From: a virus
Taxonomy: Duplodnaviria; Heunggongvirae; Uroviricota; Caudoviricetes
Length of the DNA stretch: 64,000 bases
IMG/VR virus record: IMGVR_UViG_2778261035_000005
Reading direction: 5' to 3' (one strand)
Program-made: the position numbers and the translations under genes
Shown here: positions 1-64,000 of the stretch, piece after piece
Layout of the letters: every line of letters begins with the position of its first letter
How positions within the stretch are numbered: the first letter of the stretch is position 1
Notes under the pieces: model-generated
The model's input: the letters and a program-made list of their open reading frames with translations, nothing else
Databases searched by the model: none
Told to the model about the DNA's origin: nothing

Positions 1-723
1 CCTAATGAAGCGTGTGGCTTTCTGGTTAGAACTAATGGCGACAAATATCGCTTTATGGAAGCGCGGAATGTTTCGGAGAACCCGCAGAACACTTTTGTAA
101 TGCACGTTGACGACATTATGGCGGCAGAGGATGCGGGTGATGTTATCGCAATCTGGCATTCACATACTGATGAATCAGCAGAAGCATCTTATGCCGATCG
201 TGCAGGCTGCGAAGCGACGGAAGTTCCGTGGATGATTCTGGCTATTCGCAAGAATGTTGAGGGAGATGCCCCTTTCCATTTTAGCGAGATGAATGTGATC
301 ACACCTGATGGTTTCGAAATGCCATACCTGGGCAGACCGTATGTATTTGGCGTATTTGATTGCTGGATGTTGTGTCGGGACTATTTGAAGCGTGAGTTTA
401 ACGTCGAACTAAACCCGAACGCACACCTGCATATTCCATCGTGGTACACCGGCGATAACGACATTCTCGATCAGAACTACCGAAACGAAGGATTGGTACG
501 GCTTGCGCCCGGAACAGAACCTCAACGTGGGGACGTCTTCTTTATCCAATACGGAAAAATGCCTGACCACTGTGCGGTTTATATCGGCGATGGAATGATT
601 CTTCATCACCAGATCGACCGCCTTAGTTGTCGTGCTTATTACGGCGGGATGTATCAGAAACATACGACGCATCACTTGCGTCACAGAGACTTGCTCAAGG
701 GAGATGAGACGTGTCTGAGTTAG
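1..723 (+). CDS. Tail assembly protein K-like (MPN/JAMM plus NlpC/P60 domains), 5-prime partial
   Basis: Frame is open from the window edge. HSHTDESAEASYAD fits the JAMM pattern H-x-H-x7-S-x2-D; a DCWML cysteine-peptidase-like motif follows. Sits immediately before I-like and J-like genes. Confidence 0.8.
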   Translation, partial: PNEACGFLVRTNGDKYRFMEARNVSENPQNTFVMHVDDIMAAEDAGDVIAIWHSHTDESAEASYADRAGCEATEVPWMILAIRKNVEGDAPFHFSEMNVITPDGFEMPYLGRPYVFGVFDCWMLCRDYLKREFNVELNPNAHLHIPSWYTGDNDILDQNYRNEGLVRLAPGTEPQRGDVFFIQYGKMPDHCAVYIGDGMILHHQIDRLSCRAYYGGMYQKHTTHHLRHRDLLKGDETCLS

Positions 724-1304
724 TTCATGTGCAGCTTGGCGGCCCTATGGCCAAACATTTTGGCCGCCACTGGCATCTAAAGGTGCGCAATACAAAACAG
801 GCTCTGGATTTAATTGAGGCCAACAAGCCAGGGTTTAAAGCATGGATGAAGCGCAACATCAAAACCTATGACAGATACCACATCCAGATCACCAATAAAC
901 AGGGCCACAAGTGGTCTGTGGACGAGAGTGAATATCAGATGATGGGGCAGTCTGACAACATTGCAAAAATCCGCATTACCCCTGTTCCGCGAGGGAGCGG
1001 CGGATCTGCTTTTGGGTGGTTTCAGACGGTAGTAGGGGCCGCTTTGTTGGTTGTATCGGCGGTAATGATGCCTGCTTTAGCACCTCTCGGTTTGTCACTG
1101 ATGATGGGCGGTATATCACAAATCATATCGCCGCAAGCCACTAACGAAAGTGTGAGGCAAGCGGATAATTCGAACTCATATTATTTCGACGGCCCTCAAA
1201 ATACAGAAAACCAGGGAAACCCAGTACAACTTATCTACGGCGAGGAAATTCTGGTTGGCTCACAGGTTGTGAGTTCTTCAATCACGATTGACCAGCTAAT
1301 GTAA
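711..1304 (+). CDS. Tail assembly protein I-like
   Basis: Position between K-like and J-like genes; 197 aa with hydrophobic C-terminal segment; GTG start at 711 after AAGGGAG; 13-bp overlap with the K gene. Confidence 0.6.
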   Translation: MSELVHVQLGGPMAKHFGRHWHLKVRNTKQALDLIEANKPGFKAWMKRNIKTYDRYHIQITNKQGHKWSVDESEYQMMGQSDNIAKIRITPVPRGSGGSAFGWFQTVVGAALLVVSAVMMPALAPLGLSLMMGGISQIISPQATNESVRQADNSNSYYFDGPQNTENQGNPVQLIYGEEILVGSQVVSSSITIDQLM

Positions 1305-1321
1305 ACAAGGATTTTTTGAAC

Positions 1322-4300
1322 ATGGAACAGTTCAAGAAGAAAAAGCTACCGCTGTTTATTGCCGGTGCGGGTGGTAAAAAAAGCAGCAAAAGCTCCAGCC
1401 GTACACCGGTTGAAGCCGACGATACCGTAAATTCTCGTGCAATGGCCGCTATCCTCGATCTTCTTGGGGAAGGGGTAATTGGCGGCTTAGTAAATGGCGC
1501 AAGATCTATTTTTATCGACGATCTGCCGATTGTAAATGAAGACGGTTCCTCCAACTTCAGCGGAATCACATGGGATTTTCGCGACGGTTCACAAGACCAG
1601 ACTCCAATGTCTGGCTTTGATTTCGTTGAAACGCCTAAATCCGTCAATATCCAGTTAAAAAAAACACATTATGTAACGGTTTCAATCGATAACGATGAAG
1701 CTGATCGGGTTCGTGTCATCATGAAGTTTCCTTCTTTGCGAAGCATAGATAAAAAAACTGGTGACACGAACGGTACGACTGTTGAGTACAAGTTCCAGAT
1801 AGCAAATGGCGACTCAACATTTGTAGATGTGGTCGCGGAAGGTGAAAAAAGCGTTGGCATTAAGCTAACAGCAAAGAAGACCAGCGTTTATTACCGTAGC
1901 TACGAGCTGAAGCTGCCTAAGCCTGGACGCGCATACAAGGTTCGTGTAGTCCGTATTACCGATGATAACAGTAGCCAGTATCTCTATAACGATACATGGG
2001 TGGATTCAATCGGGGAAATTGTCGATACACCGATGAACTATCCAAACTCTGTTTTAGTTGGATTGAAGGTAAACTCTGAGCAATTCGGCAGCACCATGCC
2101 ATCTCGCTCTTATCTGGTGCGTGGCCTAAAAATTCGAGTACCTTCAAACTATAACGAGTCCAGTAACACTTACGCTGGGGTATGGGATGGCACTTTTAAG
2201 CTGTTGTCTTCTTCGAACCCCGCGTGGATTCTCTTTGATTTGCTGACCAATGCTCGATATGGCCTTGGTCAGTATGTGTCGGAATCTATGATTGACCTTG
2301 GCCAGTTGTACCAGATTGGTCGATATTGTGACGAAGAGGTCGATGATGGCTTTGGTGGCAAAGAGAAACGCTTTGCAATCAATACGCAGATCACCAGTCG
2401 ACAGGACGCATACCGACTAATTCAGGATATTGCTGGAGCATTCCGCGGCATGGTGTTTTGGGCTGGTGGGATGGTTAACATCATGCAGGATAGCCCATCA
2501 GATCCGGTAATGATGTTTACCAACTCTAACGTCAAAGATGGATTGTTTACCTATAAAGGTTCTGCGCGTAAAGATCGCCCATCCGTTGCGCTCGTAACCT
2601 ACAACAACAAGGAGGACGGTTATAAGCAAAACATCGAGTACGTTGAAGATCAGGACGCAATGCGCCGTTATGGTGAGCGTAAGACAGAAGTCGTAGCATT
2701 TGGCTGTACAAGCCGAGGGCAGGCTCACCGAGTTGGTTTGTGGCTTTTATATACCGCCAGAATGGAGTCGGATGTAATTACATTTACTGCCGGCTTAGAC
2801 GCGTCATTTCTGATGCCTGGTGAAACCGTTCTGATTCAGAACAAATATCGCGCAGGCAAACGTAACTCAGGTCGAATTGTGGCGTTTACCAAAAACAGCG
2901 TCACACTCGATGCGCCGGTGTCGTTAGCCAAAGGCGGCTGCTTTATTCGAATACTGAATCAGGAAGGCAAAATCGTTGAACGCGATGTTCTTGAAACTGG
3001 CGAAAATATAACAAAAGTTACGTTTTCAAAATCCCTGTCTTCGGCTGAAACGCCTGTTTTGAACGGCGTCTGGACTATTACAGAACCAGACCTCGAACCT
3101 ATGCGCGTTCGCATCGTTAACATCGCGCAGGGGGAAACGCCGGGTAGCTTTGACATCACCGCTGTTGAGAACAATCCGTCTAAATATGAGGCGATCGACA
3201 ATGGTGCAACGCTTATCCCGCAAAATACGACGGTATTGGACCCGACTTACTCCAAGCCGTCTAATTTGCAAATCACCGAAGGGACTTATCTCTCAAGCCC
3301 TGGCAACCTGTCAGTAAAACTGACTGCAACATGGGAAGGGAAATCTCCAGAGTATTGGATCAGTTGGCGACGTTCTGATGAAAACAATGTATCGAACTGG
3401 CAATCGGCGCGTGTAACCGAAGAGCAATACGAAATCGTTAATGTTGCGGAGAATGGACGCTACGACTTCCAGCTGTATGCGGTTTCATTCAACGGTAAAA
3501 AAACAGAGATTATCAGTACCGTTTATCAGGTGCTGGGCACAATGACACCGCCAGATGCCCCAACGTCATTAACGGTCGTTGGAGACTATCGTAATGTGAT
3601 ACTGAATTGGGTTAATCCAGATTCGGTAGACCTTGATCACATTAATGTTTACGCATCCCAGACCAACAATCTGGATACGGCGAAACTGATCGCAGAGTCT
3701 GCAAGCACCACCTTTACACATGCTGGTCTTGGGGATAGCGAAACGTGGTATTACTGGGTTCGAGCATCGAACAAGCGAGGTATGTTAAGTCCTCCGAACT
3801 CAAACTTGGGTACAGAGGCGACAACTCGCGATGTACTGTCGTTCCTGACTGGCAAAATTACATCTTCCGAGCTTGGTCAGGCTCTGCTTGAGGACATCAA
3901 CAGCAAAGTCTCTCAAGAAGCAGTTGACGAGTTAAATGAGCATATCAACCAGAGCGTCGAATCTTTGGAGGGGTCGGTAAACGACGTTAAGGAAGATATA
4001 GCTGAATTAGATAAGCAGTTCAGCGATAACCTCGCGGATTTTGAAATAAAATTCAACGAGCGTAGCGATGCTTTGGAGAACGCACAAACCGAGCTTAAAG
4101 GTGAGGTTTCGGCAACGATCGACAAGGTCAATGAAGCGTTTGAAAAAATTGATGCTACTGATGCTGCAATTGTTGAAATCGAAAACACCGTATCTGAACA
4201 CGATAAAGCTCTCGCTAATACAGTCGAGGCAATAAAGGCTGCAAGAGATGAAGCGGCGGCTCTTATTGCTAAGGAAAGCGAGGCTCGTGTTGAAGGCGAT

Positions 4301-6049
4301 GCTGCAAACGCTAAACAATTGGAAGTGTTGCAGTCAACGGTAGAGGAAAGCTCCGCTGCCGTTGAAGAAATGAAAAAGACGGTTGCAGAGGTCGATCGTG
4401 CAAGTGCAGAACTGACTACGAACATTGAGGCTTTGGCCAAAACAAATATTGACCTGGCTCTTCGTCAAGATGAAGACCAGCACAAGCAGATGGTCAATAA
4501 CGCGAAGATCGCAACAACACAGAAAACCTTTGCTGATGATATGTCTGCAATGGCCACGAAGGTTGAGGAAATTCGCGTAGAAATTGGCGAAGACATTAAG
4601 GCCAGTATTCTGGAAGAGTCCACCGCTCGTGCCGATGGCGATGAAGCGTTGGCAAAGCGTGTCACTCAGCTGCAATCTAAGTTTGAAGGAGATATCAGCG
4701 CGGCGATTAGTACAGAGCAGGAGGCTCGTACATCTGCCGATGAAGCTCTGACGACACAGATCACTCAGCTTGAGTCGAAAGTAAGCAACGATATCGTCGC
4801 AGCTATTAAGGAAGAGCAAGAAGCCCGAGCAACGGAAGATTCGGCTCTGGCAAGCCAGATCACCCAACTTCAGGCAAAGGTTGATGATGATATTTCTGCT
4901 GCAATACGTAGTGAGCAGGAGGCCCGAGCAAGCGGGGACTCTGCGTTAGCCAAACAAATAAACCAGCTTCAGTCAAAGGTTGACGGTGATATATCCGCGG
5001 CCATCACTCAGGAGCAGGAGGCCAGAGCAAGTGCTGACCAGGCGCTCTCACGAGAAATTAACAGCCTGCGAGCACAAACCGGAACTGATATTGCCGCAGC
5101 GGTTGCTGTAGAGACAAAAGCAAGGACTGATGCCGATAGTGCATTGTCTACCCAGATTACGTCTCTTACAGCAAAAGCTAATGATCTCGAGGCGTCTCTT
5201 GCCAGAGAAACAACGGCTCGTGCAGATGGTGATACCGCTTTAACAAAAGAGGTTTCAAGTTTAAAAGCACAGACAGCGAAAGATATTAGTGCGGCCGTTG
5301 CAGTTGAAACGCAGGCTCGAACTGATGCTGACTCGGCGTTGTCGTCTCAGATCACCAAGCTGACCTCTCAATACAAAGAGGATATTAAAGCGGCTGTAGC
5401 AACCGAAACGAAAACGCGTACAGAGCAAGATGCTGCATTGGCGACTCAAATCACAAACTTAGAGTCTCAAACAGCAGCCAACATTTCTGCGGCGGTCACA
5501 ACTGAAACGACAGCGAGAACGCAGGCAGATAATGCTCTAAGTGGGCGAATCGATACTCTGAAAGCAGAGGTGGATGGAAATACCGCGACAATTCAACAGC
5601 AGGCAACAGCCATTGCTGATACCAACAAAAAAGTCTCAACCGCGTGGACGTTGAAAATGGAGACTTCAACGAGCGGAGGGCAGAAGTATGTTGCCGGTAT
5701 TGCGCTTGGTATCGACACCACCGGTCTTTCTCAGTTTTTGGTGCAGGCGGACAGATTTGGTTTGGTCAACTCTGTTAACGGGAAGATCACCACGCCATTT
5801 GTTATCGAAAACAGTATCGCCTATATGAATGGTGCGTATATCAAGGATGGCACAATCACCAATGCAAAAGTAGGCGATCTGCAATCTACCAATTTTGTTA
5901 GCGGTAGATCTGGATGGCGGTTCGGCAAAAATGGAACGCTTGAGATTAACGGTAATAGCGGCGGCAATGGGCGATTGGTCATAAATGGTCAGCGGATTGA
6001 CGTTTATGACGATAACAACGTCCTCCGAGTGAGAATTGGCCTTCTGTGA
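1322..6049 (+). CDS. Tip attachment / host specificity protein J-like (central tail fibre)
   Basis: About 1575 aa. N-terminus (FIAGAGGKKSSKSS...) resembles lambda J; long coiled-coil region with about ten tandem 33-aa repeats; distinct C-terminal domain. ATG at 1322 preferred over the TTG at 1316 in the ORF track. Confidence 0.85.
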   Translation: MEQFKKKKLPLFIAGAGGKKSSKSSSRTPVEADDTVNSRAMAAILDLLGEGVIGGLVNGARSIFIDDLPIVNEDGSSNFSGITWDFRDGSQDQTPMSGFDFVETPKSVNIQLKKTHYVTVSIDNDEADRVRVIMKFPSLRSIDKKTGDTNGTTVEYKFQIANGDSTFVDVVAEGEKSVGIKLTAKKTSVYYRSYELKLPKPGRAYKVRVVRITDDNSSQYLYNDTWVDSIGEIVDTPMNYPNSVLVGLKVNSEQFGSTMPSRSYLVRGLKIRVPSNYNESSNTYAGVWDGTFKLLSSSNPAWILFDLLTNARYGLGQYVSESMIDLGQLYQIGRYCDEEVDDGFGGKEKRFAINTQITSRQDAYRLIQDIAGAFRGMVFWAGGMVNIMQDSPSDPVMMFTNSNVKDGLFTYKGSARKDRPSVALVTYNNKEDGYKQNIEYVEDQDAMRRYGERKTEVVAFGCTSRGQAHRVGLWLLYTARMESDVITFTAGLDASFLMPGETVLIQNKYRAGKRNSGRIVAFTKNSVTLDAPVSLAKGGCFIRILNQEGKIVERDVLETGENITKVTFSKSLSSAETPVLNGVWTITEPDLEPMRVRIVNIAQGETPGSFDITAVENNPSKYEAIDNGATLIPQNTTVLDPTYSKPSNLQITEGTYLSSPGNLSVKLTATWEGKSPEYWISWRRSDENNVSNWQSARVTEEQYEIVNVAENGRYDFQLYAVSFNGKKTEIISTVYQVLGTMTPPDAPTSLTVVGDYRNVILNWVNPDSVDLDHINVYASQTNNLDTAKLIAESASTTFTHAGLGDSETWYYWVRASNKRGMLSPPNSNLGTEATTRDVLSFLTGKITSSELGQALLEDINSKVSQEAVDELNEHINQSVESLEGSVNDVKEDIAELDKQFSDNLADFEIKFNERSDALENAQTELKGEVSATIDKVNEAFEKIDATDAAIVEIENTVSEHDKALANTVEAIKAARDEAAALIAKESEARVEGDAANAKQLEVLQSTVEESSAAVEEMKKTVAEVDRASAELTTNIEALAKTNIDLALRQDEDQHKQMVNNAKIATTQKTFADDMSAMATKVEEIRVEIGEDIKASILEESTARADGDEALAKRVTQLQSKFEGDISAAISTEQEARTSADEALTTQITQLESKVSNDIVAAIKEEQEARATEDSALASQITQLQAKVDDDISAAIRSEQEARASGDSALAKQINQLQSKVDGDISAAITQEQEARASADQALSREINSLRAQTGTDIAAAVAVETKARTDADSALSTQITSLTAKANDLEASLARETTARADGDTALTKEVSSLKAQTAKDISAAVAVETQARTDADSALSSQITKLTSQYKEDIKAAVATETKTRTEQDAALATQITNLESQTAANISAAVTTETTARTQADNALSGRIDTLKAEVDGNTATIQQQATAIADTNKKVSTAWTLKMETSTSGGQKYVAGIALGIDTTGLSQFLVQADRFGLVNSVNGKITTPFVIENSIAYMNGAYIKDGTITNAKVGDLQSTNFVSGRSGWRFGKNGTLEINGNSGGNGRLVINGQRIDVYDDNNVLRVRIGLL
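4655..5635 (+). repeat. Tandem 99-bp (33-aa) coiled-coil repeats inside the J-like gene
   Basis: About ten successive units of the form DISAAI..EQEAR..AD.AL..QITQL.SKV read directly from the translation. Confidence 0.8.
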
Positions 6050-6142
6050 TAGTAGAAAAAAATATTTACATCGGTAAAAATAAGTAGGTACTTACTTTAT
6101 GGTGGGCAAGGATAGCCCACCAAATCAAGGAGCATATTCAAC

Positions 6143-9100
6143 ATGTGGTACAGGGAAGGTACTATCACATTTACACAGGGTAGCAATACCCTCGTTGGTG
6201 TTGGAACAGCCTGGAACGTAACAGCTAATGGTGTGTTGCCGGGCATGATCGTCATTGGCCCCGACAATAAGCTGTATGAGATCAAGCGCGTAACCAGTGA
6301 TACAAACATTGTTCTCTCAGAACCTTATACCGGCGAAACTCAGTCTGAAGTTCCGTGCCGAATCATTACGACCTATGAAGGTGACTTAACGCAGTTTAGC
6401 GCGCGCTTTACTGCACTAATGTCGCGTATGTCGGCTGATTCCAAGTCTATGCGCAGTTGGTTGACTGCTCTTGATGAGGTGACAATCGAGCGTGAAGACG
6501 GTACAGAAGTGACCGTTAAGCCGCTAATGCAGATCGTCAACGAGCACAACGAAAACGTTGAGTGGTATAAAAATAACACTGACGCGATTGATGCTGCTGG
6601 CGACAAAGCTCGTGAGGCGGCGGCCAGTGCTGCCGCAGCGGCAGAAAGCGCCAATACCGCTGGAGAAAAAGCATCTCAAGCGTCTCAAAGTGCATCCGCT
6701 GCGGCATCCTCACAAAGTGCTGCAAGTGCGAGTGCAACTGCTGCGAAAAGATCTGAAACGAACGCAGAGGCCGCCAAAGAAGCGGCAGCAGAATCAGCGT
6801 CTGTAGCATCGACCAAAGCATCGGAGGCTGCAATATCTGCGTCCAGTGCCTCTGCATCTAAGGATGCAGCCAAAGCATCAGAGACTAACGCTTCATCGAG
6901 TGCAAACGCGGCTGCATCATCGGCAACAGAAGCTGCAAATTCCTCTAAGGCAGCAAAAACGTCAGAGGCAAACGCAAAAGCATCTGAAACGGCAGCCGAA
7001 CAGAGTGCATCGTCTGCAAACAGTTCGAAATCTGCGGCAGAAGCGTCAGCAAGTGCAGCCTCAGCAAGTGCGGATAGTGCTTCATCAAGTGCAACAGCGG
7101 CAGGAAAATCTGCGGATAGCGCATTGTCATCCGCGACAACAGCTACCACAAAAGCGACAGAGGCGACGAGTCAGGCTACAGCTGCTAAAAATTCAGCATC
7201 GGCAGCAAAAACCTCTGAAACAAATGCAAAGACCTCAGAAGACAATGCTGCTTCCTCTAAGGCGGCAGCTGCTGAATCTGCAAGTTCTGCGTCTGCATCA
7301 GCCACCTCAGCATCCGCTTCAAAAGATGAGGCGACCAAGCAGGCATCAGCAGCGAAGAGCAGTGCTTCAACGGCATCCACGAAGGCAACAGAGGCGGCAG
7401 GCAGTGCGACAGCTGCATCTCAGAGCAAAACTGCTGCTGAATCCGCTGCGACCCGTGCGGAAGCTGCCGCTGATCGTGCTGAAGAGATTGCCGGTGCAGT
7501 TGCGATGGAAGACGCAAGCCTTACCACCAAAGGTGTTGTGAAACTTAGCAGTGCTGTCGACAGCACCAGTGAATCGCTGGCCGCAACGCCAAAAGCAGTT
7601 AAAGCAGCCAATGACAATGCGAATAGCAGGGTGCCATCTAACCGAAAAGTTAACGGTAAAGCACTGACTGCGGATATCACATTAACGCCGAAAGATATTG
7701 GTACTTTAAATTCAGTAACGATGTCTTTCTCTGGCGGGGCTGGGTGGTTCAAACTGGCTACGGTTACCATGCCACAAGCGAGTTCCATCGTTTACATCGC
7801 ATTGATTGGTGGCGCTGGTTACAACGTCGGCTCCCCACATCAGGCAGGCATTTCAGAACTGGTTCTACGAGCAGGCAATGGAAACCCCAAAGGGATTACA
7901 GGTGCTTTGTGGAAGCGTACAGCTGTCGGATTAACGAATTTCGCCTGGATCAACACATCCGGCGATACATATGATATTTACGTTGAGATTGGCAATTATG
8001 CGACGAGTGTAAATATCCATTGGGATTGTACTGCAAATGCGACAGTTTCTATTTATACATCGCCAACATATTCAGCGAGTAAGCCTTCCAGCGTTACCGA
8101 TGGTGTTGTTTATACGATGTATAGCACACATCAGAAACCGACGCCGTTAGATATTGGTGCACTGCCAACAACCGGAGGAACAGTTTCAGGTCCGTTGTCT
8201 GTTACTGGTGGGATCACCGGAACATTAAATGGTAATGCAAGTACAGCAACGAAATTACAGACGGCAAGATCTATCGGTGGAGTTGGTTTCGACGGTTCTG
8301 CCAATATTAATCTTCCAGGTGTAAACACTACGGGTAATCAGAACACCACTGGTAATGCCGCAACTGCTACAAAACTACAGACGGCAAGAACTATCGGCGG
8401 CGTGAGCTTTGATGGTACTGCAAATATTAATTTGCCAGGTGTTAATACGACTGGTAATCAGAATACAACAGGTAATGCGGCTACTGCTACGAAGTTGCAG
8501 ACTGCGCGTACTATTAATGGGGTGTCGTTTGACGGTTCGGCAAATATTTCCTTGTCACCAGCAAATATAGGTTGCCCAGCATCTCCTACTGGTTGGTTAA
8601 CTACAGGAAGTAATGGCGGAGCAATAACAACAGCCCAGTTAGTGACGTTATTGCAAAATAATGGAGCCTTTAACACAAAGTCATGGATTGCTCGATGTGC
8701 GTGGGCCTATGCCAATAGTGCAACCATACCAAATAGTGAAACTGGTTGTGGCGTTATTCCATTGGCAGGAGCTGTTATAGAGGTATTTAATAACGGTAGT
8801 AGCTCAAACAATTATACGATCCGTATAACAACGGCCACAACGACGAGTGTCTCTGGTGCTCTCACTAATGCGGAGTTTATCTATGTATTTAATGGCACAG
8901 ATTATTCTCCAGGATGGCGAAGAGTATATAACACGAAAAACAAACCAACAGCCTCTGATGTCGGTGCATTACCTCTTACCGGTGGTACATTATCTGGAGG
9001 TTTGACATCTTCTGGCGAGATCATTTCAAAATATGCAAATGGTTTCCGCATTGCTTACGGTAGCTTTGGGTTCTTTATCCGTAATGATGGGTCGAACACA

Positions 9101-10171
9101 TATTTCATGCTAACAGCATCAGGAGACACATTAGGTTCATGGAACGGTTTGCGACCGATTACAATTAACAATACCAGCGGTGCTGTATCAATTGGTAATG
9201 GACTAAATGTGACTGGTGGCGTAAATGGTAGTTTGAACGGTAATGCTTCAACAGCTACGAAGTTGCAAACAGCGAGAAACATCAATGGTGTTAAGTTTGA
9301 TGGCTCAGGCGATATCAACATTAATACATTGGTATCTCGTGGCCGAGTTACGGCGTTAAGCGGTTCTGCTCAAGGTACTGCTGGCATTCAAATGTACGAG
9401 GCGTACAGCAATAGCTACCCGACCACGTATGGCAACGTATTGCACATGAAAGGTGCGAGTGCTGCTGGTGAGGGCGAGTTGCTTATTGGCTGGAGTGGTA
9501 CGAGCGGTGCACATGCGCCGGTTTTCATTCGCTCCCGAAGAGATACCACTGATGCGGCATGGTCAGCGTGGGCGCAGGTATATACCGCTAAGGATTCAAT
9601 ACCTGGTGTGAATACAACCGGTAATCAGAACACTACTGGTAATGCTGCCACCGCCACAAAATTGCAGACAGCAAGGAAAATTGCTGGTGTGGCGTTTGAT
9701 GGCTCTGCCGATATTACTTTGACTGCGGCTAACCTTAATGCCTATACGAAAACAGAGGTAACAAACCTTCTAAGTTCCTATGTGAAGAGCAGTGCTCTTC
9801 CAAGTATGACTGTGCGAACTTCCTCTGTTTCAGGTGGGGATATGGGCATGAGTTTGTCCACATTCATTAGCCACCTAAAATCAAATGGGGCGTTTAGCAA
9901 AAGTTATTGGATTGGCTTTGGCGATGCTATGGGATTCAATGCTGGCAGTATCAACAATATAACGGGATTTGGTGCTGTAGAATTAGCAGAATCTATAATC
10001 GAAGTTTTTAATCTACCTAACGGTGATTATACAATTCGTTTAACAACGTCACATAAAGCTGACTACGGTGGAGTTACAAACGCAATCCTCGTTTATCACT
10101 ACCGTAGTAATAGAAGTCCGTCAGGTCAATGGCTGAAATTTGCAGGTACTGTTGGGGCAACAAGTAACTGA
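6143..10171 (+). CDS. Side tail fibre protein
   Basis: 1342 aa; Ala/Ser-rich low-complexity region (about nt 6590-7500); five copies of the tail-fibre repeat NGNASTATKLQTAR-I-GV-FDGS; ATG at 6143 preceded by AAGGA. Confidence 0.8.
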   Translation: MWYREGTITFTQGSNTLVGVGTAWNVTANGVLPGMIVIGPDNKLYEIKRVTSDTNIVLSEPYTGETQSEVPCRIITTYEGDLTQFSARFTALMSRMSADSKSMRSWLTALDEVTIEREDGTEVTVKPLMQIVNEHNENVEWYKNNTDAIDAAGDKAREAAASAAAAAESANTAGEKASQASQSASAAASSQSAASASATAAKRSETNAEAAKEAAAESASVASTKASEAAISASSASASKDAAKASETNASSSANAAASSATEAANSSKAAKTSEANAKASETAAEQSASSANSSKSAAEASASAASASADSASSSATAAGKSADSALSSATTATTKATEATSQATAAKNSASAAKTSETNAKTSEDNAASSKAAAAESASSASASATSASASKDEATKQASAAKSSASTASTKATEAAGSATAASQSKTAAESAATRAEAAADRAEEIAGAVAMEDASLTTKGVVKLSSAVDSTSESLAATPKAVKAANDNANSRVPSNRKVNGKALTADITLTPKDIGTLNSVTMSFSGGAGWFKLATVTMPQASSIVYIALIGGAGYNVGSPHQAGISELVLRAGNGNPKGITGALWKRTAVGLTNFAWINTSGDTYDIYVEIGNYATSVNIHWDCTANATVSIYTSPTYSASKPSSVTDGVVYTMYSTHQKPTPLDIGALPTTGGTVSGPLSVTGGITGTLNGNASTATKLQTARSIGGVGFDGSANINLPGVNTTGNQNTTGNAATATKLQTARTIGGVSFDGTANINLPGVNTTGNQNTTGNAATATKLQTARTINGVSFDGSANISLSPANIGCPASPTGWLTTGSNGGAITTAQLVTLLQNNGAFNTKSWIARCAWAYANSATIPNSETGCGVIPLAGAVIEVFNNGSSSNNYTIRITTATTTSVSGALTNAEFIYVFNGTDYSPGWRRVYNTKNKPTASDVGALPLTGGTLSGGLTSSGEIISKYANGFRIAYGSFGFFIRNDGSNTYFMLTASGDTLGSWNGLRPITINNTSGAVSIGNGLNVTGGVNGSLNGNASTATKLQTARNINGVKFDGSGDININTLVSRGRVTALSGSAQGTAGIQMYEAYSNSYPTTYGNVLHMKGASAAGEGELLIGWSGTSGAHAPVFIRSRRDTTDAAWSAWAQVYTAKDSIPGVNTTGNQNTTGNAATATKLQTARKIAGVAFDGSADITLTAANLNAYTKTEVTNLLSSYVKSSALPSMTVRTSSVSGGDMGMSLSTFISHLKSNGAFSKSYWIGFGDAMGFNAGSINNITGFGAVELAESIIEVFNLPNGDYTIRLTTSHKADYGGVTNAILVYHYRSNRSPSGQWLKFAGTVGATSN
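8229..8566 (+). repeat. Three tandem ~120-bp units inside the side tail fibre gene
   Basis: Near-identical units encoding GNAATATKLQTAR-IGGV-FDG-ANINLPGVNTTGNQNTT; further single copies near 9237 and 9639. Confidence 0.75.
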
Positions 10172-10373
10172 TTTAGACATTATTTATATGGCTGTGAGGT
10201 TTAAAATGCGATCTCACAGCCGCAATCATAGGGATATATTAGTGAGTTACTAGATACGAATTTGAACAGCCGTTAAACGGTATATACATAGATAGGTAAG
10301 TATATACCTATAATTGAAAGGAGAAGTGTGATATAAATCCGCCATCCCGATTTGACTTTTCATGGAGGAAAAC

Positions 10374-10697
10374 ATGTCGAACGAGATGGCGGGCGTTACA
10401 ACAGAGCAAGTTGAGCGTATAGCCGCGATCGTTGCTCGGGAGGTTGTTGGCAAATTAGGTAAAGAGCTACGTGAAGAAATTGGCCAGGAGGTCAATGATC
10501 AGCTGAAAACCTACTTTGGTGATATGACCCCGGCGCAACATAGTATTCAACACTCCAATCTGGACAAACTCCTTAACCGGTTAGATTCCATCTCAAGTGG
10601 GTTCTTTGGCGGCATTGTTTCTAAAATAACGTCGTTCATTATTACCGCACTGCTTTTGGGGTTAGCCGCGTATGGCGTAAAAAGTGGACTGCAATAA
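10374..10697 (+). CDS. Putative holin-like lysis protein
   Basis: Small protein with a single C-terminal transmembrane segment directly upstream of the lysis genes; GGAGG RBS before the ATG at 10374. Function is positional inference only. Confidence 0.3.
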   Translation: MSNEMAGVTTEQVERIAAIVAREVVGKLGKELREEIGQEVNDQLKTYFGDMTPAQHSIQHSNLDKLLNRLDSISSGFFGGIVSKITSFIITALLLGLAAYGVKSGLQ

Positions 10698-10710
10698 CAG
10701 GAGATCAAGG

Positions 10711-11403
10711 ATGAAGACTCCGAGAGGCATTCGTAATAATAACCCCGGTAATCTTGATAAAGGATCACCGTGGCAAGGTCTGGTTGCGAATCCAGACGAA
10801 CCGCGCTTTTGCACGTTTAAAGACCCTGTTTGGGGGATTCGTGCGCTGGCGGTGACTCTAATTACCTACCACGATAAACGTCGCGCAAAAGACGGCACAA
10901 GTATCGATACCATTCGTGAAGTTATTGAACGCTGGGCACCGCCGAATGAAAACAATACTGACGCCTACATTAATGAGGTTTCTAAAGCCGTTGGTGTAAC
11001 CGCAGACATGATCATCGATCTGCATGATTACGACATCCTTCGACCTTTGGTTGAGGCAATCATTCGCCACGAGAATGGCCGAGGCCCGCTAAAAACGCTG
11101 AACACCTGGTATGCGGCAGAAGTTATTGAGGAAGGTCTGCGTCGAGCTGGCGTTGTTAAGCCGGTGAAAACCGTGAAGGCTGTTCCTGTAACTAAAGAAA
11201 CCGCAGGCGCAACTGTTACAGCAGGTATTGGTCTGGCGCAGCTGGCCGATGTTATGCCGCAGGTTTCCGCTGCTATGGATAAAGCACAAGGTCATATCTC
11301 TAGCGGGGATACAGTACGCATCATCTTCGGTATTGCCACTATTGTTGTGGCAGGATTCATTGCCTGGTCGCAGGTAAGAAAACATCAGAAAGGGATGGTC
11401 TAA
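10711..11403 (+). CDS. Putative endolysin-like peptidoglycan hydrolase with C-terminal TM segment
   Basis: Lies between the holin-like gene and Rz/Rz1; N-terminal GIRNNNPGNL motif; ATG at 10711 after AGGAG. Catalytic family not resolved. Confidence 0.4.
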   Translation: MKTPRGIRNNNPGNLDKGSPWQGLVANPDEPRFCTFKDPVWGIRALAVTLITYHDKRRAKDGTSIDTIREVIERWAPPNENNTDAYINEVSKAVGVTADMIIDLHDYDILRPLVEAIIRHENGRGPLKTLNTWYAAEVIEEGLRRAGVVKPVKTVKAVPVTKETAGATVTAGIGLAQLADVMPQVSAAMDKAQGHISSGDTVRIIFGIATIVVAGFIAWSQVRKHQKGMV

Positions 11404-11404
11404 T

Positions 11405-11656
11405 ATGCTAGGCAGCCTGATGACAAAGCTAAAAGTTGCTTTGATTACGCTGGCTGCCGTTCTTTTCGTTCTTGTCGGCGCTTACACGATGGGCGGGAAT
11501 GCGGCGCGACGAGCAATGGAAGAGAAGGCAAAACAGGAAGACAGAAAACGACTTCAAAGCACAGTGGAAGTGGTGAATGAGACGAGCAATAAAATACGTC
11601 AGAAAGATGCTTCTGCCGTTCATCGTGAGTTGTATGATAAGTGGGTGCGTCATTAA
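11405..11656 (+). CDS. Rz-like i-spanin
   Basis: 83 aa, N-terminal TM helix followed by a charged coiled-coil-like region; contains an embedded out-of-frame lipoprotein gene. Confidence 0.55.
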   Translation: MLGSLMTKLKVALITLAAVLFVLVGAYTMGGNAARRAMEEKAKQEDRKRLQSTVEVVNETSNKIRQKDASAVHRELYDKWVRH

Positions 11657-11792
11657 ACCACAAACCGCCAGCGTATTGTTCTGCGATGGAGCTGGGCCTA
11701 TCTATATCAGCAATAATGATGTGATGACCGAAGAAACCGAACGCCAAATCCTTTTTCACAATACGATGGGAGAGAGAGTTTGCGGTTGGTGA
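11577..11792 (+). CDS. Rz1-like o-spanin lipoprotein
   Basis: Starts inside the Rz gene in another frame and extends past it; signal peptide with lipobox ISGC. Confidence 0.5.
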   Translation: MRRAIKYVRKMLLPFIVSCMISGCVIKPQTASVLFCDGAGPIYISNNDVMTEETERQILFHNTMGERVCGW

Positions 11793-11823
11793 TGCGAAGT
11801 TCCCCTCACTTGAGGGGAGTACA

Positions 11824-12345
11824 TTATTCTTCGAACAATTTTTCGATAGATTTTGTAGGATAGAACAAAGAACGCTCGTTGTTACCAACCAGCTGGATAA
11901 AGCCTAAACTTTTATAAAACGCCTTGGCTTTGTCATTTAACGCCTCAACGAAAAGTCCATGAATGCCTACAGCAAGAGATGCATTGTACACAACGCGCAT
12001 TGCATGTGTTACAAGCATTGAGCCAAATCCTTGACCTTGAAGGGACTTGTCCAAAGCCAGCCTACCCAAAGTAACACTTGGAACATTCCGATAAGGTACC
12101 TTCTTTTGCTGGCTTCTTGAAGGTAAGGACTCCTTTTCAAAGCAGCTACCTGACAAAGTGTAATACCCTAACACTTTTGGTCTGCCTTCTTTCGTGCAAA
12201 GCACATAAGCGCGAAGAATTTTTCCCTCATGCTGCCTTTTTAAGTGGTTGGTTAAAAAGGCATTTAGTGATTCTTCACCGCAATCAAAACCATTCAAATC
12301 ATAATCTTTCTCTCCAGAGAAAATTTCTATCTTTATATTATCCAC
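11824..12345 (-). CDS. GNAT-family acetyltransferase toxin (TacT/AtaT/KacT-like)
   Basis: 173 aa with GNAT-toxin layout (FDCG...YYTLS...VTLGRLALD...QGFG...FY...GF); GTG start 7 nt after the stop of the upstream antitoxin gene. Confidence 0.8.
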   Translation of the reverse strand: MDNIKIEIFSGEKDYDLNGFDCGEESLNAFLTNHLKRQHEGKILRAYVLCTKEGRPKVLGYYTLSGSCFEKESLPSRSQQKKVPYRNVPSVTLGRLALDKSLQGQGFGSMLVTHAMRVVYNASLAVGIHGLFVEALNDKAKAFYKSLGFIQLVGNNERSLFYPTKSIEKLFEE

Positions 12346-12352
12346 GAGTAAA

Positions 12353-12622
12353 CTACTCCATGCTTTTCAGACGATCAGCAGCTCGTTTCAGCTTGTCGTT
12401 CGGTGCCGGAGGATTGCTTATAGCGTCCATAACCAGATTCCAGGATTCTTCATTCAGAACTAGTCTACGGTGTTGCTCTATAACTTTCACGGCACGTTCA
12501 GATGCACTGCTAACCATAAACTGAGTAATGCTCTGGTTAGACATTGCGGCAGCTTCCTCGATGATGCTTTTATCGTCATCGGTTAATCTCAAATCGATGC
12601 GCTGCTTTTTTAGTGCTGACAT
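12353..12622 (-). CDS. DUF1778-type ribbon-helix-helix antitoxin (TacA/AtaR-like)
   Basis: 89 aa immediately upstream of the GNAT toxin on the same strand; ATG at 12622 preceded by AGGAGG. Confidence 0.75.
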   Translation of the reverse strand: MSALKKQRIDLRLTDDDKSIIEEAAAMSNQSITQFMVSSASERAVKVIEQHRRLVLNEESWNLVMDAISNPPAPNDKLKRAADRLKSME

Positions 12623-12632
12623 GTATTCCTCC

Positions 12633-12660
12633 TGATGGCCGTGATGTAGGAAGGCCATCA
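12633..12660. promoter_or_regulatory. Palindrome TGATGGCC-N12-GGCCATCA, candidate toxin-antitoxin operator
   Basis: Perfect 8-bp inverted arms overlapping the RBS/promoter region of the antitoxin gene. Confidence 0.4.
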
Positions 12661-12890
12661 ATCTCCTCTGTTCAAACTGAGTTTTCGACTCAAAAATTAC
12701 TTTAAAAGGCTATAGCCCATTACGTGTGCATTATCAAATTGTGTACGGCATATCACCGTACTTGTAATATAGAGGTCATTGTTACTTTTTTCAACAGACA
12801 AATACAAGCTATGATTGCCAATTGTTAATCACAACCTACCATTTAACCTTTACACCGCAGCCGTAGGCATTTAGGCTATATCACATATAA

Positions 12891-12908
12891 GAAAACAAGT
12901 TGTTTCAG
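12891..12908 (+). promoter_or_regulatory. Conserved motif GAAAACAAnTTGTTT, copy upstream of parA
   Basis: One of four near-identical copies, each 12-33 bp upstream of a start codon. Confidence 0.45.
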
Positions 12909-12940
12909 ACAATAATAATAGACGCAAAGGGAACTCTCCA

Positions 12941-13609
12941 ATGACCAAGATCTTTGTGGTTGGCGGCACAAAGGGCGGGCCTGGCAAATCCACCGTTGCC
13001 CAGCAAATTGCCGTTTGCCTGAAAGTCAAAAAGAAGAAGAAGGTTTATATCACTGATATAGATATTCAGCGCACGACAACAAGCTGGTGTGAAGACCGTC
13101 GACAGAACGAAGACCTTGAGCTGATTCCTTTTGCATACGTTCAGGATGACATCATTAAGCACCTAAAATCGCTTCAGGGTAGAGCTGAGTTTGTAGTGGT
13201 AGATGCTGGTGGCTTTGACTCCGAAATTCAGCGACAAGCGATGCTGATGGCCGACGTTATCATTATCCCGCTTCGTCCTAAGCGTCGTGATTTGAAATCT
13301 CTGCGTGACATCGATCCTATTATCGACAATGTTCGTAATGTAAACGATAAAGTGAAGGTCCGCGCGGTCATGAACCAGTGCCCGGCTTTGCCATCACAAG
13401 TGTCTCGCATTCTGGCGGCTAAAGAGATTGTCGAGACGTTTGGCATCGAGTCTGCGCCAGTCAATCTATATAACCGCAACGTCTACGATGATGCGGAAGA
13501 GTCTGGTCGTTCTATCTTTGAAATGACCGGTAGCGAGCGCGACAAAAAGGCGGAAGCCGAGTTTGAAGAATTTGTAGATTATCTGTTGAGTCTGGAGGAA
13601 GAAGAATAA
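12941..13609 (+). CDS. parA: ParA-type partition ATPase
   Basis: Deviant Walker A GGTKGGPGKST at the N-terminus; about 220 aa; followed by a small centromere-binding-type gene. Confidence 0.85.
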   Translation: MTKIFVVGGTKGGPGKSTVAQQIAVCLKVKKKKKVYITDIDIQRTTTSWCEDRRQNEDLELIPFAYVQDDIIKHLKSLQGRAEFVVVDAGGFDSEIQRQAMLMADVIIIPLRPKRRDLKSLRDIDPIIDNVRNVNDKVKVRAVMNQCPALPSQVSRILAAKEIVETFGIESAPVNLYNRNVYDDAEESGRSIFEMTGSERDKKAEAEFEEFVDYLLSLEEEE

Positions 13610-13968
13610 TGTCCATGAAAATGGGTGACCTAGCAAAGCGCAAAGAGCCTGATGCACCGGCCAAGAACACAACTCCTTTGCGCCAACCAGTCAGACCACA
13701 GGGACGCCCGACTCGTGGCAAAGAGAAAATTAAAAGCCGCACAATGTCACTGGAAGACGAATACTTCGAACTGCTGGAGATGATGAAGTTCATCCCTCGC
13801 TTCGAGAAATTCACCCGCTCTGATGTGATTCGTGCTGCTATTTTCCATCTTGCGGAGAAGACACCGCAGGAAATCGAGGACATCGTAAAGCTGAACGAGG
13901 CGATCACAGCTGCCGATGTCACGATGCGTACCGATGAAATTAAACGCGAGTTGATGAAGAAAGGTTAA
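13609..13968 (+). CDS. ParG-like small centromere-binding protein
   Basis: 119 aa with basic disordered N-terminus and ribbon-helix-helix-like C-terminus; start overlaps the parA stop. Confidence 0.5.
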   Translation: MSMKMGDLAKRKEPDAPAKNTTPLRQPVRPQGRPTRGKEKIKSRTMSLEDEYFELLEMMKFIPRFEKFTRSDVIRAAIFHLAEKTPQEIEDIVKLNEAITAADVTMRTDEIKRELMKKG

Positions 13969-13969
13969 T

Positions 13970-13998
13970 AATGTGGGCTGTCTAGCCCACATTATTTT
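13970..13998 (+). terminator. Rho-independent terminator after the partition operon
   Basis: Perfect 10-bp stem AATGTGGGCT/AGCCCACATT with 4-nt loop, followed by ATTTTAATT. Confidence 0.7.
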
Positions 13999-14019
13999 AA
14001 TTAAAGTGGAGTGATAATT

Positions 14020-14772
14020 ATGCATTCGTTAGTATTTGCATTTAAAAACATACTCAAGAATGTTATAAACATACTAGGGATGTTAAATATTTTTTTGTCT
14101 GTGAGGGTGAGGAGAAAAGATATAAAAGATAAATTAAAGGAACTTAACAAAGAAAAAGAACAATTAAAAAGCGAAGAAATTATTATTGATTTATACAAGA
14201 AAAAACTCGCATCTAGCAAGGGGAAAGCTAATGATAAAATCAAAGGAAAAATAATTCACTATATTATTGCTAGAGAGTTGGGGAATGATCCTGATAATGA
14301 AGATTTGCGACATAATCTTTTTACAAAGATAAAAGAATCAGAAGAACAGGTTGAAGTTCTGGTTCATCAAAGAGAAGTAAGTGAGCAGGCGAACAAAAAA
14401 GAAACGGTTGTCAATTTATTTTTATTGTATGAAAAAAATAAATTGTTTAAAGCTAAGGGGTTGGCTGTGTTTCTTATAGTTATAAACTTAATTATAGTTG
14501 CGACTCTCGATCTTCCAGCTTGGTCATTGATTATAAGTTTTTTTATTCTCTCTTTGATTATGTTGAAAGATCAGATACTTACTATTCGTGTCTCTAAAGG
14601 ATATTTTGGCACAAGTGCGTATGAAGCGGTTCAATTGCTTAAATTCATCAGAGAAAATTCAGACAAATTTGACTCAGATGATAATGACGGTAGCCCACGA
14701 CGGATATTGAATCCGAAGGGAACAACAAAAAAATCAGACAACCTATTCGATAAAGGGTGGCAAAATGTTTGA
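14020..14772 (+). CDS. Hypothetical membrane protein, AT-rich gene
   Basis: 250 aa; N-terminal TM helix, Lys/Glu-rich coiled-coil-like region, two central TM helices; GGAG RBS before the ATG at 14020; no recognisable family. Confidence 0.55.
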   Translation: MHSLVFAFKNILKNVINILGMLNIFLSVRVRRKDIKDKLKELNKEKEQLKSEEIIIDLYKKKLASSKGKANDKIKGKIIHYIIARELGNDPDNEDLRHNLFTKIKESEEQVEVLVHQREVSEQANKKETVVNLFLLYEKNKLFKAKGLAVFLIVINLIIVATLDLPAWSLIISFFILSLIMLKDQILTIRVSKGYFGTSAYEAVQLLKFIRENSDKFDSDDNDGSPRRILNPKGTTKKSDNLFDKGWQNV

Positions 14773-15187
14773 CCTTGACGCCATCACTAAGTTCTTAAAT
14801 CAGTGTTTTGATCTACTTTTGCTCAAGCAGCCTTTAAGAACTGTTTTCGGAATACTGATTGGTTTCATTATTTTTGTTTTTGTTTACACGTTTAGGTTTG
14901 CGATAGCTCAAGATTTTTATGAAATAGATGGCGTGCATTACGCTGCATGTTTCGTCATCGGTGTTTTAGTTGTTCACACAAGAACATTTTTTGACGTTAT
15001 CAAGGGCACCGCAGTTGATGAAGAAATAGATAGTATGATCAGAGTTATTACGAAGCAGCCACACCTATCTAACCATCAAAAAAACATAATGATTGCTGAA
15101 ATACTTCAAAAAGAAATTGCAGCCATAAGTCAAAAGAGATTGGATAAAGTTGCACAAGAAATAACGGAGAAAAAGACAACTGATTAA
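14765..15187 (+). CDS. Hypothetical membrane protein, AT-rich gene
   Basis: 140 aa with two TM helices; start overlaps the stop of the preceding gene (ATGTTTGA), indicating an operon. Confidence 0.55.
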   Translation: MFDLDAITKFLNQCFDLLLLKQPLRTVFGILIGFIIFVFVYTFRFAIAQDFYEIDGVHYAACFVIGVLVVHTRTFFDVIKGTAVDEEIDSMIRVITKQPHLSNHQKNIMIAEILQKEIAAISQKRLDKVAQEITEKKTTD

Positions 15188-15195
15188 TTTAATTA

Positions 15196-15256
15196 CCTGT
15201 TTCTGTATATAAATAATAAGTAACTTATTAAATATATATACGGAAGCAGGTCTTTT
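15196..15256 (+). terminator. Long-stem rho-independent terminator (GCCTGCTT family)
   Basis: About 16-bp stem CCTGTTTCTGTATATA / TATATACGGAAGCAGG (two G-U wobbles) around an AT-rich loop, then TCTTTT; related copies at 61365 and 63129. Confidence 0.6.
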
Positions 15257-15367
15257 AAAAGACACCCACCAGAACAACTCCCTTCCGTTTCCACTTCCAA
15301 AAACTGCCACCAGTCGCTATCATCCGCTCATTGTGATAAGTAAGTAACTACCTACCAGGTGAGCCAC

Positions 15368-16108
15368 ATGAGCCAAATCTTTTTCGATACCATCGACAAC
15401 AACCAGTACGACTTCATGACAGAGTGGAATACCGCTGTTATGGACAAGTGGGTTGCTGAAAACATTGGTTTGTCGCGCTGCAAAGACGAGGCTGAACTCT
15501 TCGAGACGAAGTGGTTTGATTACCGCGACATGCATCCTCTCATGGCCACCTGCCTTTTTACGGAGGCATACAAACGTCAGTACTCAAATATCATGCTGAC
15601 GCACGGTCGCGAACACTTTGAAACAGCTCCGTTCACCACCGGGTTAAAACGCCTGCCTTATCAGGAGTTGTCGACTGCCAATAAAACGTCTCTATGGAAA
15701 GCACGCCAGTTTGCTGACCGCTATTGCTGCTCATACGACTACTTTATCTCCACCGTTCTTTCCGCAGCTGCACGACGGCTGTGGGACAAGCTGCCGCGCC
15801 CACAGCATTTATGGCAGCCAGAACTGATTGAGATATTTGAAGAGAAATTAGCCAGACGCGCAACAACCCGTCTGGATGACTCTCTGGTTAGCTTTAAGCA
15901 TATGGGAGACATGCAGTTCAACCCGATTCAGGAAAGCTATTTTGAATGGATTCTGGAGCGTTTGCGCACCATCCCTCGCAGTAAGCGCATACGCGCAATT
16001 TTCTCCGCTATCTGGCTAATGGAAATCGTTCCAGAGCGCCTTATTTCCGCCCACTTTCCAGAAGAACTGGAAGAAGCACGGCGGTTTATTGATCCCCTAT
16101 CTAATTAA
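15368..16108 (+). CDS. Hypothetical protein upstream of the helicase
   Basis: ORF of about 246 aa; ATG at 15368 preferred over the GTG at 15359; no recognisable motif. Confidence 0.5.
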   Translation: MSQIFFDTIDNNQYDFMTEWNTAVMDKWVAENIGLSRCKDEAELFETKWFDYRDMHPLMATCLFTEAYKRQYSNIMLTHGREHFETAPFTTGLKRLPYQELSTANKTSLWKARQFADRYCCSYDYFISTVLSAAARRLWDKLPRPQHLWQPELIEIFEEKLARRATTRLDDSLVSFKHMGDMQFNPIQESYFEWILERLRTIPRSKRIRAIFSAIWLMEIVPERLISAHFPEELEEARRFIDPLSN

Positions 16109-16117
16109 CTAATACTA

Positions 16118-16136
16118 GAAAACAATTTGTTTAAAA
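16118..16136 (+). promoter_or_regulatory. Conserved motif GAAAACAATTTGTTTAAAA, copy upstream of the helicase
   Basis: Identical to the copy at 43931-43949; ends 16 bp before the helicase ATG. Confidence 0.45.
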
Positions 16137-16151
16137 AACAAAGGAAAGCAC

Positions 16152-17492
16152 ATGACCGAACTTTGCCATACAGGACGCGGGCTGTCCGAAGAGTTTGATG
16201 AAGATTTCCAGAACAGACTGACGGCATATTTTTGTCGTGATCACGAGTTTCTTACTCGTGCGGGAGATCTGGTTGTGCCTAGCCAATTTGCCAATGCGGC
16301 CAATGCCATATTGGTTAATATGGTTTCGGGCTATTACCGTATGTACAAGAGCGCGCCTTCTTCATCTGCGATTCTGGATATGCTTAAGCGTGCGAAACGC
16401 GATAAGACCATCCGTGAGGAACTCTTCCCGGATGTTGTTGCTGCGTTTAAGCGCATCCTTGCAGAAAAATTGTCTGATACCTCGTACATGGTTGACCAGG
16501 TATCCACATTCGCAAAAAGTGTAGCGTTTGATGATGCTCTGATTAAAGCTGCTGAACTGAAAGAGAAGGGCGACTTTCAGGGGGCGATGGCAATCATGGC
16601 CAAGGTTCAGCAGATAGGCTCGAACGAAGCGACCGGAATCTATGACTACTACACCTCCGCAAGTGAGCGATTGAAAGCGCGTGAATATGAGGCTTCAGAG
16701 GAGTATGTGCCAAACAGCATTACAACTGGACTCCCTCTGCTTGATAGATTGCTGTACCAAAAAGGCTGGGCAAAGCGCGAAATGGTGCTCTTCATGGGTT
16801 TTGCTAAATCCGGTAAATCGACCGCAATGGGTGAGTTTTCCATAAACGCAACGCTTGCTGGCTACAATGTTCTGTATCTCTCGCTGGAGGTTCACACCAC
16901 CATTTTATCCGACCGTTTTGATGCAAGATTGTCGGAGACAGAAATGTCCAAGCTGGTGGAACGGCGCGATGAGGTTCATCGTAAGTTGGCAGAGTTGGGA
17001 GCCACGAAGGGGATTGGTAGTTTGTGGGTGGTTGAGCGTCCGTCAGGAAGTATGTCACCGGCAGATCTGGACCGTATGCTTAACAGCATGAAAGCCAACG
17101 GCATGGTGCCTGACATGGTTGTTGTCGACTACGCAGATTTGATGCGTGCCAGTTATGACCTTCGTGATGATCGCGCCAACATTCGTAGTATCTACACCGA
17201 TTTACGTGCTCTTTATGACAAGCATAACGTTGCTGGAATAACGGCATCGCAGACAAACCGTGAAGGTGGCGCGTCAGAAGTTGCCACAATGATGCACGCC
17301 GCCGACAACATCGAAAAAGTACGTATTGCTGACCTGGTAATAACGATCAACAAAACCGAAGAAGAAGAAGCGAAAGGAGAGGCTCGTCTCTACTTTGCTG
17401 GTTCGCGTAACCAGCAGGGAGGGATCAGCATTCGCGTTAAACAAAACCTCGAACAAATGCGCTTCATTGAGCGAATCTTAGACGTTACCTAA
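16152..17492 (+). CDS. DnaB-like replicative DNA helicase
   Basis: Walker A GFAKSGKST, Walker B-like VVVDYADLM, C-terminal RecA-like layout. Confidence 0.75.
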   Translation: MTELCHTGRGLSEEFDEDFQNRLTAYFCRDHEFLTRAGDLVVPSQFANAANAILVNMVSGYYRMYKSAPSSSAILDMLKRAKRDKTIREELFPDVVAAFKRILAEKLSDTSYMVDQVSTFAKSVAFDDALIKAAELKEKGDFQGAMAIMAKVQQIGSNEATGIYDYYTSASERLKAREYEASEEYVPNSITTGLPLLDRLLYQKGWAKREMVLFMGFAKSGKSTAMGEFSINATLAGYNVLYLSLEVHTTILSDRFDARLSETEMSKLVERRDEVHRKLAELGATKGIGSLWVVERPSGSMSPADLDRMLNSMKANGMVPDMVVVDYADLMRASYDLRDDRANIRSIYTDLRALYDKHNVAGITASQTNREGGASEVATMMHAADNIEKVRIADLVITINKTEEEEAKGEARLYFAGSRNQQGGISIRVKQNLEQMRFIERILDVT

Positions 17493-17573
17493 AAAATAAG
17501 CGTGGAGAACACCTCCACGCTTGATTCATTGGTGAAACAACTTTTCTTTTGCCAAACCACAAAAGAAAAACAC

Positions 17574-18755
17574 ATGAGCCTTTATGTTATATCAACATTT
17601 AGGTTGGTAACAATATTGCCTGTTAAAAGTGGAATTATCGTGAGCGAGCTGAAAGAGTTAATTACCGAATTAGATTTTGAACAATGGTTGGACACTGAAG
17701 GTATCGTTTATCGACGTGGAGGCGTGAGTACTCGCGGTCGTGAAGTGAATATCAAGGAGTGTCCGGTATGCGGCAGCTCCAACTGGAAGGTATATTTCAA
17801 TCTGACCAGTGGCGTCGGTAAATGCTTCGCTGGTGATCATCCCGAAGAGATTCAGTTCAATAAGCTGGTCTTCCTCAAGCACTACAGCGGCAAATCACGA
17901 CGACAGTTCGAGGAATATGTGCAGAACGCCCTTCTTTCCCAGGGGTGGGCACCAAAGAAAGAAGAGCTAGTGCTTGCAAGCACAGTCGAGTTAGAGGGGC
18001 CAGTTGCACTCCCTCGTCATTACGAACTTCCTATAGATGGCCGTCTTCCAGACTATCTGGTTGAACGAAATATATCGCCTGAAATGGCAAAGTATTTTGA
18101 CCTACGATACTGCGTCGAAGGTAAGCACGCCTATGTAGATCCGTATACAGATCAGGTTAAAGGACAGATATTCGATATGCGAATACTGATACCGGTTTAC
18201 GATCTGGATGGGGTAATGAAGACATTTCAGGGACGAGACATTACCGGTACAGCAGAACGCCGCTACCTCTTTCCTATGCAGCTTCCAGCTTCAGGTAAGT
18301 TTCTCTACAACGGCTATAATGCAGTCGGCAAACAGACTGTAGTTGTCTGTGAGGGGGCGTTCGATGTTATGGGGGTTAAACGAGCTATTTTTGACGAAGA
18401 AACATTACGTGATTACGTGGAACCAATAGGAACGTTCGGGATGCATCTATCTGGTAACACCACTCAGGATGCAGAAGATCAGTTAGGCGCGTTCCTGACG
18501 CTCAAGGCGCGTGGGTTACGTAATGTGATCATGATGTGGGATAGTGAAAAGCAAGCTATACGAAACACTATGGCCGCAGCCAGGCGACTGACCAGTATCG
18601 GTCTTAATGTGAAAATTGCATGTTTGGGCGAGGAAGGACTCGACCCCGGCGATGCGACCCCGGGGCAGATTATCAAAGCCTACTATTGCGCAAAACCTTA
18701 CTCACGACAGCTTGAACTTTTAAGCAAGGTAAAAGGCATAGCAGCATTAGTTTGA
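17574..18755 (+). CDS. DNA primase (zinc ribbon plus TOPRIM)
   Basis: CPVCGSS...C zinc-binding motif and TOPRIM-like VVVCEGAFD / MMWDSE; ATG at 17574 follows the conserved RBS context, upstream hairpin at 17508-17532. Confidence 0.7.
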   Translation: MSLYVISTFRLVTILPVKSGIIVSELKELITELDFEQWLDTEGIVYRRGGVSTRGREVNIKECPVCGSSNWKVYFNLTSGVGKCFAGDHPEEIQFNKLVFLKHYSGKSRRQFEEYVQNALLSQGWAPKKEELVLASTVELEGPVALPRHYELPIDGRLPDYLVERNISPEMAKYFDLRYCVEGKHAYVDPYTDQVKGQIFDMRILIPVYDLDGVMKTFQGRDITGTAERRYLFPMQLPASGKFLYNGYNAVGKQTVVVCEGAFDVMGVKRAIFDEETLRDYVEPIGTFGMHLSGNTTQDAEDQLGAFLTLKARGLRNVIMMWDSEKQAIRNTMAAARRLTSIGLNVKIACLGEEGLDPGDATPGQIIKAYYCAKPYSRQLELLSKVKGIAALV

Positions 18756-19892
18756 ACCAGTATTAGTCACGTACACATTGACCGAAAATGATTTAACTTC
18801 TGTGTTGAAGTTGTCAGTCATTACCGCGAGGTAGGCATTCTTGGTATCTCTGAATTGCTTCAGTATGATTTGAACGTTATCGGTGCAAACAAACGAGGTA
18901 GCCAGATTGCCTCCTTTCTCTGAAAAATCCTTCAGGAAGGTGCAGTCAACTTTGCCATCATTAGCGGTGAAGGTAGCATCATCACCCTGCCAGGTAAATG
19001 TAGCGTTAACGCCCTTATCAATGGATTTAGCAATAAGTCGCTGGGTGGCGGATTTTGTTTTGGCTTTGGAAGCCGGCGCTCGATATTTGCCGCTTTCTTT
19101 CAGTTCTGCAATGTAATCACAGCCATTTTTATCTTCTTTATCACAAGCAGCCTGATAAAGCTCAGCTGCTTTTTTATAGTCTTTTTTAACCCCTTCACCA
19201 TACTCATACATAATGCCAAGATTTGTCATGGCATCGGCGTTTCCGAGTTCAGCAGCTTTTTTATACCACTTAATTGCTTCGGCATCGTTGCGTTTAACAC
19301 CTAAACCGTCATCGTATAAGGTGCCTAATGCGAACATGCCATCTGAACTACCTTGATCCGCCGCTTTTTTGTAATAAGTAAAAGCTTTTTTATAACTCTT
19401 TTGTACACCTTTACCATATTGGTAATACGCACCAAGAAGGTAGCTAGCTTTAACATACCCGGCATCAGAGGCTAGATTGAAGTATTTAATGGCGAGCGCA
19501 TGATCTACTTTACCAAGCATCCCCTTTTGATAAATAGCACCAAGATTGTTATAGGCTCTACCTTCACGAGCATCTCCCGCAAGTTTGTAGTACTCAACTG
19601 CTTTATTTAAGTCTTTATCTACACCCTCGCCAAATGTGTACATAACCCCAAGTGCATAATATGCTACTTTGTCTCCCTTTTCTGCAGCGAGATCAATCCA
19701 CTTCTTGGCCTCAACTACATCCTTATCAAAACCATTGATACCATCAAAATAATTTGTCCCTAACTCACTTTGTGCTGCGGTATCCCCTGCGGTAGCGGCT
19801 TCTATCAGCGTTTGTTTATTGTCTGCGTTAACGAATCCAGAGCTAAAAAGCAAAGTTAATGCCAGCAACGATGAAGATTTTATGTATTTCAT
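18747..19892 (-). CDS. Secreted Sel1-like repeat protein
   Basis: Signal peptide MKYIKSSSLLALTLLFSSGFVNA; at least six Sel1-type repeats (A..WY.KAA..G...A...LG.MY..G.GV); C-terminal ~110 aa of unknown fold. Confidence 0.75.
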   Translation of the reverse strand: MKYIKSSSLLALTLLFSSGFVNADNKQTLIEAATAGDTAAQSELGTNYFDGINGFDKDVVEAKKWIDLAAEKGDKVAYYALGVMYTFGEGVDKDLNKAVEYYKLAGDAREGRAYNNLGAIYQKGMLGKVDHALAIKYFNLASDAGYVKASYLLGAYYQYGKGVQKSYKKAFTYYKKAADQGSSDGMFALGTLYDDGLGVKRNDAEAIKWYKKAAELGNADAMTNLGIMYEYGEGVKKDYKKAAELYQAACDKEDKNGCDYIAELKESGKYRAPASKAKTKSATQRLIAKSIDKGVNATFTWQGDDATFTANDGKVDCTFLKDFSEKGGNLATSFVCTDNVQIILKQFRDTKNAYLAVMTDNFNTEVKSFSVNVYVTNTGSN

Positions 19893-20125
19893 ATTTTTTG
19901 TTCTGTTGATATAGGATGAACAGTTTAGACGCGGCAAGTGTCAAGTGTGCGAAAAATGGTACTTAAATTTAGTTAATATGTCAGCTTTGTTGATTTAGTT
20001 TATGGTCGGTAAAGTTACTAGGAAACTAATAACCATAAGAAATAGTACGTCATTTAATTATTGTGGCACTGCTCGTGTTTTGATTAACTAATACCTGCGA
20101 TAAATATAAATAAAGGGAAGCCAAC

Positions 20126-20539
20126 ATGAGCAAAAATAAGCTGATTTTAACAGGAGCTTTATTGTCTTTGTTTGCTTTAGTGGGGTGTAAGCCTACAGAC
20201 GAGAAGGCTATTGCTCTGGGCCAACAAGCAATTGCGGATGATATGAAAGATCCCACGTCGGTGATGTTTAGGAAAGATAAGTTTGTCAGGACTGATCATG
20301 ACGATGGGAGTGTGACAGGCTTTGTGTGCGGAGAATTGAACGCCAAAAATGGCTTTGGTGCATACGTGGGCTATCACTCATATGTTGTTGAACTCGAAAT
20401 GAAGCCAAAGGGCATGTTTTCGAAAGGGGTGGTATACAAAATCCTATCGAAGTCGTTGGCACCTAATGATCCTCATGACTTACAGCGTTATAAGCAGGTC
20501 TACAGAAAGATGTGCAACAGTGAGGCTGTAGCTCATTAA
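20126..20539 (+). CDS. Lipoprotein of unknown function
   Basis: Signal peptide with lipobox LVGC; AAGGGAAG RBS; hairpin follows at 20546-20572. Confidence 0.65.
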   Translation: MSKNKLILTGALLSLFALVGCKPTDEKAIALGQQAIADDMKDPTSVMFRKDKFVRTDHDDGSVTGFVCGELNAKNGFGAYVGYHSYVVELEMKPKGMFSKGVVYKILSKSLAPNDPHDLQRYKQVYRKMCNSEAVAH

Positions 20540-20664
20540 TGGTGAATGCCGGGCAGACTATAAGCCCGGCATCTTCGTATAGGGAACTATTGCGCCTAAA
20601 ATGATAAGTAGATACATACTTAGTTTTTTGTAAGAATACTTTCATCTGTTAGCTAGGAGTTGGT

Positions 20665-21441
20665 ATGAAAGACGAAATTCAGAAATTGGCCTGTGACATC
20701 ATTGATAAAACAGGTTTAGAAATCAGCGAGGGCAGTCGACTAGACATCATTGGAAAGGCCGTCAATACAGCAATGAATCATATCGCTGCTCGTATGGACG
20801 AGATCCCGCTACCAGGGTTGCCTTATCTGAAAGTTGAGTTACACGTATGGGGCGAACCTTCTTGTGCACGGCGTTCTGCATTAGTTGTTTTTATTAGCAA
20901 AGAAAACCCGCTCAGTCTTAAAGTGCAGGTTGGAGCATGGCTTGATGGCAGAGTGATCTACACAAATACCGTTTTTTGTCTTTCAAACGACGAAACTATT
21001 GAAGCGGCCATTCAAGAAGCAGTTCTAGCAATGCGCAGCAGCGGTTTGATGAAGAATAACTACGAAGAGTACTTGCGTTCGATAAGTGGTGAAAAGACAT
21101 TATCTCTGAAAGCAGATTTCGTTACCCCGAAAAATCTGTTGGAAGTTTTGATTAATAAAGGGGCTAATAGTGCCGTAAATGTAATCAGAGAGAGTGAATA
21201 CGCGTCTCTTTGGGATATGTGCAAAAGCCAGTTGGATCTTGTGCATATCGTTGTTGATGCGGGGAAGGCTTGTGATGGCGTAATGGCGGAATTTGCTGGG
21301 AAGATGGTCAGGATTGCTAACGAATTACCGATGATTAAGCAAGAGGCTAAATCATACGCCACCAATCATGTCACAGAGCTTCTTGCCCCTTATCGCTTAG
21401 AAAGCGATCAGCGCAAGATGATTAGCTGGGGAAGTTGGTAA
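20665..21441 (+). CDS. Hypothetical protein
   Basis: 258-aa ORF with AGGAG RBS; no recognisable motif. Confidence 0.5.
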   Translation: MKDEIQKLACDIIDKTGLEISEGSRLDIIGKAVNTAMNHIAARMDEIPLPGLPYLKVELHVWGEPSCARRSALVVFISKENPLSLKVQVGAWLDGRVIYTNTVFCLSNDETIEAAIQEAVLAMRSSGLMKNNYEEYLRSISGEKTLSLKADFVTPKNLLEVLINKGANSAVNVIRESEYASLWDMCKSQLDLVHIVVDAGKACDGVMAEFAGKMVRIANELPMIKQEAKSYATNHVTELLAPYRLESDQRKMISWGSW

Positions 21442-21508
21442 GCTCTCTGTGTGTCGTTTTTTACGCAAACAATGATAGGTAAGCACAAGATTATTTCTGG
21501 CGGTAATT

Positions 21509-21979
21509 GTGAAAGCTGATTTATCAAAAATCCCTTCTATTTCAGGAAATAACGGTTATTCACTTCGTTGTGAGGAAGTAAAGATAAACGGTGAGTCGGC
21601 ATATTGCAGCTATTCCGTTTGCCAGCACACCATTCTTGCCTTCAAAGAAAACCGTCTTCCTCGAACTTCTTTCCAGTCGTGCGCAACCGCTATTAAAGCA
21701 GGCAAATGCAAGGCGTTAAAAATGATGGTTGAAGAGATTCGTAAAGGAGAATCTCTGTATTTCGAAGATATGACCGCACTCATTAAGGAGGTTGAAGAAC
21801 GGAATAAACAAGCCAGAACTATAAAACGAAAACGTGACAGTGTAACGATTAATAGCATGGTTAAGAAGAGCGCCACATCACAAACAGCGATCACTGACGT
21901 GTATGCGGCGTTGCTTGAAGAAACAACAAAAGAAACACATGAGCAAATCGATCAACATATGGAGGCAAAACAACAATGA
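21509..21979 (+). CDS. Hypothetical protein
   Basis: ORF ending in ATGA overlap with the ligase gene; GTG start uncertain. Confidence 0.4.
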   Translation: MKADLSKIPSISGNNGYSLRCEEVKINGESAYCSYSVCQHTILAFKENRLPRTSFQSCATAIKAGKCKALKMMVEEIRKGESLYFEDMTALIKEVEERNKQARTIKRKRDSVTINSMVKKSATSQTAITDVYAALLEETTKETHEQIDQHMEAKQQ

Positions 21980-23298
21980 AAAAGTTGATCGCACTTAAGC
22001 ATAAGCTGGACGAAATGAAAGCTATGGGAACCAATGCAAAAAAAGAGGCATTGGCCAACATGGATGACTTCGAGCAAAGCATGGTTTCATTGATGCTCAA
22101 CCCTTTCATCCGTTTTGGGGTAAAGAAATACAAAGTGGTAGAGCCGCTTAGTGAGTCCGTCCCAAGTGACGAAAAAGCCATTGATATACTGAATAAGCTG
22201 GCCTCTCGCGAGCTGACGGGGAACGCAGCAATAGCTGCTGTTGAGTCTATCGTGGCGTCAATGTGCGCCGATGGGCAGGACGTCTTCCGTCGTTTCCTCT
22301 TAAAAGATCCGAAAGCTGGCGTTGGGATTAGCCTATGCAACAAGGTTTTTGAAAATCCCATTCCGAAATTCGAGGTGCAGCTGGCGTCACCGTATAAAGA
22401 AAAAGGCGACAAATACCCCTTCAAGCCAAACCCTAAAGCAAAATGGCCGATGATTGGCAGCCTTAAGCTCGATGGTTTGCGAGTAATTTGCGAGGTTATT
22501 GTTGACGAGGAAGAGGTTAACTTCCTTTCTCGTACTGGTAATCCAATCACGTCTCTCGATCACTTAAAGCCAGCCATGCTCGAATTAGGCAAACTTTCAG
22601 GCCACAAACACATCTTCTTCGATGGTGAAGGAACAGCCGGTTCATTTAACCAGTCCGTATCTGCATTGCGCAAAAAGAACGTGCAGGCAATTGGCGCTAT
22701 TTATCATGTTTTCGACTTCTTCCTACCGGAATGGCGAGCACAGGCTAAATCCAAAGAGTATGCAAAGACAGGTATGAAGCTGAAAGAGCGCCTGGCTATG
22801 CTGGTGGCGTTGTTCAAAAACGATCGCAGTGAAGGCTACACACAAGACATTCACCTGCATCCGTTCTACATCATCCATAGCCACGAAGACTTCATCGAAC
22901 GCTTCATGAAACGCCTGGACGATAACGAAGAAGGGGAGATGGGCAAAGATCCGAACTCTGTTTACGAGTTTAAACGTACCCGCAGCTGGTGGAAGTTAAA
23001 AGACGAAGACTCAGAAGATGGTGAAATTATCGACTTTGAGCCGGGCGACCCGGACTCTGGTTTTGCCAACACGCTTGGAAAAATTGTTATTCGCCTTGAA
23101 AACGGTGTGATTGTTCGTGCGAGCGGCATTAAGCATAAATATCTGGACGAGATCTGGAACAACAAAGAGAAGTACCGTGGTCGTATTGTCGAGGTTCATT
23201 GTCACGAGAAAACGCCGGATGGCAGCTTACGCCACCCACGACTGAAATGGCCGCGTTGCTTACGCGATACAGAAGATCGAATCGGAGATAAAGAATGA
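21976..23298 (+). CDS. ATP-dependent DNA ligase
   Basis: Adenylation motif I KxDG present as SLKLDGLR; 440 aa with C-terminal OB-like region. Confidence 0.7.
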   Translation: MKKLIALKHKLDEMKAMGTNAKKEALANMDDFEQSMVSLMLNPFIRFGVKKYKVVEPLSESVPSDEKAIDILNKLASRELTGNAAIAAVESIVASMCADGQDVFRRFLLKDPKAGVGISLCNKVFENPIPKFEVQLASPYKEKGDKYPFKPNPKAKWPMIGSLKLDGLRVICEVIVDEEEVNFLSRTGNPITSLDHLKPAMLELGKLSGHKHIFFDGEGTAGSFNQSVSALRKKNVQAIGAIYHVFDFFLPEWRAQAKSKEYAKTGMKLKERLAMLVALFKNDRSEGYTQDIHLHPFYIIHSHEDFIERFMKRLDDNEEGEMGKDPNSVYEFKRTRSWWKLKDEDSEDGEIIDFEPGDPDSGFANTLGKIVIRLENGVIVRASGIKHKYLDEIWNNKEKYRGRIVEVHCHEKTPDGSLRHPRLKWPRCLRDTEDRIGDKE

Positions 23299-23474
23299 TG
23301 CTCGGCTGGATGATTGCATTTTTAGCAGTTGGTTTTTTCATCGGTATTGTGGTGATGTCCAGTTGCATTAATGACTACATTAAAAACGGTGTTATAGAAA
23401 GACGCGGTCGCATTTATCGCATTGTAGAAATAACCAACACCGTGAAGGAGATTAAGGATGATCGTATTAAGTAA
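23295..23474 (+). CDS. Small membrane protein (59 aa)
   Basis: Not in the ORF track (below 60 aa); single TM helix then basic tail; start overlaps the ligase stop. Confidence 0.4.
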   Translation: MMLGWMIAFLAVGFFIGIVVMSSCINDYIKNGVIERRGRIYRIVEITNTVKEIKDDRIK

Positions 23475-23673
23475 ACGGGAGAAGGAAACACTTTATGAAA
23501 TCAGTAAGTGGCCGGAGTTCCCTGAGTACTGGAAGCCTAAAACGCGGGCTAAGTTAGAGCGGTTAGGGTTGGTTGCAAACGTTTCTGAAACGAGGGGGTC
23601 GGCCAACTACCAGTTAACTGATAAAGGGAAAGTATTGCTACAGCAATTAGTAGAATCAGGAGCGTTAAAATGA
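23458..23673 (+). CDS. Hypothetical small protein (71 aa)
   Basis: ORF chained by overlapping start/stop codons to its neighbours. Confidence 0.4.
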   Translation: MIVLSKREKETLYEISKWPEFPEYWKPKTRAKLERLGLVANVSETRGSANYQLTDKGKVLLQQLVESGALK

Positions 23674-23822
23674 TTCCATACATCTCATTAGCTTTTATGG
23701 GTGGCTTTCTTATCGGCTTCGGCATCTGTCGTGATTTAATTAAGCAGGAACTTAAAACCAAAACACTGTGCATCGGAAAGCGTGTGTATCGGGTAGTTCA
23801 TGAAACAAAGGTTAGAAAATGA
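23670..23822 (+). CDS. Small membrane protein (50 aa), paralogue of 23295-23474
   Basis: Same architecture and similar sequence (GFLIGFGIC...RVYRVV versus GFFIGIVVM...RIYRIV). Confidence 0.4.
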   Translation: MIPYISLAFMGGFLIGFGICRDLIKQELKTKTLCIGKRVYRVVHETKVRK

Positions 23823-24109
23823 GCAATTTAACTTCTTGGGACTGGTGGTTGGCCACCTATTTCTTAGCGGCCGGAGTCGCATTCGCCTTTTACGTAGGTC
23901 AGTTAGTCGTAAAACTGTTGCTGATTAAATTTGCTAGTCATAAACGTATCGATGATGGTCTGTGGCGTCTTGGCACCCTGGTGGAAACTCGCTACGGGCA
24001 ACTTAAGGAGAACGAAACCATTACTATCCAAGCGAAACGATTCACTGCCACCATCACAAGAACACCTAGTCGTAGAGTGGCCTTGATCAAAAAAGTCGCA
24101 ACCGAATAA
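23819..24109 (+). CDS. Small membrane protein (96 aa)
   Basis: N-terminal TM helix plus soluble tail; third member of the chain of overlapping small genes. Confidence 0.45.
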   Translation: MSNLTSWDWWLATYFLAAGVAFAFYVGQLVVKLLLIKFASHKRIDDGLWRLGTLVETRYGQLKENETITIQAKRFTATITRTPSRRVALIKKVATE

Positions 24110-24888
24110 AAACACAATGATAAGTATTTACTTACTTATCTTTTATGTATAAGATGACTTTGTTTTCGTTGAGACGCGACTGTTTGAACTTAAATACAAG
24201 TGCAAACGAAGAAGTCTATCTGGCAGTAGCCTAATAAGCCAAACACCAGCGAGGTCAGTTTCCAGCCTCGTTACCGAAATGGGACACACTGAGCGAGTGT
24301 GATTGCAGAACGCAGGAGGGAACATGAATGTTCCCTCCGATGAAGTAACAGAATGGGCGGTCAGTATATTTTCAACTCATATACGACTCCCGGATTCTTA
24401 TCCAATGACCGCCCATCCTGTTACGTCATTTTGTTCAATTATGTCGTTTATACTGGGTTAAAAAGCGGCGACGTAGCCCGGCTGGTATGGTTAGCCAGCA
24501 CACAACGTTGAGGCCATTACATTTTTATCAATTCTAAGGTTCTATTCACAGAGATACCGGCGAGCGTTGATATGTAACATGTTGGGCAAACATTCAATCG
24601 GAGTAGTGGCCTCAACGTTGTGAAGACAGGATAGTTGTGTAGGTTTAACCACTGTTGCCATTGGTGCCTGTTTTCACAACAAATGATTCCATACATCACA
24701 TTGTATAAATTACAAAGTAAGTGCAGTCCTCAGAAACATCATCTACTTAAAGATTTTGCCTTCTACTATTGAGCGAAGTCGAAAGCGTCTGGCACTAACG
24801 AAAAGTGCAAGTAGCGGTGCGTTTCCTGGCAGAAACTAAACCGTCGCGATTGGCACTGTTGAGTAATAAATACTGGCAGTGCCGAATT

Positions 24889-24963
24889 GATGGTGTAGCT
24901 CAGCGGTAGAGCAGTTGGCTGTTAACCAACTGGTCGGTGGTTCGAATCCACCCACCATCGCCA
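24889..24963 (+). tRNA. tRNA-Asn (anticodon GUU)
   Basis: Hand-folded cloverleaf: acceptor GATGGTG/CACCATC, D-arm GCTCAGCGGTAGAGC, anticodon loop CTGTTAA, T-loop TTCGAAT, 3-prime CCA. Confidence 0.8.
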
Positions 24964-24965
24964 AT

Positions 24966-25041
24966 GCCGGTTTAGCTCAGTTGGTAGAGCACCTGCCTTG
25001 TAAGCAGGATGTCAGCGGTTCGAATCCGTTAACCGGCACCA
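24966..25041 (+). tRNA. tRNA-Thr (anticodon UGU)
   Basis: Acceptor GCCGGTT/AACCGGC, D-arm GCTCAGTTGGTAGAGC, anticodon loop CTTGTAA, T-loop TTCGAAT, 3-prime CCA. Confidence 0.8.
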
Positions 25042-25254
25042 ACACAACAGGAAAGAGCATTGAGAACCGCCGAGACTGCCCTGTTTGAAGCGTAAGTCCG
25101 TGCAAACGTCATACAGTGCTCTTTTCGTTGTGGTGAATGCGGCTAAGCGCACGCGGGGAAATGGTTATATTGATCCTTTGTGATGACTATTGGCTCCGTC
25201 CACGGTGGATAACCAGCCAAAGGACACCGGGAAGCACCCGGCACCACAACAATT

Positions 25255-25341
25255 GGAGAGTAGGGAGCATGGTGCTCAAGCGGTCTTGAAAACCGTCCCA
25301 TTGCGCAAGCGATGATGGTTCGATTCCATTACTCTCCGCCA
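25255..25341 (+). tRNA. tRNA-Ser (anticodon UGA), type II with long variable arm
   Basis: Acceptor GGAGAGT/ACTCTCC, anticodon loop CTTGAAA, variable-arm hairpin GCGCAAGCG, T-loop TTCGATT, 3-prime CCA. Confidence 0.65.
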
Positions 25342-25496
25342 GACACAGCGTTGAGCGGTTTGGCCTTTTAATCACCCAGATTAAGACTCCGCTAACATAA
25401 ACCAGACCGCTCAACGCTGTGATAGACAATTACGGCAGACGTTCTTAACCATAGCTTGCTAACATCCTAGCAACACTTTTTTTCAGCGCAAAATTC

Positions 25497-25518
25497 AAAG
25501 GGGCTTCGGCCCCTTTTT
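25497..25518. terminator. Bidirectional rho-independent terminator
   Basis: AAAGGGGC-TTCG-GCCCCTTTTT, between the tRNA cluster and the 3-prime end of the minus-strand gene. Confidence 0.75.
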
Positions 25519-25525
25519 GGCTGGG

Positions 25526-26806
25526 TTAATTAAAACCGAATGAATCAAGTTCTGCTTTTAATTTATCGACCATTTTTTCAACTTCAACCACAATTTCGCC
25601 AATCACCTTTTCTTTGTGTTGATTAGAGCTAAGTTCAAAATAGGCGTTATATAACGCATAACGAGACAGAAAATTTCTAATCTCATTAGCGGGTCTAATG
25701 GTGTAGCCATCGGTTAACACGATATCGGTCTGTCTAGAGTGCTTCTCGTTGAGTTTTATTAGCCGCTTTATCTGTTTTTCATCCTTGAGCACTATCACTT
25801 TGTTAGCTGCAATTTCAAGCTCCCAGCCGACAAAATAACGCAGCGTAGAATTTAATTTAGCCACTTCCTCGGCTGCAATTTCCATTTTCAGCTCAATGTA
25901 GTTTCGCATATGCATAGGTAGGTCATTAAATCTTTGCAGCAAATGTTGTCGGCAGGGGTTGTTGTAAGACCAAAGAACTGCAAACGTAAGCCTATGATAA
26001 CAGCTTATCGCATTGGTATTACAGGCCGAATCACCAACAATCATGCGATCAACATAAAACTCTACGTCTTTTTGGTATTCTTTATTGAATATATCAGCGG
26101 CATAGGTGTCCAGGTAATGAACTTTAGATATTGCATCTTCAAAGAAAAGTTCATTTTCGAAGAAGTTGTATTTGTTCAGGAGACGATAAAGTTTCTTTGC
26201 GTCGTAGGTTTTGCTATTGTCGACATTAAGACCAAAAATAGCAATCAGCAGACTTACTTTTGGACTAATGCTGTTGCGCAGTTGTTCTATGTAAGATCTC
26301 TTTTCACTATCCGCAGATGACGGCAGATAGAAGTCTTTATCTACATAATTTAGAATTAAAATAATGTGGTTAACATACTTAATATAAACAGGGTTTTTTG
26401 TTGCATAGTAATAAACGCCCTTGACGACTTTTATATTCAATTTCAAATTGTACTGACTATCATCCAGTAAGGTTTTGTTAACATCCTCAAGTAATTTATT
26501 ATGCTGTTCAAGTAATATGCCGTACCATTCCTTAAAAGAAGATTTTTTCATTTCAAGAAGCGAAGCCGCCGTCAGCCTGGTCGCTCTCATTGCCGCCTTT
26601 GCACTATGCCTTGCCTCATAAGCGGCCCATGCTGTGGCTAAAAAGGCAAGTGAAGTAGCAAGCGTACCTATAACCTCTACGTTTTCCTTGACGGTATCCC
26701 AGAAAATAATCATCACTGTCCCAAGTATGAGGATTAACAAAACAGGCATTTTATCAGTGTCTTTGGTTAATTTTGAAACTGAATGATACCTAATCGACCA
26801 TACCAT
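25526..26806 (-). CDS. Hypothetical membrane-anchored protein
   Basis: Up to 426 aa; two N-terminal TM helices and a ~350-aa cytoplasmic domain with no motif I can place; AT-rich codon usage; start may be 26749 instead. Confidence 0.55.
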   Translation of the reverse strand: MVWSIRYHSVSKLTKDTDKMPVLLILILGTVMIIFWDTVKENVEVIGTLATSLAFLATAWAAYEARHSAKAAMRATRLTAASLLEMKKSSFKEWYGILLEQHNKLLEDVNKTLLDDSQYNLKLNIKVVKGVYYYATKNPVYIKYVNHIILILNYVDKDFYLPSSADSEKRSYIEQLRNSISPKVSLLIAIFGLNVDNSKTYDAKKLYRLLNKYNFFENELFFEDAISKVHYLDTYAADIFNKEYQKDVEFYVDRMIVGDSACNTNAISCYHRLTFAVLWSYNNPCRQHLLQRFNDLPMHMRNYIELKMEIAAEEVAKLNSTLRYFVGWELEIAANKVIVLKDEKQIKRLIKLNEKHSRQTDIVLTDGYTIRPANEIRNFLSRYALYNAYFELSSNQHKEKVIGEIVVEVEKMVDKLKAELDSFGFN

Positions 26807-27080
26807 TTCAGCTAGTTTAAAGCTGTCTTGCCGGTTCTAGTGTGTCAACCTCACAAAGCCATTTCTGCTTAGTAACCAAACACATTAAATAGGTAATGAC
26901 TCACCTATTCATTTTAGCTATAGTCACGACACTTACTCACTTGAAAGGACTCTATATGGGAAACAAACGTAAACAGGCGCGTCGCGCAGCTCGTCAGGCA
27001 GTGAAGTCAAAGCCACGCATCCACGGCTACGAAATTGACACAATCATCGTTAATGAACAGCAGTTGCACGAGGTGAAGTG

Positions 27081-27326
27081 ATGAAAGTCGTTATCTACGG
27101 ACGAGATAACTGCTCATACTGCAAACGTGCGGTCGAGCTGGCGAAGCAACTAAAGGGACATGGCTACGGTGATTATGAGTACATAAACATCACCACTGCC
27201 GGTATCGATAAGGAAAAACTTAGCGAAATTGTTGGTAAACCGGTAGAGACTATCCCCCAGGTGCTGATCGATGGCCAGCCGATTGGCGGATACACAGAGA
27301 TGGCATCTTTCGTAAGTTTCTTATAA
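27081..27326 (+). CDS. Glutaredoxin-like protein (phage NrdC/NrdH-like)
   Basis: Active-site CSYC near the N-terminus and conserved TIPQVLIDGQPIGG; 82 aa. Confidence 0.7.
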   Translation: MKVVIYGRDNCSYCKRAVELAKQLKGHGYGDYEYINITTAGIDKEKLSEIVGKPVETIPQVLIDGQPIGGYTEMASFVSFL

Positions 27327-27363
27327 GTAAAAGCCACATCTTTGTACATATAGTACATATAAC

Positions 27364-27388
27364 AAAAAAGGCCCATATGGGCCTTTTT
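27364..27388. terminator. Bidirectional rho-independent terminator
   Basis: A-tract, palindrome GGCCCATATGGGCC, T-tract. Confidence 0.7.
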
Positions 27389-27510
27389 CATAACTTCTAG
27401 CTAACCACTACAGTGGCTTAAAGACCACTTCACCCTTGCGTTCAGCTTCAGCTTTAGCAGTCATGAATCGTTTGATCATTTCGACTTTGCTAGCATGGAT
27501 AGTTTTAAAA

Positions 27511-28065
27511 TCAATCTTCCCTTTGTTTTGGGTAGTGTTGTGTTCGTATCGCATAGGAAGCTCCGTCATTTAAATAAGTTAGGCCACGCTCTTGTGTAAA
27601 TCTCTTCACATATCTCTTGTATGTGGCCATCAGTTCTTCGCGTTCTGCCGCAAAGAATAAAATCTGTATGCCTTCATTGTCGGCAACTTTGAGCATTAAG
27701 TCAACTAAAGTACCGTAAAGGTATTGAAGTTCACCTAAAGTAAGATTAAAAGACCCTTCGGGTTTGGCAAATACGTTAATTGGCTCTTCCGCTCCAAGAG
27801 CGACATTCTGGAGCTGTTCTTGCTGCCTGTCAAGTTGAATCATGTCCACAAAACTAACGACAGATACACACAACCCATAAACATCAGCACCTAACATATT
27901 ATGCATAGTTTCTGCGGCAACAGGATCTAAAGAAGGAGGGCAAAAGACTAAACGGTATCTAGCCTTACGAGCTTCATTGCCAGAGAAAACAAAGTCTATA
28001 TCTAAATATGACAGATCACCCGGCAATGAAGCCAAACCAGGTGTAACCAACTTATGCAAGTGCAT
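27511..28065 (-). CDS. Hypothetical protein
   Basis: 184-aa ORF on the opposite strand; no recognisable motif; a 47-aa ORF (27413-27553, minus) overlaps its 3-prime end. Confidence 0.45.
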   Translation of the reverse strand: MHLHKLVTPGLASLPGDLSYLDIDFVFSGNEARKARYRLVFCPPSLDPVAAETMHNMLGADVYGLCVSVVSFVDMIQLDRQQEQLQNVALGAEEPINVFAKPEGSFNLTLGELQYLYGTLVDLMLKVADNEGIQILFFAAEREELMATYKRYVKRFTQERGLTYLNDGASYAIRTQHYPKQRED

Positions 28066-28332
28066 CTGTCTCGAATCCCTCTTTATTAGTATAAGTTGTC
28101 TTATTGTACCCTACCAAACGTTTATATGCATTGTTATGTATTATTTTGATTTTCAATATTACCTCCTAGAACGAAGGGTAGATTTCAAAAAACGCACCCT
28201 CAATGATTCCATACCTACTATGTATGGAATCATTACTGAAAATGAGTTACTTTTACTCTTGATCCTATAAGAATCTATGCCTAATATACTGTTTACTTAT
28301 ACAGTGCATCGGCGTAACTCGGTGATTGTCAT

Positions 28333-29436
28333 ATGAAAAATAGCTTTGACAGAGCACGCGCTGCGGAGAACACCTCAAAAGAGGCGATTGAGTATCTCGA
28401 AAGAGCATCTCAAATGCAGGCCGTTATGATCTCCCAGGTCAGCAATGACATGAGATTCTCGGACGCATTCATGTTATTCACTCGCTTATCTCTGCTGATA
28501 ACAAGACGTCGGCCAGAGATCGCTGTTCATTGTATTTTGATACATGTTTTGCCGCACATTGCCGATGTAAAAGTAAGTGATATTAATAGGTTCATGGTGA
28601 ACCAACTGGTCAACCCACTAATACTGGATGGCAAAATTGTTATGGGTCGCCGCGTTTTCTCTCTGATGAAGCAGTTCCTCAGCTGGTGCGCCTTCCAGGG
28701 GATGATCGACGTGTCACCGTTAAACGATATGTCACTTAACAAAGTTGCCGGTGGCGCAAAGCCCACACCTCGCGAGCGGAAGCTAACCGACGCAGAGGTA
28801 TGGGTGTTCTGGAATATATGGGACTACTTCAATGTGTGTGCTGGTACAAAATGGGCGGCCAGGCTATGTCTTGTATCCGCAAGACGACCTGACGAAGTAC
28901 TGCGGGCTAAAAAAAGTGAGTTCAACCTCCAGCGTGGGGTTTGGAATCAAGGCAAGAGAAACAAATCAGCCCGTGAGCATTCTCTGCCTTTAAGCACATT
29001 AATGCGCACATGCATTGAAGAGTTATTCGAATATGGTAAAGGCAGCCAGTGGCTTGTGCCTTCGAATAAAAAAATCGGGAAAGATCTTCCGATGTCTAAA
29101 GTGGCAATAGCCCAGGCATTACGCCGTATCCTGGAACGACCAGAACTGATGGAGCTTGAGCCATTTACACCACGAGATTTGCGTCGTACTGCGCGTAGTT
29201 ACTTCCCAGCATTAGGCATAAGCCAGGAGGTATCACGTAAAATCATGAACCACAGTCTTGAGGGGATAGATCGGGTCTACGACCGGCACGATTATATGGA
29301 CGAGATGCGAGACGCCTTAGAAAGTTTCTCGACGTACATCGCATCAATCGTAGAGCAACCGGATTTAGACGAAATTGACCACAAATTCAAGGGAGATCGT
29401 CTATCGACAGAGCTTATTCGTGTAAATTTTTCATAG
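28333..29436 (+). CDS. Tyrosine-type site-specific recombinase / integrase
   Basis: C-terminal catalytic region with R...H..R...Y arrangement (RRPDE, TPRDLRRTARS, HSLEGIDRVYDRHDY). Confidence 0.7.
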   Translation: MKNSFDRARAAENTSKEAIEYLERASQMQAVMISQVSNDMRFSDAFMLFTRLSLLITRRRPEIAVHCILIHVLPHIADVKVSDINRFMVNQLVNPLILDGKIVMGRRVFSLMKQFLSWCAFQGMIDVSPLNDMSLNKVAGGAKPTPRERKLTDAEVWVFWNIWDYFNVCAGTKWAARLCLVSARRPDEVLRAKKSEFNLQRGVWNQGKRNKSAREHSLPLSTLMRTCIEELFEYGKGSQWLVPSNKKIGKDLPMSKVAIAQALRRILERPELMELEPFTPRDLRRTARSYFPALGISQEVSRKIMNHSLEGIDRVYDRHDYMDEMRDALESFSTYIASIVEQPDLDEIDHKFKGDRLSTELIRVNFS

Positions 29437-29817
29437 AGACTTTATGGCCTCAACAACCTTTTGTGATGCGCCTTTCTCTTTACCGAATCGCTCGTTATAT
29501 GCAGCAAGAACCTGTTTTTCGTCCTCGTTAAGAGGAGCAGTGCCTTCTTTGTATAAAAATGCTGCGAGTTCGGGTTGGCGTTCTTCCAGCACCATCATCA
29601 TAAGACGACTTGGCTCAATACCCAGTGCCAGCGCCAGCGGACGAACCTTATCGATAGGCAAAGGAATTTTGCCGCTTTTAATTAAAGAAAGGTTGTTGGC
29701 GTTTTTATACCCAATTGTTTTGGCTATCTGGGCCTGGCTCATAGGTGAGGATTCAATCAACCCTGCGATAAAAGCAGCGTAGCGACTTTCTATAAATTCA
29801 ATCTTGTTGTCAGACAT
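29431..29817 (-). CDS. XRE-family helix-turn-helix regulator
   Basis: HTH segment MSQAQIAKTIGYKNANNLSLIKSGK; convergent with and overlapping the recombinase 3-prime end. Confidence 0.65.
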   Translation of the reverse strand: MSDNKIEFIESRYAAFIAGLIESSPMSQAQIAKTIGYKNANNLSLIKSGKIPLPIDKVRPLALALGIEPSRLMMMVLEERQPELAAFLYKEGTAPLNEDEKQVLAAYNERFGKEKGASQKVVEAIKSL

Positions 29818-30379
29818 TGTTACAACCTTTGCGCGTTCAATTCTCTCTGGTAAGTGCTTACCGATATTACATCAAAGGTTAGGGTTGTAAAGCTATTATC
29901 ATTTTTTTCGGCAGGCACTTTAAAGACCGGACAAAGACCAATGCATGGTGAAAAACTAGCCCCAAATAGGTAAGAAAATTAACTTGCATCTAATATGGAT
30001 GTATTCAGTATTGATATAAATTTTAGTAGTATTCCTTACAATAGTATAAGTAAGAATGGATTGATTGAATGAACACCACTATTTCCAGCCTAATAGCTCT
30101 TGAGATCGGACACGTACAAAAATTAGCTGATGAGTGTGTAGCTGACATCCTCACCGAGCTACCGAATGAGCAGATTGAGGTTGGTGTGAATGACACAACT
30201 GGCTTTATATTCGAACTTAACAACAAACGCTTCACGCTTATCAATACCGGCTCCGGGTCTTTAGCCGTCAGAACCTGTTAATCCCTCTTCTACCTGCGCG
30301 AATGGCTTAGTTCCCTGTTCGCGCAGTGCTACATTAAACACACTAGTAAATAATTTGTTTTCATAACAAAGGATTAGCC

Positions 30380-32488
30380 ATGTCCAAAAAACGTTCCATC
30401 AAAGAGGTTCAGGACTTCCGTGACAGTGTAAAACGAGTAGTCGCTCTCCTTTCAGGTAAAAACATCCCTGTTGCAGAACGAGGGGACGACGCTTATGTAC
30501 GCTATAACGATGATGGAGAGCCAATTCTCGTAAACATCCCATCAATCCCAGATAACGCAACACCGGCATTGATGAATGCAGTACGCGGATTTCTAGATCA
30601 TGAAGTTGCTCACATTTTGTTTACCGATATTCATGTGTCCAACAAAATGAGAGAAAAAGGACACGTCCCTTCCTGGTCACTATGGAATGCCTTAGAAGAC
30701 GTGTTCATCGAGCGAAAAATGGGGCAGGTCTTTAACGGAACAAGACGTAATCTGATGGCAACTCAGCGCCTGATAATCGAAAAAGTCTTTAAACCAAAGG
30801 CTTCAGAGGCTATTACTTATTGTGGCAAAGATCAGCGCGCGCTTTTTCTAAACTTCTTTCTCTGTCCGGTTGTAAGAGCCTGGGATGGCCAAGCACCGTT
30901 CGTAGATTTCATGGATGAATACTGGCCTGTCATTGAGAAACCAATTTCATTATTAAAAGAACATGGTATCGATGTGGCCGTGCGTAACATGTCTTGCACC
31001 GAGGATTGTTTAAAGGTGGCTGCGACCATAGCTAAGATCCTCAAAGACACAGAAAGTGAAAGCAAAGGTAAGGAGTCAGCTCCGGGAAAAACTCCCGATC
31101 CTTCAGACGCTGACCAAGCGGATTCCTCTGGAGAAAGTAATGAAGACAATGAAGATCACAAGACACATGAGATGCTAGATAACCACATATCTATAGATGA
31201 TGAGTCACACGGTAAGTACATACATGATGATAACGATAGTGATGATTCAGATAATTCTGAATCATCAGAAACAATATTCGATGATACAAAAAATGATAAA
31301 GAGGTATTAGATTCTGATACTTCCAATAGCGCGACGACAGAAGCAACTACCTCGGATCACGAAAAAAGAAAAACGGCAGAAGACGGCTCTTCAGACATTC
31401 CCACTCCGTCCAAAATGAGTCTGGAAGAGGCTTTAGAGGAGCTTGATAGCATGGAAGATGAAGTCGGAGGCATGACAGAAGATGCACTATCCGAAACGAT
31501 TAAAAGCGAGTTAACAGAAAGCTCGAAAAGCGAATACAGGCCATACAATCGCTCATACGACTTCATCGGTTCGATTGATCAGGCAGAAGCCCATATCAAA
31601 CGGCTTATTAAAACATTCTCCGATATTGATTTAGGTGGATATCCAATCAGCCGTTATCGCATCGTTCCTGAAGGCAACCAACTCTTCGACAAATATATTG
31701 AAAAGCATCTTTCGTCAGGTGTTTCGTCGACGCTGGCAAAAGACCTGGAGCGTGCAATTGCAAGCAGAAACAGAGTTCAGTTTATACCGGGCCAGCGTCG
31801 GGGGCGCATTCATGGTTCTAGTATCTACAGATTAGCAATGAATGATGATCGCGTGTTTCGTAAAAAAGAAGAATCTAAGGCCGTTAACGCCTGTGTTCAA
31901 CAAGTGATTGATTTATCAGGTTCAATGAGCGGCGAAACGATTAAACTGGCTCTTGCAAGTGCATATACCATCGCCGATGCGCTTGATCGAATAAATGTTC
32001 CCAACATTATCACCGGCTTCACAACATTTGGTAGTCATATGGCAGCAGGAGAGCTTAAGGCAATCAAGTATGAGTTCTCTCGCTTTGAATCTTTAATGCT
32101 ACCTATCATCAAAAATTGGAATGAAAAGGCAAATTCTCGCGAAGTTCGCTCACGTATGGGGTGCGTAGGCTACACATTCCCACTTCTTAATAACGTGGAT
32201 GGTGAAAGCATAGCCAGCCTTGCATCGTTATTTTCTGGTCGCATGGAGGACAAGAAGATCATGCTTGTTCTAAGCGATGGCGCGCCGTGGGCTGTTGGGA
32301 GAGGTTTTGACGCTCATTTGCGTTCGGTTGCGAAGCAAATTGAAACGCAGACTGACATTGATTTGATGGCAATTGGCATCATGACTGACGCACCGGAGAG
32401 ATTTTACGCAAACCATGCCCTAGTAACGAGCGTTGATAGTCTTGGTTCATCTGTAGTTACTGAACTATCTCGTATCATTTTGAAGTGA
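30380..32488 (+). CDS. CobT-like protein with acidic linker and C-terminal von Willebrand factor A domain
   Basis: 702 aa; long Asp/Glu/Ser-rich low-complexity stretch; MIDAS motif DLSGSMSG in the C-terminal domain. Confidence 0.65.
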   Translation: MSKKRSIKEVQDFRDSVKRVVALLSGKNIPVAERGDDAYVRYNDDGEPILVNIPSIPDNATPALMNAVRGFLDHEVAHILFTDIHVSNKMREKGHVPSWSLWNALEDVFIERKMGQVFNGTRRNLMATQRLIIEKVFKPKASEAITYCGKDQRALFLNFFLCPVVRAWDGQAPFVDFMDEYWPVIEKPISLLKEHGIDVAVRNMSCTEDCLKVAATIAKILKDTESESKGKESAPGKTPDPSDADQADSSGESNEDNEDHKTHEMLDNHISIDDESHGKYIHDDNDSDDSDNSESSETIFDDTKNDKEVLDSDTSNSATTEATTSDHEKRKTAEDGSSDIPTPSKMSLEEALEELDSMEDEVGGMTEDALSETIKSELTESSKSEYRPYNRSYDFIGSIDQAEAHIKRLIKTFSDIDLGGYPISRYRIVPEGNQLFDKYIEKHLSSGVSSTLAKDLERAIASRNRVQFIPGQRRGRIHGSSIYRLAMNDDRVFRKKEESKAVNACVQQVIDLSGSMSGETIKLALASAYTIADALDRINVPNIITGFTTFGSHMAAGELKAIKYEFSRFESLMLPIIKNWNEKANSREVRSRMGCVGYTFPLLNNVDGESIASLASLFSGRMEDKKIMLVLSDGAPWAVGRGFDAHLRSVAKQIETQTDIDLMAIGIMTDAPERFYANHALVTSVDSLGSSVVTELSRIILK

Positions 32489-32583
32489 TTAGAATAGCCT
32501 TAATGATAAGTAATCACTTACGATATTTGATGGTATATTTATATAAGAAGTTGAAAGCTCATTAGAAAACAAAGGAAAAACGC

Positions 32584-33819
32584 ATGACTACTACTGCACT
32601 GCAAAATGAAAAAAATCCTTCTGATTACCTTGTTTGCAAGTGGTGCGGAAAATCATTTCACTATTTTAAGTCCCATGTAGCCAATGGTAATTGCGAGGGC
32701 ATTCCTGAGTCAGTAAAAGATGCCGATCCTGACACCGTACTGAAAATGTACACAACGCAGTTTCCAGATGAGCCAACGCTATCGAAAAAGGCACTTGATG
32801 CAATTCAAGCTAAACGTGCCGAGCAAACAAGCGAAATGGCCAAATCATCTGGCGTGACCAATAGCCCAGGCTATACAGGCACAGTTGAGTACAAGACAGA
32901 TCTGGTCGCAGCTCACGAACTGCTAAATGTAACGGTGAAAGAACTCGGAACAAAACGTGGGACGCCGCTCATGGTTAGCGTCAACGTCAATACGCCGTTT
33001 CCAGAGTTCGTTCCAGAAGTGAAGAAGGGATACGTATATGGCGACTTCGAACTGATCAAAGACATTTTCATGATGCTTGAACTTGGCATACCAGGCTATT
33101 TGTGGGGTCATGCAGGAACAGGCAAATCTTCATTGCCTACACAACTATGTGCTTTGCTCAATCGTCCGTTAATCCGTGCCCAACATACAGCATCAATGGA
33201 AGAGGCTCATGTTACGGGACAAATTCTGGCGCGTGATGGCTCTACGTATTTCGAGCCTGGCTTGCTTGCGCTCGCAATGAAGCATGGCTGGGTTTACCTC
33301 GCGGATGAATACGACTTTGCGTTTCCACAGATTCTTGGCGTGTATCAGCCAGTGCTGGAAGGTGAAGCGTTGGTCATCAAAGAGGCGACTCCAGAATGGC
33401 GTCGCATTACTCCGCATGAACGGTTTGCTTTCATTGGCACTGGCAACACGAACGGATCTGGTGATGAAACCGGCTTGTACCAGGGTACAAACATCCAGAA
33501 CGCCGCTAACTTTTCGCGTTTTGGCATCGTTTCGAATGTGAAATACATGAGCAAAGAGGCAGAGATCAGCATGTTGATAAATGCTGGCATCGTGGATGAA
33601 TACGCTGAAAAGATGGTTAAGTTTGCCGGTATCGTTCGCGATGGATACGAAGAACACCTGATCAGTCAGCCGATTGGCCCTCGTGAACTTTTGTTGTCGG
33701 CCAAGATTGGAATGATGCGAGGCGACTTTGTGACAGGTATTGAGCGTTCTTTCATTAACAAACTCCCTTCAGCTTCTGCGCAAGCGGCACGTGAAGTTGT
33801 TCAAAAAATATTTGGTTAA
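32584..33819 (+). CDS. CobS/MoxR-like AAA+ ATPase
   Basis: Walker A GHAGTGKS, Walker B LADEYD; Cys-rich N-terminal extension; follows the conserved RBS context. Confidence 0.7.
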   Translation: MTTTALQNEKNPSDYLVCKWCGKSFHYFKSHVANGNCEGIPESVKDADPDTVLKMYTTQFPDEPTLSKKALDAIQAKRAEQTSEMAKSSGVTNSPGYTGTVEYKTDLVAAHELLNVTVKELGTKRGTPLMVSVNVNTPFPEFVPEVKKGYVYGDFELIKDIFMMLELGIPGYLWGHAGTGKSSLPTQLCALLNRPLIRAQHTASMEEAHVTGQILARDGSTYFEPGLLALAMKHGWVYLADEYDFAFPQILGVYQPVLEGEALVIKEATPEWRRITPHERFAFIGTGNTNGSGDETGLYQGTNIQNAANFSRFGIVSNVKYMSKEAEISMLINAGIVDEYAEKMVKFAGIVRDGYEEHLISQPIGPRELLLSAKIGMMRGDFVTGIERSFINKLPSASAQAAREVVQKIFG

Positions 33820-33999
33820 TCGTGCGTAAAGGATGTTTCGGCTCTCTTATCGCTGCTTCTGAAACTGGCAAGGCTTGTCTGGTGTGTCCAGACAAGCCCG
33901 ATTGTCACCAATCAGCAAAAGAAGTTGCGATTTCGATGTATGGGAAGTTCGTAGGCTTCCCCAATGACAAAATCAAAAAAACCAGAAAGGTAAAAACAC

Positions 34000-36900
34000 A
34001 TGAAGGCTCTGATGGTTCGAACTGACTTCTCTCTTGGGGAGTCGGCTCTAAAAGCAGAAAACGCGGTGAAGATTGCCAGAGAAGCTGGCTACACCGCTGT
34101 AATTTCGGCAGATAGCATGAATATTGCGAGTGTTATTCCACTACAACGTGCCGCTGGTGACGACATGGCGGTTATTTGTGGTGTGAAACTAAACATTGTT
34201 GATGATCCCACATACGAGCACCGGGCTAAACTTGCTAAAGAGTCTATGGGATGTATGGAATCATTAGAGCGTGGGCGGAACTACTCCTTTACCGCTCTAA
34301 TTAAAAATGAGCAGGGATATCGAGACATCTGCGAACTAATGACGGCGGCCAACACACGAGAACAGTTCTACTTTGTACCGCGTCTCTCGCTCGAACAGTT
34401 GGTTTCTACATATGCCAAAGGCAACATCATCCTGCTCACTGCCGACATCGGTAGCGTGTTCCAACGCAACGATTTTGCAAAAATCATAAGCTCACTGATT
34501 ACAGCGGGTGGAAAAGACAACTTCTATAGTGTGGTTTATCCGCACCCTACCCCATTCTACGACCAGATTAACGTCCGGGCGATGAAAGTCGCCAGCGCAC
34601 TGAAAATAGAGCCAGTAGCGTTCTATCCCGCTTATTACGAATCGATCGACGATGCAGACATTAAAGACATTGCGCACATGGTTACGAACAACATCAAAAT
34701 CGACCAGCCGCATCGTCTGCGTATCCCCCACCAGCGAGATAACGCCGTCAATGGTCGCCGCCATCTCCTTGAGGCGCTGAAAGCCTTCTCCGTTCGCATG
34801 GATGTGCCGGTAACAGCTGCAATGGCCTCAACAACGCAGGATACCATTATCGATGCCTGCACATGGCGCTGGCATGAATTGCCACCAGCACTGCCAAAGA
34901 TGGCAGACGACGAGCCTGCAACGCTGATGAAACTGGCCGTTGCTGGGCTGCGTAAACGTCTTACCACAAAAGAGTTTGGCTACACACCACCGGCTTCTGA
35001 GAACAGGGTTTATGTTGAGCGACTTAAGTACGAAATGGACACGCTTACTCGCCTGGGATTTTGTGGTTACTTCCTGATGGTACGCGATCTGATGAATCAC
35101 AGCCGTGAAACTGGCATTCCTGTCGGGCCTGGTCGTGGTTCCTCCGCTGGCTCTTTGGTGGCATGGTGCATAGGCATAACCAACGTCGACCCTATCCGTC
35201 ACGGTCTTCTGTTTGAACGTTTCATCAACCCTGAGCGTCTCGACTTGCCAGATGCGGACTTGGACTTCAGCCAGGCACGTCGCCATGAGGTGATCGAGTA
35301 TCTGAATGAACGCTACGGCGAAGATTACGTTGCAGGCATTCCGAACTTCACCTACCTGGGCGCGGCCTCTGCACTACGTGACACCGCTCGTATTTATGGT
35401 GTGGAGTCCGCAGATATGGCGGTATCAAAAGAACTGAAGAACGTCGAGGATGATAGCCTTCCATTGGAAGAGCTGCGCGAACAACTGGCAAGCCTCGACA
35501 AATACGCGACAAAATATCCTGATGCATTCAATGCAGCCTGCAAGTTACAAAGCCTTATGCGTGGCTATGGTAGACATGCGGCAGGGATGATCGTAGCAGG
35601 TGTTCCTCTGACAGAACGAACACCGGTTGAACGACGTGGTGACGCGCGTTGTATCGCATTTGACAAGCGTTACTGCGAGGCTATGGGCCTAATTAAGCTG
35701 GACGTACTTGGCCTGGCGACTCTCGATTTGCTCGATAGTGCAAAACGCTACATTAAAGAGAACACAGGTGAGGATATCAATCTTGATGCCATTTCTCTTG
35801 AAGATCGCAAGGTGCTGGATGGTTTTGCTGCTGGGTACACTCAAGGTGTTTTCCAGCTTGAATCAGGCCCAATGCGCAAGCTGCTTAAAGATTTAGGTGG
35901 TGGAATTGAGCCAATGAGCTTTAAAACGGTCGTTGCTACGACTGCGCTCTTCCGGCCGGGGCCAATTCAGTCAGGCATGTTGGATGATTATGTTTCTGTC
36001 GCCAAAGGCTTTATGACGCCGGAATCATTACACCCCGTTCTTGATGAACTTACCGCAGAAACAAATGGCGTGATTCTTTATCAGGAACAGACGATGAACG
36101 CGACTCGATTGCTTGCGGGCTTCACAATGGCTGAAGCTGACGGCGTTCGTAAAGCGATCGGCAAAAAAGACATGGAGAAAATGAAGAGCATGGGTGAGAA
36201 GTTCATCGTTCAGGCTCAAGCTGGCTGGATAGACGTTGAGCTGGAAGATGGCACTACACAGCGCATTCACCGTGCGGAACATTTTAAATGCGAAGACGGA
36301 ACACTGAAAACTGTCGAAGAGGCGCTTGAACACGGCGCAAAACTACCTATAAACGCAGTACGCGTGACAGCGTCACACCCAGGGCTATCAGAGATGAAAG
36401 CGAAGGAGATCTGGACCGCATTCGAAAAAAATGGTGCCTACCAGTTCAACAAATCACACTCTGTTGCTTACTCCTTGATCAGTTATCAATCTATGTGGTT
36501 GAAAACTCATTATCCCGCAGAGTTTTTCGCTGCTGCTCTCACTATTCTTGGCGAAGATAAACACCAGGGGCTGGTTAAAGATGCGCTGACCTATGGTATT
36601 CGCGTATTGCCACCAGACGTTAACGTGTCATCCAACCGAATCGAGATCCGCACGCTTGAAGATGGCAGCCAGGTGCTGTATGCGCCCTTCTCTGCTGTGA
36701 AGGGGTGTTCTGAGAATGGCTGCCAAGCCATCATGAGAGCGCGAGAAAAAGTTGGCGGCAAATTCGAGTCACTGGCGCAATTCGAAGAAGCTGTCGAGAA
36801 ACGTGCCTGTAATAGTCGAGTGCGCGAATCGCTGCAAAAAGTAGGGGCGTTTGCATCCATCGAGCCAGGTAGTCTGCCAGCAACTGATCCAGAGCGCCTA

Positions 36901-37518
36901 CGCGACCAGGCTGAATTGATGGGAAACCTTGTCATAGACGCAGTTAAAGCCTCACGTCCGTTTGAGATGAACCCCAAACGTTCGGCTGAGATTAACGTGC
37001 TCATGACACGGATGGCGGCTGAAATGGGCTTAGGTGATGAACTAATCCGCCCCAGCATTGGTATTAAGCCGAAAATCATGATCATTCTGGACAATGCGAA
37101 CGGCAATGATGCTCGAACCGGTTACTTTATGGAGAACGGATACGACGATTTTAAGGCCAAGCTATTGACGGCTGGAGATTTACGCATGGGCGATCTCTAT
37201 GTCACAGGCGTTTGCAAGAAGGTTAAAGACAAAGAAAAAGACTACACCAAAGACGAGATCGGCCAGTTCACCGACTTTATGCGTGAAGAGATCAATCTGG
37301 TGCGTCCAACCTATGTGCTGACGTGTGGCAGCCGGGCGACATCGCTCTTCAACAACAAGAGCAAACCATCCGACCTGGTTGGACGCAAAGAGTATCTGCC
37401 GGAGCTGGATGTGACTGTTTTCTACGGATTTAACCCGAATATTTTGTACTTTCGCCCAGAGGAAGGCGAAAAGCTGGAAGCAATTCTTGCAGAGGTAGCG
37501 GAGACTATTAGCAAATGA
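34000..37518 (+). CDS. dnaE: DNA polymerase III alpha-type (DnaE-like) replicative polymerase with extra C-terminal domain
   Basis: 1172 aa; PHP-like N-terminus lacking the usual histidines; central region typical of DnaE-type polymerases; last ~300 aa show a UDG family-4-like pattern. Confidence 0.75.
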   Translation: MKALMVRTDFSLGESALKAENAVKIAREAGYTAVISADSMNIASVIPLQRAAGDDMAVICGVKLNIVDDPTYEHRAKLAKESMGCMESLERGRNYSFTALIKNEQGYRDICELMTAANTREQFYFVPRLSLEQLVSTYAKGNIILLTADIGSVFQRNDFAKIISSLITAGGKDNFYSVVYPHPTPFYDQINVRAMKVASALKIEPVAFYPAYYESIDDADIKDIAHMVTNNIKIDQPHRLRIPHQRDNAVNGRRHLLEALKAFSVRMDVPVTAAMASTTQDTIIDACTWRWHELPPALPKMADDEPATLMKLAVAGLRKRLTTKEFGYTPPASENRVYVERLKYEMDTLTRLGFCGYFLMVRDLMNHSRETGIPVGPGRGSSAGSLVAWCIGITNVDPIRHGLLFERFINPERLDLPDADLDFSQARRHEVIEYLNERYGEDYVAGIPNFTYLGAASALRDTARIYGVESADMAVSKELKNVEDDSLPLEELREQLASLDKYATKYPDAFNAACKLQSLMRGYGRHAAGMIVAGVPLTERTPVERRGDARCIAFDKRYCEAMGLIKLDVLGLATLDLLDSAKRYIKENTGEDINLDAISLEDRKVLDGFAAGYTQGVFQLESGPMRKLLKDLGGGIEPMSFKTVVATTALFRPGPIQSGMLDDYVSVAKGFMTPESLHPVLDELTAETNGVILYQEQTMNATRLLAGFTMAEADGVRKAIGKKDMEKMKSMGEKFIVQAQAGWIDVELEDGTTQRIHRAEHFKCEDGTLKTVEEALEHGAKLPINAVRVTASHPGLSEMKAKEIWTAFEKNGAYQFNKSHSVAYSLISYQSMWLKTHYPAEFFAAALTILGEDKHQGLVKDALTYGIRVLPPDVNVSSNRIEIRTLEDGSQVLYAPFSAVKGCSENGCQAIMRAREKVGGKFESLAQFEEAVEKRACNSRVRESLQKVGAFASIEPGSLPATDPERLRDQAELMGNLVIDAVKASRPFEMNPKRSAEINVLMTRMAAEMGLGDELIRPSIGIKPKIMIILDNANGNDARTGYFMENGYDDFKAKLLTAGDLRMGDLYVTGVCKKVKDKEKDYTKDEIGQFTDFMREEINLVRPTYVLTCGSRATSLFNNKSKPSDLVGRKEYLPELDVTVFYGFNPNILYFRPEEGEKLEAILAEVAETISK

Positions 37519-37647
37519 ACAAAGCGAACACCATGAAGGTGGCCAAAGAGCAAAGAGTTTATGGAAGTAAACAAGATTGGCGATGTGAGACAGTACAGGC
37601 TGAAGCGCCAGACCAGAGTCACGCTATCCAATATTTTTGGTAAGAAA

Positions 37648-37679
37648 GTCGCCTAATGAAAAGCTCGTCAATTGACGAG
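37648..37679. terminator. Bidirectional rho-independent terminator
   Basis: GAAA-AGCTCGTC-AATT-GACGAGCT-TTTCATTT between convergent dnaE and the minus-strand gene. Confidence 0.75.
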
Positions 37680-37691
37680 CTTTTCATTTGA

Positions 37692-38675
37692 CTATCTTGA
37701 ATTAGGGGCTTTCTCTATAATTATTCGATTCAGAATATGATTACGATCACTGTATGGTTCGAAATGTTCTGCAATCGAGTATGAACCGACACTACGTGCG
37801 ACCACATCTTCAAAATATTCAAGGATTTTAGGTAGATACTTTTCATAATTTTGTGAACAAATCGACACTACAGGATCGAATTCTACTAATCGACGCTTTA
37901 CACGTATATGGTTATTTATTTTTTCATATTCATTCATCATAGAGTTCAAGTCTGGTACTACCCGCTCAGGGCTACACAGGTAGGTGCTGCGGTCATACTC
38001 GTCTCCGAATTTATCAAGAGGAACACCTATCTCTAGCAACGTCTTGTTTACTCGCTTTGCAAGCTCAATTATCTCTTTATCTTCTTCTGTAAGCCACATG
38101 TCGACCCACTTTTGTTTGTCTGCCCATTCAGACAGATAATCATCCTTATTGAAAGTTACAGGAGCACATCCAGAGTCACTTCTTAATGCTTTATCCTTTA
38201 TTTTAGAAATTGTTTTTTTATCTAAATGCTTCCAATAAATAGCAGGTTCGTCTAATTCATTATCATCGTGTAGGCATATCAAAACAATTACCACAGGAAA
38301 ATCACAACTTCCCCAATAGGTTATATTTTTATAAGGTATTTGTACGCTTAACCTTCTCTTCATTTTGCGTGAGGTGGTTTTTATCTGAACGCCGATAAAA
38401 AAACCTGTCGAAAGATTATTTTCATATATTTCAACCTGAGCATCCAATCCCATATCAATATCTAGCAATCGACAAGGCCATCTGAAATAACGAGAAATCC
38501 AATAGGCAAACAAGTACTCTCCAGCGTGTCCATCCGCACTGGTTTTCGGATATGTCATACCTTCAGTTTTATTCTTTTCTGCCGCTGGCTTTACAGACTT
38601 AGCTTTTGGGGGGAGGGCTGTTTTTTTAGTCGGCACTGACTTTGTTGCTTTGACTTGTTTGTTAGCCTTATCCAT
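37692..38675 (-). CDS. DUF4365-like protein (predicted PD-(D/E)xK-type fold), candidate defence gene
   Basis: GEYLFAYWISRYFRWPCRLLDIDMGLDAQVEIYENNLSTGFFIGVQIKTTS fits the DUF4365 pattern; Lys-rich N-terminus; ATG at 38675 preferred over the TTG at 38690. Confidence 0.55.
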   Translation of the reverse strand: MDKANKQVKATKSVPTKKTALPPKAKSVKPAAEKNKTEGMTYPKTSADGHAGEYLFAYWISRYFRWPCRLLDIDMGLDAQVEIYENNLSTGFFIGVQIKTTSRKMKRRLSVQIPYKNITYWGSCDFPVVIVLICLHDDNELDEPAIYWKHLDKKTISKIKDKALRSDSGCAPVTFNKDDYLSEWADKQKWVDMWLTEEDKEIIELAKRVNKTLLEIGVPLDKFGDEYDRSTYLCSPERVVPDLNSMMNEYEKINNHIRVKRRLVEFDPVVSICSQNYEKYLPKILEYFEDVVARSVGSYSIAEHFEPYSDRNHILNRIIIEKAPNSR

Positions 38676-38818
38676 TGGTTTTATTCTCAATTTGCTTTGC
38701 TCGGTGTGCCTCCTGATTCTGCACCTTAGCGCCGATACTGTCTACCGCCAATCATGACAGTAAAGCTCTATTTGTTTGATATAATCAGATACACGAAAGT
38801 AAGTTTGAGCATATCAAT

Positions 38819-39271
38819 ATGAACACCGATATTTACGAGAAAATAATGTCTGATCTCGAGTTTGACAGAGACAATCTGGAAGACGTCTGGCGTAAACAAC
38901 CTCGCCTGTTGATGGAGTATGGTTCAAAGCTCGCCCATGCAGAAAGAAGTGTCGCAGAGGCAAAACTTAACCTTGAAGCTGTTGAAGCAAAGCTATACGA
39001 CACAGAGCGTAAAAACTTGAGTATGAATGGCATTAAGTTTAACGAATCTGTACTAGACGCTAAGGTTAAAACAAACCCACAGTATCTGTCTAAACGGCAG
39101 AAGTTGGATGAAGCACGGCACATCGCAGACATATACAAACATGCTGTCGCCGCCTTTTCGCATCGCCGAGACATGATCGTTCAGGCGTCGAAGATGGCTA
39201 TCGTTGAATTAGAGCGATTAGGCTCTGAACGCTTTATTACTCCCCGTTTATTTTTGATAGATAATAAGTAA
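38819..39271 (+). CDS. Hypothetical coiled-coil protein
   Basis: 150-aa ORF; TGATATAAT extended -10-like element about 40 bp upstream. Confidence 0.5.
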   Translation: MNTDIYEKIMSDLEFDRDNLEDVWRKQPRLLMEYGSKLAHAERSVAEAKLNLEAVEAKLYDTERKNLSMNGIKFNESVLDAKVKTNPQYLSKRQKLDEARHIADIYKHAVAAFSHRRDMIVQASKMAIVELERLGSERFITPRLFLIDNK

Positions 39272-39367
39272 GTACTGATCTATCATTTAACAGCTCGAAA
39301 GAGCCACGAATGAACGAAAGCCCAACGCGCATAGCGCCATCGGCCAAATCACAACAAGGAGAAACAC

Positions 39368-40396
39368 ATGTCTAAGACATTACTTGATTTGCTTAACAAA
39401 ACTCGTGAAGACATTGCCGCCAAACGTGGCAACAACGTTGATCTGACTCGTTTAAAAGACGGCGTCAACTATATCCGCATCTTCCCGAATAAAGACGACG
39501 CAAACGGTAAGTTCTTCCAGACTTTCGGTATGCACTACGTTAAGTATCAGAACGAGGAAGGTAAAGAAGCAACCAACGCTTATATTTGTGAGCAACATAC
39601 TCACGGTCGCGCTTGTCAGCTATGCGAAATGGTGATGGAAGGTCGCGCTCGTCACAAGGGTAACAAAGCAATGGAAGAACGCATCGGTCAAATGCGTGCC
39701 ACTCCTCGCTACCTGGTCAACGGCATTCTTTCTGCTCGTGAGGATTTCGCAGATGCTGAGAAATGCCAGTTAATCGAGCTGCCGTCTACTGTATTCGATG
39801 ATATCTGCAAAGCAATCACCGAAGACATCGCTGATGATATCGGCAATCCACTGAGCAAAGAGGAAGGCTACGCATTCCTGATTAAACGTACTGGCTCTGG
39901 TCGCGATACCAAATATGACGTCTCGCCTAAGCGTAAAGTCTACAAAGGCGATATCGAAGATAAATTCTGGAACACCCAGCATGATCTGATCGCATACGCA
40001 AATCAGGCTGATGAAACTCGTCTTCTGTCGACAGTTCGCACTATGGGTCGTCTGATTGGCATCGCTGCACCAACTGCCGCAGCATCTGCACCAGCAATTT
40101 CCTCAACCGCGAAAACATCGGCTGCGGCACTACCTGGATTTGGCTCTGTCACTGGTCATACAGAAGGAGCGACGGCTGTAGCAACCGCGCACACACCGGC
40201 TTCTGAACCAACCAGTCTGGTTGATGAAGAAATCCTCCGTGCCGTTGAAACTGAATTTAAACCAGAGGCAAGTTCCGCTGCCGTTGCCGTATCAGTCAAA
40301 GAGTCTGAAGCAGTCGCAGCGACATCTGTAGCAACCGCATCTGCGACGGAAGATGAAGGTCTGGATGACCTACTGAGAGAGCTGGACTCTCTGTAA
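39368..40396 (+). CDS. Single-stranded DNA-binding protein (gp32-like)
   Basis: Zn-binding-type motif CEQHTHGRACQLC; Ala/Ser-rich linker; acidic C-terminal tail EDEGLDDLLRELDSL. Confidence 0.55.
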   Translation: MSKTLLDLLNKTREDIAAKRGNNVDLTRLKDGVNYIRIFPNKDDANGKFFQTFGMHYVKYQNEEGKEATNAYICEQHTHGRACQLCEMVMEGRARHKGNKAMEERIGQMRATPRYLVNGILSAREDFADAEKCQLIELPSTVFDDICKAITEDIADDIGNPLSKEEGYAFLIKRTGSGRDTKYDVSPKRKVYKGDIEDKFWNTQHDLIAYANQADETRLLSTVRTMGRLIGIAAPTAAASAPAISSTAKTSAAALPGFGSVTGHTEGATAVATAHTPASEPTSLVDEEILRAVETEFKPEASSAAVAVSVKESEAVAATSVATASATEDEGLDDLLRELDSL

Positions 40397-40412
40397 TCCC
40401 ATTACGTGACCA

Positions 40413-40441
40413 GTAAGGCGTCTACGGACGCCTTACTTTTT
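40413..40441 (+). terminator. Rho-independent terminator (AGGCGTCC family)
   Basis: GTAAGGCGTC-TACG-GACGCCTTAC then TTTTT; lies inside the ORF-track start of the next gene. Confidence 0.7.
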
Positions 40442-40456
40442 GGAAGGAATGTACCG

Positions 40457-41401
40457 GTGAATTATCTCTTCGTAGATGGCAATAGCCTGGGTTATTACCA
40501 CCAACAATCTGACAAATTGCACAACGGCGAAATGGAAGTACAGGCTGCTTTCGGCTTTGTTAAGAACGTCCGTCGTTATGCCTCCATCCTCCATGCCCGA
40601 CCTATGATTCTTTGGGATGGATTTAGTGACAAGCGTCGCGACTTTTACCCGGACTACAAAGCAAATCGCGACGACGATCCTGATATGAAAAAGATGAAGG
40701 AAGGCTTTGCTATCCAGAAGCCATACATCCTCAAAATGATGACCGCGCTTGGTATTAACCAAATCATTGCAAAAGATGCAGAAGCGGATGATCTGGCCGG
40801 GCTGCTGGTATCCCGCATGGCACCGCAGCCAACCGTTGAACACATCTATCTGTTAACAGGCGATAGCGACTGGCTTCAGTTAGTTCGCGAAAACGTAAGC
40901 TGGGTAAGCCTGCGTGAAGACGCCAAAAACAAGCAGGTTAATTTTGAGCAATTTGCGGAGCTGACAGGATTCGCCACGCCTCGCGCATTTTTGGAAGCAA
41001 AAGCATTACAAGGCGATAACTCGGACAACATTAGCGGTGTTGGTGGCATTGGTGCTGGCGGTGCGAAAGAGCTGCTGCATGAATGGGGAAGTGTCGCAAC
41101 GATGGTACGCGGCATCAACGACGGCTCAATCGTGGTTAATAAAGGGCGTCATAAGACCGCCTTCAACAAACTAGCGAAGAATGCCTTCAACGAGAAAACA
41201 GGCTGTCGAATGCTCGAAGCGTTCAAGAGAAACATCACGCTAATGAACCTGATTGAGACGAAGTTTCCGCCTACCGAAATCGAAACAATCAAAGGCAATC
41301 GTGACGTGAAAGCATTCGAGCAACTGTGCTACGAGCTGAATTTCCGTTCGTTCCTTGAAGACCTTGAAGTGTTTGTTCTTCCATTCGAAAGGTATTGCTA
41401 A
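40457..41401 (+). CDS. 5-prime to 3-prime exonuclease / flap endonuclease
   Basis: N-terminal YLFVDGNSLGYY and H3TH-like GDNSDNISGVGGIG; GTG start at 40457 after GGAAGG chosen because the track start would include the terminator. Confidence 0.7.
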   Translation: MNYLFVDGNSLGYYHQQSDKLHNGEMEVQAAFGFVKNVRRYASILHARPMILWDGFSDKRRDFYPDYKANRDDDPDMKKMKEGFAIQKPYILKMMTALGINQIIAKDAEADDLAGLLVSRMAPQPTVEHIYLLTGDSDWLQLVRENVSWVSLREDAKNKQVNFEQFAELTGFATPRAFLEAKALQGDNSDNISGVGGIGAGGAKELLHEWGSVATMVRGINDGSIVVNKGRHKTAFNKLAKNAFNEKTGCRMLEAFKRNITLMNLIETKFPPTEIETIKGNRDVKAFEQLCYELNFRSFLEDLEVFVLPFERYC

Positions 41402-41667
41402 TGCTTAAATCGATTATCAATGGCGCTACAACCACCCCTGCCCAACTGGCAAAAGAGATTGTCTTTTATCACGGTGAGTACGCTGTCATCGCACTGCCGT
41501 CAATTCTAGGCGCTGCCGGAATGAAAGCGACAGATCGCGAGTTTGGATTAGTCAGCGAGCAGGTCGTAAAAATCCTCGCTCGTGTATCCAGACTCCTTAA
41601 CCACGATGCGATTGTATTCGATGAATCCGCCGCTTTAAAACGAATCAACGAAACAAAAGGAGCCTGA
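41401..41667 (+). CDS. Hypothetical protein
   Basis: 89-aa ORF overlapping the preceding stop (TAATG). Confidence 0.4.
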   Translation: MLKSIINGATTTPAQLAKEIVFYHGEYAVIALPSILGAAGMKATDREFGLVSEQVVKILARVSRLLNHDAIVFDESAALKRINETKGA

Positions 41668-41669
41668 TC

Positions 41670-42743
41670 ATGGCAAAAGGAAAATCCGCACTGGCACTTG
41701 CTCTGAAAAAGAAAATCGGTAGCAACGACGAAATTCAGAAAGTAACTCATTGGATTGATACAGGCTTTCCACCGTTAAACAAAGCTATTTCTGGTCGTTA
41801 CGATGGCGGCTTCCCATGTGGTCGTATCGTCGAAGTATTCGGTCCTCCAAGTGCAGGGAAAACGTTCCTTGCAACAGCAGCGATGATCTCCGCTCAAAAA
41901 CAAGATGGTCTGGCGGTATTCCTCGATCATGAAAACAGTTTTGACGTTGGCCTGGCTGTAGCCAATGGCCTGAACGCAGATGAGGATGACGGTCAGTGGG
42001 TATACAAGCAGCCTGACACCTTCGAAGACTCTGTAGAGTTGATCGGCACAATACTTAAATTGGTACGTGATGAAGAGCTTATCCCTGAATCAGCACCTAT
42101 CTGTATCGTGGCTGACTCACTTGCGTCTATGGTTCCGAACTCCAAAGCCGAGAAGTTCGAAAAGATGGCTGAAGGCACTGCCAAAGACAAAGATCAGCTA
42201 AACATGAACGACAATACGGCACTGGCTCGTGCGACAAGTGCGAACTTCCCTACTCTGGCTTTGTGGGCACGCAAATACAACGCCTGCATCATCTTCTTGA
42301 ATCAGGTTCGCACAAAAATCGGTGTAATGTTTGGCGACCCTACTACGTCGCCAGGTGGAGATTCACCGAAGTTCTACGCTTCTGTACGTATCCGTCTTGG
42401 TGCATCGGTGATGAAGGATGGTAAAGAGAAGATCGGCCAGGACGTAGGCGCAGAATGCATCAAAAACAAAGTTGCACCACCGTATGGCAAATGCACCTGG
42501 AAATTCTACTTCGATCCTACTCGTGGCCTCGACGTTATCGAATCGCTCGTCGAGTACATGCTGGAAGAAGGATACCTGCCAAAGAACGCCAGCGGGCGAG
42601 TTGAAATTGGTGACAAGAAATACACCAAATCGCAGATCGTCGAGATGTATCGGGAGAAGCCACTGGCTGAAATCATTGCGGCTTTGCAGGCAATCGACGA
42701 CCGAAGAGCAAAAGACAACCCCACCGAGTCAGTAGAAGAGTAA
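41670..42743 (+). CDS. RecA-like recombinase (UvsX/RecA family)
   Basis: Walker A GPPSAGKT within a RecA-like core; AAAGGAG RBS. Confidence 0.8.
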   Translation: MAKGKSALALALKKKIGSNDEIQKVTHWIDTGFPPLNKAISGRYDGGFPCGRIVEVFGPPSAGKTFLATAAMISAQKQDGLAVFLDHENSFDVGLAVANGLNADEDDGQWVYKQPDTFEDSVELIGTILKLVRDEELIPESAPICIVADSLASMVPNSKAEKFEKMAEGTAKDKDQLNMNDNTALARATSANFPTLALWARKYNACIIFLNQVRTKIGVMFGDPTTSPGGDSPKFYASVRIRLGASVMKDGKEKIGQDVGAECIKNKVAPPYGKCTWKFYFDPTRGLDVIESLVEYMLEEGYLPKNASGRVEIGDKKYTKSQIVEMYREKPLAEIIAALQAIDDRRAKDNPTESVEE

Positions 42744-42748
42744 ACACA

Positions 42749-42772
42749 AGGCGTCCACAGGACGCCTTTTTT
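42749..42772 (+). terminator. Rho-independent terminator (AGGCGTCC family)
   Basis: AGGCGTCC-ACA-GGACGCCT followed by TTTTTT. Confidence 0.75.
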
Positions 42773-42835
42773 ATCTCTTGAAAATATATAAGTACTTACT
42801 TATTATTTTCGCATAACAACCACATAGGAAAACAC

Positions 42836-43036
42836 ATGATCAAAATCTATCTATTGGCAGTAGCCACAGGCCTTTCAGTGGCTCTCATCTACGGTTTACT
42901 GGTTCCGTCGCTGATTTCTACCAAGAGTGATTTAGCCGTCATGTTTGGAGTTATCGTTGGTTTTGGTGCTCCTGTAATCGGTCTTATTGCTGGTCGTAAG
43001 TTTATCAACTCATTAATCAAAGCAAAGGGGAAATAA
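42836..43036 (+). CDS. Small two-TM membrane protein
   Basis: 66 aa, two hydrophobic helices; 4 bp upstream of the SPFH gene. Confidence 0.5.
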   Translation: MIKIYLLAVATGLSVALIYGLLVPSLISTKSDLAVMFGVIVGFGAPVIGLIAGRKFINSLIKAKGK

Positions 43037-43039
43037 GTA

Positions 43040-43870
43040 ATGAAGAAAGGTTTACTTGCAGTTGCTCTGGCGGCTATTTGCACAATGGGTCTTACTGGCT
43101 GTGATCGCGTGGAGCCTGGATACGTTGGCATCAAAGTAAACAAATTAGGTGAAGACAAAGGGATCGGTGAAGTGGTTGGCGTTGGTCGCCAATGGACAGG
43201 TCTTAACACCGAACTTTACGTATTCCCGACCTTCAAACAAATGAAGACCTACGACGAGCCGTTCACATTCCAGATGAGTGACGGTACTGCTATTGGTCAC
43301 AAAATTGGCGTTGCGTATCTGGTTAATCGTGACAAGGTAACGACGGTGTTCCAGACCTATCGCAAAGGCGTAGACGATATCACCGAATCAGATCTGCGTC
43401 AGAAAATTGCCGACTCTCTAAACCGTTTGGCCAGCCGTATGACCACTGACTCATTTATCGACGGTGGTAAGGCGCAATTGCTGGACAACGCACTGAAAGA
43501 TATTCAGAAAGAGATGTCTCCGGTTGGTATTGAGGTACTGAGCCTGTCATGGGTTGGAAAGCCTGATTACCCAAAAACCGTCATTGAATCTATCAACGCC
43601 AAAGTAACGGCTAACCAGCGTACTCTGCAACGTCAGCAGGAAGTTGAACAGCGTAAAGCTGAGGCGAATATGCTACGTGAACAGGCTAATGGTGAAGCTG
43701 ATGCTATCCGTGCTCGTGCGCAAGCAGAAGCCGACGCCATTCGTCTGCGCGGTGAAGCTCTGCGTCAAAACCCGAACGTTATGGAGCTGGAAGCCATCAA
43801 TAAATGGAATGGCCAGTTACCGCAGTACATGACTCAAGGGGCTAACACTCCTTTCATTACAGTGAAATAA
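43040..43870 (+). CDS. SPFH/band-7 (stomatin/prohibitin-like) lipoprotein
   Basis: Signal peptide with lipobox LTGC; band-7-like core; Ala/Glu/Arg-rich coiled-coil tail (EADAIRARAQAEADAIRLRGEAL). Confidence 0.65.
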   Translation: MKKGLLAVALAAICTMGLTGCDRVEPGYVGIKVNKLGEDKGIGEVVGVGRQWTGLNTELYVFPTFKQMKTYDEPFTFQMSDGTAIGHKIGVAYLVNRDKVTTVFQTYRKGVDDITESDLRQKIADSLNRLASRMTTDSFIDGGKAQLLDNALKDIQKEMSPVGIEVLSLSWVGKPDYPKTVIESINAKVTANQRTLQRQQEVEQRKAEANMLREQANGEADAIRARAQAEADAIRLRGEALRQNPNVMELEAINKWNGQLPQYMTQGANTPFITVK

Positions 43871-43886
43871 CTCCCCTAAAAAGTTC

Positions 43887-43911
43887 AGGCGTCCAGTTGG
43901 ACGCCTTTTTT
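43887..43911 (+). terminator. Rho-independent terminator (AGGCGTCC family)
   Basis: AGGCGTCCA-GT-TGGACGCCT followed by TTTTTT. Confidence 0.75.
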
Positions 43912-43930
43912 ATCGCAATTATCTTATTAA

Positions 43931-43949
43931 GAAAACAATTTGTTTAAAA
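43931..43949 (+). promoter_or_regulatory. Conserved motif GAAAACAATTTGTTTAAAA
   Basis: Identical to the copy at 16118-16136; ends 12 bp before the ATG at 43962. Confidence 0.45.
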
Positions 43950-43961
43950 GGATAAGAAAAC

Positions 43962-44387
43962 ATGACAGTTATTAAGAAACTCTACGATGCCGCAAACGCG
44001 GCTCTGGATGTTATTGATGATGAAGTATCAAAAGGCTTTCCTGAACCTGATTGGGCGCATCAGCTACGAAACGCTATCGCAGAAATGACCCCATCAGATC
44101 CAACCCCCGACGAGACAGACTGGCAGCGATTCATCCGTATGTACGCTCAGGAAATAGGTCCAACGCCAACGGCAGAGCAGGCAATGCTGCTGAAATACTT
44201 CAAAGAGGCGGGAGAGGATTTACCAATTGATGACTCAGCATATTGGTTCCACTGCGCATGGCGTAAGTATGACGTGATATTCACACAAGGCATGGGAAGC
44301 AAAGATATGGTTGTGTGGCATCTACTCCATATAGACACAGCCGTTGACAGAGTTATTGAACAGTTTTTCCCTAACCAAGAAGATTGA
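43962..44387 (+). CDS. Hypothetical protein
   Basis: 141-aa ORF; no recognisable motif. Confidence 0.45.
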   Translation: MTVIKKLYDAANAALDVIDDEVSKGFPEPDWAHQLRNAIAEMTPSDPTPDETDWQRFIRMYAQEIGPTPTAEQAMLLKYFKEAGEDLPIDDSAYWFHCAWRKYDVIFTQGMGSKDMVVWHLLHIDTAVDRVIEQFFPNQED

Positions 44388-44442
44388 TCGCCTATTCATA
44401 ACTAACAAAATAAGTAAACACTAACCACAAAAGGAAAAACAC

Positions 44443-44718
44443 ATGAGAGTTTTAGTTCGAATCGTTACCAGCACTGTCTATGACGTGTTTCCGCTTTTTA
44501 TGGTCAAAGTCGATGGCCTTAACGATGAAGAAACTGACGCGCTGATCCAGCGTACTCTTGTTGAATATACAGGTCATGACGCTGATTCAGTGATGGTTGA
44601 TGATGATGGTGTTTGTTGGCATAACGGCAACTGTTGGTACGTAGAAGAGACTCAACAAATCAGTAATGAAGATGCTGAACATCTTGAGCGTATTTTAAGC
44701 ATCAGCACTTTTGAGTGA
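44443..44718 (+). CDS. Hypothetical protein
   Basis: 91-aa ORF following the conserved RBS context. Confidence 0.45.
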   Translation: MRVLVRIVTSTVYDVFPLFMVKVDGLNDEETDALIQRTLVEYTGHDADSVMVDDDGVCWHNGNCWYVEETQQISNEDAEHLERILSISTFE

Positions 44719-44757
44719 GTTTACAGTAAAGTTTATATAAGTTAGTATTTACCTATC

Positions 44758-44937
44758 ATGAAGATTTTTATTGAATACTTGTTACTCATCGTTTCAATAG
44801 CTTTTGTCATCGACTGCATTTTCACTGGTGTCATTCGTAAAGTCTTTTCCCCGGTGCACGACGTAGTCATAAACGCTTTGGCTATCGTGCTCGTATTTAA
44901 TTCAGCATTTGATGTAATCAAAGAGGTGGCAGCATGA
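44758..44937 (+). CDS. Small membrane protein (59 aa)
   Basis: Not in the ORF track; hydrophobic throughout; stop overlaps the next start (ATGA). Confidence 0.35.
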   Translation: MKIFIEYLLLIVSIAFVIDCIFTGVIRKVFSPVHDVVINALAIVLVFNSAFDVIKEVAA

Positions 44938-45269
44938 AGACCATCCCATTCGCGCTGTTGTTTCTTTCTTCGATCGTTGTGGCCGACACCACTGTTTATC
45001 AGTGTGAAATGTCTGTAGCCGACGTTAAGAATGGCGCTCTTACCGACGTCATAAAAGCACCATATGGAGCGATGGTCGTAGACAGCGGCGACCAGTTCTA
45101 TGTTGTGCGTGACGATCGAGTGTTGTCATCCCCATATCTCACAAATCGTAATGGCAAATTAACCGGCGTCGGAGAAGACCACTTCGTATACAACAAATAC
45201 AAGGGCTTCTATGGCGTTCACGCTTCTCAGCAAAGCTACCTTTTCGATGACTGCAAGGAGGTTGGGTAA
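44934..45269 (+). CDS. Secreted hypothetical protein
   Basis: N-terminal signal peptide MKTIPFALLFLSSIVVA. Confidence 0.5.
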   Translation: MKTIPFALLFLSSIVVADTTVYQCEMSVADVKNGALTDVIKAPYGAMVVDSGDQFYVVRDDRVLSSPYLTNRNGKLTGVGEDHFVYNKYKGFYGVHASQQSYLFDDCKEVG

Positions 45270-45481
45270 TGGCATTAACACTGGCAGGTCTGGAAATCGA
45301 GAAAACAAGCGGCTACTGGCGTGCTAAGGGTTTCAAGCAGCCTGGCATTCTTGAGCGTCTGGAACGTGAAGATGGGTATATCGTCCACCAGCGGCGTGAA
45401 TGGCGTATGTACGATCCAGAAACAGGAAAACTGACTACAAAAGCCGGAACACTTTGGGGTCTGTTAAAGAAAATACACTAA
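45269..45481 (+). CDS. Hypothetical small protein
   Basis: 70-aa ORF with start overlapping the preceding stop. Confidence 0.4.
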   Translation: MALTLAGLEIEKTSGYWRAKGFKQPGILERLEREDGYIVHQRREWRMYDPETGKLTTKAGTLWGLLKKIH

Positions 45482-45527
45482 ATGCAAACTGACTGCGGCA
45501 CGTTCCGCAGTCATATTTCATAGTCGT

Positions 45528-46061
45528 CACCGCTGACAGCATACACAATCAACTACCGCTGATAGCATATCGAGAGTCTATCTCACCGCTCACAGCATAC
45601 TTTACTCGATTTTTTACCGCTGACAGCATACTTAAGACATTGCATGAATAATGTGTACCGGTATGGGTATAACCAGAACAAAATTACCGCTGGCAGCATA
45701 CGAATGTCTGACATATGCCATTAATTACCGCTGATAGCATATCCAAACAAAAATTCCTCAATAAAACACCGCTGACAGCATACGTTCTATCAGGGAGTAG
45801 CAGGCAATAAATGCCTTTCACTACAAGCAATCAGCGCAATAGCAATAGAATGTTAGTGAGCGCAAACCTATATGGAATGCACTCTTCGAGGTTAGTAACC
45901 ACTGGGGAGGTATGACAGAGCATTGAGTGGTGATAGATGATTTACCGCTCACAGCATACGTTCATCTCACTATACCGCTGGTAGCATATCTTTAACCGTT
46001 CACAGCATACTTTTCAGAAAAATAGCCGCTGATAGCATACATTTCACCGCTGACAGCATAT
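45528..46061. repeat. Iteron array (12 copies of about 18 bp, consensus TTACCGCTGACAGCATAC) downstream of rep
   Basis: Copies at 45528, 45553, 45583, 45614, 45684, 45725, 45767, 45942, 45972, 45993, 46023, 46044; spacings mostly near multiples of about 10.5 bp. Confidence 0.85.
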
Positions 46062-47155
46062 CAAAGCAGTTTGAGACTATTGGAAAGGATCTCAATCATC
46101 TTGATATTTTCAGGCGTCAAATTCTGCGAAAGTTCGGTTATCTTGTTGATAATGTTCTGTTTGGCATCAATTTCCCCAGCTTTCTCATCTGGTTTTTTGG
46201 GTTCGATGTCTTCAGGTTTTGGCGGTGCGACTTTGAGTTTTGGATTGCGGCTGTGAATCTGGATATAGATCGACCGCCCACGCTTAATCTCGCTGTATTC
46301 GAGATAGCCCAAATCTTGGAGAGCTTTTAAGCCGTTACGTATAGTCTGATTCTGCGAGCTGACATTCCTGCTACTCAAATTGAGTCGCGCACGCAATCGA
46401 GCAAGCGATACCGGCGCAGGCTTGGTTGGAAGACTTTCGATGAAGGTGTACAGAGCCTGTGCTGTTTCTTTGCGTGGTAGCTTATTGATAACCTTTAACT
46501 GCAAAAGAACCTTATGGTCAAAGCGATATAGTTCGGCCAGCTTCGGTTCTGCATAGAACACCACCGTATCTTTCTGCTCGTTGTAGTCCACGCTATTGAT
46601 GAGGTGCACCATCAGAAGCGAGATCTTGTTAGAGCCGTCGACGTTCTTTTCTTCATACGTTCTCTGGAAAGACAGAGTTGTACGCATGATCTTCAAAAGA
46701 CTGTTTGTAAGCCGGTCGCGGAGTGTTTTGCGGATCTGTGACGATGGATAGCCACAAAACTTAGCAAATTTCGTGATGCTTAACTCGACACGACCGTTAG
46801 GTTCGCCGTATTCTGCCAGCGAACGCACAACGCCCACCCACGTTTTGAAATCATGATCCATGTCGAGACGAGGACCGGTTATCTTGATATCGGAATAGCC
46901 TTCAGAACGGGCTACTTCGAGCTGGACAAGCTCCTTTGAAGCATCGATCTCATTTGGCTTGTTACGTTTACTGTATTTTGTTCCCTTAAGCGTGGGGACG
47001 AACAACCCCAGTCGCATCAACGCAATTGGTTGGACTGTATTGTTGCTATTAGGGACAAGTTCCCCTGTGTACAATTCAAGGGAACCTTCTTCAAAGTTGT
47101 CGATGTTATCTTCTACTTCTTTGTTATTTTTACCTTTTTTATTTTTTGTGGACAT
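46061..47155 (-). CDS. Iteron-binding plasmid replication initiator (RepA/RepE-like)
   Basis: 364-aa basic protein flanked on both sides by its iterons; ATG at 47155 after an AAAGG RBS preferred over the track start, which would include promoter iterons. Confidence 0.7.
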   Translation of the reverse strand: MSTKNKKGKNNKEVEDNIDNFEEGSLELYTGELVPNSNNTVQPIALMRLGLFVPTLKGTKYSKRNKPNEIDASKELVQLEVARSEGYSDIKITGPRLDMDHDFKTWVGVVRSLAEYGEPNGRVELSITKFAKFCGYPSSQIRKTLRDRLTNSLLKIMRTTLSFQRTYEEKNVDGSNKISLLMVHLINSVDYNEQKDTVVFYAEPKLAELYRFDHKVLLQLKVINKLPRKETAQALYTFIESLPTKPAPVSLARLRARLNLSSRNVSSQNQTIRNGLKALQDLGYLEYSEIKRGRSIYIQIHSRNPKLKVAPPKPEDIEPKKPDEKAGEIDAKQNIINKITELSQNLTPENIKMIEILSNSLKLL

Positions 47156-47173
47156 GTGGACACCTTTGTCATT

Positions 47174-47278
47174 CAACCGCTGACAGCATACTTGATTTGC
47201 CGCTGACAGAATACCAAAAACAGTTGGCAGCATACGGTGAACCGCTGACAGACTATCAATTACCGCTGACAGCATACA
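47174..47278. repeat. Iteron array (4 full copies plus one partial) in the rep promoter region
   Basis: Same consensus as the downstream array; copies at 47174, 47197, 47239, 47261 and a partial at 47223. Confidence 0.8.
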
Positions 47279-47324
47279 TGAACATGACTTCAGACCAGTC
47301 GTGGCGCGGCTTACAGCGATCGGG

Positions 47325-47390
47325 GATCTTATTTGATCTATATAAGGATCTATCTATGGATCTCTTTATTAGGATCTATCCTGTGGATAT
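47325..47390. promoter_or_regulatory. Origin-type region: five GATC sites plus a DnaA-box-like sequence
   Basis: GATC at 47325, 47335, 47347, 47359, 47373 (10-14 bp apart), then TGTGGATAT at 47382-47390 (8 of 9 to the DnaA box consensus). Confidence 0.6.
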
Positions 47391-47476
47391 GTGAATAATT
47401 AAAACAGGCATTTACTACCTTCGGCGCACCTGGTGGGTTATCGTTGCCTCGGCTAACAATCACAGAAAAATGACAT

Positions 47477-48121
47477 ATGGATCTAAAACGCACGCGCTGG
47501 GTTCGTCGTCTTGAAGACGGCTCCTACACTATCGAATCAAATTCCAACCTGAATAAGCAGAAGTTGCTTTGTGACATCTGCGGTATAGCGGCGAAGTGCC
47601 CGATCTACGAAACCAGAATTAAACTTGATAAGGCTGGTGTGAATTTTCATTTAAACAGTTGCATCAGGTACGTTCCATTACTCGCATTTCGTAAACCGAT
47701 CATCGGATTGGATGCTCCCTACTTCAACACACTCCGTTCAGGTGTGACGTGGCGAGATCGTTTATCACCAGACAAGCTGATTTGCCTCGTATCCGCAGAC
47801 ACAGGGAAAATCATCCGTTTTGGGAAAGTAGACAAGGTTTACTCAGGCCCAGTAGACGAAATGTTGCGGAAACACAGCCGGTTTAATCATCTCTGTATGG
47901 GTGGTGAGAAAATCGAGAAGGTAGAAGAAGTGATCCGCAAATCCTACGGACACTTTCTGACCAAAGATAGCCTGCTCACCGCAATCTACATCAGACATGT
48001 AAAACGTGAGTTCGACCTCGAATACCACAGCGAAGAAGAGCTTAACCTTGTTGACCCACGTCCAAAAGCTGGCGTCATAAGCATAAACGCAGCGCGTAAA
48101 AAGCCCACTGACGCGCTGTAA
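47477..48121 (+). CDS. Hypothetical protein
   Basis: 214-aa ORF adjacent to the origin region; no recognisable motif. Confidence 0.45.
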   Translation: MDLKRTRWVRRLEDGSYTIESNSNLNKQKLLCDICGIAAKCPIYETRIKLDKAGVNFHLNSCIRYVPLLAFRKPIIGLDAPYFNTLRSGVTWRDRLSPDKLICLVSADTGKIIRFGKVDKVYSGPVDEMLRKHSRFNHLCMGGEKIEKVEEVIRKSYGHFLTKDSLLTAIYIRHVKREFDLEYHSEEELNLVDPRPKAGVISINAARKKPTDAL

Positions 48122-48375
48122 CCCTCCAGATCGTATATTGGCGTAGATAGAATCTACGCCTCCTCAAAATAGCTCTCATAGCGTTCTACAGTGATCCTGT
48201 CTTATTTTTAGTCATACAGACAAGCAAAGTTGCGCCACAATAAATAGGTATATACTTACTTATAAATTTTGTATATTAAGGCGCTCGTTTCATTCCTAAC
48301 ATACCGTTATGCATAGTTGTTTACCTCCTCATTGCTCTTAAAATTTGTATCAAAATAACCACAAAGGAAAAACAC

Positions 48376-49461
48376 ATGACTTTGCCATACGGCGTCATTT
48401 CTGACTGCCACTACCACAAATGGGATGCGTTCTCCACGACGAACGCAGAGGGGCTTAACTCCAGACTTGAAATACAGTTGGAAGCAACGAAAGAAGCAGC
48501 CATCGCCATGAAGAAGGCCGGTTGTAAGTACATGTTGGTTGCCGGTGATACATTTCACGTCCGAGGAACTGTGTCCCCTTCTGTTTTGCATTACGTAACT
48601 GAAACGTACAAGTGGATTATCAACGAGCTTGATCTGACAGTAGTAATGCTGGCCGGTAATCACGATCTTGAAACCAACGATTCAGTATATAGCGCCAACG
48701 CAGCAGCATCGCTGAGTTCTATCGGCGTGGTAATCGTATGTGGCAAACGCCCACACTCAATAAAAATTGGTGATGTGACTGTCCACCTGATTAGCTGGCG
48801 TAACAATCATGCGGAGCTTATCAGCGATCTGAAAGCATTACGTAAGAGCGTAGAAGGTGATAATCATGACGTTGTTATCCATACATCCATTAACAAAGCC
48901 ATTCCAACAATGCCTGACGTCGGTATCGATGCGCAGGAGTTAAAGGATATCGGCTTTCGTCTCGTGCTTAGTGGGCATTACCACAACCACAAAGAGGTCA
49001 TTCCTGGAGTTATCAGTGTCGGTGCGCTGACCCATCAAAATTGGGGAGATGTTGGATCTCTGGCTGGTTACATGATCGTAAACCCGGACGGCAGTTTCAG
49101 TCACTACGAAACCAGTGCGCCTAAATTCATTAACCTGGAAGATTATGTTGCCGATGACCAAATTCGCGGCAACTACGTGCGTTTCCGCGCCGTAATTGAG
49201 AACGATGAAGAAGGCATTAAGTACCAGAACATCCTCAAAACAATGGGTGCAAAAGGTGTCGTGTGCAACTTCATCCGTAAGTCATCAATGATGGAAGGGA
49301 CAGCAAGCACAACGGAAACCAGCAAAATCGATAGCCTGGGAGAGTCGGTATCTGCTTATTGCAAGATTGTCCACGATACTGACGGCGGATTTGATCTGAG
49401 CAAGTTGGATATTTTGTGTCAGGAAATCCTCACCGAAGCGGAGAGTTCGGAGGCTGTGTGA
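48376..49461 (+). CDS. SbcD/Mre11-like nuclease (calcineurin-like phosphoesterase)
   Basis: Phosphoesterase motifs DCHYH, GDTFH, GNHD, GHYH in order; conserved RBS context. Confidence 0.75.
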   Translation: MTLPYGVISDCHYHKWDAFSTTNAEGLNSRLEIQLEATKEAAIAMKKAGCKYMLVAGDTFHVRGTVSPSVLHYVTETYKWIINELDLTVVMLAGNHDLETNDSVYSANAAASLSSIGVVIVCGKRPHSIKIGDVTVHLISWRNNHAELISDLKALRKSVEGDNHDVVIHTSINKAIPTMPDVGIDAQELKDIGFRLVLSGHYHNHKEVIPGVISVGALTHQNWGDVGSLAGYMIVNPDGSFSHYETSAPKFINLEDYVADDQIRGNYVRFRAVIENDEEGIKYQNILKTMGAKGVVCNFIRKSSMMEGTASTTETSKIDSLGESVSAYCKIVHDTDGGFDLSKLDILCQEILTEAESSEAV

Positions 49462-49690
49462 GGCAAAGTCGTTATGGGAGCTTTCGAGACTTTGCCATCA
49501 CGATGAAAAGACTTGAACGAGGCCAGACGGTGATGTTTCACAAGCCCTACCCGCCACAAGGAAATCCCGTAGCGTTTTATCTTGGAAGGTTAACCAGAAA
49601 AGGCGTATTGAGGCGCAGATCCTTCCCGGCGCATACGGAGTTCAGATTGAAAGAAGGTCAAAAGCTAACACACGGTATCAAAGGTGTTAT

Positions 49691-51607
49691 ATGAAGTTTT
49701 TAAAGCTCCAGGTTGAGAATTTTATGGCTATCGCCAGCGCGGAGGTCGAGTTAGATCAGCGTGGTTTAGTGCTCATTCAGGGTGTTAATAGTGATGATAG
49801 TTCCGCATCAAGTAATGGCTCTGGAAAGTCAACGCTAATGAATAGCCTGATGTGGTGTCTTTATGGCGAAACAGCTCATGGTGTGAAGGGTGACGATGTG
49901 TTGTCTACCGACCATGAAAAGAACTGTCGTGTTGCAGTAACCATCGAGGATGAAGGCAAGAGATATGCGATCATTCGTCACCGTAAACACAAAGAGTTCA
50001 AAAATCGGCTTATCGTTCGTGGTGAAGACGGCGATATGACGAAAGGCAAAGATGCGCTGACGCAAGAGTTCGTCGAGCGTCTGATCGGTGCATCTAAAGA
50101 GGTTTTCATGGCTTCCATCTATGCGAGCCAAGAAGCTATGCCAGATTTACCTGGAATGTCCGACAAAAACCTCAAAACCATCGTAGAAGAAGCCGCTGGC
50201 GTTGACAGACTGACACGCGCCTACGCTATTGCTCGTGAGCGAGCTAATGCAGCTGCCGCACGTATGGATGTGGTTAAAACCAAATTGGAGTCGACAATCT
50301 CGACCATTGAGGCAACACAGTCAGAAATTGAGTCAGCGAAAGCCTCCTCTGAATCATGGGAGCAAGAGCGTTCTAAACGTTATGACGATGCCCTGGCTGG
50401 GCTGGCCAGTGCCGAAGTTGAGTTAACGGAAGTTGAACTTGAGATCCGCACTCTTCCCGAACAGATCCGTGATACCGAGAAGGCAATCGAAAGTGAGCGC
50501 AAAAAGTTAGCCTCAAAAGAAGAACATGACGCCAAGTTGCTCAAAGTTCGTGGTGCGATAACTGATATTCGGGCAAGCATCAAAGCTACAGAAAATAGTC
50601 AGGCTGATGCAATGAACCGCGCGCGTAATTTTAAGACCAAAGCAGAAGAGGTTGGTACTAAAGTGGGATCACCATGCCCTACTTGTGGCAAAGCCTACTG
50701 CGAAGAAGATCTATCAACGGTGAAGGAGAATTTCATTGAACAAGCACGTCAGGAAATTGGTCAGGCGAAGACACTTGCAGAGGCAATGGCTAAACACAAA
50801 ACGAATCTTGAGAAAGCGTTAAGCATTGAGTCTGCCCTTGTTAAAACGACACCTGATGTAACGGCTATCATTGCCCGGATTGAAGAGCTTACGAAACAAC
50901 TCTCATCTTTGCGTCATCGTGAGAAGGAGGTTGTTGCTATTGAGTCTCTTGTGACTCGTGCTCGTACTGAGGTCGATCGTATATCAAAAGAGATTAATCC
51001 GTTTATTGCTCTTATCGCCAGACACGAAGATAACCTGGTATCCAGTAAGTCTACCTTCAAGTCCTTAAAAGATGAGTTGAAGGCTATTCAGGAACAAACG
51101 TTGCTATTGGAAAAAGCTCGTCAGGTCTACTCTCCTGCCGGGGTGCGTTCTCATATTTTGACGTCTGTTACGCCTTTCCTGAATACACGCACTGCCGAGT
51201 ATCTCAATACGTTGTCTGACGGGAATATTACTGCTGAGTGGTCGACGATGGATGTCACTAAAAAAGGTGAGTATCGCGACAAATTCAACATTAGTGTGCA
51301 GAAGAAAGGTTCAAGTAAGTCGTTCCAGACCCTCTCTGGTGGTGAGAAGCGGAAGGTTCGCATTGCGTGTTCTTTGGCATTGCAGGATCTGGTTAGTAAC
51401 CGGGCGAGTAAAAACATCGATTTGTTTATCGGCGACGAAATTGACGATGCACTCGATACAGCCGGTCTTGAACGCCTCATGGGTATTCTGGAGTCCAAAG
51501 CTCGCGAGCGAGGTACTGTGCTGATTATCTCCCATAAAGAGATGAAGTCATGGTTCCGGGAAACTATTACGCTGGAAGTTAAAGAGGGGCGCAGCTATGT
51601 CGTTTAA
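49691..51607 (+). CDS. SbcC/Rad50-like ATPase
   Basis: Walker A NGSGKST, central coiled coil with CPTCGK zinc-hook-like motif, signature LSGGEKRK, Walker B DEIDD. Confidence 0.8.
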   Translation: MKFLKLQVENFMAIASAEVELDQRGLVLIQGVNSDDSSASSNGSGKSTLMNSLMWCLYGETAHGVKGDDVLSTDHEKNCRVAVTIEDEGKRYAIIRHRKHKEFKNRLIVRGEDGDMTKGKDALTQEFVERLIGASKEVFMASIYASQEAMPDLPGMSDKNLKTIVEEAAGVDRLTRAYAIARERANAAAARMDVVKTKLESTISTIEATQSEIESAKASSESWEQERSKRYDDALAGLASAEVELTEVELEIRTLPEQIRDTEKAIESERKKLASKEEHDAKLLKVRGAITDIRASIKATENSQADAMNRARNFKTKAEEVGTKVGSPCPTCGKAYCEEDLSTVKENFIEQARQEIGQAKTLAEAMAKHKTNLEKALSIESALVKTTPDVTAIIARIEELTKQLSSLRHREKEVVAIESLVTRARTEVDRISKEINPFIALIARHEDNLVSSKSTFKSLKDELKAIQEQTLLLEKARQVYSPAGVRSHILTSVTPFLNTRTAEYLNTLSDGNITAEWSTMDVTKKGEYRDKFNISVQKKGSSKSFQTLSGGEKRKVRIACSLALQDLVSNRASKNIDLFIGDEIDDALDTAGLERLMGILESKARERGTVLIISHKEMKSWFRETITLEVKEGRSYVV

Positions 51608-52340
51608 ATTAAGCCGCTCGCAGTTTTTGCAGGTATTTGCAGTGATGCAGTCGATAAAACTGATCAATGGGCATACTTCCAATGGTGCGGCTCCACGTAT
51701 TCTGTGGGGCAGCAACAATATTGACGGAGTACAATTCGCCGCGTTGCTTGGTCTAATATCCGAGACGCCATTGATGCAAAGTTTGAAATCACTACCACCT
51801 GGATGTATTGCGCCGATCCTGATTAATCCTTTTGTTGAGGGGGGATATCTTCCCAACGTCGGGCCTGGGTTTATTGCATCCCATGAAACTGAAGATCTTA
51901 ACATTAATAGCGAAGGGTTCTTTGGGGGTATGGGTGCGCATCACTGTATGGCTTTCACGAACCTTATTCGACTTGCCAATAAGCGGGTGGATAGTTTGGC
52001 ATCGCCAGGTGATGCTTTTACTGGTTTCCTTATCCAAAGGAGGGATAAAAAGTACAGTGCGGACAAACTACAGTTTGTTGGTAAGTATGGAGAAATGGTA
52101 GAAATCGAACTTCAGCTCCCGCATGTTTTAGCAAACGATAGTGCAGACAGTCGGAGGCTGTTGGGCATCATGCGTCATTTCATAGCAAGTGGCGTTAAAC
52201 ATGCCGTAGATAAACGTGTCACGCAGGAAAATGAGTATTCAGACTTTGCAAACTCTCCCCAACCAACGTTGCAAACGGCAATAGTAACCAATTCGTTGGA
52301 GGCGAGATTATTGGAAAACCCTATATGGGGAACATGGTAA
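51597..52340 (+). CDS. Hypothetical protein
   Basis: 247-aa ORF overlapping the sbcC-like stop; no recognisable motif. Confidence 0.45.
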   Translation: MSFKLSRSQFLQVFAVMQSIKLINGHTSNGAAPRILWGSNNIDGVQFAALLGLISETPLMQSLKSLPPGCIAPILINPFVEGGYLPNVGPGFIASHETEDLNINSEGFFGGMGAHHCMAFTNLIRLANKRVDSLASPGDAFTGFLIQRRDKKYSADKLQFVGKYGEMVEIELQLPHVLANDSADSRRLLGIMRHFIASGVKHAVDKRVTQENEYSDFANSPQPTLQTAIVTNSLEARLLENPIWGTW

Positions 52341-52349
52341 GGAGACTAT

Positions 52350-52919
52350 ATGAGTAAAAAAATCAGCGTAGTTGGTGTTGATCCCTCAATGAGCAACTTT
52401 GGGCTTGCTGTGGGCACTTTAGACCTTGAGACGGACGAACTTGAGATTCACGGCCTTACTCTTGTTGAGACTAAAGCGGGGAGTAACAAAAAGACCGTTC
52501 GTGTGAACAGTGACGATCTGCGCCGAGCCAGTGAAATATGGCGTGTTGCGAAGCCAATCATTGATAAGGCAAATATGGTTTTTTGTGAGCTACCGGTTGG
52601 GAGCCAAAACTCTCGTTCGCAGACGTCTTACGGTATTTGTATCGGTGTACTTGCGTGTGTGGATAAGCCATTGATCCAGGTTACTCCAAACGAAATCAAG
52701 CATTTTGTCGGCAATAAACTTACTACATCGAAAGAAGAGATTATCCAGTGGGCTACGAAAAAACACCCTAAAGCACCGTGGCTGCGTCGTAAGCAATCTG
52801 GACAGGATGTTCTCGTGAACAAAAACGAACATTTGGCTGATGCGGTGGCTGCCATCCATACCGGTATGCAAACAGATCAGTTCCGCCAGGTGCGCGATGT
52901 TCTTAAGTCTCTCATTTGA
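52350..52919 (+). CDS. RuvC-like Holliday junction resolvase
   Basis: RNase H-fold signatures VVGVDPS (N-terminal acidic motif), CELP, and C-terminal ADAVAAIHTG. Confidence 0.6.
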   Translation: MSKKISVVGVDPSMSNFGLAVGTLDLETDELEIHGLTLVETKAGSNKKTVRVNSDDLRRASEIWRVAKPIIDKANMVFCELPVGSQNSRSQTSYGICIGVLACVDKPLIQVTPNEIKHFVGNKLTTSKEEIIQWATKKHPKAPWLRRKQSGQDVLVNKNEHLADAVAAIHTGMQTDQFRQVRDVLKSLI

Positions 52920-52992
52920 TTTCATTGATAGGTAAGTGCTTATCTATTAACATGGGCCACTATATTTAGTGGCCCTCTTTATTTGGTGATAC

Positions 52993-55308
52993 ATGATAAG
53001 CATCGTAAAACGTAACGGCCAAACAGAGCCGTTATCCGAAGAAAAATACAACCGCGTCGTAATGTATGGCGTAGAAGGCATTCGTGGTGTAAGCGCATCC
53101 GCTGTAGCAATGGGAGCTGCGGCCAGCATTTTTGATGGGATGACCACCAGCCAGTTGCATGAGGCTTTGGTTAAATCTGCCGCTGATTTGATCTCACCAG
53201 AAGCACCAAATTACTCACAGGTGGCTGCCCGCCTGAACATTTTTAAAATCCGCAAAGATGCCTTCGGTCGTTACGACTATCCGAACTTCTACCAACACAT
53301 TGTCAAGAACGTTAACAAGGGCGTTTATGACAAGGATTTGCTGACACATTATTCGTTTGAAGAGATCGAAGAACTCGGCAATTACATTAAGCCGAAACGT
53401 GACGATCTTTTTGGCTATGCAGCTACGGTGCAGTTGCAAAGCAAATACCTCGTTCAAAACCGTGTTACTGGTGAGATTCATGAGGGGCCGCAACATATCT
53501 ATATGCTGGTAGGCATGTGTCTGTTCCAGAATTGGGAAGACGACTGCGCTGGCAAAACACGTATGGAGATGGTCAAAGGTTTCTATGACGTTACAAGTAC
53601 GTTCAAACTGTCTCTGCCCACACCAATCATGGCCGGCGTCCGTACTCCAACCCGTCAGTTCTCCAGTTGTGTGCTGATTGAGTCTGGCGATAGTCTGAAA
53701 GGGATTAGTGCAGCTTCAGCCGCAATTATCGACTACGTTTCACGTCGTGCTGGAATTGGTATTGGTTTTGGCCGTATCCGTGCGCTGGGCAGCGAGATCC
53801 GCAATGGTGAAGCCACCCATACCGGAGTTATTCCATTCCTGAAGCATTTCCAGACGGCTGTTAAATCTTGTTCGCAAGGTGGTGTTCGTGGTGGCGCAGC
53901 AACAGCGTTTTACCCGATCTGGCATCTTGAAGTTGAAAGTCTGCTGGTGGTGAAAAATAACCGTGGTATTGATGAAAACCGCGTTCGCCATCTTGATTAC
54001 GGCGTCATGAGTAACCGTCTAATGTACCGTCGACTCGTCAGAAGCGAGAACATCACTCTGTTCAGCCCGCATGATGTGCCTGATATGTACGAAGCCTTCT
54101 TCACAGACCAGGAGCTGTTTGAAAAGCTGTACCATAAATACGAAGCCGATGATTCAATTCGCAAGAAGTCAGTACCTGCCATTGAGCTGTTCTCATCTCT
54201 GATGCAGGAACGAGCGTCCACGGGCCGAATTTATATTGCGAACGTCGATCATATTAATGAGCATGGCGCTTTCATTCCTGCTCTTGCACCTGTCCGCCAG
54301 TCAAACCTGTGTATGGAGATCACCCTACCCACCCGTCCACTGGCATTTACCGACGACCCGAACGGTGAGATCGCGCTATGCACTTTATCCGCTTTTAACC
54401 TCGGAGCCATCCGTTCACTGGAGTCTCTTAAAGAGGTGGCGTTCTATGCCGTTGCTGCACTGGATTCGTTACTGGATTATCAAGACTATCCGATGGAGGC
54501 AGCCGAAGTGCCTGCCAAAGCTCGTCGTAGCTTGGGAATTGGTGTAACCAACTTTGCTTATTACCTGGCAAAGAATGGCGTTCGTTATTCTGATACCGCT
54601 GGCAATAAACTGGTGCATGAAACGTTCGAAGCTATCCAGTATTACCTTCTTGATGCCAGCTGCCGACTTGCTGAAGCAAAAGGTGAGTGTGACTGGTTTG
54701 AGCAGACCAAATACGCAATTGGTCAGTTGCCGATCGACCATTACCGTTCTTCATTAGACGAAAGTGGCGAAACCAACTTTGAGTTAAAGATGCCGTGGGA
54801 AGAACTGCGTGAACGTATTGCAAAATACGGCCTTCGCAACTCCACACTGACGGCACAAATGCCATGCGAGACTTCCAGCCAGATCACTAATTCCACCAAC
54901 GGCATCGAACCGCCTCGTGGCCCGGTGTCGGTGAAATCTTCTAAGGACGGCATCGTTAAGATGGTCGTGCCTGAGTTTGAAAAACTGAAGGAACAGTATG
55001 AATACCTGTGGGATATGCCGGACAACCGCGGCTATCTGACAAAGGTGGCGATCATCCAGAAGTTCTTTGACCAGGCTATTTCAGCCAATACCAACTATGA
55101 CCCTTCTCGCTTTGAAGGCGATAAAGTCCCAATGATGACGCTACTGTCAGATTTGCTTCTCGCCTACAAGATGGGAGTTAAAACGCTTTACTACCACAAC
55201 ACCAGAGATGGTGCAGGAAAGCGTGATGACGACGAACCGCAGAATCCACTGGCGCAAGCTGTAGCCGTCGAGCCAGAAGATGAGTGCGACGGAGCCTGCA
55301 AAATCTGA
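52993..55308 (+). CDS. nrdA: Ribonucleoside-diphosphate reductase large subunit (class I)
   Basis: 771 aa; N-terminal ATP-cone-like segment; active-site NLCMEI and C-terminal cysteine pair. Confidence 0.9.
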   Translation: MISIVKRNGQTEPLSEEKYNRVVMYGVEGIRGVSASAVAMGAAASIFDGMTTSQLHEALVKSAADLISPEAPNYSQVAARLNIFKIRKDAFGRYDYPNFYQHIVKNVNKGVYDKDLLTHYSFEEIEELGNYIKPKRDDLFGYAATVQLQSKYLVQNRVTGEIHEGPQHIYMLVGMCLFQNWEDDCAGKTRMEMVKGFYDVTSTFKLSLPTPIMAGVRTPTRQFSSCVLIESGDSLKGISAASAAIIDYVSRRAGIGIGFGRIRALGSEIRNGEATHTGVIPFLKHFQTAVKSCSQGGVRGGAATAFYPIWHLEVESLLVVKNNRGIDENRVRHLDYGVMSNRLMYRRLVRSENITLFSPHDVPDMYEAFFTDQELFEKLYHKYEADDSIRKKSVPAIELFSSLMQERASTGRIYIANVDHINEHGAFIPALAPVRQSNLCMEITLPTRPLAFTDDPNGEIALCTLSAFNLGAIRSLESLKEVAFYAVAALDSLLDYQDYPMEAAEVPAKARRSLGIGVTNFAYYLAKNGVRYSDTAGNKLVHETFEAIQYYLLDASCRLAEAKGECDWFEQTKYAIGQLPIDHYRSSLDESGETNFELKMPWEELRERIAKYGLRNSTLTAQMPCETSSQITNSTNGIEPPRGPVSVKSSKDGIVKMVVPEFEKLKEQYEYLWDMPDNRGYLTKVAIIQKFFDQAISANTNYDPSRFEGDKVPMMTLLSDLLLAYKMGVKTLYYHNTRDGAGKRDDDEPQNPLAQAVAVEPEDECDGACKI

Positions 55309-55368
55309 CATATGGTGGGGGATATCCCCACCTTCTCTTTGATTTGTAAGCCTTGTTTAAACACATAA

Positions 55369-55387
55369 GATAACAACTTGTTTAAAC
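55369..55387 (+). promoter_or_regulatory. Conserved motif GATAACAACTTGTTTAAAC, copy upstream of nrdB
   Basis: Variant of the AACAAnTTGTTT palindrome; a half-site (CCTTGTTTAAACAC) lies at 55351-55364. Confidence 0.4.
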
Positions 55388-55415
55388 GCACCAAAAAAAG
55401 AAAAAGGAAAAACAC

Positions 55416-56558
55416 ATGTCATATTCAACGTTCCGTTTGGGTGCTAATGATGCAACCAAAGAGCCTATGTTCCTCGGACAATCTGTCAACGTGGCACGTT
55501 ACGATCAGCAAAAATACCGTGATTTTGAAAAGTTGATTGAACGTCAATTGTCTTTCTTCTGGCGGCCGGAAGAAGTTGATATTTCGAGCGATCGTATCGA
55601 CTTCAACACGAAGCTGCGGGACCACGAACGTCACATTTTTCTGAGCAATCTCCGTTATCAAACGTTACTCGATTCAGTTCAGGGACGTAGCCCAAATGCA
55701 ACGCTGCTGCCGCTTATCTCTATTCCTGAACTGGAAACGTGGGTTGAAACGTGGTCTTTCTCTGAGACTATCCATAGCCGTAGCTACACCCACATTATTC
55801 GTGGCATGGTGGACGATCCGAGTATTGTTTTTGACGGTATTGTTACGGATGAAGAAATCATCAACCGAGCGATCAGTATCTCTGCTGAATATGACAGGCT
55901 TTATGGGATGACATGCGAGCGCCAGTCGTTAGGTGAGAAGGAGTTTGAACGTCTGTACGTAAATGAATATGGCTGGGAGCCATACCCTTTGCATCGTCAG
56001 CTTTTCCGCACGTTGGTGTCCATTAATGCGCTTGAGGCGATCCGTTTCTATGTAAGTTTTGCATGTACGTTTGCCTTTGGCGAACGGAAGTTGCTTGAGG
56101 GTAACACCAAAATTATGCGCTTTATTGCCCGTGATGAAGCTCTGCATTGCGAAGGAACTGAACGCATGATCCGCTTCATGCGTACCGGTCGCGAAGGTTT
56201 ATTGTGGAAAGAGATTGCTGCTGATGAAGAAAACGTCATTTACGACACCATGAAATCAGTCGCCGAACAAGAAATGAACTGGGCAGACTATCTCTTCAAA
56301 GACGGTTCGATGATTGGTTTAAACGCGGATATTCTGAAGACCTATGTAAAATACCGCACCAATCTGGCTATGAATCGTCTTGGCCTGAAGGCTTTATTTC
56401 CAGAAGTTACCACAGATCCGCTGGTCTGGATGAACAAGTGGTTGTTAACCGACACACTGCAAATTGCACCACAAGAGGCAGAGCAAAGCACATATCTGGT
56501 AGGTCAGATCGATTCTACCGTGGATAAGGCTTCTCTAAGCCAGTTTGCAGACCTGTAA
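55416..56558 (+). CDS. nrdB: Ribonucleoside-diphosphate reductase small subunit (class I)
   Basis: 380 aa with di-iron ligand pattern (E...ETIHSRSY...E...H) typical of class Ia small subunits. Confidence 0.9.
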
Positions 56559-56635
56559 ACCGATACAAAGCATTATGTGGCCTGGCAACGCTGGGCCACA
56601 ATGGATCACAAGAATTAAGAAGGAACAAAACTAGC

Positions 56636-57505
56636 ATGAACTTTACCAAACTGACTGACCACCTGAAACTTGCCACCGATCGTCTCATTGGATTTAAGCC
56701 AGAACCATATGAGTTGCATGAAGGTCATGGTGTAGCTACTGAAAGTATTTACAAGATGGTCGATCAGTTTCATGAACTCTTCCAGCATCCGAGACGCGTT
56801 ATGCCGACACCAGAGCTGCTTCGTCTCCGTGCAAGCCTGATTCATGAAGAAGCTGTAGTGGAAGGTATTCCAGCCGCAATGAATGGGGATATTGAGCAAC
56901 TGCTGGATGCAATGGCCGACTTTTTATACGTTGGTGTTGGTACGATGGTCGCCATCAAAGGTGGTATTTCTACCGGCATGACCTATTACACGCAGGAACA
57001 GAGCATTGATCGCTTTATGCAGACAATTTTTGTGCCCGGTAACACTGTTTTCGATGATATGGCAATGCCATTTCAGGAAGCTCGTGAGGCGTCATATATG
57101 CTCGAAGAGCTGGCAGATAAACTTGAGAACAAGACTGTTAAGGATTCTGAGCTGATTCAGGAACTGCGCCGTGTCATGAACAAAATCTATGTGGCGTGCA
57201 TGATGACCTATCGACTGGCTGATTTCCTCGGTATCAATGTAGTCGAGCTGGTTGGCGAAATTCATCGGTCTAACATGACAAAATTATGGCCTGCTGATGT
57301 CGAGGAACGTCGCCAGGCTGTGGCCAACTGCAAATACGACTCTTCAGACCTGGGATTTCGCCATGCTGATGGTACCGATAAGATGATCGGTTTTCGAATT
57401 TCCGATGGAAAGATTCTGAAGTCTCCAACCTATAGTGATGTCGATTTATCCTCCTTTGTTGAGCAAGCTAAAGCCTCAGCAATGTACGGAATGATCAAAA
57501 AATAA
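56636..57505 (+). CDS. Tandem MazG-like nucleoside triphosphate pyrophosphohydrolase
   Basis: Two consecutive all-alpha MazG-like segments with E..E...E...D acidic patterns. Confidence 0.5.
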   Translation: MNFTKLTDHLKLATDRLIGFKPEPYELHEGHGVATESIYKMVDQFHELFQHPRRVMPTPELLRLRASLIHEEAVVEGIPAAMNGDIEQLLDAMADFLYVGVGTMVAIKGGISTGMTYYTQEQSIDRFMQTIFVPGNTVFDDMAMPFQEAREASYMLEELADKLENKTVKDSELIQELRRVMNKIYVACMMTYRLADFLGINVVELVGEIHRSNMTKLWPADVEERRQAVANCKYDSSDLGFRHADGTDKMIGFRISDGKILKSPTYSDVDLSSFVEQAKASAMYGMIKK

Positions 57506-57648
57506 TTGTAGGTAGTTATCTATCTATGTATATTGTGTTGGCGCGTTAAATTCCTGAAACAACTATTCGTTTTGGTGGCCTATGGCCACCATTTTTTTAT
57601 CTATCTGGCCTTGTACCCTCAATAAATGTAAACTCACGCAATGAATAA

Positions 57649-58779
57649 GTGATTACTTATCTTTGTGAGGTTTTTGTGTCACTCCTTTTGAATCGTGAGC
57701 ATACGAACGGTCAGGTAACAAACGCATCGTATGCAAAAGTTATTGAGACGGTGCTTAAAAGCGGCGTGCAGGCTGATGATCGCACAGGCACTGGTACTTT
57801 AAGCACCTGCTACGTTCCCTCTTACTACATGCTTACTGGTGGGACTGTGCCGCTTATTTCTGGAAAGGCGGTAAATCTTAAGCCACTGCTTGTCGAACTT
57901 GAGTGGTATCTGAAAGGCACGGGCAACATCCAATTTCTCAAGGATAACGGCGTTAAGATTTGGGATGCATGGGCCGATGAGAATGGCGATTTGGGGCCAG
58001 TTTACGGTAAGCAGTGGCGTCGATGGGAAGATACCCGCATCGTGAGCCATAGTGAATATCTGAGCAAGATCGCTACTTTCCGTGAACGCGGGTACAAAGT
58101 CGAGGGATACCTAGGTATCAGTGAAGATCGCGTAGTGCTGTCCCGTGAAATCGATCAGCTACAGCGTATTGTCGATACACTGCGCACGAACCCTACCGAT
58201 CGTCGCATCATGCTTAACGCATGGAACGTAGGCGAGCTTGAGGATATGAAACTGCCACCTTGCCACTTTGTCTTCTCTTTGTGGAGTCGTGAGCTTGATT
58301 TTGAAACCCGTTTAACGATGGCAACTGACATTGGTCTTCAACACAGTCGCCTCGGTTACGAGTCTATCTACACCAAGATGCTATACGATCTGGAGATGGA
58401 CGGCAGTGTTACTGAAGCTGAACTGGATGAACTTGGAATCCCCAAACGCATCCTCAACTCCTGCCTCGTACAGCGTAGCGTAGACACTTTTGTTGGTATG
58501 CCATTCAATATTGCTGGCTATGGCATTCTCACTCATTTTCTCGCGAAGATTACGGGTCACATGGCCGGTGCATTTGTGCATTTTGGCTTTGACGTGCATT
58601 TGTACAATAACCACATGGAAAGTGTGCGTGAGCTAATGCAACGACAGGCTCCAGAGCATTCAGATCCGGTCGTTATATTCCCTAATGAATGGTCTGAGCT
58701 GGATGATTTCAAATGGGACGAGATTCTTATTCTTGGCTATGCCCCTCTACCGTGGATCAAGGTTCCAGTGGCGGTGTGA
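57649..58779 (+). CDS. thyA: Thymidylate synthase
   Basis: DRTGTGT, YGKQWR, RRIMLNAWN and catalytic LPPCH motifs; no in-frame ATG near the 5-prime end, so the start (GTG 57649, GTG 57676 or TTG 57688) is uncertain. Confidence 0.85.
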   Translation: MITYLCEVFVSLLLNREHTNGQVTNASYAKVIETVLKSGVQADDRTGTGTLSTCYVPSYYMLTGGTVPLISGKAVNLKPLLVELEWYLKGTGNIQFLKDNGVKIWDAWADENGDLGPVYGKQWRRWEDTRIVSHSEYLSKIATFRERGYKVEGYLGISEDRVVLSREIDQLQRIVDTLRTNPTDRRIMLNAWNVGELEDMKLPPCHFVFSLWSRELDFETRLTMATDIGLQHSRLGYESIYTKMLYDLEMDGSVTEAELDELGIPKRILNSCLVQRSVDTFVGMPFNIAGYGILTHFLAKITGHMAGAFVHFGFDVHLYNNHMESVRELMQRQAPEHSDPVVIFPNEWSELDDFKWDEILILGYAPLPWIKVPVAV

Positions 58780-58780
58780 T

Positions 58781-59194
58781 ATGGCAAGAGGTATGTATGT
58801 CTTATGCGAAATTGAAGGTGTGCTGGCAAATACCAGCCATCGTAAATCTGTATCTGACTCGGATGCAGGCCAATTCATTGCCGGTGATGAACTCATTTTC
58901 CCCACCAGCCGTATGTTGCGTGGTTTTGCTCGCTCAGGGGCTGAAGTGGTGCTTATCAGTAGCCGCTCTGAAACTCTTGAAGCGCCCACTAAACGATGGC
59001 TGAAAGATTTTGGTGTTGATTACGACTGGCTTCATCTCGTACCGAATAGCACTAGTTATGAGAAGCATATTAAGCGCACATTAGCGGAGCATAAAGGCGA
59101 TCTGCTTATCGCTGCGCTGGTGCACGATCCTCGACTCCGTGCCGCTTTAGCTGACTCTCATCATAGACCGGTCATCTATGAGGTGAGCAAATGA
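58781..59194 (+). CDS. Hypothetical protein
   Basis: ATG at 58781 two bases after the thyA stop; 137 aa; no confident motif. Confidence 0.4.
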   Translation: MARGMYVLCEIEGVLANTSHRKSVSDSDAGQFIAGDELIFPTSRMLRGFARSGAEVVLISSRSETLEAPTKRWLKDFGVDYDWLHLVPNSTSYEKHIKRTLAEHKGDLLIAALVHDPRLRAALADSHHRPVIYEVSK

Positions 59195-59667
59195 AGATGA
59201 TAGCTGCTGTTGGCCGTAACTATGAGATCGGCATAGCGAACGAACTGCCCTGGCGTTGTTCTACCGATCTGAAGCTATTTAAGAGACTCACCAAAAACGC
59301 CACTGTCGTTATGGGGCGTAAAACGATGGAAAGTCTCAAACGCCCTCTTCCAGAGCGTCATAACCTCGTTTTGACGCGCTCTCATGGCTTTGTACCAAAT
59401 GGATTCTACCCTGCTGGTGTGGATGATGTGTTGCGATTACCAGAGCCTGTGTGGGTGATTGGCGGGGAACAAATTTACTCGCTATTCATGCCGCATGTTG
59501 AAGAGATTTGGCTCTCCCACATCGGCGTTGATGTGCCAAACGCCGATGCATTCTTCCCGGCAAGCATGATGCGTAATTTAGGCTTTGTGCCTGTTGAAAC
59601 AGCTTATACCCAACGAGCCAGCGAGGAAGAGCCTGGCTTTTCGCAGATCGTATACAGAAGGTCGTAA
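59191..59667 (+). CDS. folA: Dihydrofolate reductase
   Basis: MIAAVGRNYEIG...LPW...DLKLFK...VVMGRKT...GGEQIY pattern; 158 aa. Confidence 0.85.
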   Translation: MKMIAAVGRNYEIGIANELPWRCSTDLKLFKRLTKNATVVMGRKTMESLKRPLPERHNLVLTRSHGFVPNGFYPAGVDDVLRLPEPVWVIGGEQIYSLFMPHVEEIWLSHIGVDVPNADAFFPASMMRNLGFVPVETAYTQRASEEEPGFSQIVYRRS

Positions 59668-60311
59668 TGGATTACCGGATTGGGATCACTGGTGCTCAGG
59701 GCAGTGGGAAAACAACCCTGGCTAAATATATCGACAAACATTACGGAATCCCTTACGTGGATGCTGGTGTCGGAAGTTTGATGAGCCGCCTCGGTGTTCG
59801 AGTAGGTGAGTCTATGCCTCTATATGAGCGGCTTCAGATTCAAATGGAAATAGCAAAGCATATAGAGCTACTTACACGTGGTGTTGAAGGCTTTGTTATC
59901 GATCGCACACCTGCTGATGTTATGGCCTACACGTTGGATTTGGTCGGCCATACAAATGAAGATCGGTGTATTGAGTTAGCCCTCGATATCGAAAAGTTTT
60001 GCCACAAAACTGCTATTTCAAACTTTAACGCCATTGCTGGCCTACGCCCGGGGGTCGCTCTCTCAGAGCGAGATTACTTGCGGTCACAACGAGCATCATT
60101 AGACCGTCTGTATGTCGCTCGTATTGATGCGTTGATGTGCGGGGAACTGACAAAAATTCACCTGCATCCGCAAAGGGGAGATCTGCAAACCTTCGTCGTT
60201 TCCAACCGGTATCGCACAGTTGAAGCAAGAGCCAGATCAGTAATGAGAATGCTCGATAACGCGGTAGAAAAGATAGAAAACCGCTTCTGTGGCCGAGTTA
60301 CCGTTCATTAG
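59667..60311 (+). CDS. P-loop (deoxy)nucleotide kinase-like protein
   Basis: Walker A GITGAQGSGKTT and downstream DR motif; substrate not assignable. Confidence 0.5.
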   Translation: MDYRIGITGAQGSGKTTLAKYIDKHYGIPYVDAGVGSLMSRLGVRVGESMPLYERLQIQMEIAKHIELLTRGVEGFVIDRTPADVMAYTLDLVGHTNEDRCIELALDIEKFCHKTAISNFNAIAGLRPGVALSERDYLRSQRASLDRLYVARIDALMCGELTKIHLHPQRGDLQTFVVSNRYRTVEARARSVMRMLDNAVEKIENRFCGRVTVH

Positions 60312-60372
60312 AAATTGTTCGCCTCTTCGACATTGCGACAATAAAACTCTCAAAATGGGTTAAGGATAAAAA

Positions 60373-60792
60373 ATGTTTAGTGAACTGTTGCTTGAAGATG
60401 AACTGGATCGGAAAACAACAGAGGCTTTGATTCGTGTAGCGGACGAACATTCACGGTCGCTTATGAGCGATCGAGAGGCTCGTCTGGCTATTCGTGCCAT
60501 ATTCGAAACTGTGCAGGGGCTTGTTGGCGCACAAGTAGGTGAAGCCATTAACATCGCCATGTCTCAGTTCAGTGAAGGCAGTAAAAAGCCTCTGTTTCCT
60601 ATGCATTTGATGCTGGCTGGTGGCACGGTGCTTTATATCTCTGTTTGTCTGGATAGCAACCAAATCAATATTCTCAATACTGCGTCAGGTAAGTGGAAAG
60701 ATCCGATGGTCTGTGAAACCAGTGAAGAAACTTTGAAAAAAGCGGCTCAATTTGTACGTAGCGCACTACTTAAGGGCGCTAAGAAGTTGTAA
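60373..60792 (+). CDS. Hypothetical protein
   Basis: 139-aa ORF; no recognisable motif. Confidence 0.45.
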   Translation: MFSELLLEDELDRKTTEALIRVADEHSRSLMSDREARLAIRAIFETVQGLVGAQVGEAINIAMSQFSEGSKKPLFPMHLMLAGGTVLYISVCLDSNQINILNTASGKWKDPMVCETSEETLKKAAQFVRSALLKGAKKL

Positions 60793-60801
60793 GGAGTTCT
60801 G

Positions 60802-61359
60802 ATGACAACGATTGTTGCAGGCATCGATATCGAGTCTACGGGACTGGATTTCTTTGCTGGTCATAAAATTATTGAAATCGCAATTACCCGCTATGAACTG
60901 GAGACACAGAGACATATTGATAGTCTGGAGATGCGTTTTAACCCTCGCAGAAACATAGATCCGAAAGCTCAAGCCGTTCATGGCATTTCATTAGAACAGC
61001 TCGCAGCTGAACCTTTGTTGTCAAATCATGCCAGCGAAATTGGCGCTTATATGGGGGCATGTAGTGCGTGGATTGCTCATAACGGCGAAGCGTTTGATAT
61101 ACCATTTATTCGACACGAGTTTTCAGGGTATGGAGTAAGACTGCCAGACGTTCCCGTTATAGATACTATGTTATCGGGATTGTGGGCCACAGAAGACGGT
61201 AAACGTCCTCGCCTTGAAGAATTGGCCTTCTCTCTTGGCTTTATATACGATCATGCCAAAGCACATAGTGCCTTATATGACACAAACTTAATGATGCAAT
61301 GCTTCTTTAAGGCACGTAATAAATACGGATTTTTTAAATTACCCTCTGAAATTGTGTAA
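60802..61359 (+). CDS. DEDDh 3-prime to 5-prime exonuclease (DnaQ/epsilon-like proofreading subunit)
   Basis: Exo I DIESTGL, Exo II HNGEAFDIPF, Exo III HSALYD. Confidence 0.8.
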   Translation: MTTIVAGIDIESTGLDFFAGHKIIEIAITRYELETQRHIDSLEMRFNPRRNIDPKAQAVHGISLEQLAAEPLLSNHASEIGAYMGACSAWIAHNGEAFDIPFIRHEFSGYGVRLPDVPVIDTMLSGLWATEDGKRPRLEELAFSLGFIYDHAKAHSALYDTNLMMQCFFKARNKYGFFKLPSEIV

Positions 61360-61364
61360 AACAA

Positions 61365-61403
61365 AAGCCTGCTTTAAAGAGAGTTTGAAGCAGGCTTTCT
61401 TTT
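61365..61403 (+). terminator. Rho-independent terminator (GCCTGCTT family)
   Basis: AAGCCTGCTT - 13-nt loop - AAGCAGGCTT followed by TCTTTT. Confidence 0.7.
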
Positions 61404-61519
61404 AAAGAACAGTCGCCTTTCAATCATTTCCTGCCTGTATTTAATACTTTTCCGCCTGATAGGTTTAGTCAAAATGTAGCCATCGAAACGCAAATGCAAC
61501 TAAACAGAAGGAGACTTAC

Positions 61520-62329
61520 ATGAGTTCGGTTGAAAATGTAATGACAAATGATGATCTGGATGAGCTGACAGCCATGTTGCAATCACTTGATGAACCAGTA
61601 AAAAAAGCTGCACAGGTTGAAAATACTGATGATATTGACGATCTGCTTCTCGGCCTCGATGCTGGCGTAGCCATGAGTTCTGATGATGTTGCCGAAGAAC
61701 AGTTCAATGAAGAAAAAGCAGGTGATTTCAGCTCCGCTTTAAATGAGTTGGAGTTAGCTCATGAGCCTATAAACGTAATTAAGGCTGAAAGTGTTGAATC
61801 TGCCGAAAACGAGCCAGAACAATTGGGATTTATTGAGGTTGAAGAGTGTGTTGAGGTTAATGATGAATTAAAAGTTCAACAGTCAAATGATAGCAATACA
61901 AATAAAAAAGCTCGTACTGCAAGAGGTCCTCGTTTTACTTTAAGTGATAAAGATGATTTGTTTTTCAATAAAGCAGGCTTAGAAAAAGATATTTTCTTAG
62001 ACGCTTACGAAAACGCGCCTGTCAAAGCAAAGGATAAGATATTAAACCTTCTTAATTGGTTTAGCGGAGGTCCAGATATTAGTGTTTACACGGTAATTTC
62101 CATGAGACACCTTCTCACAGAAAAGAAGGCTACAAGTAATAGTATTAAGATTGCTTTAATGAGCAATCCAGAAAAACCGTATCCGCTTAACACTGCGTCA
62201 ACTCAGGCTGGGCAAATGATGGCTGTATTTCCAGCTACAGGAATTGCTGTTAGAGACGGTGGAAATCTAACATTGAACGAAGAATCACCGATCGTTAAGA
62301 AGTTTGTCGCGGAGTACACTATTGGATGA
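61520..62329 (+). CDS. Hypothetical acidic protein
   Basis: 269 aa, strongly Asp/Glu-rich N-terminal half; no recognisable motif. Confidence 0.45.
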   Translation: MSSVENVMTNDDLDELTAMLQSLDEPVKKAAQVENTDDIDDLLLGLDAGVAMSSDDVAEEQFNEEKAGDFSSALNELELAHEPINVIKAESVESAENEPEQLGFIEVEECVEVNDELKVQQSNDSNTNKKARTARGPRFTLSDKDDLFFNKAGLEKDIFLDAYENAPVKAKDKILNLLNWFSGGPDISVYTVISMRHLLTEKKATSNSIKIALMSNPEKPYPLNTASTQAGQMMAVFPATGIAVRDGGNLTLNEESPIVKKFVAEYTIG

Positions 62330-62512
62330 CGTTCCCCTACTGAAAATAAAGCCCATAGAGAGCTTTATAGTGCTGGGTAAGCCAATCACATACCCAGCAC
62401 CACAAAAACGCGCCAGAGAGCTTCTTGTTCGCATTTCTGGCGCGTTTTATTTGATTACCATACATAAAATCAAATGCAAAAATAGGTAATCACTTACCTA
62501 TCGAGAAAGAAG

Positions 62513-63106
62513 ATGATTGCAGCCGAAAAAATCAAACAGCGAAAGCGCGACAACTCTCTTCGTGACCTCTGGAGAACACCTGATTGGCTGTTTTCTGCCA
62601 TTCAACGTTATCTTGGAGTGACATTTGATGTTGACGTTGCCTGCAACAAGGACAACGCAAAGCTGCCTAATTTCATAGGCATTGAGCGTGATGCTTTGAA
62701 ATCTGAATGGGGACAGCCAGGTACAATTGCCTTCCTCAATCCACCCTACTCCAAAATCTCCCCCTGGATTGATGCTGCTATACGTGAGCAGGCTCGCGGA
62801 GTTACAACAGTGATGCTAATTCCTCAATCCCTCGATACAAAGTGGTATGAGCGTGCAACAGAGTATGCGAATGAGACGATTATTCTGTCTGGTGGCCGCG
62901 TAGCGTTTGTCGAGCCTGACGTAAATCTGGGTCAGGTAGAAGTAAACATCAACCCAGGTGGCAGTATGCTCGTTGTTTTTCGAGGATTCTGTCAGGACGC
63001 TGGGCACTCTATAAGCAAGATCCCTTTGGACGTCATGAAAAGTCTGGGAGGGTATGATCCTGCGAATGTGATCAGGAAAAAAAGACCATCAAAGAAGGCT
63101 GCTTAG
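62513..63106 (+). CDS. Phage-type DNA N6-adenine methyltransferase (Dam-like)
   Basis: WRTPDWLF, FDVDVACN and catalytic NPPY in the order typical of phage N6A methyltransferases; no adjacent restriction gene. Confidence 0.75.
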   Translation: MIAAEKIKQRKRDNSLRDLWRTPDWLFSAIQRYLGVTFDVDVACNKDNAKLPNFIGIERDALKSEWGQPGTIAFLNPPYSKISPWIDAAIREQARGVTTVMLIPQSLDTKWYERATEYANETIILSGGRVAFVEPDVNLGQVEVNINPGGSMLVVFRGFCQDAGHSISKIPLDVMKSLGGYDPANVIRKKRPSKKAA

Positions 63107-63128
63107 TTTGTTCTGGCGTCTGTAATTA

Positions 63129-63191
63129 GCCTGCTTCTGTATATATAAATAACTACATATTAATTATTAATATACGGAAGCAGGCTGTTTT
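63129..63191 (+). terminator. Long-stem rho-independent terminator (GCCTGCTT family)
   Basis: GCCTGCTTCTGTATATA - AT-rich loop - TATACGGAAGCAGGC then TGTTTT; near-copy of the element at 15196-15256. Confidence 0.65.
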
Positions 63192-63291
63192 GTATCAGAG
63201 ACTCCAGACCTGAACATCACTACAGAATCCACTAGAACCCCTTCCCAGACGCTTTAAAATCGATTTTATGAACCACTTTAAGGAAACCAAC

Positions 63292-63522
63292 ATGTCATAC
63301 CCGACTAATGTCGTTGCGCTCGTAGAGAGCGATTTTCTGGCCCAGGCTCGTGAAATGATGAAAGATCGTGAGCAGGCTTTCAACTTGTACGAATGGGCAA
63401 TTAAGTGCTTGCATCTTGGCGAGCATCGCGAACTTGTTGAACAGCTTTTAGGTGAGTTGATCAATGAGGTGTTTGCCTTGAATGTTCAACTACATGGTAG
63501 AGAAAATAATCAATCACAATGA
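63292..63522 (+). CDS. Hypothetical small protein
   Basis: ATG at 63292 after AAGGAAA; 76 aa. Confidence 0.4.
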   Translation: MSYPTNVVALVESDFLAQAREMMKDREQAFNLYEWAIKCLHLGEHRELVEQLLGELINEVFALNVQLHGRENNQSQ

Positions 63523-64000
63523 TAGATAAGTACAAACCATTCATAAAGTGAATTGTAAGTGCTAAGATCTGATAGTTTCCAGTCGTAGACTGGAGACTCG
63601 ACCTGATGGGTGGGGGTAAGCGTCACTGGCGTCAGGTTTAAAAAAGCTCACTACCAGCGTAGAACTGGTGCCGTTTAGGTGTCGGGGAAGGGGGAACCAA
63701 AGTGAGCAGAGACAAGGGTCACTTTATGATTGTCGAGTCTGGGGTGTTTCGAGAGGTTGAATCCAGTACTCCCCTTCATAAAGTGTGGGAAGATCTCGGT
63801 TCTGGGGTGCTGTCATCCATAACTTCCCAAGTCTAAGCTGGCAGTAGACTTAGACCATAACTTTTCAGGTTATGAAACGACCAGGTTGGTGAGAGATTTT
63901 TATACTCACCTCCCTGGGAGAGTATTACCTGAAAAGACAACCTCTCACTTCGTTCGAGGTGAACTTCACTCACTTCGTTCGTTCAGTTCAGGTTTATAAA

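Follow-up and report, generated by a model that had tools for sequence, protein, structure and literature searches.

The window (the whole 64-kb stretch of DNA analysed) comes from an SSU5-like E. coli phage-plasmid of the 100-kb siphovirus type, with the fully annotated phage Cyrano as a relative (93% identical). Two plus-strand genes lie side by side in it, cobT-like (30,380–32,488; 702 aa) and cobS-like (32,584–33,819; 411 aa). Both are present where a sequence-only reading had placed them, and its assignment of the products to the CobT and CobS/MoxR families is borne out by Pfam, PHROG and solved-structure matches. The pair is not new: in SSU5 and its relatives it already bears the labels ‘porphyrin biosynthesis’ or CobT/CobS, and a viral cobST cluster has been reported as widespread (PMC8651126).

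Gene order and domain structure

The cobT-like and cobS-like genes are the first two large genes of a rightward operon facing a divergent HTH repressor-like gene (29,431–29,817, minus strand; Pfam HTH_19, phrog_8), the Cyrano counterpart of which is labelled ‘putative repressor’; in many related loci, too, a repressor homolog precedes cobT on its upstream side. The immediate neighbours of the pair are a 70-aa ORF, a 67-aa ORF and dnaE (34,000–37,518, plus strand; Pol III alpha-like, with Pfam PHP, DNA_pol3_alpha, finger and HHH_6 matches). The pair had been described as directly upstream of dnaE, which does follow downstream, but the conserved, Cys-containing 67-aa ORF (33,822–34,025, plus strand; GTG start) lies between and overlaps the dnaE start at 34,000. 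This ORF matches phrog_6337 (E 4.4e-47), corresponds to SSU5_051 in the SSU5 annotation and has homologs in seven related loci (45–92% identity), from enterobacteria (in the broad sense) only. A promoter/terminator scan, which yielded fewer sites than shuffled controls, identified no plus-strand terminator-like site in the cobT-cobS and cobS-dnaE gaps, the sole such site in the block being a weak consensus match at 33,082, inside cobS.

On co-occurrence in related phages, proposed earlier as a check, cobT and cobS stand next to each other in 34 of 35 related loci, and the order cobT-cobS-dnaE is kept in 33 of the 35, with CobS identities of 34–81%. Within one phage lineage, such order may persist because the genomes are conservative as a whole, not through functional coupling. 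In T4-like Kyanoviridae the pair has gp46/47 on one side and gp45/44/62 on the other, and in an ICP2-like podovirus it adjoins the primase gene; independent genomic contexts number only three.

The cobT-like product (AF2 model, mean pLDDT 77.7) has the CobT domain plan of N-domain, acidic linker, shaft and VWA domain with MIDAS residues D-S-S-N-D. Pfam CobT matches aa 9–294 (E 6.8e-25) and CobT_C (VWA) aa 492–701 (E 3.3e-83), PHROG matches are phrog_1576 (E 2e-297) and phrog_459 (E 1.1e-7), and solved CobT 9uka_G is matched with E 7.8e-17. The N-domain (aa 1–224; 30,380–31,051, plus strand), which matches Pfam CobT on its own (E 9.8e-21), is modelled by AF2 as a helix, a three-stranded sheet and a helical bundle, a topology that agrees with the published description of authentic CobT_N. 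The acidic low-complexity linker (aa 225–345; 31,052–31,414, plus strand), delimited by composition and model, contains 30.6% Asp/Glu and 26% Ser/Thr, is modelled as disordered (pLDDT <50 over aa 231–337) and varies in sequence and length among homologs in an alignment that includes authentic CobT. A candidate ‘shaft’ segment (aa ~458–500; 31,751–31,879, plus strand), recognised by homology to the CobT shaft, pairs with residues about 365–413 of 9uka_G, and R458, G471, G475, D489, R491 and F493 are invariant in the phage CobT alignment. In the authentic enzyme the CobT shaft, Q373–R413, threads the CobS ring (bioRxiv 10.64898/2026.07.21.739949). The VWA domain (aa 504–701; 31,889–32,482, plus strand) carries MIDAS residues D511, S513, S515, N605 and D633, with the motif DLSGSMSG at aa 511–518, and the shaft and the MIDAS residues both have counterparts in solved CobT. 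The acidic linker, C-terminal VWA domain and MIDAS motif that the sequence-only reading had picked out in the 702-aa protein are all there.

The cobS-like product (AF2 model, mean pLDDT 84.4) belongs to the MoxR class of AAA+ ATPases, has an N-terminal extension and matches Pfam AAA_5 (E 2.2e-15), phrog_249 (E 1.2e-105) and, over aa 141–411, solved CobS 9ujv_A (E 7.9e-25). Foldseek gave NorQ and CbbQ as top matches for it, and fold searches with the cobT-like model recovered VWA matches. The two ATPase motifs named earlier are intact: Walker A, GHAGTGKS (aa 175–182; 33,106–33,129, plus strand), with G175, G178, G180 and K181 invariant, authentic CobS included, and Walker B, LADEYD (aa 239–244; 33,298–33,315, plus strand), with D241 and E242 invariant across CobS alignments. 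N288, R312, R352 and R367, also invariant with authentic CobS included, occupy places in the AAA+ fold that make them candidates for sensor-1 and for arginine-finger/sensor-2 residues. Over 30–52 diverse homologs, and against the authentic proteins, catalytic and MIDAS residues of the pair are invariant in the alignments.

The N-extension had been called Cys-rich, which overstates it, as the whole protein has only four Cys (18, 21, 37 and 189), but it does contain a conserved C-x2-C...H...H/C knuckle. This putative zinc knuckle (C18-x2-C21...H31...C37; 32,629–32,694, plus strand) is modelled with pLDDT 77–91; in the phage CobS alignment C18 shows no variation, and conservation is at least 90% for C21 and H31. 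The knuckle is missing from aligned cyanophage, Ochrobactrum, ICP2-like and authentic CobS, and where present would bind metal. When viral contigs were searched with the CobS alignment, every match was a close relative (77–100% identity), of no use for diversity, which was sampled instead from a phage collection, a genome scan and individual protein look-ups.

A zincin-type motif in the CobT N-domain

The N-domain contains HEVAH (aa 74–78; 30,599–30,613, plus strand), an HExxH zincin-type motif recognised by alignment conservation, with D73, H74, E75, V76 and H78 invariant in the phage CobT alignment. The motif had no place in the sequence-only reading. Downstream, E106-D107-x3-E111 (30,695–30,712, plus strand), in which E106, D107 and E111 show no variation in the same alignment, is a candidate for the helix that would supply a third zinc ligand. 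HExxH is retained in 370 of 375 full-length homologs, and 364 of the 375 have HExxH, the downstream E-x4-E and the MIDAS together. Among 33 CobT-like ORFs adjoining cobS in independent loci, a set that includes four cyanophages, an Ochrobactrum phage and an ICP2-like phage, 30 keep it. In authentic CobT, by contrast, both histidines are gone and the aligned site reads D-S/A-x-A-L-R/Q. HExxH has also been lost from Pseudomonas Nickievirus and two Sutterella loci in which cobT and cobS are still present, so the core function cannot require peptidase activity in every lineage.

Phage CobT has the sequence signature of a zincin, HExxH plus a downstream Glu conserved family-wide. The N-domain of authentic CobT has been called M48C-peptidase-like in fold in a preprint (bioRxiv 10.64898/2026.07.21.739949). 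Fold searches with the cobT-like model listed VWA matches only, and an hhalign comparison of the N-domain profile with E. coli BepA (M48) aligned just the HExxH decapeptide (probability 0.4%). The N-domain alone gave nothing real against the PDB with phmmer, where HLA matches at E about 0.1 are chance, and against Pfam, beyond the CobT match, only a non-significant SprT-like match (E 0.12). With HExxH and the Glu retained, cleavage of the client may be a further activity of the adaptor, a putative one to which the motif points.

Comparison with cobaltochelatase and related motor-adaptor systems

Aerobic cobaltochelatase (EC 6.6.1.2; 9ujv, 9uka) shares the AAA+ core of CobS (phage aa 141–411), and authentic CobT has the same plan as the phage protein, with a ~100-aa acidic disordered linker, a shaft and a VWA MIDAS D-S-S-N-D; it too is encoded in a two-gene cluster. 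However, the order is cobT then cobS in the phage and cobS then cobT in the authentic cluster, and CobS of this phage lineage has a ~130-aa N-extension with the CxxC...H knuckle that is not found in authentic CobS. Scores against the equivalog models fall well short: 83.7 bits for the cobS-like protein against TIGR01650 (cut-off 558.55), and 69.9 bits, over the C-terminal part only, for the cobT-like protein against TIGR01651 (cut-off 759.05).

No CobN-like ORF was found in the window, where the large ORFs are otherwise accounted for; those of at least 450 aa encode tail J, tail fibre, CobT, DnaE, SbcC and class I NrdA. Nor is CobN, any other cobalamin gene or a B12-dependent enzyme present in the window or the full Cyrano annotation, which bears out the earlier remark that cobalamin genes are absent nearby; nucleotide-metabolism genes in Cyrano are NrdAB, ThyX and DHFR only. 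The CobN partner and cobalamin context of CobSTN are thus lacking in both, and a working cobaltochelatase in this element is unlikely. Together with the protease-like zinc site kept by the adaptor, the missing CobN subunit indicates that the pair is probably not for B12.

The locus does have what characterises the viral cobST cluster, PHROG 249 with PHROG 1576/459 in adjacent genes of a phage genome, and, more broadly, a MoxR-class AAA+ protein (Walker A/B and arginines) beside a MIDAS-bearing VWA protein. The viral cobST genes, or cyanophage ‘cobS’ and ‘peptidase’ (phrog_249, phrog_459), belong to the same two families and likewise lie among replication genes, and the ‘peptidase’ of syn9, S-BM1, P-TIM40 and P-SSM5 keeps HExxH, E-x4-E and the MIDAS, as here. 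The cyanophage proteins are nevertheless only 15–28% identical to this pair, one or two small ORFs separate cobT-like and cobS in those genomes, and their CobS is without the zinc-knuckle extension. Among solved folds, the best structural matches for ATPase and VWA/MIDAS are NorQ/NorD, CbbQ/CbbO and the midasin MIDAS. A motor-adaptor-client logic is common to these and the phage pair, at sequence identities of 12–22%; however, they have defined clients (NorB, Rubisco, Rsa4/Ytm1) and no peptidase-like domain.

Candidate roles of the pair

The pair is probably a phage CobS/CobT motor-adaptor module that acts early and remodels a client other than CobN, possibly also as a peptidase. By homology to CobSTN, NorQD and midasin, the CobS-like protein would form a hexameric ring; on the same homology the CobT shaft would enter the ring pore, the CobT N-domain would dock onto the CobS lid, and the MIDAS site would hold an acidic residue of the client, which ATP hydrolysis would then pull or remodel. 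With CobN, the usual client, absent, the machine in this E. coli element would not be a cobalt chelatase. Its client would be acted on early in the lytic cycle and would most plausibly be tied to phage DNA replication/recombination or to host takeover. A more specific form of this proposal, put forward only tentatively, is that phage CobT may be an active zinc metallopeptidase, MIDAS-targeted and CobS-powered, which as lytic replication begins would cleave or extract a specific protein, either replisome-related or from the host. If so, the chelatase CobT found in B12 producers would have descended, as a pseudo-protease, from an older phage-type machine, and the cyanophage core ‘cobS’ would have no part in B12 synthesis.

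A role in virion assembly, with the MoxR ATPase and the metallopeptidase-vWA co-chaperone assembling and processing structural proteins, appears improbable. Iyer et al. 2021 (PMC7824862) put it forward for T4-like jumbo phages, by analogy with the tail-development MoxR/VWA pair of ATV, and the architecture as they describe it, a MoxR ATPase beside a vWA protein whose N-terminal domain is a metallopeptidase, corresponds to the one here; conservation of HExxH would also fit. Here, however, the surroundings are those of early genes and of replication: the structural and lysis block is about 20 kb away, and the pair heads the repressor-facing operon with dnaE, gp32, exonuclease and recA, while its T4-like counterpart lies amid replication-type neighbours (gp46/47, gp45/44/62) and not head or tail genes. 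In cyanophage P-SSM2 cobS is treated as an early gene, serving as the ‘early’ marker in one study (PMC6628666), second-hand evidence of its timing. A protein made early and acting late would be compatible with these observations.

Very unlikely, in our view, is the standard published reading of viral cobST as an auxiliary metabolic gene, in which phage CobS/CobT and host CobN would form a hybrid cobaltochelatase and raise B12 production, e.g. for a B12-dependent ribonucleotide reductase. It has been put forward for tailed viruses (PMC8651126) and cyanophages (PMC2984593). The homology to CobS/CobT is genuine and extends to the shaft and MIDAS. Some hosts of related elements (Pseudomonas, rhizobia, Paracoccus) make B12 aerobically, which favours this reading; against it, E. 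coli is not known to have CobN or to build the corrin ring de novo, and in Salmonella and Klebsiella synthesis follows the anaerobic route with CbiK. The phage itself offers no cobalamin gene or B12-dependent enzyme, its ribonucleotide reductase being class I; equivalog scores are far under the cut-offs, and an intact HExxH, lost in authentic CobT, has no role in chelation. Further, cobS is an approximately single-copy core gene of myocyanophages from any environment (PMC9983427; PMC3037559) and, going by its use as the P-SSM2 marker, an early one, which is atypical of a niche-dependent metabolic gene.

Counter-defence or conflict, with the pair degrading or remodelling a host immunity or stress protein, or being kin to the MoxR-vWA ternary conflict systems to which the sequence-only reading alluded, is likewise judged quite improbable. 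MoxR-vWA cores do occur in NTP-dependent conflict systems (PMC7159879), the first-expressed position after derepression would suit host takeover, and a defence-like DUF4365/Aga-REase gene occupies a variable slot right after dnaE. The allusion found no support, however: the VMAP-type third component and effector by which Kaur et al. 2020 define such systems are absent from the operon, PADLOC found nothing significant for either protein, and both genes form a conserved syntenic core across very different hosts, unlike anti-defence cargo, which typically turns over fast. The one weak PADLOC match, to DrmE (E 6e-4), spans the low-complexity linker into the pre-VWA region and was rejected.

A NorQD/CoxDE/CbbQO-like chaperone for metal insertion or maturation of a phage enzyme (RNR or a replication metalloenzyme) is highly improbable: NorQ/NorD and CbbQ, the closest solved relatives after CobST, are all dedicated enzyme-maturation systems and the phage encodes NrdAB, ThyX and DHFR, but these nucleotide-metabolism genes are about 20 kb off, not beside the pair, and nothing links it specifically to any one enzyme. 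Metal-binding PHP domains carry an HxH motif at the N-terminus, where DnaE of this phage reads MVRTDFS; without HxH it is an unlikely metallation client, and metallation of its PHP domain by the pair was dropped, the phage also having a separate epsilon-like exonuclease.

Since 2005 viral ‘cobS’, a near-universal core gene of marine myocyanophages, has reportedly been counted among the auxiliary metabolic genes for vitamin B12; its function is not known to have been demonstrated. For the motor-adaptor module proposed here, the E. coli phage-plasmid provides a genetically tractable host with no known corrin synthesis or CobN, which makes the chelatase reading unlikely in this setting and the real function directly testable; HExxH, present in phage CobT and lost in the authentic enzyme, is a concrete point-mutant target. 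The retained motif also points to many virome ‘B12’ assignments being transfers of name rather than function. Some annotations also mix these proteins up with the unrelated Salmonella CobT/CobS enzymes.

The gene pair and its source element

The region shares 93-96.5% identity with Escherichia phages CMS-2020a, PhiR41_1 and Cyrano and 81% with Salmonella phage SSU5, and the window is therefore part of an SSU5-like phage-plasmid of E. coli. Two genes in the same orientation, each with a good Shine-Dalgarno sequence and separated by 95 nt, encode a CobT-like protein of 702 aa (30380-32488, + strand) and a CobS-like protein of 411 aa (32584-33819, + strand). A sequence-only reading had taken these for a VWA/AAA+ ATPase pair, and both its coordinates and its family assignments were borne out. 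The CobT-like protein matches Pfam CobT in its N-domain (aa 9-294, E 6.8e-25) and CobT_C in its VWA domain (aa 492-701, E 3.3e-83), is covered over its full length by PHROG 1576 (E 2e-297) and matches the solved cobaltochelatase subunit CobT 9uka_G (E 7.8e-17; family profile, E 4.4e-65). The CobS-like protein matches Pfam AAA_5 and PHROG 249 (‘porphyrin biosynthesis’, E 1.2e-105), while aa 141-411 match solved CobS 9ujv_A (E 7.9e-25), with midasin, CbbQ and NorQ as the next matches; NorQ and CbbQ are also the nearest folds to the ATPase model (AlphaFold2 mean pLDDT 84.4; CobT-like, 77.7). The motifs DLSGSMSG (aa 511-518, CobT-like), GHAGTGKS and LADEYD (aa 175-182 and 239-244, CobS-like) are all present, and the linker described as acidic and of low complexity (aa 225-345) is 30.6% Asp/Glu and modelled as disordered. 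The CobS-like N-terminal extension (aa 1-140) is not Cys-rich as had been proposed, having only three Cys; its conserved elements are a zinc knuckle-like C-x2-C...H...H/C arrangement and a YxxxFPDAPxxS motif. Only the DnaE-encoding siphovirus lineage has this extension, which cyanophage, ICP2-like and authentic CobS lack.

The pair was already known, and its novelty is consequently low: a two-gene cobST cluster is widespread among tailed viruses (Liu et al. 2021, PMC8651126), the SSU5 record labels both genes ‘porphyrin biosynthesis protein’, and NCBI protein clusters at 94-99% identity are named ‘cobalamin biosynthesis protein CobT’ and ‘cobaltochelatase CobT-related protein’. In Cyrano (locus L001, 9381-12820) the genes are called ‘dimethylbenzimidazole phosphoribosyltransferase’ and ‘cobalamin synthetase’. 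These are name-transfer errors from the unrelated enzymes called CobT and CobS in Salmonella nomenclature, whose functions have also been given to viral cobT/cobS elsewhere (PMC11288001, PMC9983427).

Position at the head of a replication block

The pair heads a rightward operon facing a divergent HTH repressor-like gene (29431-29817); next come dnaE, a UvsY-like gene, a gp32-like SSB gene, a 5'-3' exonuclease gene and recA. A scan for + strand terminator-like sites, in itself weak evidence, found none in the cobT/cobS/dnaE gaps, the sole such site of the block being a weak one at 33082, inside cobS. The pair had been placed directly upstream of dnaE; dnaE does follow, but a conserved 67-aa ORF intervenes (33822-34025, + strand; phrog_6337, E 4.4e-47). 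This ORF encodes a CxxC...CH motif, starts with GTG behind a weak ribosome-binding site, overlaps the dnaE start by 26 nt and was found only in relatives from enterobacteria sensu lato; distant relatives have a sigma-70-like gene and a ~170-aa ORF in its place.

In 35 related loci from genomes and phages of alpha-, beta- and gammaproteobacteria, with CobS identities of 34-81%, cobT lies immediately 5' of cobS in 34 and dnaE 0-1.8 kb past cobS in 33; dnaE was not detected within range of two loci on Sutterella MAG contigs (L124, L125). Many of the 35 loci lie on contigs of ~100-115 kb, including one from Yersinia pestis. The cobT-cobS-dnaE block was seen on contigs of ~96-119 kb from Roseospira, Faunimonas, Ancylobacter, Paracoccus, Massilia, Chitinibacter, Sphingomonas, Xenorhabdus, Morganella and Y. 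pestis (108 kb; L099-L128), which suggests that the ~100-kb SSU5-like phage-plasmid family is much wider than the enterobacterial members usually described. Outside this lineage the pair again sits in replication blocks: between gp47/gp46 and gp45/gp44/gp62 in Kyanoviridae syn9, S-BM1 and P-TIM40 and an Ochrobactrum phage, and upstream of primase, with three small ORFs in between, in an ICP2-like podovirus. In myocyanophages cobS is a core gene present in about one copy whatever the depth (PMC9983427, PMC3037559), and it served as the early-gene representative of cyanophage P-SSM2 (PMC6628666). A role in virion assembly and processing, as proposed by Iyer et al. (PMC7824862), is marginally the best placed of the alternatives considered here, but both genomic position and early timing speak against it and we regard it as improbable.

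Relationship to cobaltochelatase

The pair is probably not a cobaltochelatase here, because family scores fall below cut-offs, CobN (the catalytic subunit) is missing, gene order is swapped and the N-domain differs. NCBIfam equivalog scores are far too low (CobT-like, 69.9 versus 759 bits; CobS-like, 83.7 versus 558 bits). The window ORFs of at least 450 aa encode tail protein J, a tail fibre, the CobT-like protein, DnaE, an SbcC-like protein and the class I ribonucleotide reductase large subunit; no CobN was found among them and, in agreement with the sequence-only reading, no cobalamin gene. The fully annotated relative Cyrano likewise has no cobalamin gene or B12-dependent enzyme, and its nucleotide-metabolism genes are NrdA/NrdB, ThyX and DHFR. 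Gene order is cobT-cobS here versus cobS-cobT in the authentic Sinorhizobium, Cereibacter and Pandoraea loci. Authentic cobS is directly preceded by a J-domain (DnaJ-like) gene in Sinorhizobium meliloti (L012, 219-854) and Cereibacter azotoformans (L013, 1-145), which may indicate a co-chaperone link to the chelatase motor.

The N-domain difference is an HExxH motif. Where the phage protein has D73-H74-E75-V-A-H78, authentic CobT has D-S-M-A-L-R, D-A-F-A-L-R or D-A-A-A-L-Q and thus lacks the motif. HExxH, together with E106, D107 and E111 of a later helix, is invariant in an alignment of 52 sequences with ~30% identity to the query, and is kept in 370 of 375 full-length homologs and in 30 of 33 CobT-like ORFs adjoining cobS in independent loci (including four cyanophages, an Ochrobactrum T4-like phage, a Rhizobium phage and an ICP2-like Vibrio phage). 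It is replaced by SEISK in Pseudomonas Nickievirus (phage Nican01; L008, 5844-7925) and was not found in the two Sutterella loci, although the pair and the MIDAS are retained in all of these; they could be pseudo-peptidase variants paralleling authentic CobT. Since the motif is so widely conserved, the ‘mistaken’ peptidase annotation may be right, a point that is partly prior art, as Iyer et al. 2021 (PMC7824862) described, in T4-like jumbo phages, a MoxR ATPase with a vWA protein carrying a fused N-terminal metallopeptidase domain. Fold searches with the CobT-like protein gave VWA matches only, and comparing profiles of its N-domain and E. coli BepA gave no significant match. A zinc peptidase activity borne by the CobT-like adaptor is possible.

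E. coli is not known to have CobN or de novo corrin synthesis. The published metabolic reading, in which phage CobS/CobT hijack CobN, is made less likely by this host as well as by HExxH, and we give it little credence.

Proposed function and variable neighbouring loci

According to a 2026 preprint on the CobSTN holoenzyme (bioRxiv 10.64898/2026.07.21.739949), CobS is the hexameric motor, its ring receives the CobT ‘shaft’ (Q373-R413), its lid domain is bound by CobT_N, and CobN has CobT_N on one side and the MIDAS face of CobT_C on the other. The shaft-equivalent segment and MIDAS residues D511, S513, S515, N605 and D633 of the phage protein align with authentic CobT and do not vary among homologs, so motor-adaptor mechanics are very likely conserved. 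We favour, with some reserve, a machine of two parts, an AAA+ motor with a MIDAS adaptor, whose mechanics would resemble those of CobST, NorQD or midasin but whose client would not be CobN; it would be made early and be tied to the replication/recombination module or to host takeover. The CobS-like protein would form a ring threaded by the CobT-like shaft, the client would be gripped via the MIDAS and perhaps cleaved by a CobT-like peptidase, and expression in this phage would be early. A counter-defence role appears about as unlikely as CobN hijacking, given no third component, no support from PADLOC and a degree of gene conservation that is too high for it; a chaperone that matures a phage metalloenzyme is less likely still, having no specific link. 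The pair, which very many viruses carry, retains interest because of its function, and this E. coli element, tractable and free of CobN, is suited to probing it through clear-cut point mutants.

Between dnaE and the UvsY-like gene lies a DUF4365 gene (37692-38690, - strand; 332 aa, E 9.6e-16; PADLOC Aga restriction-endonuclease-like class I model, E 1.7e-10). As this slot holds a HicA/HicB toxin-antitoxin pair in Cyrano and an excisionase-like gene in SSU5, it appears to be a hotspot for variable cargo or defence genes within the replication block. Beside a tRNA-Asn/Thr/Ser cluster (24889-25341, + strand), a 426-aa ORF (25526-26806, - strand) has a predicted N-terminal hydrophobic segment and no PADLOC match; the Cyrano annotation has only a short hypothetical gene here and no counterpart. 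DnaE of distant relatives (L003, L005, L007) carries a C-terminal UDG-family domain (PF03167); for the last ~250 aa of the window DnaE, matches are limited to two PHROGs without assigned function (phrog_4335, phrog_13175), and Pfam UDG is not matched. RecA is 357 aa in the window (41670-42743, + strand), 779 aa in Cyrano (L001, 21309-23648) and 686 aa, with a weak Pfam intein match, in an Ectothiorhodospira element (L007, 18375-20435); from these lengths and this match, a putative recA intein varies in presence among close relatives.

Follow-up and report, generated by a model that had tools for sequence, protein, structure and literature searches.

A probable moron-type phage cassette encoding a two-helix membrane protein and a predicted SPFH lipoprotein

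SPFH proteins are universal membrane organizers, whose general role is to organize and stabilize membrane domains; the architecture of the cages that they build has become known only lately, and what they do in bacteria is still largely open. In HflK and HflC the SPFH domain faces the periplasm, and each protein is anchored by an N-terminal TM helix. In the other well-known arrangement, the SPFH-NfeD operon, the SPFH domains (those of QmcA and YqiK) and the NfeD OB-fold are cytoplasmic.

Phages also act on the envelope through superinfection-exclusion membrane proteins, among them T4 Imm and Sp, P22 SieA, HK97 gp15, T5 Llp and phi80 Cor. These occur in virulent and temperate phages and are small early or moron envelope proteins, with a two-TM inner-membrane component and/or an exported or lipoprotein component. 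As a rule, such proteins evolve quickly and are confined to particular lineages. To our knowledge, none of those listed contains an SPFH domain.

A prophage-encoded SPFH protein resembling HflK/C, PM0222 of Pasteurella multocida, has been reported to be released in OMVs and to act via TLR1/2, with attenuated virulence upon deletion (PMC9872710). Otherwise, our search of the full-text literature on phage and prophage SPFH proteins returned genome-annotation mentions only and no functional experiment, and a 2026 phage paper terms the role of its SPFH protein "unclear" (PMC13239085). The phage SPFH module is nevertheless common, under the labels "hypothetical", "lipoprotein", "serine protease" or even "transposase". 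In this work, we describe one such module, in which an SPFH gene follows a gene for a small membrane protein.

Organization of the cassette and its absence from close relatives

Two ORFs in the same frame were confirmed at 42836-43036 (66 aa) and 43040-43870 (276 aa) of the window, that is, the whole 64-kb stretch of DNA analyzed. The features of the region are the following:

42748-42768, plus strand: upstream intrinsic terminator, copy 1, a GGCGTCC…GGACGCC hairpin with a U-tract that ends a recA/uvsX-like gene
42760-43914, no strand: presence/absence unit of ~1,139 bp, with the 16-nt direct repeat GGACGCCTTTTTTATC at its edges
42778-42806, plus strand: sigma-70-like promoter, TTGAAA-17-TATTAT (10/12 match, top score in 40000-47000)
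42836-43036, plus strand: partner gene, predicted 66-aa inner-membrane helical hairpin (ORF, PHROG 1130, AF2)
43040-43870, plus strand: SPFH/Band-7 lipoprotein gene, 276 aa (Pfam Band_7, PHROG 200, AF2, Foldseek)
43040-43099, plus strand: signal peptide, residues 1-20
43100-43102, plus strand: predicted lipidated Cys21, with Asp22 at +2
43106-43666, plus strand: SPFH domain, residues ~23-209
43574-43804, plus strand: long helices, residues 179-255
43887-43906, plus strand: intrinsic terminator at the downstream end of the cassette, second copy of the hairpin

The TAA stop of the 66-aa gene and the ATG of the 276-aa gene are separated by three nucleotides (GTA), so that the second gene starts 4 bp past the last base of the stop. 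The initial annotation had described exactly this arrangement, a 66-aa membrane protein with the SPFH gene 4 bp later, and both the ORFs and the spacing are confirmed, with AF2 giving a two-helix hairpin for the first product. A GGGGA Shine-Dalgarno-like motif lies within the 3' end of the 66-aa gene.

The two terminators have folding energies of -14.7 kcal/mol (upstream, z -6.1) and -15.1 kcal/mol (downstream, z -5.2), and in both the hairpin is followed by UUUUUUAU. Sites of the form GGCGTCC-N-GGACGCC occur twice in the 64-kb window, against none expected, and both are these terminators. The copies of GGACGCCTTTTTTATC common to them lie at 42760-42775 and 43899-43914, with a spacing of 1139 nt. 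In a Y. pestis relative, the stem of the upstream terminator shows a compensatory change.

Between the upstream terminator and the 66-aa gene we found the sigma-70-like promoter, which was absent from the initial annotation. Its spacer holds the palindrome TAAGTACTTA (42789-42798), inside a larger imperfect palindrome at 42783-42804, and may represent an operator. The block CTTGAAAATATATAAGTACTTACTTAT is near-invariant in relatives whose flanks show only ~77-80% identity. As for a repeated operator, the palindrome has one exact copy in the window, and its one-mismatch copies do not lie in similar promoter contexts.

The cassette is 93.6-99.4% identical to sequences of the Escherichia phages Cyrano, PhiR41_1 and CMS-2020a, members of a ~108-kb siphovirus-type phage-plasmid family, which agrees with the earlier reading of the element as a phage. 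Here it sits between a recombinase gene and DUF7238, within the replication/recombination block. Cronobacter pFS2 and phage-plasmids of Klebsiella and Enterobacter are devoid of precisely this ~1.14-kb unit and retain recA and the downstream genes in the order recA, single terminator, DUF7238. The context 3' of the downstream terminator (ATTATC…TTAAGAAAACAATTTGTTT) is that found 3' of the single terminator in these cassette-free relatives. The earlier view of a discrete cassette flanked by two terminators of one family is upheld by the two sites in 64 kb and by the absence of the block in relatives.

Since close relatives are without exactly this unit and have kept one terminator, the cassette is of the dispensable moron type. 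It has its own predicted promoter and terminators and is inserted between genes that are adjacent in relatives, as is characteristic of morons. With a GC content of 0.44-0.50, equal to that of its flanks, it bears no sign of foreign origin. We conclude that it is very probably an autonomous and dispensable moron-type cassette (terminator, sigma-70 promoter, two genes, terminator) carrying a widely conserved module made up of a two-TM hairpin and a lipid-anchored SPFH protein. The initial annotation held that dispensability without phenotype would refute its reading of the cassette; the cassette is naturally dispensable, as its absence from relatives shows, but dispensability does not show lack of function.

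The SPFH lipoprotein and its small partner

The 276-aa protein matches Pfam Band_7 (PF01145) over residues 23-209 (E 2.6e-30; 106.2 bits vs a cut-off of 23.6) and PHROG 200, annotated "lipoprotein" (E 3e-108). Its N-terminus, MKKGLLAVALAAICTMGLTGC followed by DR, is a classical lipoprotein signal with the lipobox LTGC. Read by parts, MKK-GLLAVALAAICTMG-LTG-C21 comprises a basic n-region, a hydrophobic h-region and a lipobox of the form [LVI][ASTVI][GAS]C, and the protein is accordingly predicted to be an Lgt/LspA substrate lipidated at Cys21. Each of G20, C21, D22 and R23 is at least 90% conserved among 39 close homologues, and "DR" follows the Cys in 51 unique family sequences among those examined. 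None of the domain searches lent support to the labels "serine protease" and "transposase fusion" of older annotations.

In E. coli, a lipoprotein with Asp after the lipidated Cys stays in the inner membrane. By this Asp+2 rule, the SPFH lipoprotein should remain on the periplasmic face of the inner membrane, in the orientation of HflK/C. It is from this rule only that retention is predicted, and how strong the signal would be when Arg follows at +3 is uncertain. The reported release of PM0222, a possible relative, in OMVs speaks against retention. Ser or Glu occurs at +2 in relatives that have a partner of this family, and the +2 residue is no predictor of partner presence: partners were found with Asp, Glu and Ser at this position.

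The AF2 model of the protein (pLDDT 78.6) has a helix of 65 residues (179-243), which includes an Ala/Glu/Arg/Gln-rich stretch at residues ~190-243, and a second helix at 245-255. The C-terminal ~20 residues have low confidence in the monomer, as is expected for a segment that folds only in an oligomer. Foldseek returned, at probability 1.0 and over ~260-300 columns, prohibitin (8rrh), HflK/C (7vhq and 7wi3), erlin, stomatin, flotillin and QmcA (8z5g), at sequence identities of 15-19% throughout. Band_7, lipobox, AF2 helix and Foldseek thus agree with the original description of an SPFH/Band-7 lipoprotein with a long helical tail; the lack of an SPFH fold would have spoken against that description, and the fold is present according to Pfam, AF2 and Foldseek.

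By sequence, the nearest characterized families are HflC (TIGR01932, E 2e-7) and HflK (TIGR01933, E 9.5e-4), and the sole PDB match is HflK 7vhq (E 0.007). This kinship raises the possibility of a regulator of FtsH, or of another inner-membrane client, in which an HflK/C-analogue cage would capture or compete for the client and change how regulators and small membrane proteins of the phage are degraded. FtsH is a known phage target, being inhibited by lambda CIII. The probable periplasmic orientation shared with HflK/C and the type-II N-terminal TM anchor of distant SPFH relatives, like that of HflK/C, point in this direction, and strong conservation over very different hosts would suit a universal target. 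Lambdoid prophages carry the pair on the repressor-to-xis-int side, within the leftward early region that in lambda holds cIII. However, the scores are far under the equivalog cut-offs (30.2 vs 134.4 bits for TIGR01932; 18.7 vs 159.4 bits for TIGR01933), the fold is no nearer to HflK/C than to prohibitin or erlin, and the gain for strictly virulent phages is speculative. We regard FtsH regulation as unlikely.

The 66-aa product matches PHROG 1130, "membrane protein" (E 2.1e-25), of the category "moron, auxiliary metabolic gene and host takeover". AF2 models it as a helical hairpin (helices 2-28 and 32-65, pLDDT 82), in line with its earlier description as a tiny two-TM protein. From the positive-inside rule, we predict an N-in/C-in topology, in which a short turn (TKS) faces the periplasm and the C-terminal tail is basic. 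Its family consists of standalone proteins of ~55-90 aa forming two-TM hairpins, with ~800 representative clusters at E<=1e-3; an annotated search found no Pfam domain or informative name among them. Alignments revealed a signature of invariant P24, S28 and P46, with G38 at least 90% conserved, and a motif P-x-[LM]-[IV]-S-[AS]-x-[DS]-[ST] at the end of TM1, followed by a Gly and then a Pro in TM2.

With the gene for a membrane partner just before the SPFH gene, the locus follows the same logic as the canonical SPFH-NfeD operon (compare QmcA-YbbJ, 8z5g), and the initial annotation had pointed to an NfeD-type partner, which would make the small protein a reduced NfeD. This did not hold. Neither the partner from the window nor eight other diverse family members matched the NfeD Pfam (PF01957) at E<=1, and Pfam scans and a PDB profile search returned only spurious hydrophobic matches. 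The whole 66-aa chain is taken up by the two modeled helices (residues 2-65), which leaves no room for the NfeD OB-fold, and the SPFH domain is here probably extracytoplasmic, contrary to the cytoplasmic domains of QmcA and YqiK. Membership of the partner in NfeD is largely refuted, and a canonical SPFH-NfeD operon is scarcely credible at this locus.

Distribution of the pair and possible functions

A partner-family ORF was found upstream and on the same strand for ~98 of 131 unique SPFH sequences (317 loci), within 50 nt in 87 of them. In a stricter pass, the commonest spacing was a 4-nt overlap (49 of 83 unique pairs), compared with genes 3 nt apart here. Look-ups from distant partner representatives led in 6 of 6 cases to a position directly upstream of an SPFH lipoprotein gene. 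Such tight linkage and frequent overlap suggest translational coupling and a complex of both proteins. Some distant SPFH clades are without the partner, which is therefore not universally required, or have their own N-terminal TM anchor. A Rosetta-stone fusion of partner and SPFH protein was considered and rejected, as the one or two N-terminal TMs of distant relatives mismatch a simple fusion topology.

The pair is present in temperate and virulent phages alike: in the P2-like P88, P1-like and SSU5-like phage-plasmids and lambdoid prophages, and in the N4-like KpCHEMY26, PVP-SE1, Vibrio CKB-S1 and Pseudomonas TL. Homologues were counted in 413 of 50,697 phage records, ~1,000 plasmid records and 737 of 5,426 complete E. 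coli genomes. The hosts of carrier phages are Enterobacteria, Vibrio, Pseudomonas, Burkholderia, Caulobacter and Bacteroidales, and the family also extends to Klebsiella and Salmonella phage-plasmids and LUZ24-like phages. The pair thus recurs across many unrelated phages, and its partner belongs to an unnamed family that is not of the usual NfeD type.

The moron architecture of the cassette and its frequency in clinical Enterobacterales plasmids, including those of Y. pestis, would suit a lysogenic-conversion or virulence lipoprotein that benefits the bacterial host in animals, through immune stimulation or as OMV cargo, as for PM0222. TLR1/2 is engaged by triacylated lipoproteins of any kind, so the phenotype of PM0222 itself may be generic. 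Moreover, the family is no less present in phages that are virulent or environmental, with Caulobacter, marine Vibrio, Erwinia and Rhizobium as hosts, and a virulence role appears very improbable, even with the phenotype reported for PM0222 (PMC9872710).

In every phage examined, the pair lies among early or DNA-metabolism genes, such as between cox and a replication gene in P88 or at the dmt-ban locus in P1-like elements. Sigma-70 promoters are annotated upstream of it in TL and PVP-SE1. P1 itself is without the pair, which only its P1-like relatives carry at dmt-ban; in P1, the same variable locus contains the TerB-like membrane-stress genes tciABC. The P1 genes upl and plp were rejected as a homologous pair: they are unrelated ORFs of 63 aa (upl) and 125 aa (plp), antisense to a tRNA region.

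Holin, endolysin or spanin genes were never found beside the pair among the loci inspected, and in the window the holin-endolysin-Rz-Rz1 cassette (10374-11792) is ~31 kb away. The initial annotation had suggested membrane-level exclusion or lysis timing, and to the latter the position of the genes lends no support. This location bears on a role in membrane integrity and lysis timing, according to which a periplasmic SPFH scaffold would stabilize the inner membrane and the proton-motive force, averting premature holin triggering and prolonging the productive period. Such a role would agree with the general part played by SPFH proteins in membrane-domain organization, with the presence of the module in large-genome virulent phages as well as temperate ones, which suits infection optimization, and with predicted or annotated host-type promoters that may drive expression ahead of the lysis genes. 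Nevertheless, besides being distant from lysis genes, the module is dispensable in close relatives that retain the same lysis cassette family, and it has no similarity to known antiholins. We consider this role quite unlikely.

The same location separates the partner from class II holins and pinholins, whose shape it fits in its two TMs, probable N-in/C-in topology and charged C-terminus, as it is not in a lysis cassette beside endolysin or spanin genes. The resemblance to class II holins and other small pore-formers (~65 aa, two TMs, basic tail) could also indicate an abortive-infection-type pair, with a holin-like effector kept inactive by the SPFH cage until a superinfecting phage disturbs the envelope. 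Tight gene coupling reminiscent of toxin-antitoxin logic, in a cassette with its own predicted promoter, would be in keeping with this. On the other hand, abortive infection makes little sense in the strictly virulent phages that carry the module, the glycine-rich TM2 of the allele in the window is not conserved across the family, the putative toxin is encoded first, and there is no sign of differential stability. The PADLOC-DB v2 defense models contained no family matching either protein at E<=1, and an abortive pair is highly unlikely. Band 7, HflK/C, stomatin and prohibitin go unmentioned in two large defense-screen papers, which, like the negative PADLOC result, also counts against the exclusion role favored below. 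The Gifsy defense gene gipd474, considered as a possible relative, is an unrelated ATPase.

A comparison of the E. coli and Y. pestis lineages gave ~94% identity for the SPFH protein, close to that of RecA (95%), and 68-75% for the neighbors DUF7238, orf91 and orf111. This RecA-like conservation, together with the broad host span, speaks against exclusion: it is less what an arms race would produce than what is expected of a universal host target or of a membrane-physical role.

The role that we favor, tentatively, is envelope protection or superinfection exclusion. Under it, the tightly linked and often overlapping genes would be translationally coupled and their products would form a two-protein complex. 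The SPFH lipoprotein has the full layout of a cage subunit (anchor, SPFH1/2, long wall helix, second helix and C-terminal tail) and may oligomerize into a ring or dome that covers part of the inner membrane. The bilayer-spanning part and a cytoplasmic basic tail would come from the hairpin, whose invariant P-x3-S motif, where TM1 reaches the periplasm, is the likely contact point, and the two chains would jointly recreate an HflK/C-like subunit split into two polypeptides. Produced at an early stage of infection, and in this element perhaps in the plasmid-prophage state as well, the module could insulate or stabilize the inner membrane from the periplasmic side and shield the occupied cell from outside insults, of which DNA entry by superinfecting phages is the prime candidate. 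Three weak hints toward exclusion or protection are the PHROG moron category of the partner, the occurrence of tciABC at the P1 locus and an annotated superinfection-exclusion gene that adjoins an SPFH gene in a Vi01-like phage.

A broader proposal, which we hold as possible but doubtful, is that the pair represents a phage-specific class of SPFH proteins, a split HflK/C-like periplasmic cage used early by many phage families to fence in or seize some component common to all inner membranes, for which FtsH and the DNA-entry route are candidates. If true, the module would give phages control over host proteolysis or over the entry of competitors.

The pair offers a small and tractable system for studying what an SPFH assembly accomplishes at the inner membrane's outer face, and the benefit that phages draw from it, given the defined partner family, the probable periplasmic orientation and early expression, and a 1.1-kb unit that is present or absent in near-identical phage-plasmids. 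N4-like, PVP-SE1-like and LUZ24-like phages are used as therapeutic candidates. If the module does block superinfection or modulate FtsH, it would be relevant to the design of phage cocktails and to the fitness of phage-plasmids.

Comparison with known systems

The reported role of PM0222 concerns host inflammation via OMVs and not phage biology, and it is no more than a candidate member of the present family. As to the exclusion proteins, no similarity of either cassette protein to them was detected in Pfam, PHROG and PADLOC searches, and they are lineage-specific while the SPFH module is very widely conserved.

The likeness to SPFH-NfeD operons (QmcA-YbbJ, 8z5g; YqiK-YqiJ; the archaeal stomatin operon PH1511-PH1510) lies in a membrane-partner gene immediately upstream of the SPFH gene and probably transcribed together with it, and in partner TM helices that are plausibly located within the membrane patch beneath the SPFH assembly. 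In contrast to those operons, the phage partner has neither the NfeD OB-fold nor a ClpP-like domain, and the phage SPFH domain is probably on the opposite side of the membrane.

With HflK/HflC (7vhq, 7wi3, 9cz2), the phage protein shares SPFH1/2, the long helix and the C-terminal segment over ~260-300 columns, and also a periplasm-facing SPFH domain, if the lipoprotein signal is read correctly. It differs in sequence (16-19% identity) and in being lipid-anchored instead of held by an N-terminal TM helix. There is one SPFH gene in place of the K/C pair, plus a separate two-TM protein, and the module is phage-borne and dispensable.

Closest of all are fellow members of PHROG 200 and PHROG 1130, the two families to which the cassette genes belong: P88 gp12/gp11, phiP27 L05, PVP-SE1 gp117/gp115 and gp12/gp10 of Pseudomonas phage TL, as well as the SPFH lipoprotein of N4-like phages, annotated gp20 in phage Jura. 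In P88, PVP-SE1, TL and others the pair is embedded in early operons, whereas in the cassette described here it is free-standing, with its own predicted promoter and duplicated terminators.

Organization and boundaries of the cassette

The cassette consists of two ORFs, both genuine genes, at the positions first annotated.

Features of the cassette and its neighborhood
41670-42743: recombinase gene, RecA/UvsX-like, upstream neighbor
42748-42768, + strand: upstream terminator hairpin, -14.7 kcal/mol, then UUUUUUAU
42778-42806, + strand: sigma-70-like promoter TTGAAA-17-TATTAT, the best of the region, between the first hairpin and the partner gene
42836-43036, + strand: partner gene, ORF of 66 aa, protein sequence MIKIYLLAVATGLSVALIYGLLVPSLISTKSDLAVMFGVIVGFGAPVIGLIAGRKFINSLIKAKGK
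43040-43870, + strand: SPFH lipoprotein gene, ORF of 276 aa
43887-43906, + strand: downstream terminator hairpin, -15.1 kcal/mol, then UUUUUUAU
43962-44387: DUF7238 gene, downstream neighbor

The partner protein matches PHROG 1130 (E 2.1e-25), and the SPFH protein matches PHROG 200 (E 3e-108) and Pfam Band_7 (E 2.6e-30). Three nucleotides separate the partner stop from the SPFH start, and a GGGGA ribosome-binding motif lies within the 3' end of the partner gene. Base composition is unremarkable. Terminators of the GGCGTCC…GGACGCC type occur at two sites in the 64 kb, where none is expected, and both flank the cassette, which agrees with the initial annotation of this ORF pair as enclosed by two terminators of one family. 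In L094, a Y. pestis plasmid relative, the terminator upstream of the partner gene has the stem GGCGCCC…GGGCGCC, a double change that is compensatory and keeps the hairpin. Another hairpin with a 9-bp stem (TGACTGCGG…CCGCAGTCA), terminator-like on both strands, is found at 45490-45513, just past an ORF ending at 45481.

Over the cassette region, Escherichia phages CMS-2020a, PhiR41_1 and Cyrano share 93.6-99.4% identity with the window, and E. coli plasmid NZ_AP022089.1 is 100% identical over a wider 3.6-kb stretch; 1,037 plasmid records match this wider query, which also spans recA and downstream genes. The genome of Cyrano (~108 kb, siphovirus-type) contains a large replication/recombination block, together with RepA, ParA/ParB, toxin-antitoxin genes and a repressor, which identify it as a phage-plasmid, of a group that we take to be the SSU5 family. 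Related phage-plasmids were found in Salmonella, Klebsiella, Enterobacter, Kluyvera and Y. pestis. Cassette-free phage-plasmids of Cronobacter (pFS2), Klebsiella and Enterobacter retain the recombinase and the downstream genes, with one GGCGTCC…GGACGCC terminator followed by ATTATC…AAGAAAACAATTTGTT, as is the second terminator here, and we therefore delimit a presence/absence unit of ~1,139 bp, bounded by the 16-nt direct repeat GGACGCCTTTTTTATC. In its layout the cassette is a discrete, autonomous and dispensable unit, a classic moron; its insertion and its loss by recombination between the repeats would both be compatible with the data.

The recombinase gene has no intein in the window (insertion point ~41860). 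Its product in Cyrano has 780 aa, and in several plasmid relatives it is annotated as "intein-containing recombinase RecA" or "LAGLIDADG family homing endonuclease", with the insertion at the P-loop (GPPSAGKT), indicating a homing element whose presence is polymorphic.

Among cassette-bearing lineages the promoter block CTTGAAAATATATAAGTACTTACTTAT is almost invariant whereas its flanks are just ~77-80% identical, suggesting a bound regulator of the -35/spacer/-10 region. The spacer contains a perfect palindrome, TAAGTACTTA (region 42783-42804), which may be an operator; it is present as a single copy in the window, with partial look-alikes at ~39261 (-) and ~52925 (-).

When the E. coli lineage is compared with that of Y. 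pestis, identity is 95% for RecA, 94% for the SPFH protein, 92% for the exonuclease, 75% for DUF7238 and 59% for the partner. These figures indicate that the SPFH protein is strongly constrained, and that the partner accepts many hydrophobic substitutions around four fixed residues. A mosaic block at ~42651-43050 comprises the recA 3' end, the promoter/intergenic region and the partner gene; its identity to Cyrano and to two other compared loci (L027 and L048) is 76-88%, except for one 50-nt stretch that aligns poorly. In these comparisons the identity of the adjacent SPFH gene is for the most part 98-100%, its ends dropping to 84-96% in L027. The partner/SPFH junction marks the recombination breakpoint.

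The SPFH lipoprotein and its partner

The N-terminus of the SPFH protein is a textbook signal of a lipoprotein (MKK, then a hydrophobic core, then LTG-C21). Ala, Glu and Arg abound in the protein's tail, as first annotated, and so does Gln. In the AF2 model (pLDDT 78.6), a signal helix is followed by SPFH1, which is beta-rich, by the alpha/beta SPFH2 and by a 65-residue helix (179-243); then come a short helix (245-255) and a tail of low confidence. Foldseek matched the model with probability 1.0, over ~260-300 columns, to full-length subunits of solved SPFH cages, among them prohibitin (8rrh), HflK/C (7vhq, 7wi3), erlin, stomatin, flotillin, QmcA (8z5g) and the vault shoulder. In sequence comparisons, HflC and HflK are the closest characterized relatives, with scores far under orthologue cut-offs.

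Cys21-Asp22-Arg23 is conserved. In E. coli, Asp at +2 retains a lipoprotein in the inner membrane (Lol avoidance), and the SPFH domain would therefore be periplasmic and anchored on the outer leaflet, the same orientation as in HflK/C. We infer inner-membrane retention with two reservations: Arg at +3 may weaken the signal, and the +2 residue is Ser or Glu in relatives. Distant relatives have an uncleaved type-II TM anchor in place of the lipobox, which puts the SPFH domain outside the cytoplasm there too. In some distant relatives (loci L308, L312, L299, L309 and L102), lipobox and separate partner gene are both missing, and the N-terminus carries a single uncleaved TM helix, resembling the type II anchor of HflK/C, or else the SPFH domain is fused to two TM helices.

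The partner was modeled by AF2 as a helical hairpin (helices 2-28 and 32-65, pLDDT 82), in keeping with its annotation as a two-TM protein. The basic residues at both ends predict an N-in/C-in topology in which the periplasm sees just the TKS turn. The partner is not of the NfeD type: none of the nine family members compared matches the NfeD model, and a 66-aa hairpin has no room for an OB-fold. Partners of SSU5-like, P1-like, P2-like, N4-like, PVP-SE1 and Vibrio phages align, with P24, S28 and P46 invariant, G38 near-invariant and the motif hhP-x-[LM]-[IV]-S-[AS]-x-[DS]-[ST], and the partner belongs to one coherent family. Its profile matched 183 clusters of the annotated database, all lacking both a Pfam domain and an informative name, and 800 representative clusters of the full library (E<=1e-3), nearly all of 55-90 aa.

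Linkage and distribution of the pair

Five queries from different clades yielded 317 loci around SPFH-lipoprotein genes, with 131 unique SPFH sequences. Approximately 98 of these have a same-strand upstream ORF of the partner family, at <=50 nt in 87 cases. In a stricter pass the commonest arrangement was a 4-nt overlap (49 of 83 scored pairs), suggesting translational coupling. Conversely, six distant partner representatives were picked irrespective of their context, and each of them immediately precedes an SPFH lipoprotein gene. The most distant clades, namely Bacteroidales elements, Felix-O1-like Erwinia phages and phiCbK, either lack the partner or have a replacement for it. In the virulent phages PVP-SE1 (L086, gp116) and Pseudomonas phage TL (L087, gp11), a small soluble-looking ORF stands between the two genes, so that the module can include a third gene.

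SPFH homologues were found in 413 of 50,697 phage records, including lambdoid and Stx phages, P2-like P88, N4-like phages, PVP-SE1-like myoviruses, LUZ24-like podoviruses, Felix-O1-like phages, phiCbK, crAss-like phages and Lak megaphages, and in 737 of 5,426 complete E. coli genomes, divided about equally between plasmids and chromosomal prophages. In all inspected cases the pair lies among early or DNA-metabolism genes. Lambdoid prophages have it on the repressor-to-xis-int side, P88 between cox and the replication gene, and an N4-like phage alongside genes for RNA polymerase and dUTPase; in PVP-SE1 and TL it is downstream of annotated sigma-70 promoters, and its neighbors in metagenomic phages are ThyX, an SSB, an RNA ligase or ParA. 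In many P1-like phage-plasmids (including L056) it lies between dmt/tRNAs and ban, a variable locus occupied in P1 itself (L084, 69472-70041) by upl/plp/tciABC. The ORFs "plp" and "upl" of P1, on the antisense strand of the tRNA region, seem doubtful; TciA/TciB-like genes occur elsewhere in Cyrano (81-82 kb).

Possible role and known systems

Our data show that a phage module of a two-TM hairpin and an exported SPFH lipoprotein with cage-subunit architecture is conserved and tightly linked. The lipoprotein may oligomerize on the periplasmic side of the inner membrane, with the hairpin as its transmembrane subunit, in a "split HflK/C-like" design. As for its role, we tentatively propose envelope protection or exclusion of secondary insults, a reading that we consider possible rather than probable. 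Strong conservation and a very wide host range count against a classical arms-race exclusion protein; the same two features keep alive a regulation of FtsH or a client, which seems unlikely, and a contribution to membrane integrity or lysis timing, which seems slightly less likely still. The holin-endolysin-Rz-Rz1 lysis cassette (10374-11792, 98.7% identical to Cyrano 26739-28157) is ~31 kb from the SPFH cassette. We give little credence to an effector-and-restraint pair, and still less to a conversion or virulence factor; for prophage SPFH proteins, the sole reported phenotype concerns virulence, in Pasteurella (PMC9872710).

Our literature search retrieved no paper testing the biological role of the module, and the most recent mention found calls the role unclear (PMC13239085). 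Nor did it retrieve descriptions of the obligate pairing with a dedicated non-NfeD two-TM family, of the extracytoplasmic, lipid-anchored orientation proposed here, or of the consistent early-gene position. Already known are phage SPFH genes, in genome papers since 2006, the PHROG families of both proteins, and the cassette sequence itself, public at 100% identity. The cassette is thus a variant of the known SPFH-partner operons, with a non-NfeD partner.

Follow-up and report, generated by a model that had tools for sequence, protein, structure and literature searches.

A complete iteron-type plasmid replicon of the P1 RepA/RepFIB family in a tailed-phage genome

The 64,000-nucleotide stretch of viral DNA analysed here (the window) contains a real and complete plasmid replication unit, consisting of a rep gene and the repeats around it. 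It very probably maintains, as a plasmid, a phage-plasmid of the SSU5 supergroup (pECOH89/p09EL50 lineage; replicon type IncFIB(H89-PhagePlasmid)) and represents an orthologous variant of the oriR-repA-incA replicon of P1 and the RepFIB replicon of F. Judging from the sequence comparisons, the link to the P1 replicon goes beyond mere resemblance and is one of homology. The replicon spans 45527-47398 and comprises a minus-strand rep gene with 12 iterons downstream and five upstream, a GC-rich spacer, six GATC sites, and two DnaA boxes (Table 1). A complete iteron replicon with P1-like organisation had been proposed in a previous sequence-only reading; the homology of Rep and the alignment of the origin to the annotated oriR of P1 both agree with it. 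That reading was correct, the replicon type was already known, and the element is not new. Our literature search found no experiment on this particular replicon.

Anatomy of the replicon

The 18-bp iteron TTACCGCTGACAGCATAC, searched with up to three mismatches, gave 14 matches in the window, all on the plus strand and all within 45527-47277, against a shuffle expectation of 0.04. A scan with a 14-bp core yielded three further copies, raising the total to 17 (0.04 expected by chance). These scans recover the same count that had been read by eye from the letters, namely 12 downstream iterons and four plus a partial one upstream. The third upstream copy is degenerate; we count it as the fifth origin iteron because it keeps the 21-bp register and has a degenerate counterpart at the matching position of the 85%-identical Klebsiella replicon. 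The helical phasing claimed for the repeats holds for most spacings (21, 30, 31, and 41 bp) but fails for those of 26, 70, and 176 bp. Five direct iterons of about 19 bp just upstream of rep at two-helical-turn phasing, a second array directly downstream of rep (an incA-type control locus), and DnaA boxes with an AT-rich GATC cluster and a GC-rich spacer outside the origin iterons are traits of P1 RepA/RepFIB replicons, and the window has them all.

Table 1. Features of the replicon and of other maintenance and replication genes in the window
Feature	Coordinates	Strand	Remarks
Terminator-like hairpin, bidirectional	45490..45513	.	9-pair stem, 6 G-C pairs; closes the upstream cra-like gene
Control array (incA-like), distal block	45527..45783	-	7 direct iterons; start-to-start 26, 30, 31, 70, 41, 41
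Non-iteron spacer between the two blocks	45784..45941	.	158 bp, GC 0.44
Control array, proximal block	45942..46061	-	5 direct iterons; spacings 30, 21, 30, 21
Downstream iteron starts	45527, 45553, 45583, 45614, 45684, 45725, 45766, 45942, 45972, 45993, 46023, 46044		12 copies
rep (repA)	46061..47155	-	364-aa initiator, P1 RepA/RepFIB family, predicted iteron-binding
Candidate weak tandem DnaA boxes (tentative)	47147..47163	-	GTGTCCACA + ATGTCCACA, 7/9 each; overlap rep RBS and start codon
Origin (incC-like) iterons	47174..47277	-	five copies, spacings 23, 21, 21, 21 bp
Upstream iteron starts	47174, 47197, 47218, 47239, 47260		5 copies, four good, one degenerate
GC-rich spacer	47278..47317	-	GC 0.55; contains GCCGCGCCACG, common to P1 oriR
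AT-rich GATC region	47318..47381	-	GC 0.34; repeats of (A/T)AGATCC type with six GATC; predicted site of unwinding and of Dam/SeqA control
GATC sites	47318, 47325, 47335, 47347, 47359, 47373		six within 59 bp
Tandem DnaA boxes	47382..47398	-	outer edge of origin; aligns with annotated 18-bp DnaA site of P1 oriR
Toxin-antitoxin pair	11824..12661	-	GNAT acetyltransferase toxin 11824-12345; TacA-family antitoxin ORF 12353-12661
Partition genes	12941..13968	+	32 kb from replicon; small ParA ATPase 12941-13609, 119-aa partner 13609-13968
N6-adenine DNA methyltransferase	62513..63106	+	PGAP name in colinear plasmid; PHROG 111, E 2.8e-65

At the outer end of the origin, the GATC cluster is the densest of the window (6 per 100 bp; the runner-up has 3). 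Both the cluster and a near-consensus DnaA box had been noticed before, with the numbers set too low: there are six GATC sites instead of five, and two DnaA boxes in tandem instead of one. The inner box (ATATCCACA, 47382-47390, minus strand) matches at 8/9 positions, and the outer box (TTATTCACA, 47390-47398, minus strand) is an exact match to TTWTNCACA. Since this second box occupies 47390-47398, the replicon ends at 47398 and not, as first delimited, at 47390. At the other side, the replicon cassette is bounded on the left by the hairpin listed in Table 1, and megablast homology to phage Cyrano ends at about 45481. The candidate weak DnaA boxes at the rep start have a counterpart in the Klebsiella ortholog, GTATCCACA (8/9) in the matching place; in P1, CTATCCACA lies between the iterons and repA.

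The origin iteron region likely doubles as the rep promoter/operator. A promoter scan found nothing on the rep strand, its overall count being the same as in shuffles, and a relaxed promoter scan (at least 8/12) also found nothing. The best sigma-70 match within the origin iterons is weak (7/12; TTGGTA-N18-AAGTAT, 47217-47188), and we propose it as a candidate promoter because of its positional analogy with PrepA of P1. Downstream, the rep-proximal iteron shares 1 nt with the rep stop codon. The 158-bp spacer that divides the control array has no Rfam match and is not conserved in the Klebsiella relative. An Rfam E-value scan of 45200-47700 found no RNA family, so nothing in this region points to control by an antisense RNA. 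Within rep, 46809-46822 resembles an inverted iteron with three mismatches; we took it as a chance match because comparable three-mismatch matches occur elsewhere in the window.

The initiator, its host element, and distribution

The rep ORF runs from 46061 to 47275 (404 aa). The start of the gene is likely the ATG at 47155, which has AAGGTG ahead of it and agrees with the PhiR41_1 annotation and with the Klebsiella ortholog. A comparison with the Rep_3/RepFIB families, which the sequence-only reading had suggested as a check, bears out the proposed affiliation: Rep matches Pfam Rep3_N (PF01051, WH1) above the gathering threshold (37.5 bits vs a cutoff of 22.4, E 3.9e-9, residues 118-239) and PHROG 775 (E 5e-133). 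By BLASTP it is 46% identical to P1 RepA across nearly the entire P1 protein (residues 20-284 of 286, E 3e-86), and 52% identical to RepA of F RepFIB (E 2e-110), the closest classical Rep, in a match that includes part of the C-terminal tail. Its family is settled by this homology to P1 RepA and RepFIB. NCBIfam gave no match for Rep, and PDB sequence searches (phmmer and a 6-sequence profile) gave nothing meaningful. An hhalign comparison with RepE of F was weak (3.9% probability), and a single-sequence AlphaFold2 model had a mean pLDDT of 40, which is too low for reading a WH1 + WH2 fold.

The window combines phage and plasmid traits, with a tail tip protein J and a tail fibre alongside Rep and ParA, and is colinear with circular plasmids of about 110 kb and with pWP4-S18-ESBL-07_2. 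The plasmid-prophage lifestyle suggested earlier fits the joint presence of phage tail genes, ParA, and a toxin-antitoxin pair, as well as the exclusively plasmid location of the replicon in complete Escherichia coli genomes, where it occurs in 119 of 5,426, at 184 plasmid places and no chromosomal one. Such persistence is no discovery, as it is already established for SSU5-group phage-plasmids. The small ParA is backed by Pfam (MipZ/AAA_31/CbiA/ParA) and by PHROG 164 (ParA-like, E 4e-51), but its supposed ParG partner is not: the 119-aa protein has no Pfam match and no detectable ParG signature, and matches only phrog_5111. No convincing repeats that could form a partition centromere were found near parA. 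Domain matches likewise identify the toxin-antitoxin pair as TacA/GNAT (antitoxin to TacA1, E 8.6e-26; PGAP calls it at 12353-12622). The predicted N6-adenine methyltransferase encoded by the element is possibly relevant to the GATC cluster. Also encoded are a DnaB-like helicase, a primase, DnaE, a gp32-like SSB, and a ligase, so that part of the replication may be independent of this origin.

In PLSDB the replicon is present in 203 plasmids, mostly of about 110 kb and non-mobilizable; MOB-suite assigns rep_cluster_488 to these plasmids as their sole replicon. Across 115 complete genomes the replicon region is 98-100% identical. Derivatives in E. albertii (62-64 kb) contain IS elements and fall about 45 kb short of the ~108-kb element; they retain rep, ParA, and the toxin-antitoxin pair.

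Proposed mode of action and alternatives

By homology with P1 we infer binding, unwinding, methylation dependence, autoregulation, and handcuffing for this replicon. RepA monomers would occupy the five origin iterons while host DnaA would bind the tandem boxes, and together they would open the adjacent AT-rich GATC region, where the host replisome would be loaded. The six GATC sites would make firing dependent on Dam methylation and, through sequestration of the hemimethylated origin by SeqA, may limit re-initiation. From the origin iterons RepA probably represses the promoter of its own gene, and the 12 downstream iterons (45527-46061) would keep the copy number low through titration of RepA and through handcuffing with the origin iterons. 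P1, SSU5, and F RepFIB have other iteron sequences, so the replicon presumably has its own specificity and could coexist with all three. It seems unlikely that the split and polymorphic array of 12 direct iterons and the RepFIB-type tail of Rep form a tunable copy-number switch, with the 158-bp insert as a possible unrecognised regulator; if they did, gain or loss of iterons would alter the gene dosage of the phage-plasmid, including its resistance cargo, or would govern when plasmid replication gives way to lytic replication.

One may ask whether the Rep/iteron origin also, or even mainly, drives lytic (vegetative) replication, and not only low-copy maintenance. The full phage replisome of the element needs an entry point and the window showed no separate origin for lytic growth; nevertheless we hold this to be improbable, given that oriR of P1, the closest characterised homologue, is annotated as a plasmid replication origin, and that 12 negative-control iterons, DnaA boxes, and a GATC cluster are marks of restrained replication. 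Lytic growth of P1 uses a separate origin, oriL with RepL. That the shortened E. albertii derivatives have kept the replicon argues against a lytic role and equally against its being a relic on an element whose plasmid state is maintained by another system. Plasmids often contain multiple replicons, but a relic is very unlikely in view of the intact rep ORF, the near-identity of the region among complete genomes, the single MOB-suite assignment, and the co-evolution of iterons with Rep.

The direct repeats could also be seen as att or recombination sites at prophage ends, since the record of the Klebsiella phage pJN2-26 (GenBank MZ779062) names two repeats attL and attR, or as the partition centromere, none having been found beside parA. 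Both ideas have next to no probability: seventeen copies flank a RepA homologue in the incC + incA layout of P1, the element is never chromosomal, and the par genes are 32 kb distant.

Taken as a plasmid-maintenance replicon, the element is of value mainly for annotation and epidemiology, and our understanding of iteron replicons and phage-plasmids is unchanged. The replicon is a marker of a phage-plasmid family common in E. coli and Shigella; about 2% of complete E. coli genomes have it, and some members carry ESBL genes (e.g. blaCTX-M-15 on pECOH89). The base-level map of origin and iterons explains compatibility with co-resident IncFIB plasmids and P1, and corrects public annotations that have an over-long rep CDS, a 'replication helicase' label, or iterons entered as attL/attR. 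It also defines a fragment that vectors, or tools for displacing these elements by curing or incompatibility, could be built on.

Comparison with related replicons

There is no substantial difference from the replicons of pECOH89, p09EL50, PhiR41_1, and CMS-2020a, all within what replicon typing of SSU5-group phage-plasmids terms IncFIB. The replicon DNA is 100% identical to that of p09EL50 and others, 99.3% to that of phage PhiR41_1, and 99.7-100% to that of CMS-2020a across the aligned part; the RepA of pECOH89 is identical to that of p09EL50. Upstream, p09EL50 has three extra genes. The near-identical PhiR41_1, deposited as a phage with host MG1655, has 9 control iterons vs 12, an 87-bp iteron-to-iteron deletion having removed three copies of the distal block.

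In SSU5, pHCM2, and Cyrano (pLF82) the replicon occupies the equal backbone slot, between the cra-like gene and a conserved 214-aa gene, has the same architecture, and encodes a Rep whose long C-terminal tail runs 45-55 residues past the end of P1 RepA. However, Rep is only 48% identical to that of the window, the iterons differ (AACCACTGTAGAGAGTAG), and some downstream copies are inverted; in SSU5 the origin is tandemly duplicated. Cyrano is kept as a plasmid at about 5.5 copies per chromosome and yields virions after ciprofloxacin induction. The 214-aa gene (47477-48121) is a conserved backbone gene of the SSU5 supergroup; we rejected it as a replicon accessory common with F RepFIB, because it is without similarity to the 213-aa ORF beside the latter. 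Klebsiella pJN2-26 has an 85% identical Rep and the iteron of the window; its four rep-proximal control iterons and their spacing are conserved, and its DnaA/GATC/GC-spacer segment is 77% identical. Iterons co-vary with Rep, those of P1, JK004, and SSU5 (45-48% Rep identity) being different, and the window iteron is absent from P1, SSU5, JK004, F, and pAA-09EL50.

RepFIB of F resembles the replicon of the window in its head of DnaA boxes and GATC sites, located upstream of the iterons, and in having iterons on both sides of repA. Its iterons, of the (A/G)TAA(G/A)CTGT type, are unlike those of the window, and its host element is a conjugative plasmid and not a phage-plasmid. RepFIB relatives occur on at least 5,000 plasmids in PLSDB. 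E. coli O104:H4 2009EL-2050 has both p09EL50 and an IncFIB plasmid, which implies that the two are compatible.

P1, likewise a plasmid prophage, has a phage backbone unrelated to the SSU5-like siphovirus backbone of the window, and in P1 parA follows incA whereas here the par genes are not adjacent to the replicon. Rep is longer than P1 RepA by 12 residues at the N-terminus and by about 55 at the C-terminus. The iteron letters differ (GTATGCTGTCAGCGGTAA in the window, ATGTGTGCTGGAGGGAAA in P1), and so do the control arrays: 12 iterons here, all direct and in two blocks 158 bp apart, vs 9 in P1 (3 direct, 6 inverted). The order of elements is nevertheless common to both, from tandem DnaA boxes through GATC repeats, a GC-rich spacer, and five 21-bp-phased iterons to repA and the control array. 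The latter begins at the rep stop codon in both (copy 9 of P1 incA likewise abuts it), with spacings of 30, 31, and 41 bp in both. The origin iterons equal those of the annotated P1 incC in number (five, about 21 bp) and phasing, and the segment with DnaA boxes, GATC sites, and GC spacer matches P1 oriR at 87 of 124 positions (70% identity), its GATC region aligning with the five annotated Dam sites of P1 though six GATC are present here. Counted from the outer DnaA box, the replicon analysed here has DnaA at 1-17, GATC at 23-78, and iterons at 122-225; the experimentally annotated oriR of P1 has them at 1-18, 24-78, and 118-221.

The replicon and its initiator

On the evidence of its sequence, the element reads as a textbook iteron replicon of the RepFIB/P1 type, carried by a well-described family of phage-plasmids; it is already known. 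Its initiator, Rep, scores above the curated threshold of Pfam Rep3_N (37.5 bits; threshold 22.4) and is 52% identical to the RepFIB RepA of the F plasmid (E 2e-110), in line with the Rep_3/RepFIB comparison proposed in the sequence-only reading. It is also a full-length homologue of P1 RepA (46% identity, E 3e-86, spanning P1 residues 20-284 of 286), and at least 5,000 PLSDB plasmids, for the most part of the IncF type and from E. coli and Klebsiella, carry relatives at about 50% identity. The C-terminal tail of about 55 aa (residues 310-364, window 46064-46228) consists of an acidic, proline-rich linker followed by helices at the very end; SSU5, a more distant phage-plasmid, has a RepA with a tail of comparable length, and F RepFIB RepA has part of it, whereas it is absent from RepA of P1 and of the Cronobacter replicon JK004. 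PHROG 775 and RefSeq phage records (NC_005856.1, NC_050152.1 and others) call the P1-type protein a 'replication helicase', but RepA is an initiator that binds the origin rather than a helicase.

The mechanical rep reading frame of 404 aa starts at 47275, inside an iteron; the PGAP call (46061-47275, minus strand) shares this start, which lies in origin iteron 1, and runs across the whole set of five. The alternative ATG at 47155, with AAGGTG just before it as ribosome-binding site, yields 364 aa and is the more plausible start because it agrees with the annotation of phage PhiR41_1 and with the start of the ortholog in Klebsiella phage pJN2-26.

Features of the replicon and its flanks (last two columns: numbering starts at the outer DnaA box; P1 values from the curated GenBank annotation)
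Feature	Window	Strand	Remarks	Window, from outer box	P1 oriR
cra-like gene (phrog_804)	45269-45481		flanks replicon		
Downstream (control) iterons	45527-46061		12 copies; motif and core scans		
rep	46061-47155	minus	364 aa		
Upstream (origin) iterons	47174-47277		5 copies, third degenerate; motif and core scans	122-225	118-221
GATC sites	47318-47376		six in 59 bp	23-78	24-78
DnaA box ATATCCACA	47382-47390	minus	tandem with second box		
DnaA box TTATTCACA	47390-47398	minus	exact match to TTWTNCACA		
DnaA boxes, both				1-17	1-18
214-aa cysteine-containing protein (phrog_2105)	47477-48121		flanks replicon		

A motif scan of the window for the iteron TTACCGCTGACAGCATAC, allowing up to three mismatches, returned 14 matches, all on the plus strand and all within 45527-47277, against a chance expectation of 0.04 from shuffles; a scan with the 14-bp core picked up three further degenerate copies. 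Together the two scans bear out the earlier count of 12 iterons downstream and four plus a partial one upstream, the partial one being the degenerate fifth copy. This third upstream copy is degenerate yet in exact 21-bp register, and a degenerate iteron occupies the same position in the Klebsiella replicon, both of which favour a fifth origin iteron over debris. Spacings near multiples of the helical turn, as had been claimed, hold for most intervals (21, 30, 31 and 41 bp) but not for three (26, 70 and 176 bp). The control array is plastic: relative to window 45530-45617, PhiR41_1 has an exact 87-bp iteron-to-iteron deletion that leaves 9 copies instead of 12, the three distal control iterons being gone, a polymorphism of the copy-control array that arose in nature or in the laboratory. 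In the pJN2-26 record (MZ779062), 20-bp direct repeats flanking rep (1378-1397 and 2648-2667) are labelled phage attR and attL; this is a mis-annotation, as they are RepA iterons.

Iteron specificity and the backbone slot

The iteron of the window is shared with the Klebsiella replicon, whose Rep is 85% identical, and is absent from P1, SSU5, JK004, F, and pAA-09EL50. Such a pattern would be expected of an initiator and its sites co-evolving to a new specificity, with the host-factor part of the origin kept. E. coli O104:H4 2009EL-2050 holds both p09EL50, which carries the replicon of the window, and pAA-09EL50, whose RepA is of the classical IncFIB type (49.8% identity) and whose iterons are different. 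These two replicons of the RepFIB family are apparently compatible, and their co-residence in one strain fits distinct iteron specificity.

The cra-like and 214-aa genes that flank the replicon are 80-86% conserved across the SSU5 supergroup (the latter over 838 plasmids), Y. pestis pMT1 included, while Rep between them falls to 48% identity in SSU5 and in Cyrano (pLF82). Conserved flanks around a divergent Rep point to exchange of the replicon, which looks like a cassette that occupies one constant site of the backbone.

The carrier phage-plasmid and the role of the replicon

The carrier is an SSU5-supergroup phage-plasmid, colinear over the window with the plasmid pWP4-S18-ESBL-07_2. Its replicon DNA is 100% identical to p09EL50 and many other plasmids of ~110 kb, and 99.3% identical to PhiR41_1. 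The window encodes a lambda-J-like tail tip protein, a tail fibre, a phage-type replisome (DnaB-like helicase, primase, DnaE, gp32-like SSB, RecA-like protein, and ligase), a tyrosine recombinase, a small ParA, a TacA/GNAT toxin-antitoxin pair, and a predicted N6-adenine methyltransferase. A cluster of three tRNAs (Asn-GTT, Thr-TGT, and Ser-TGA) lies at 24889-25341; the paper on pECOH89 lists tRNAs for Thr and Asn only. Two genes stand on the minus strand in an otherwise plus-strand backbone, one for a 426-aa protein that weakly matches putAbiC (abortive infection; gene at 25526-26806), the other for a DUF4365 protein (37692-38690), and are possible defence cargo.

The related plasmid pECOH89, which shares its RepA unchanged with p09EL50, was described in 2014; replicon typing schemes score the SSU5 group as IncFIB, and IncFIB(H89-PhagePlasmid) is routinely used as a label. 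Cyrano is kept as a plasmid at ~5.5 copies per chromosome and yields virions on ciprofloxacin induction. The literature searched gave no published base-level map of iterons and origin for this lineage, and the present one is helpful for annotation.

Of 5,426 complete E. coli genomes, 119 carry the replicon, with all 184 placements on plasmids and none chromosomal, which supports the plasmid-prophage lifestyle proposed from sequence alone. In E. albertii, from several wild-bird and human isolates, IS-ridden derivatives of 62-64 kb (p2014C-4015-1, 63.8 kb, and three more plasmids of ~62 kb) are smaller by ~45 kb than the ~108-kb element and retain rep, iterons, ParA, and the toxin-antitoxin pair. 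These natural derivatives hint that the replicon is enough for life as a plasmid; in the single record inspected, the first 50 kb list no tail genes. That the replicon is a relic is unlikely, since it is conserved, no other replicon is typed on these plasmids, and the shortened derivatives keep it. We also think it improbable that the origin doubles as a start site for lytic growth: the features of restrained replication and the precedent of P1 both speak against it.

Origin architecture and comparison with P1

The GATC cluster is the densest in the window (6 per 100 bp; next-best 3) and its repeat region is AT-rich (GC 0.34). It had been noticed earlier with five sites, one short of the actual number; likewise the single near-consensus DnaA box recognized then is one of a tandem pair, so that the element runs 8 bp past the end first assigned to it. 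A further pair of weak DnaA-like boxes possibly overlaps the start of rep. The promoter search gave only a weak TTGGTA-N18-AAGTAT, at the site corresponding to PrepA of P1.

Dam dependence, SeqA, chaperone activation, and handcuffing are established for P1. The anatomy was read directly, and from P1 we infer the following mechanism: RepA monomers would saturate the five origin iterons and DnaA would occupy the tandem boxes, the two jointly opening the AT-rich GATC repeats, whose clustering would tie firing to Dam methylation and SeqA sequestration. On the origin iterons RepA probably represses its own promoter, and the 12 downstream iterons would exert incA-type negative control by titration and handcuffing (iteron control in general is reviewed in PMC6090056).

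The origin segment (DnaA boxes, AGATCC-type repeats, CCGATCG, and the GC-rich GCCGCGCCACG spacer) is 70% identical to P1 oriR (87/124) and can be aligned to its equivalents in pJN2-26, SSU5, and JK004; F RepFIB has the same origin head. In SSU5 the whole head (DnaA box, GATC repeats, and iterons) is tandemly duplicated (1068-1300 and 1443-1700), and in the rep-proximal copy most GATC sites are eroded to GACC or GAAC. The alignment to oriR argues that the likeness to P1 reflects homology of the DNA as well. With RepA similarity and nearly the same geometry, the P1 RepA-type organisation first suggested for the window is upheld, and every criterion testable on sequence assigns the replicon to the P1 RepA/RepFIB family. 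In P1 and the window alike the control array starts at the rep stop codon with spacings of 30, 31, and 41 bp. The arrays differ in that P1 has 9 control iterons (3 direct, 6 inverted), whereas the 12 of the window are all direct and form two blocks with a 158-bp non-iteron stretch between them; the par genes, which adjoin the control array in P1, lie 32 kb from the replicon in the window.
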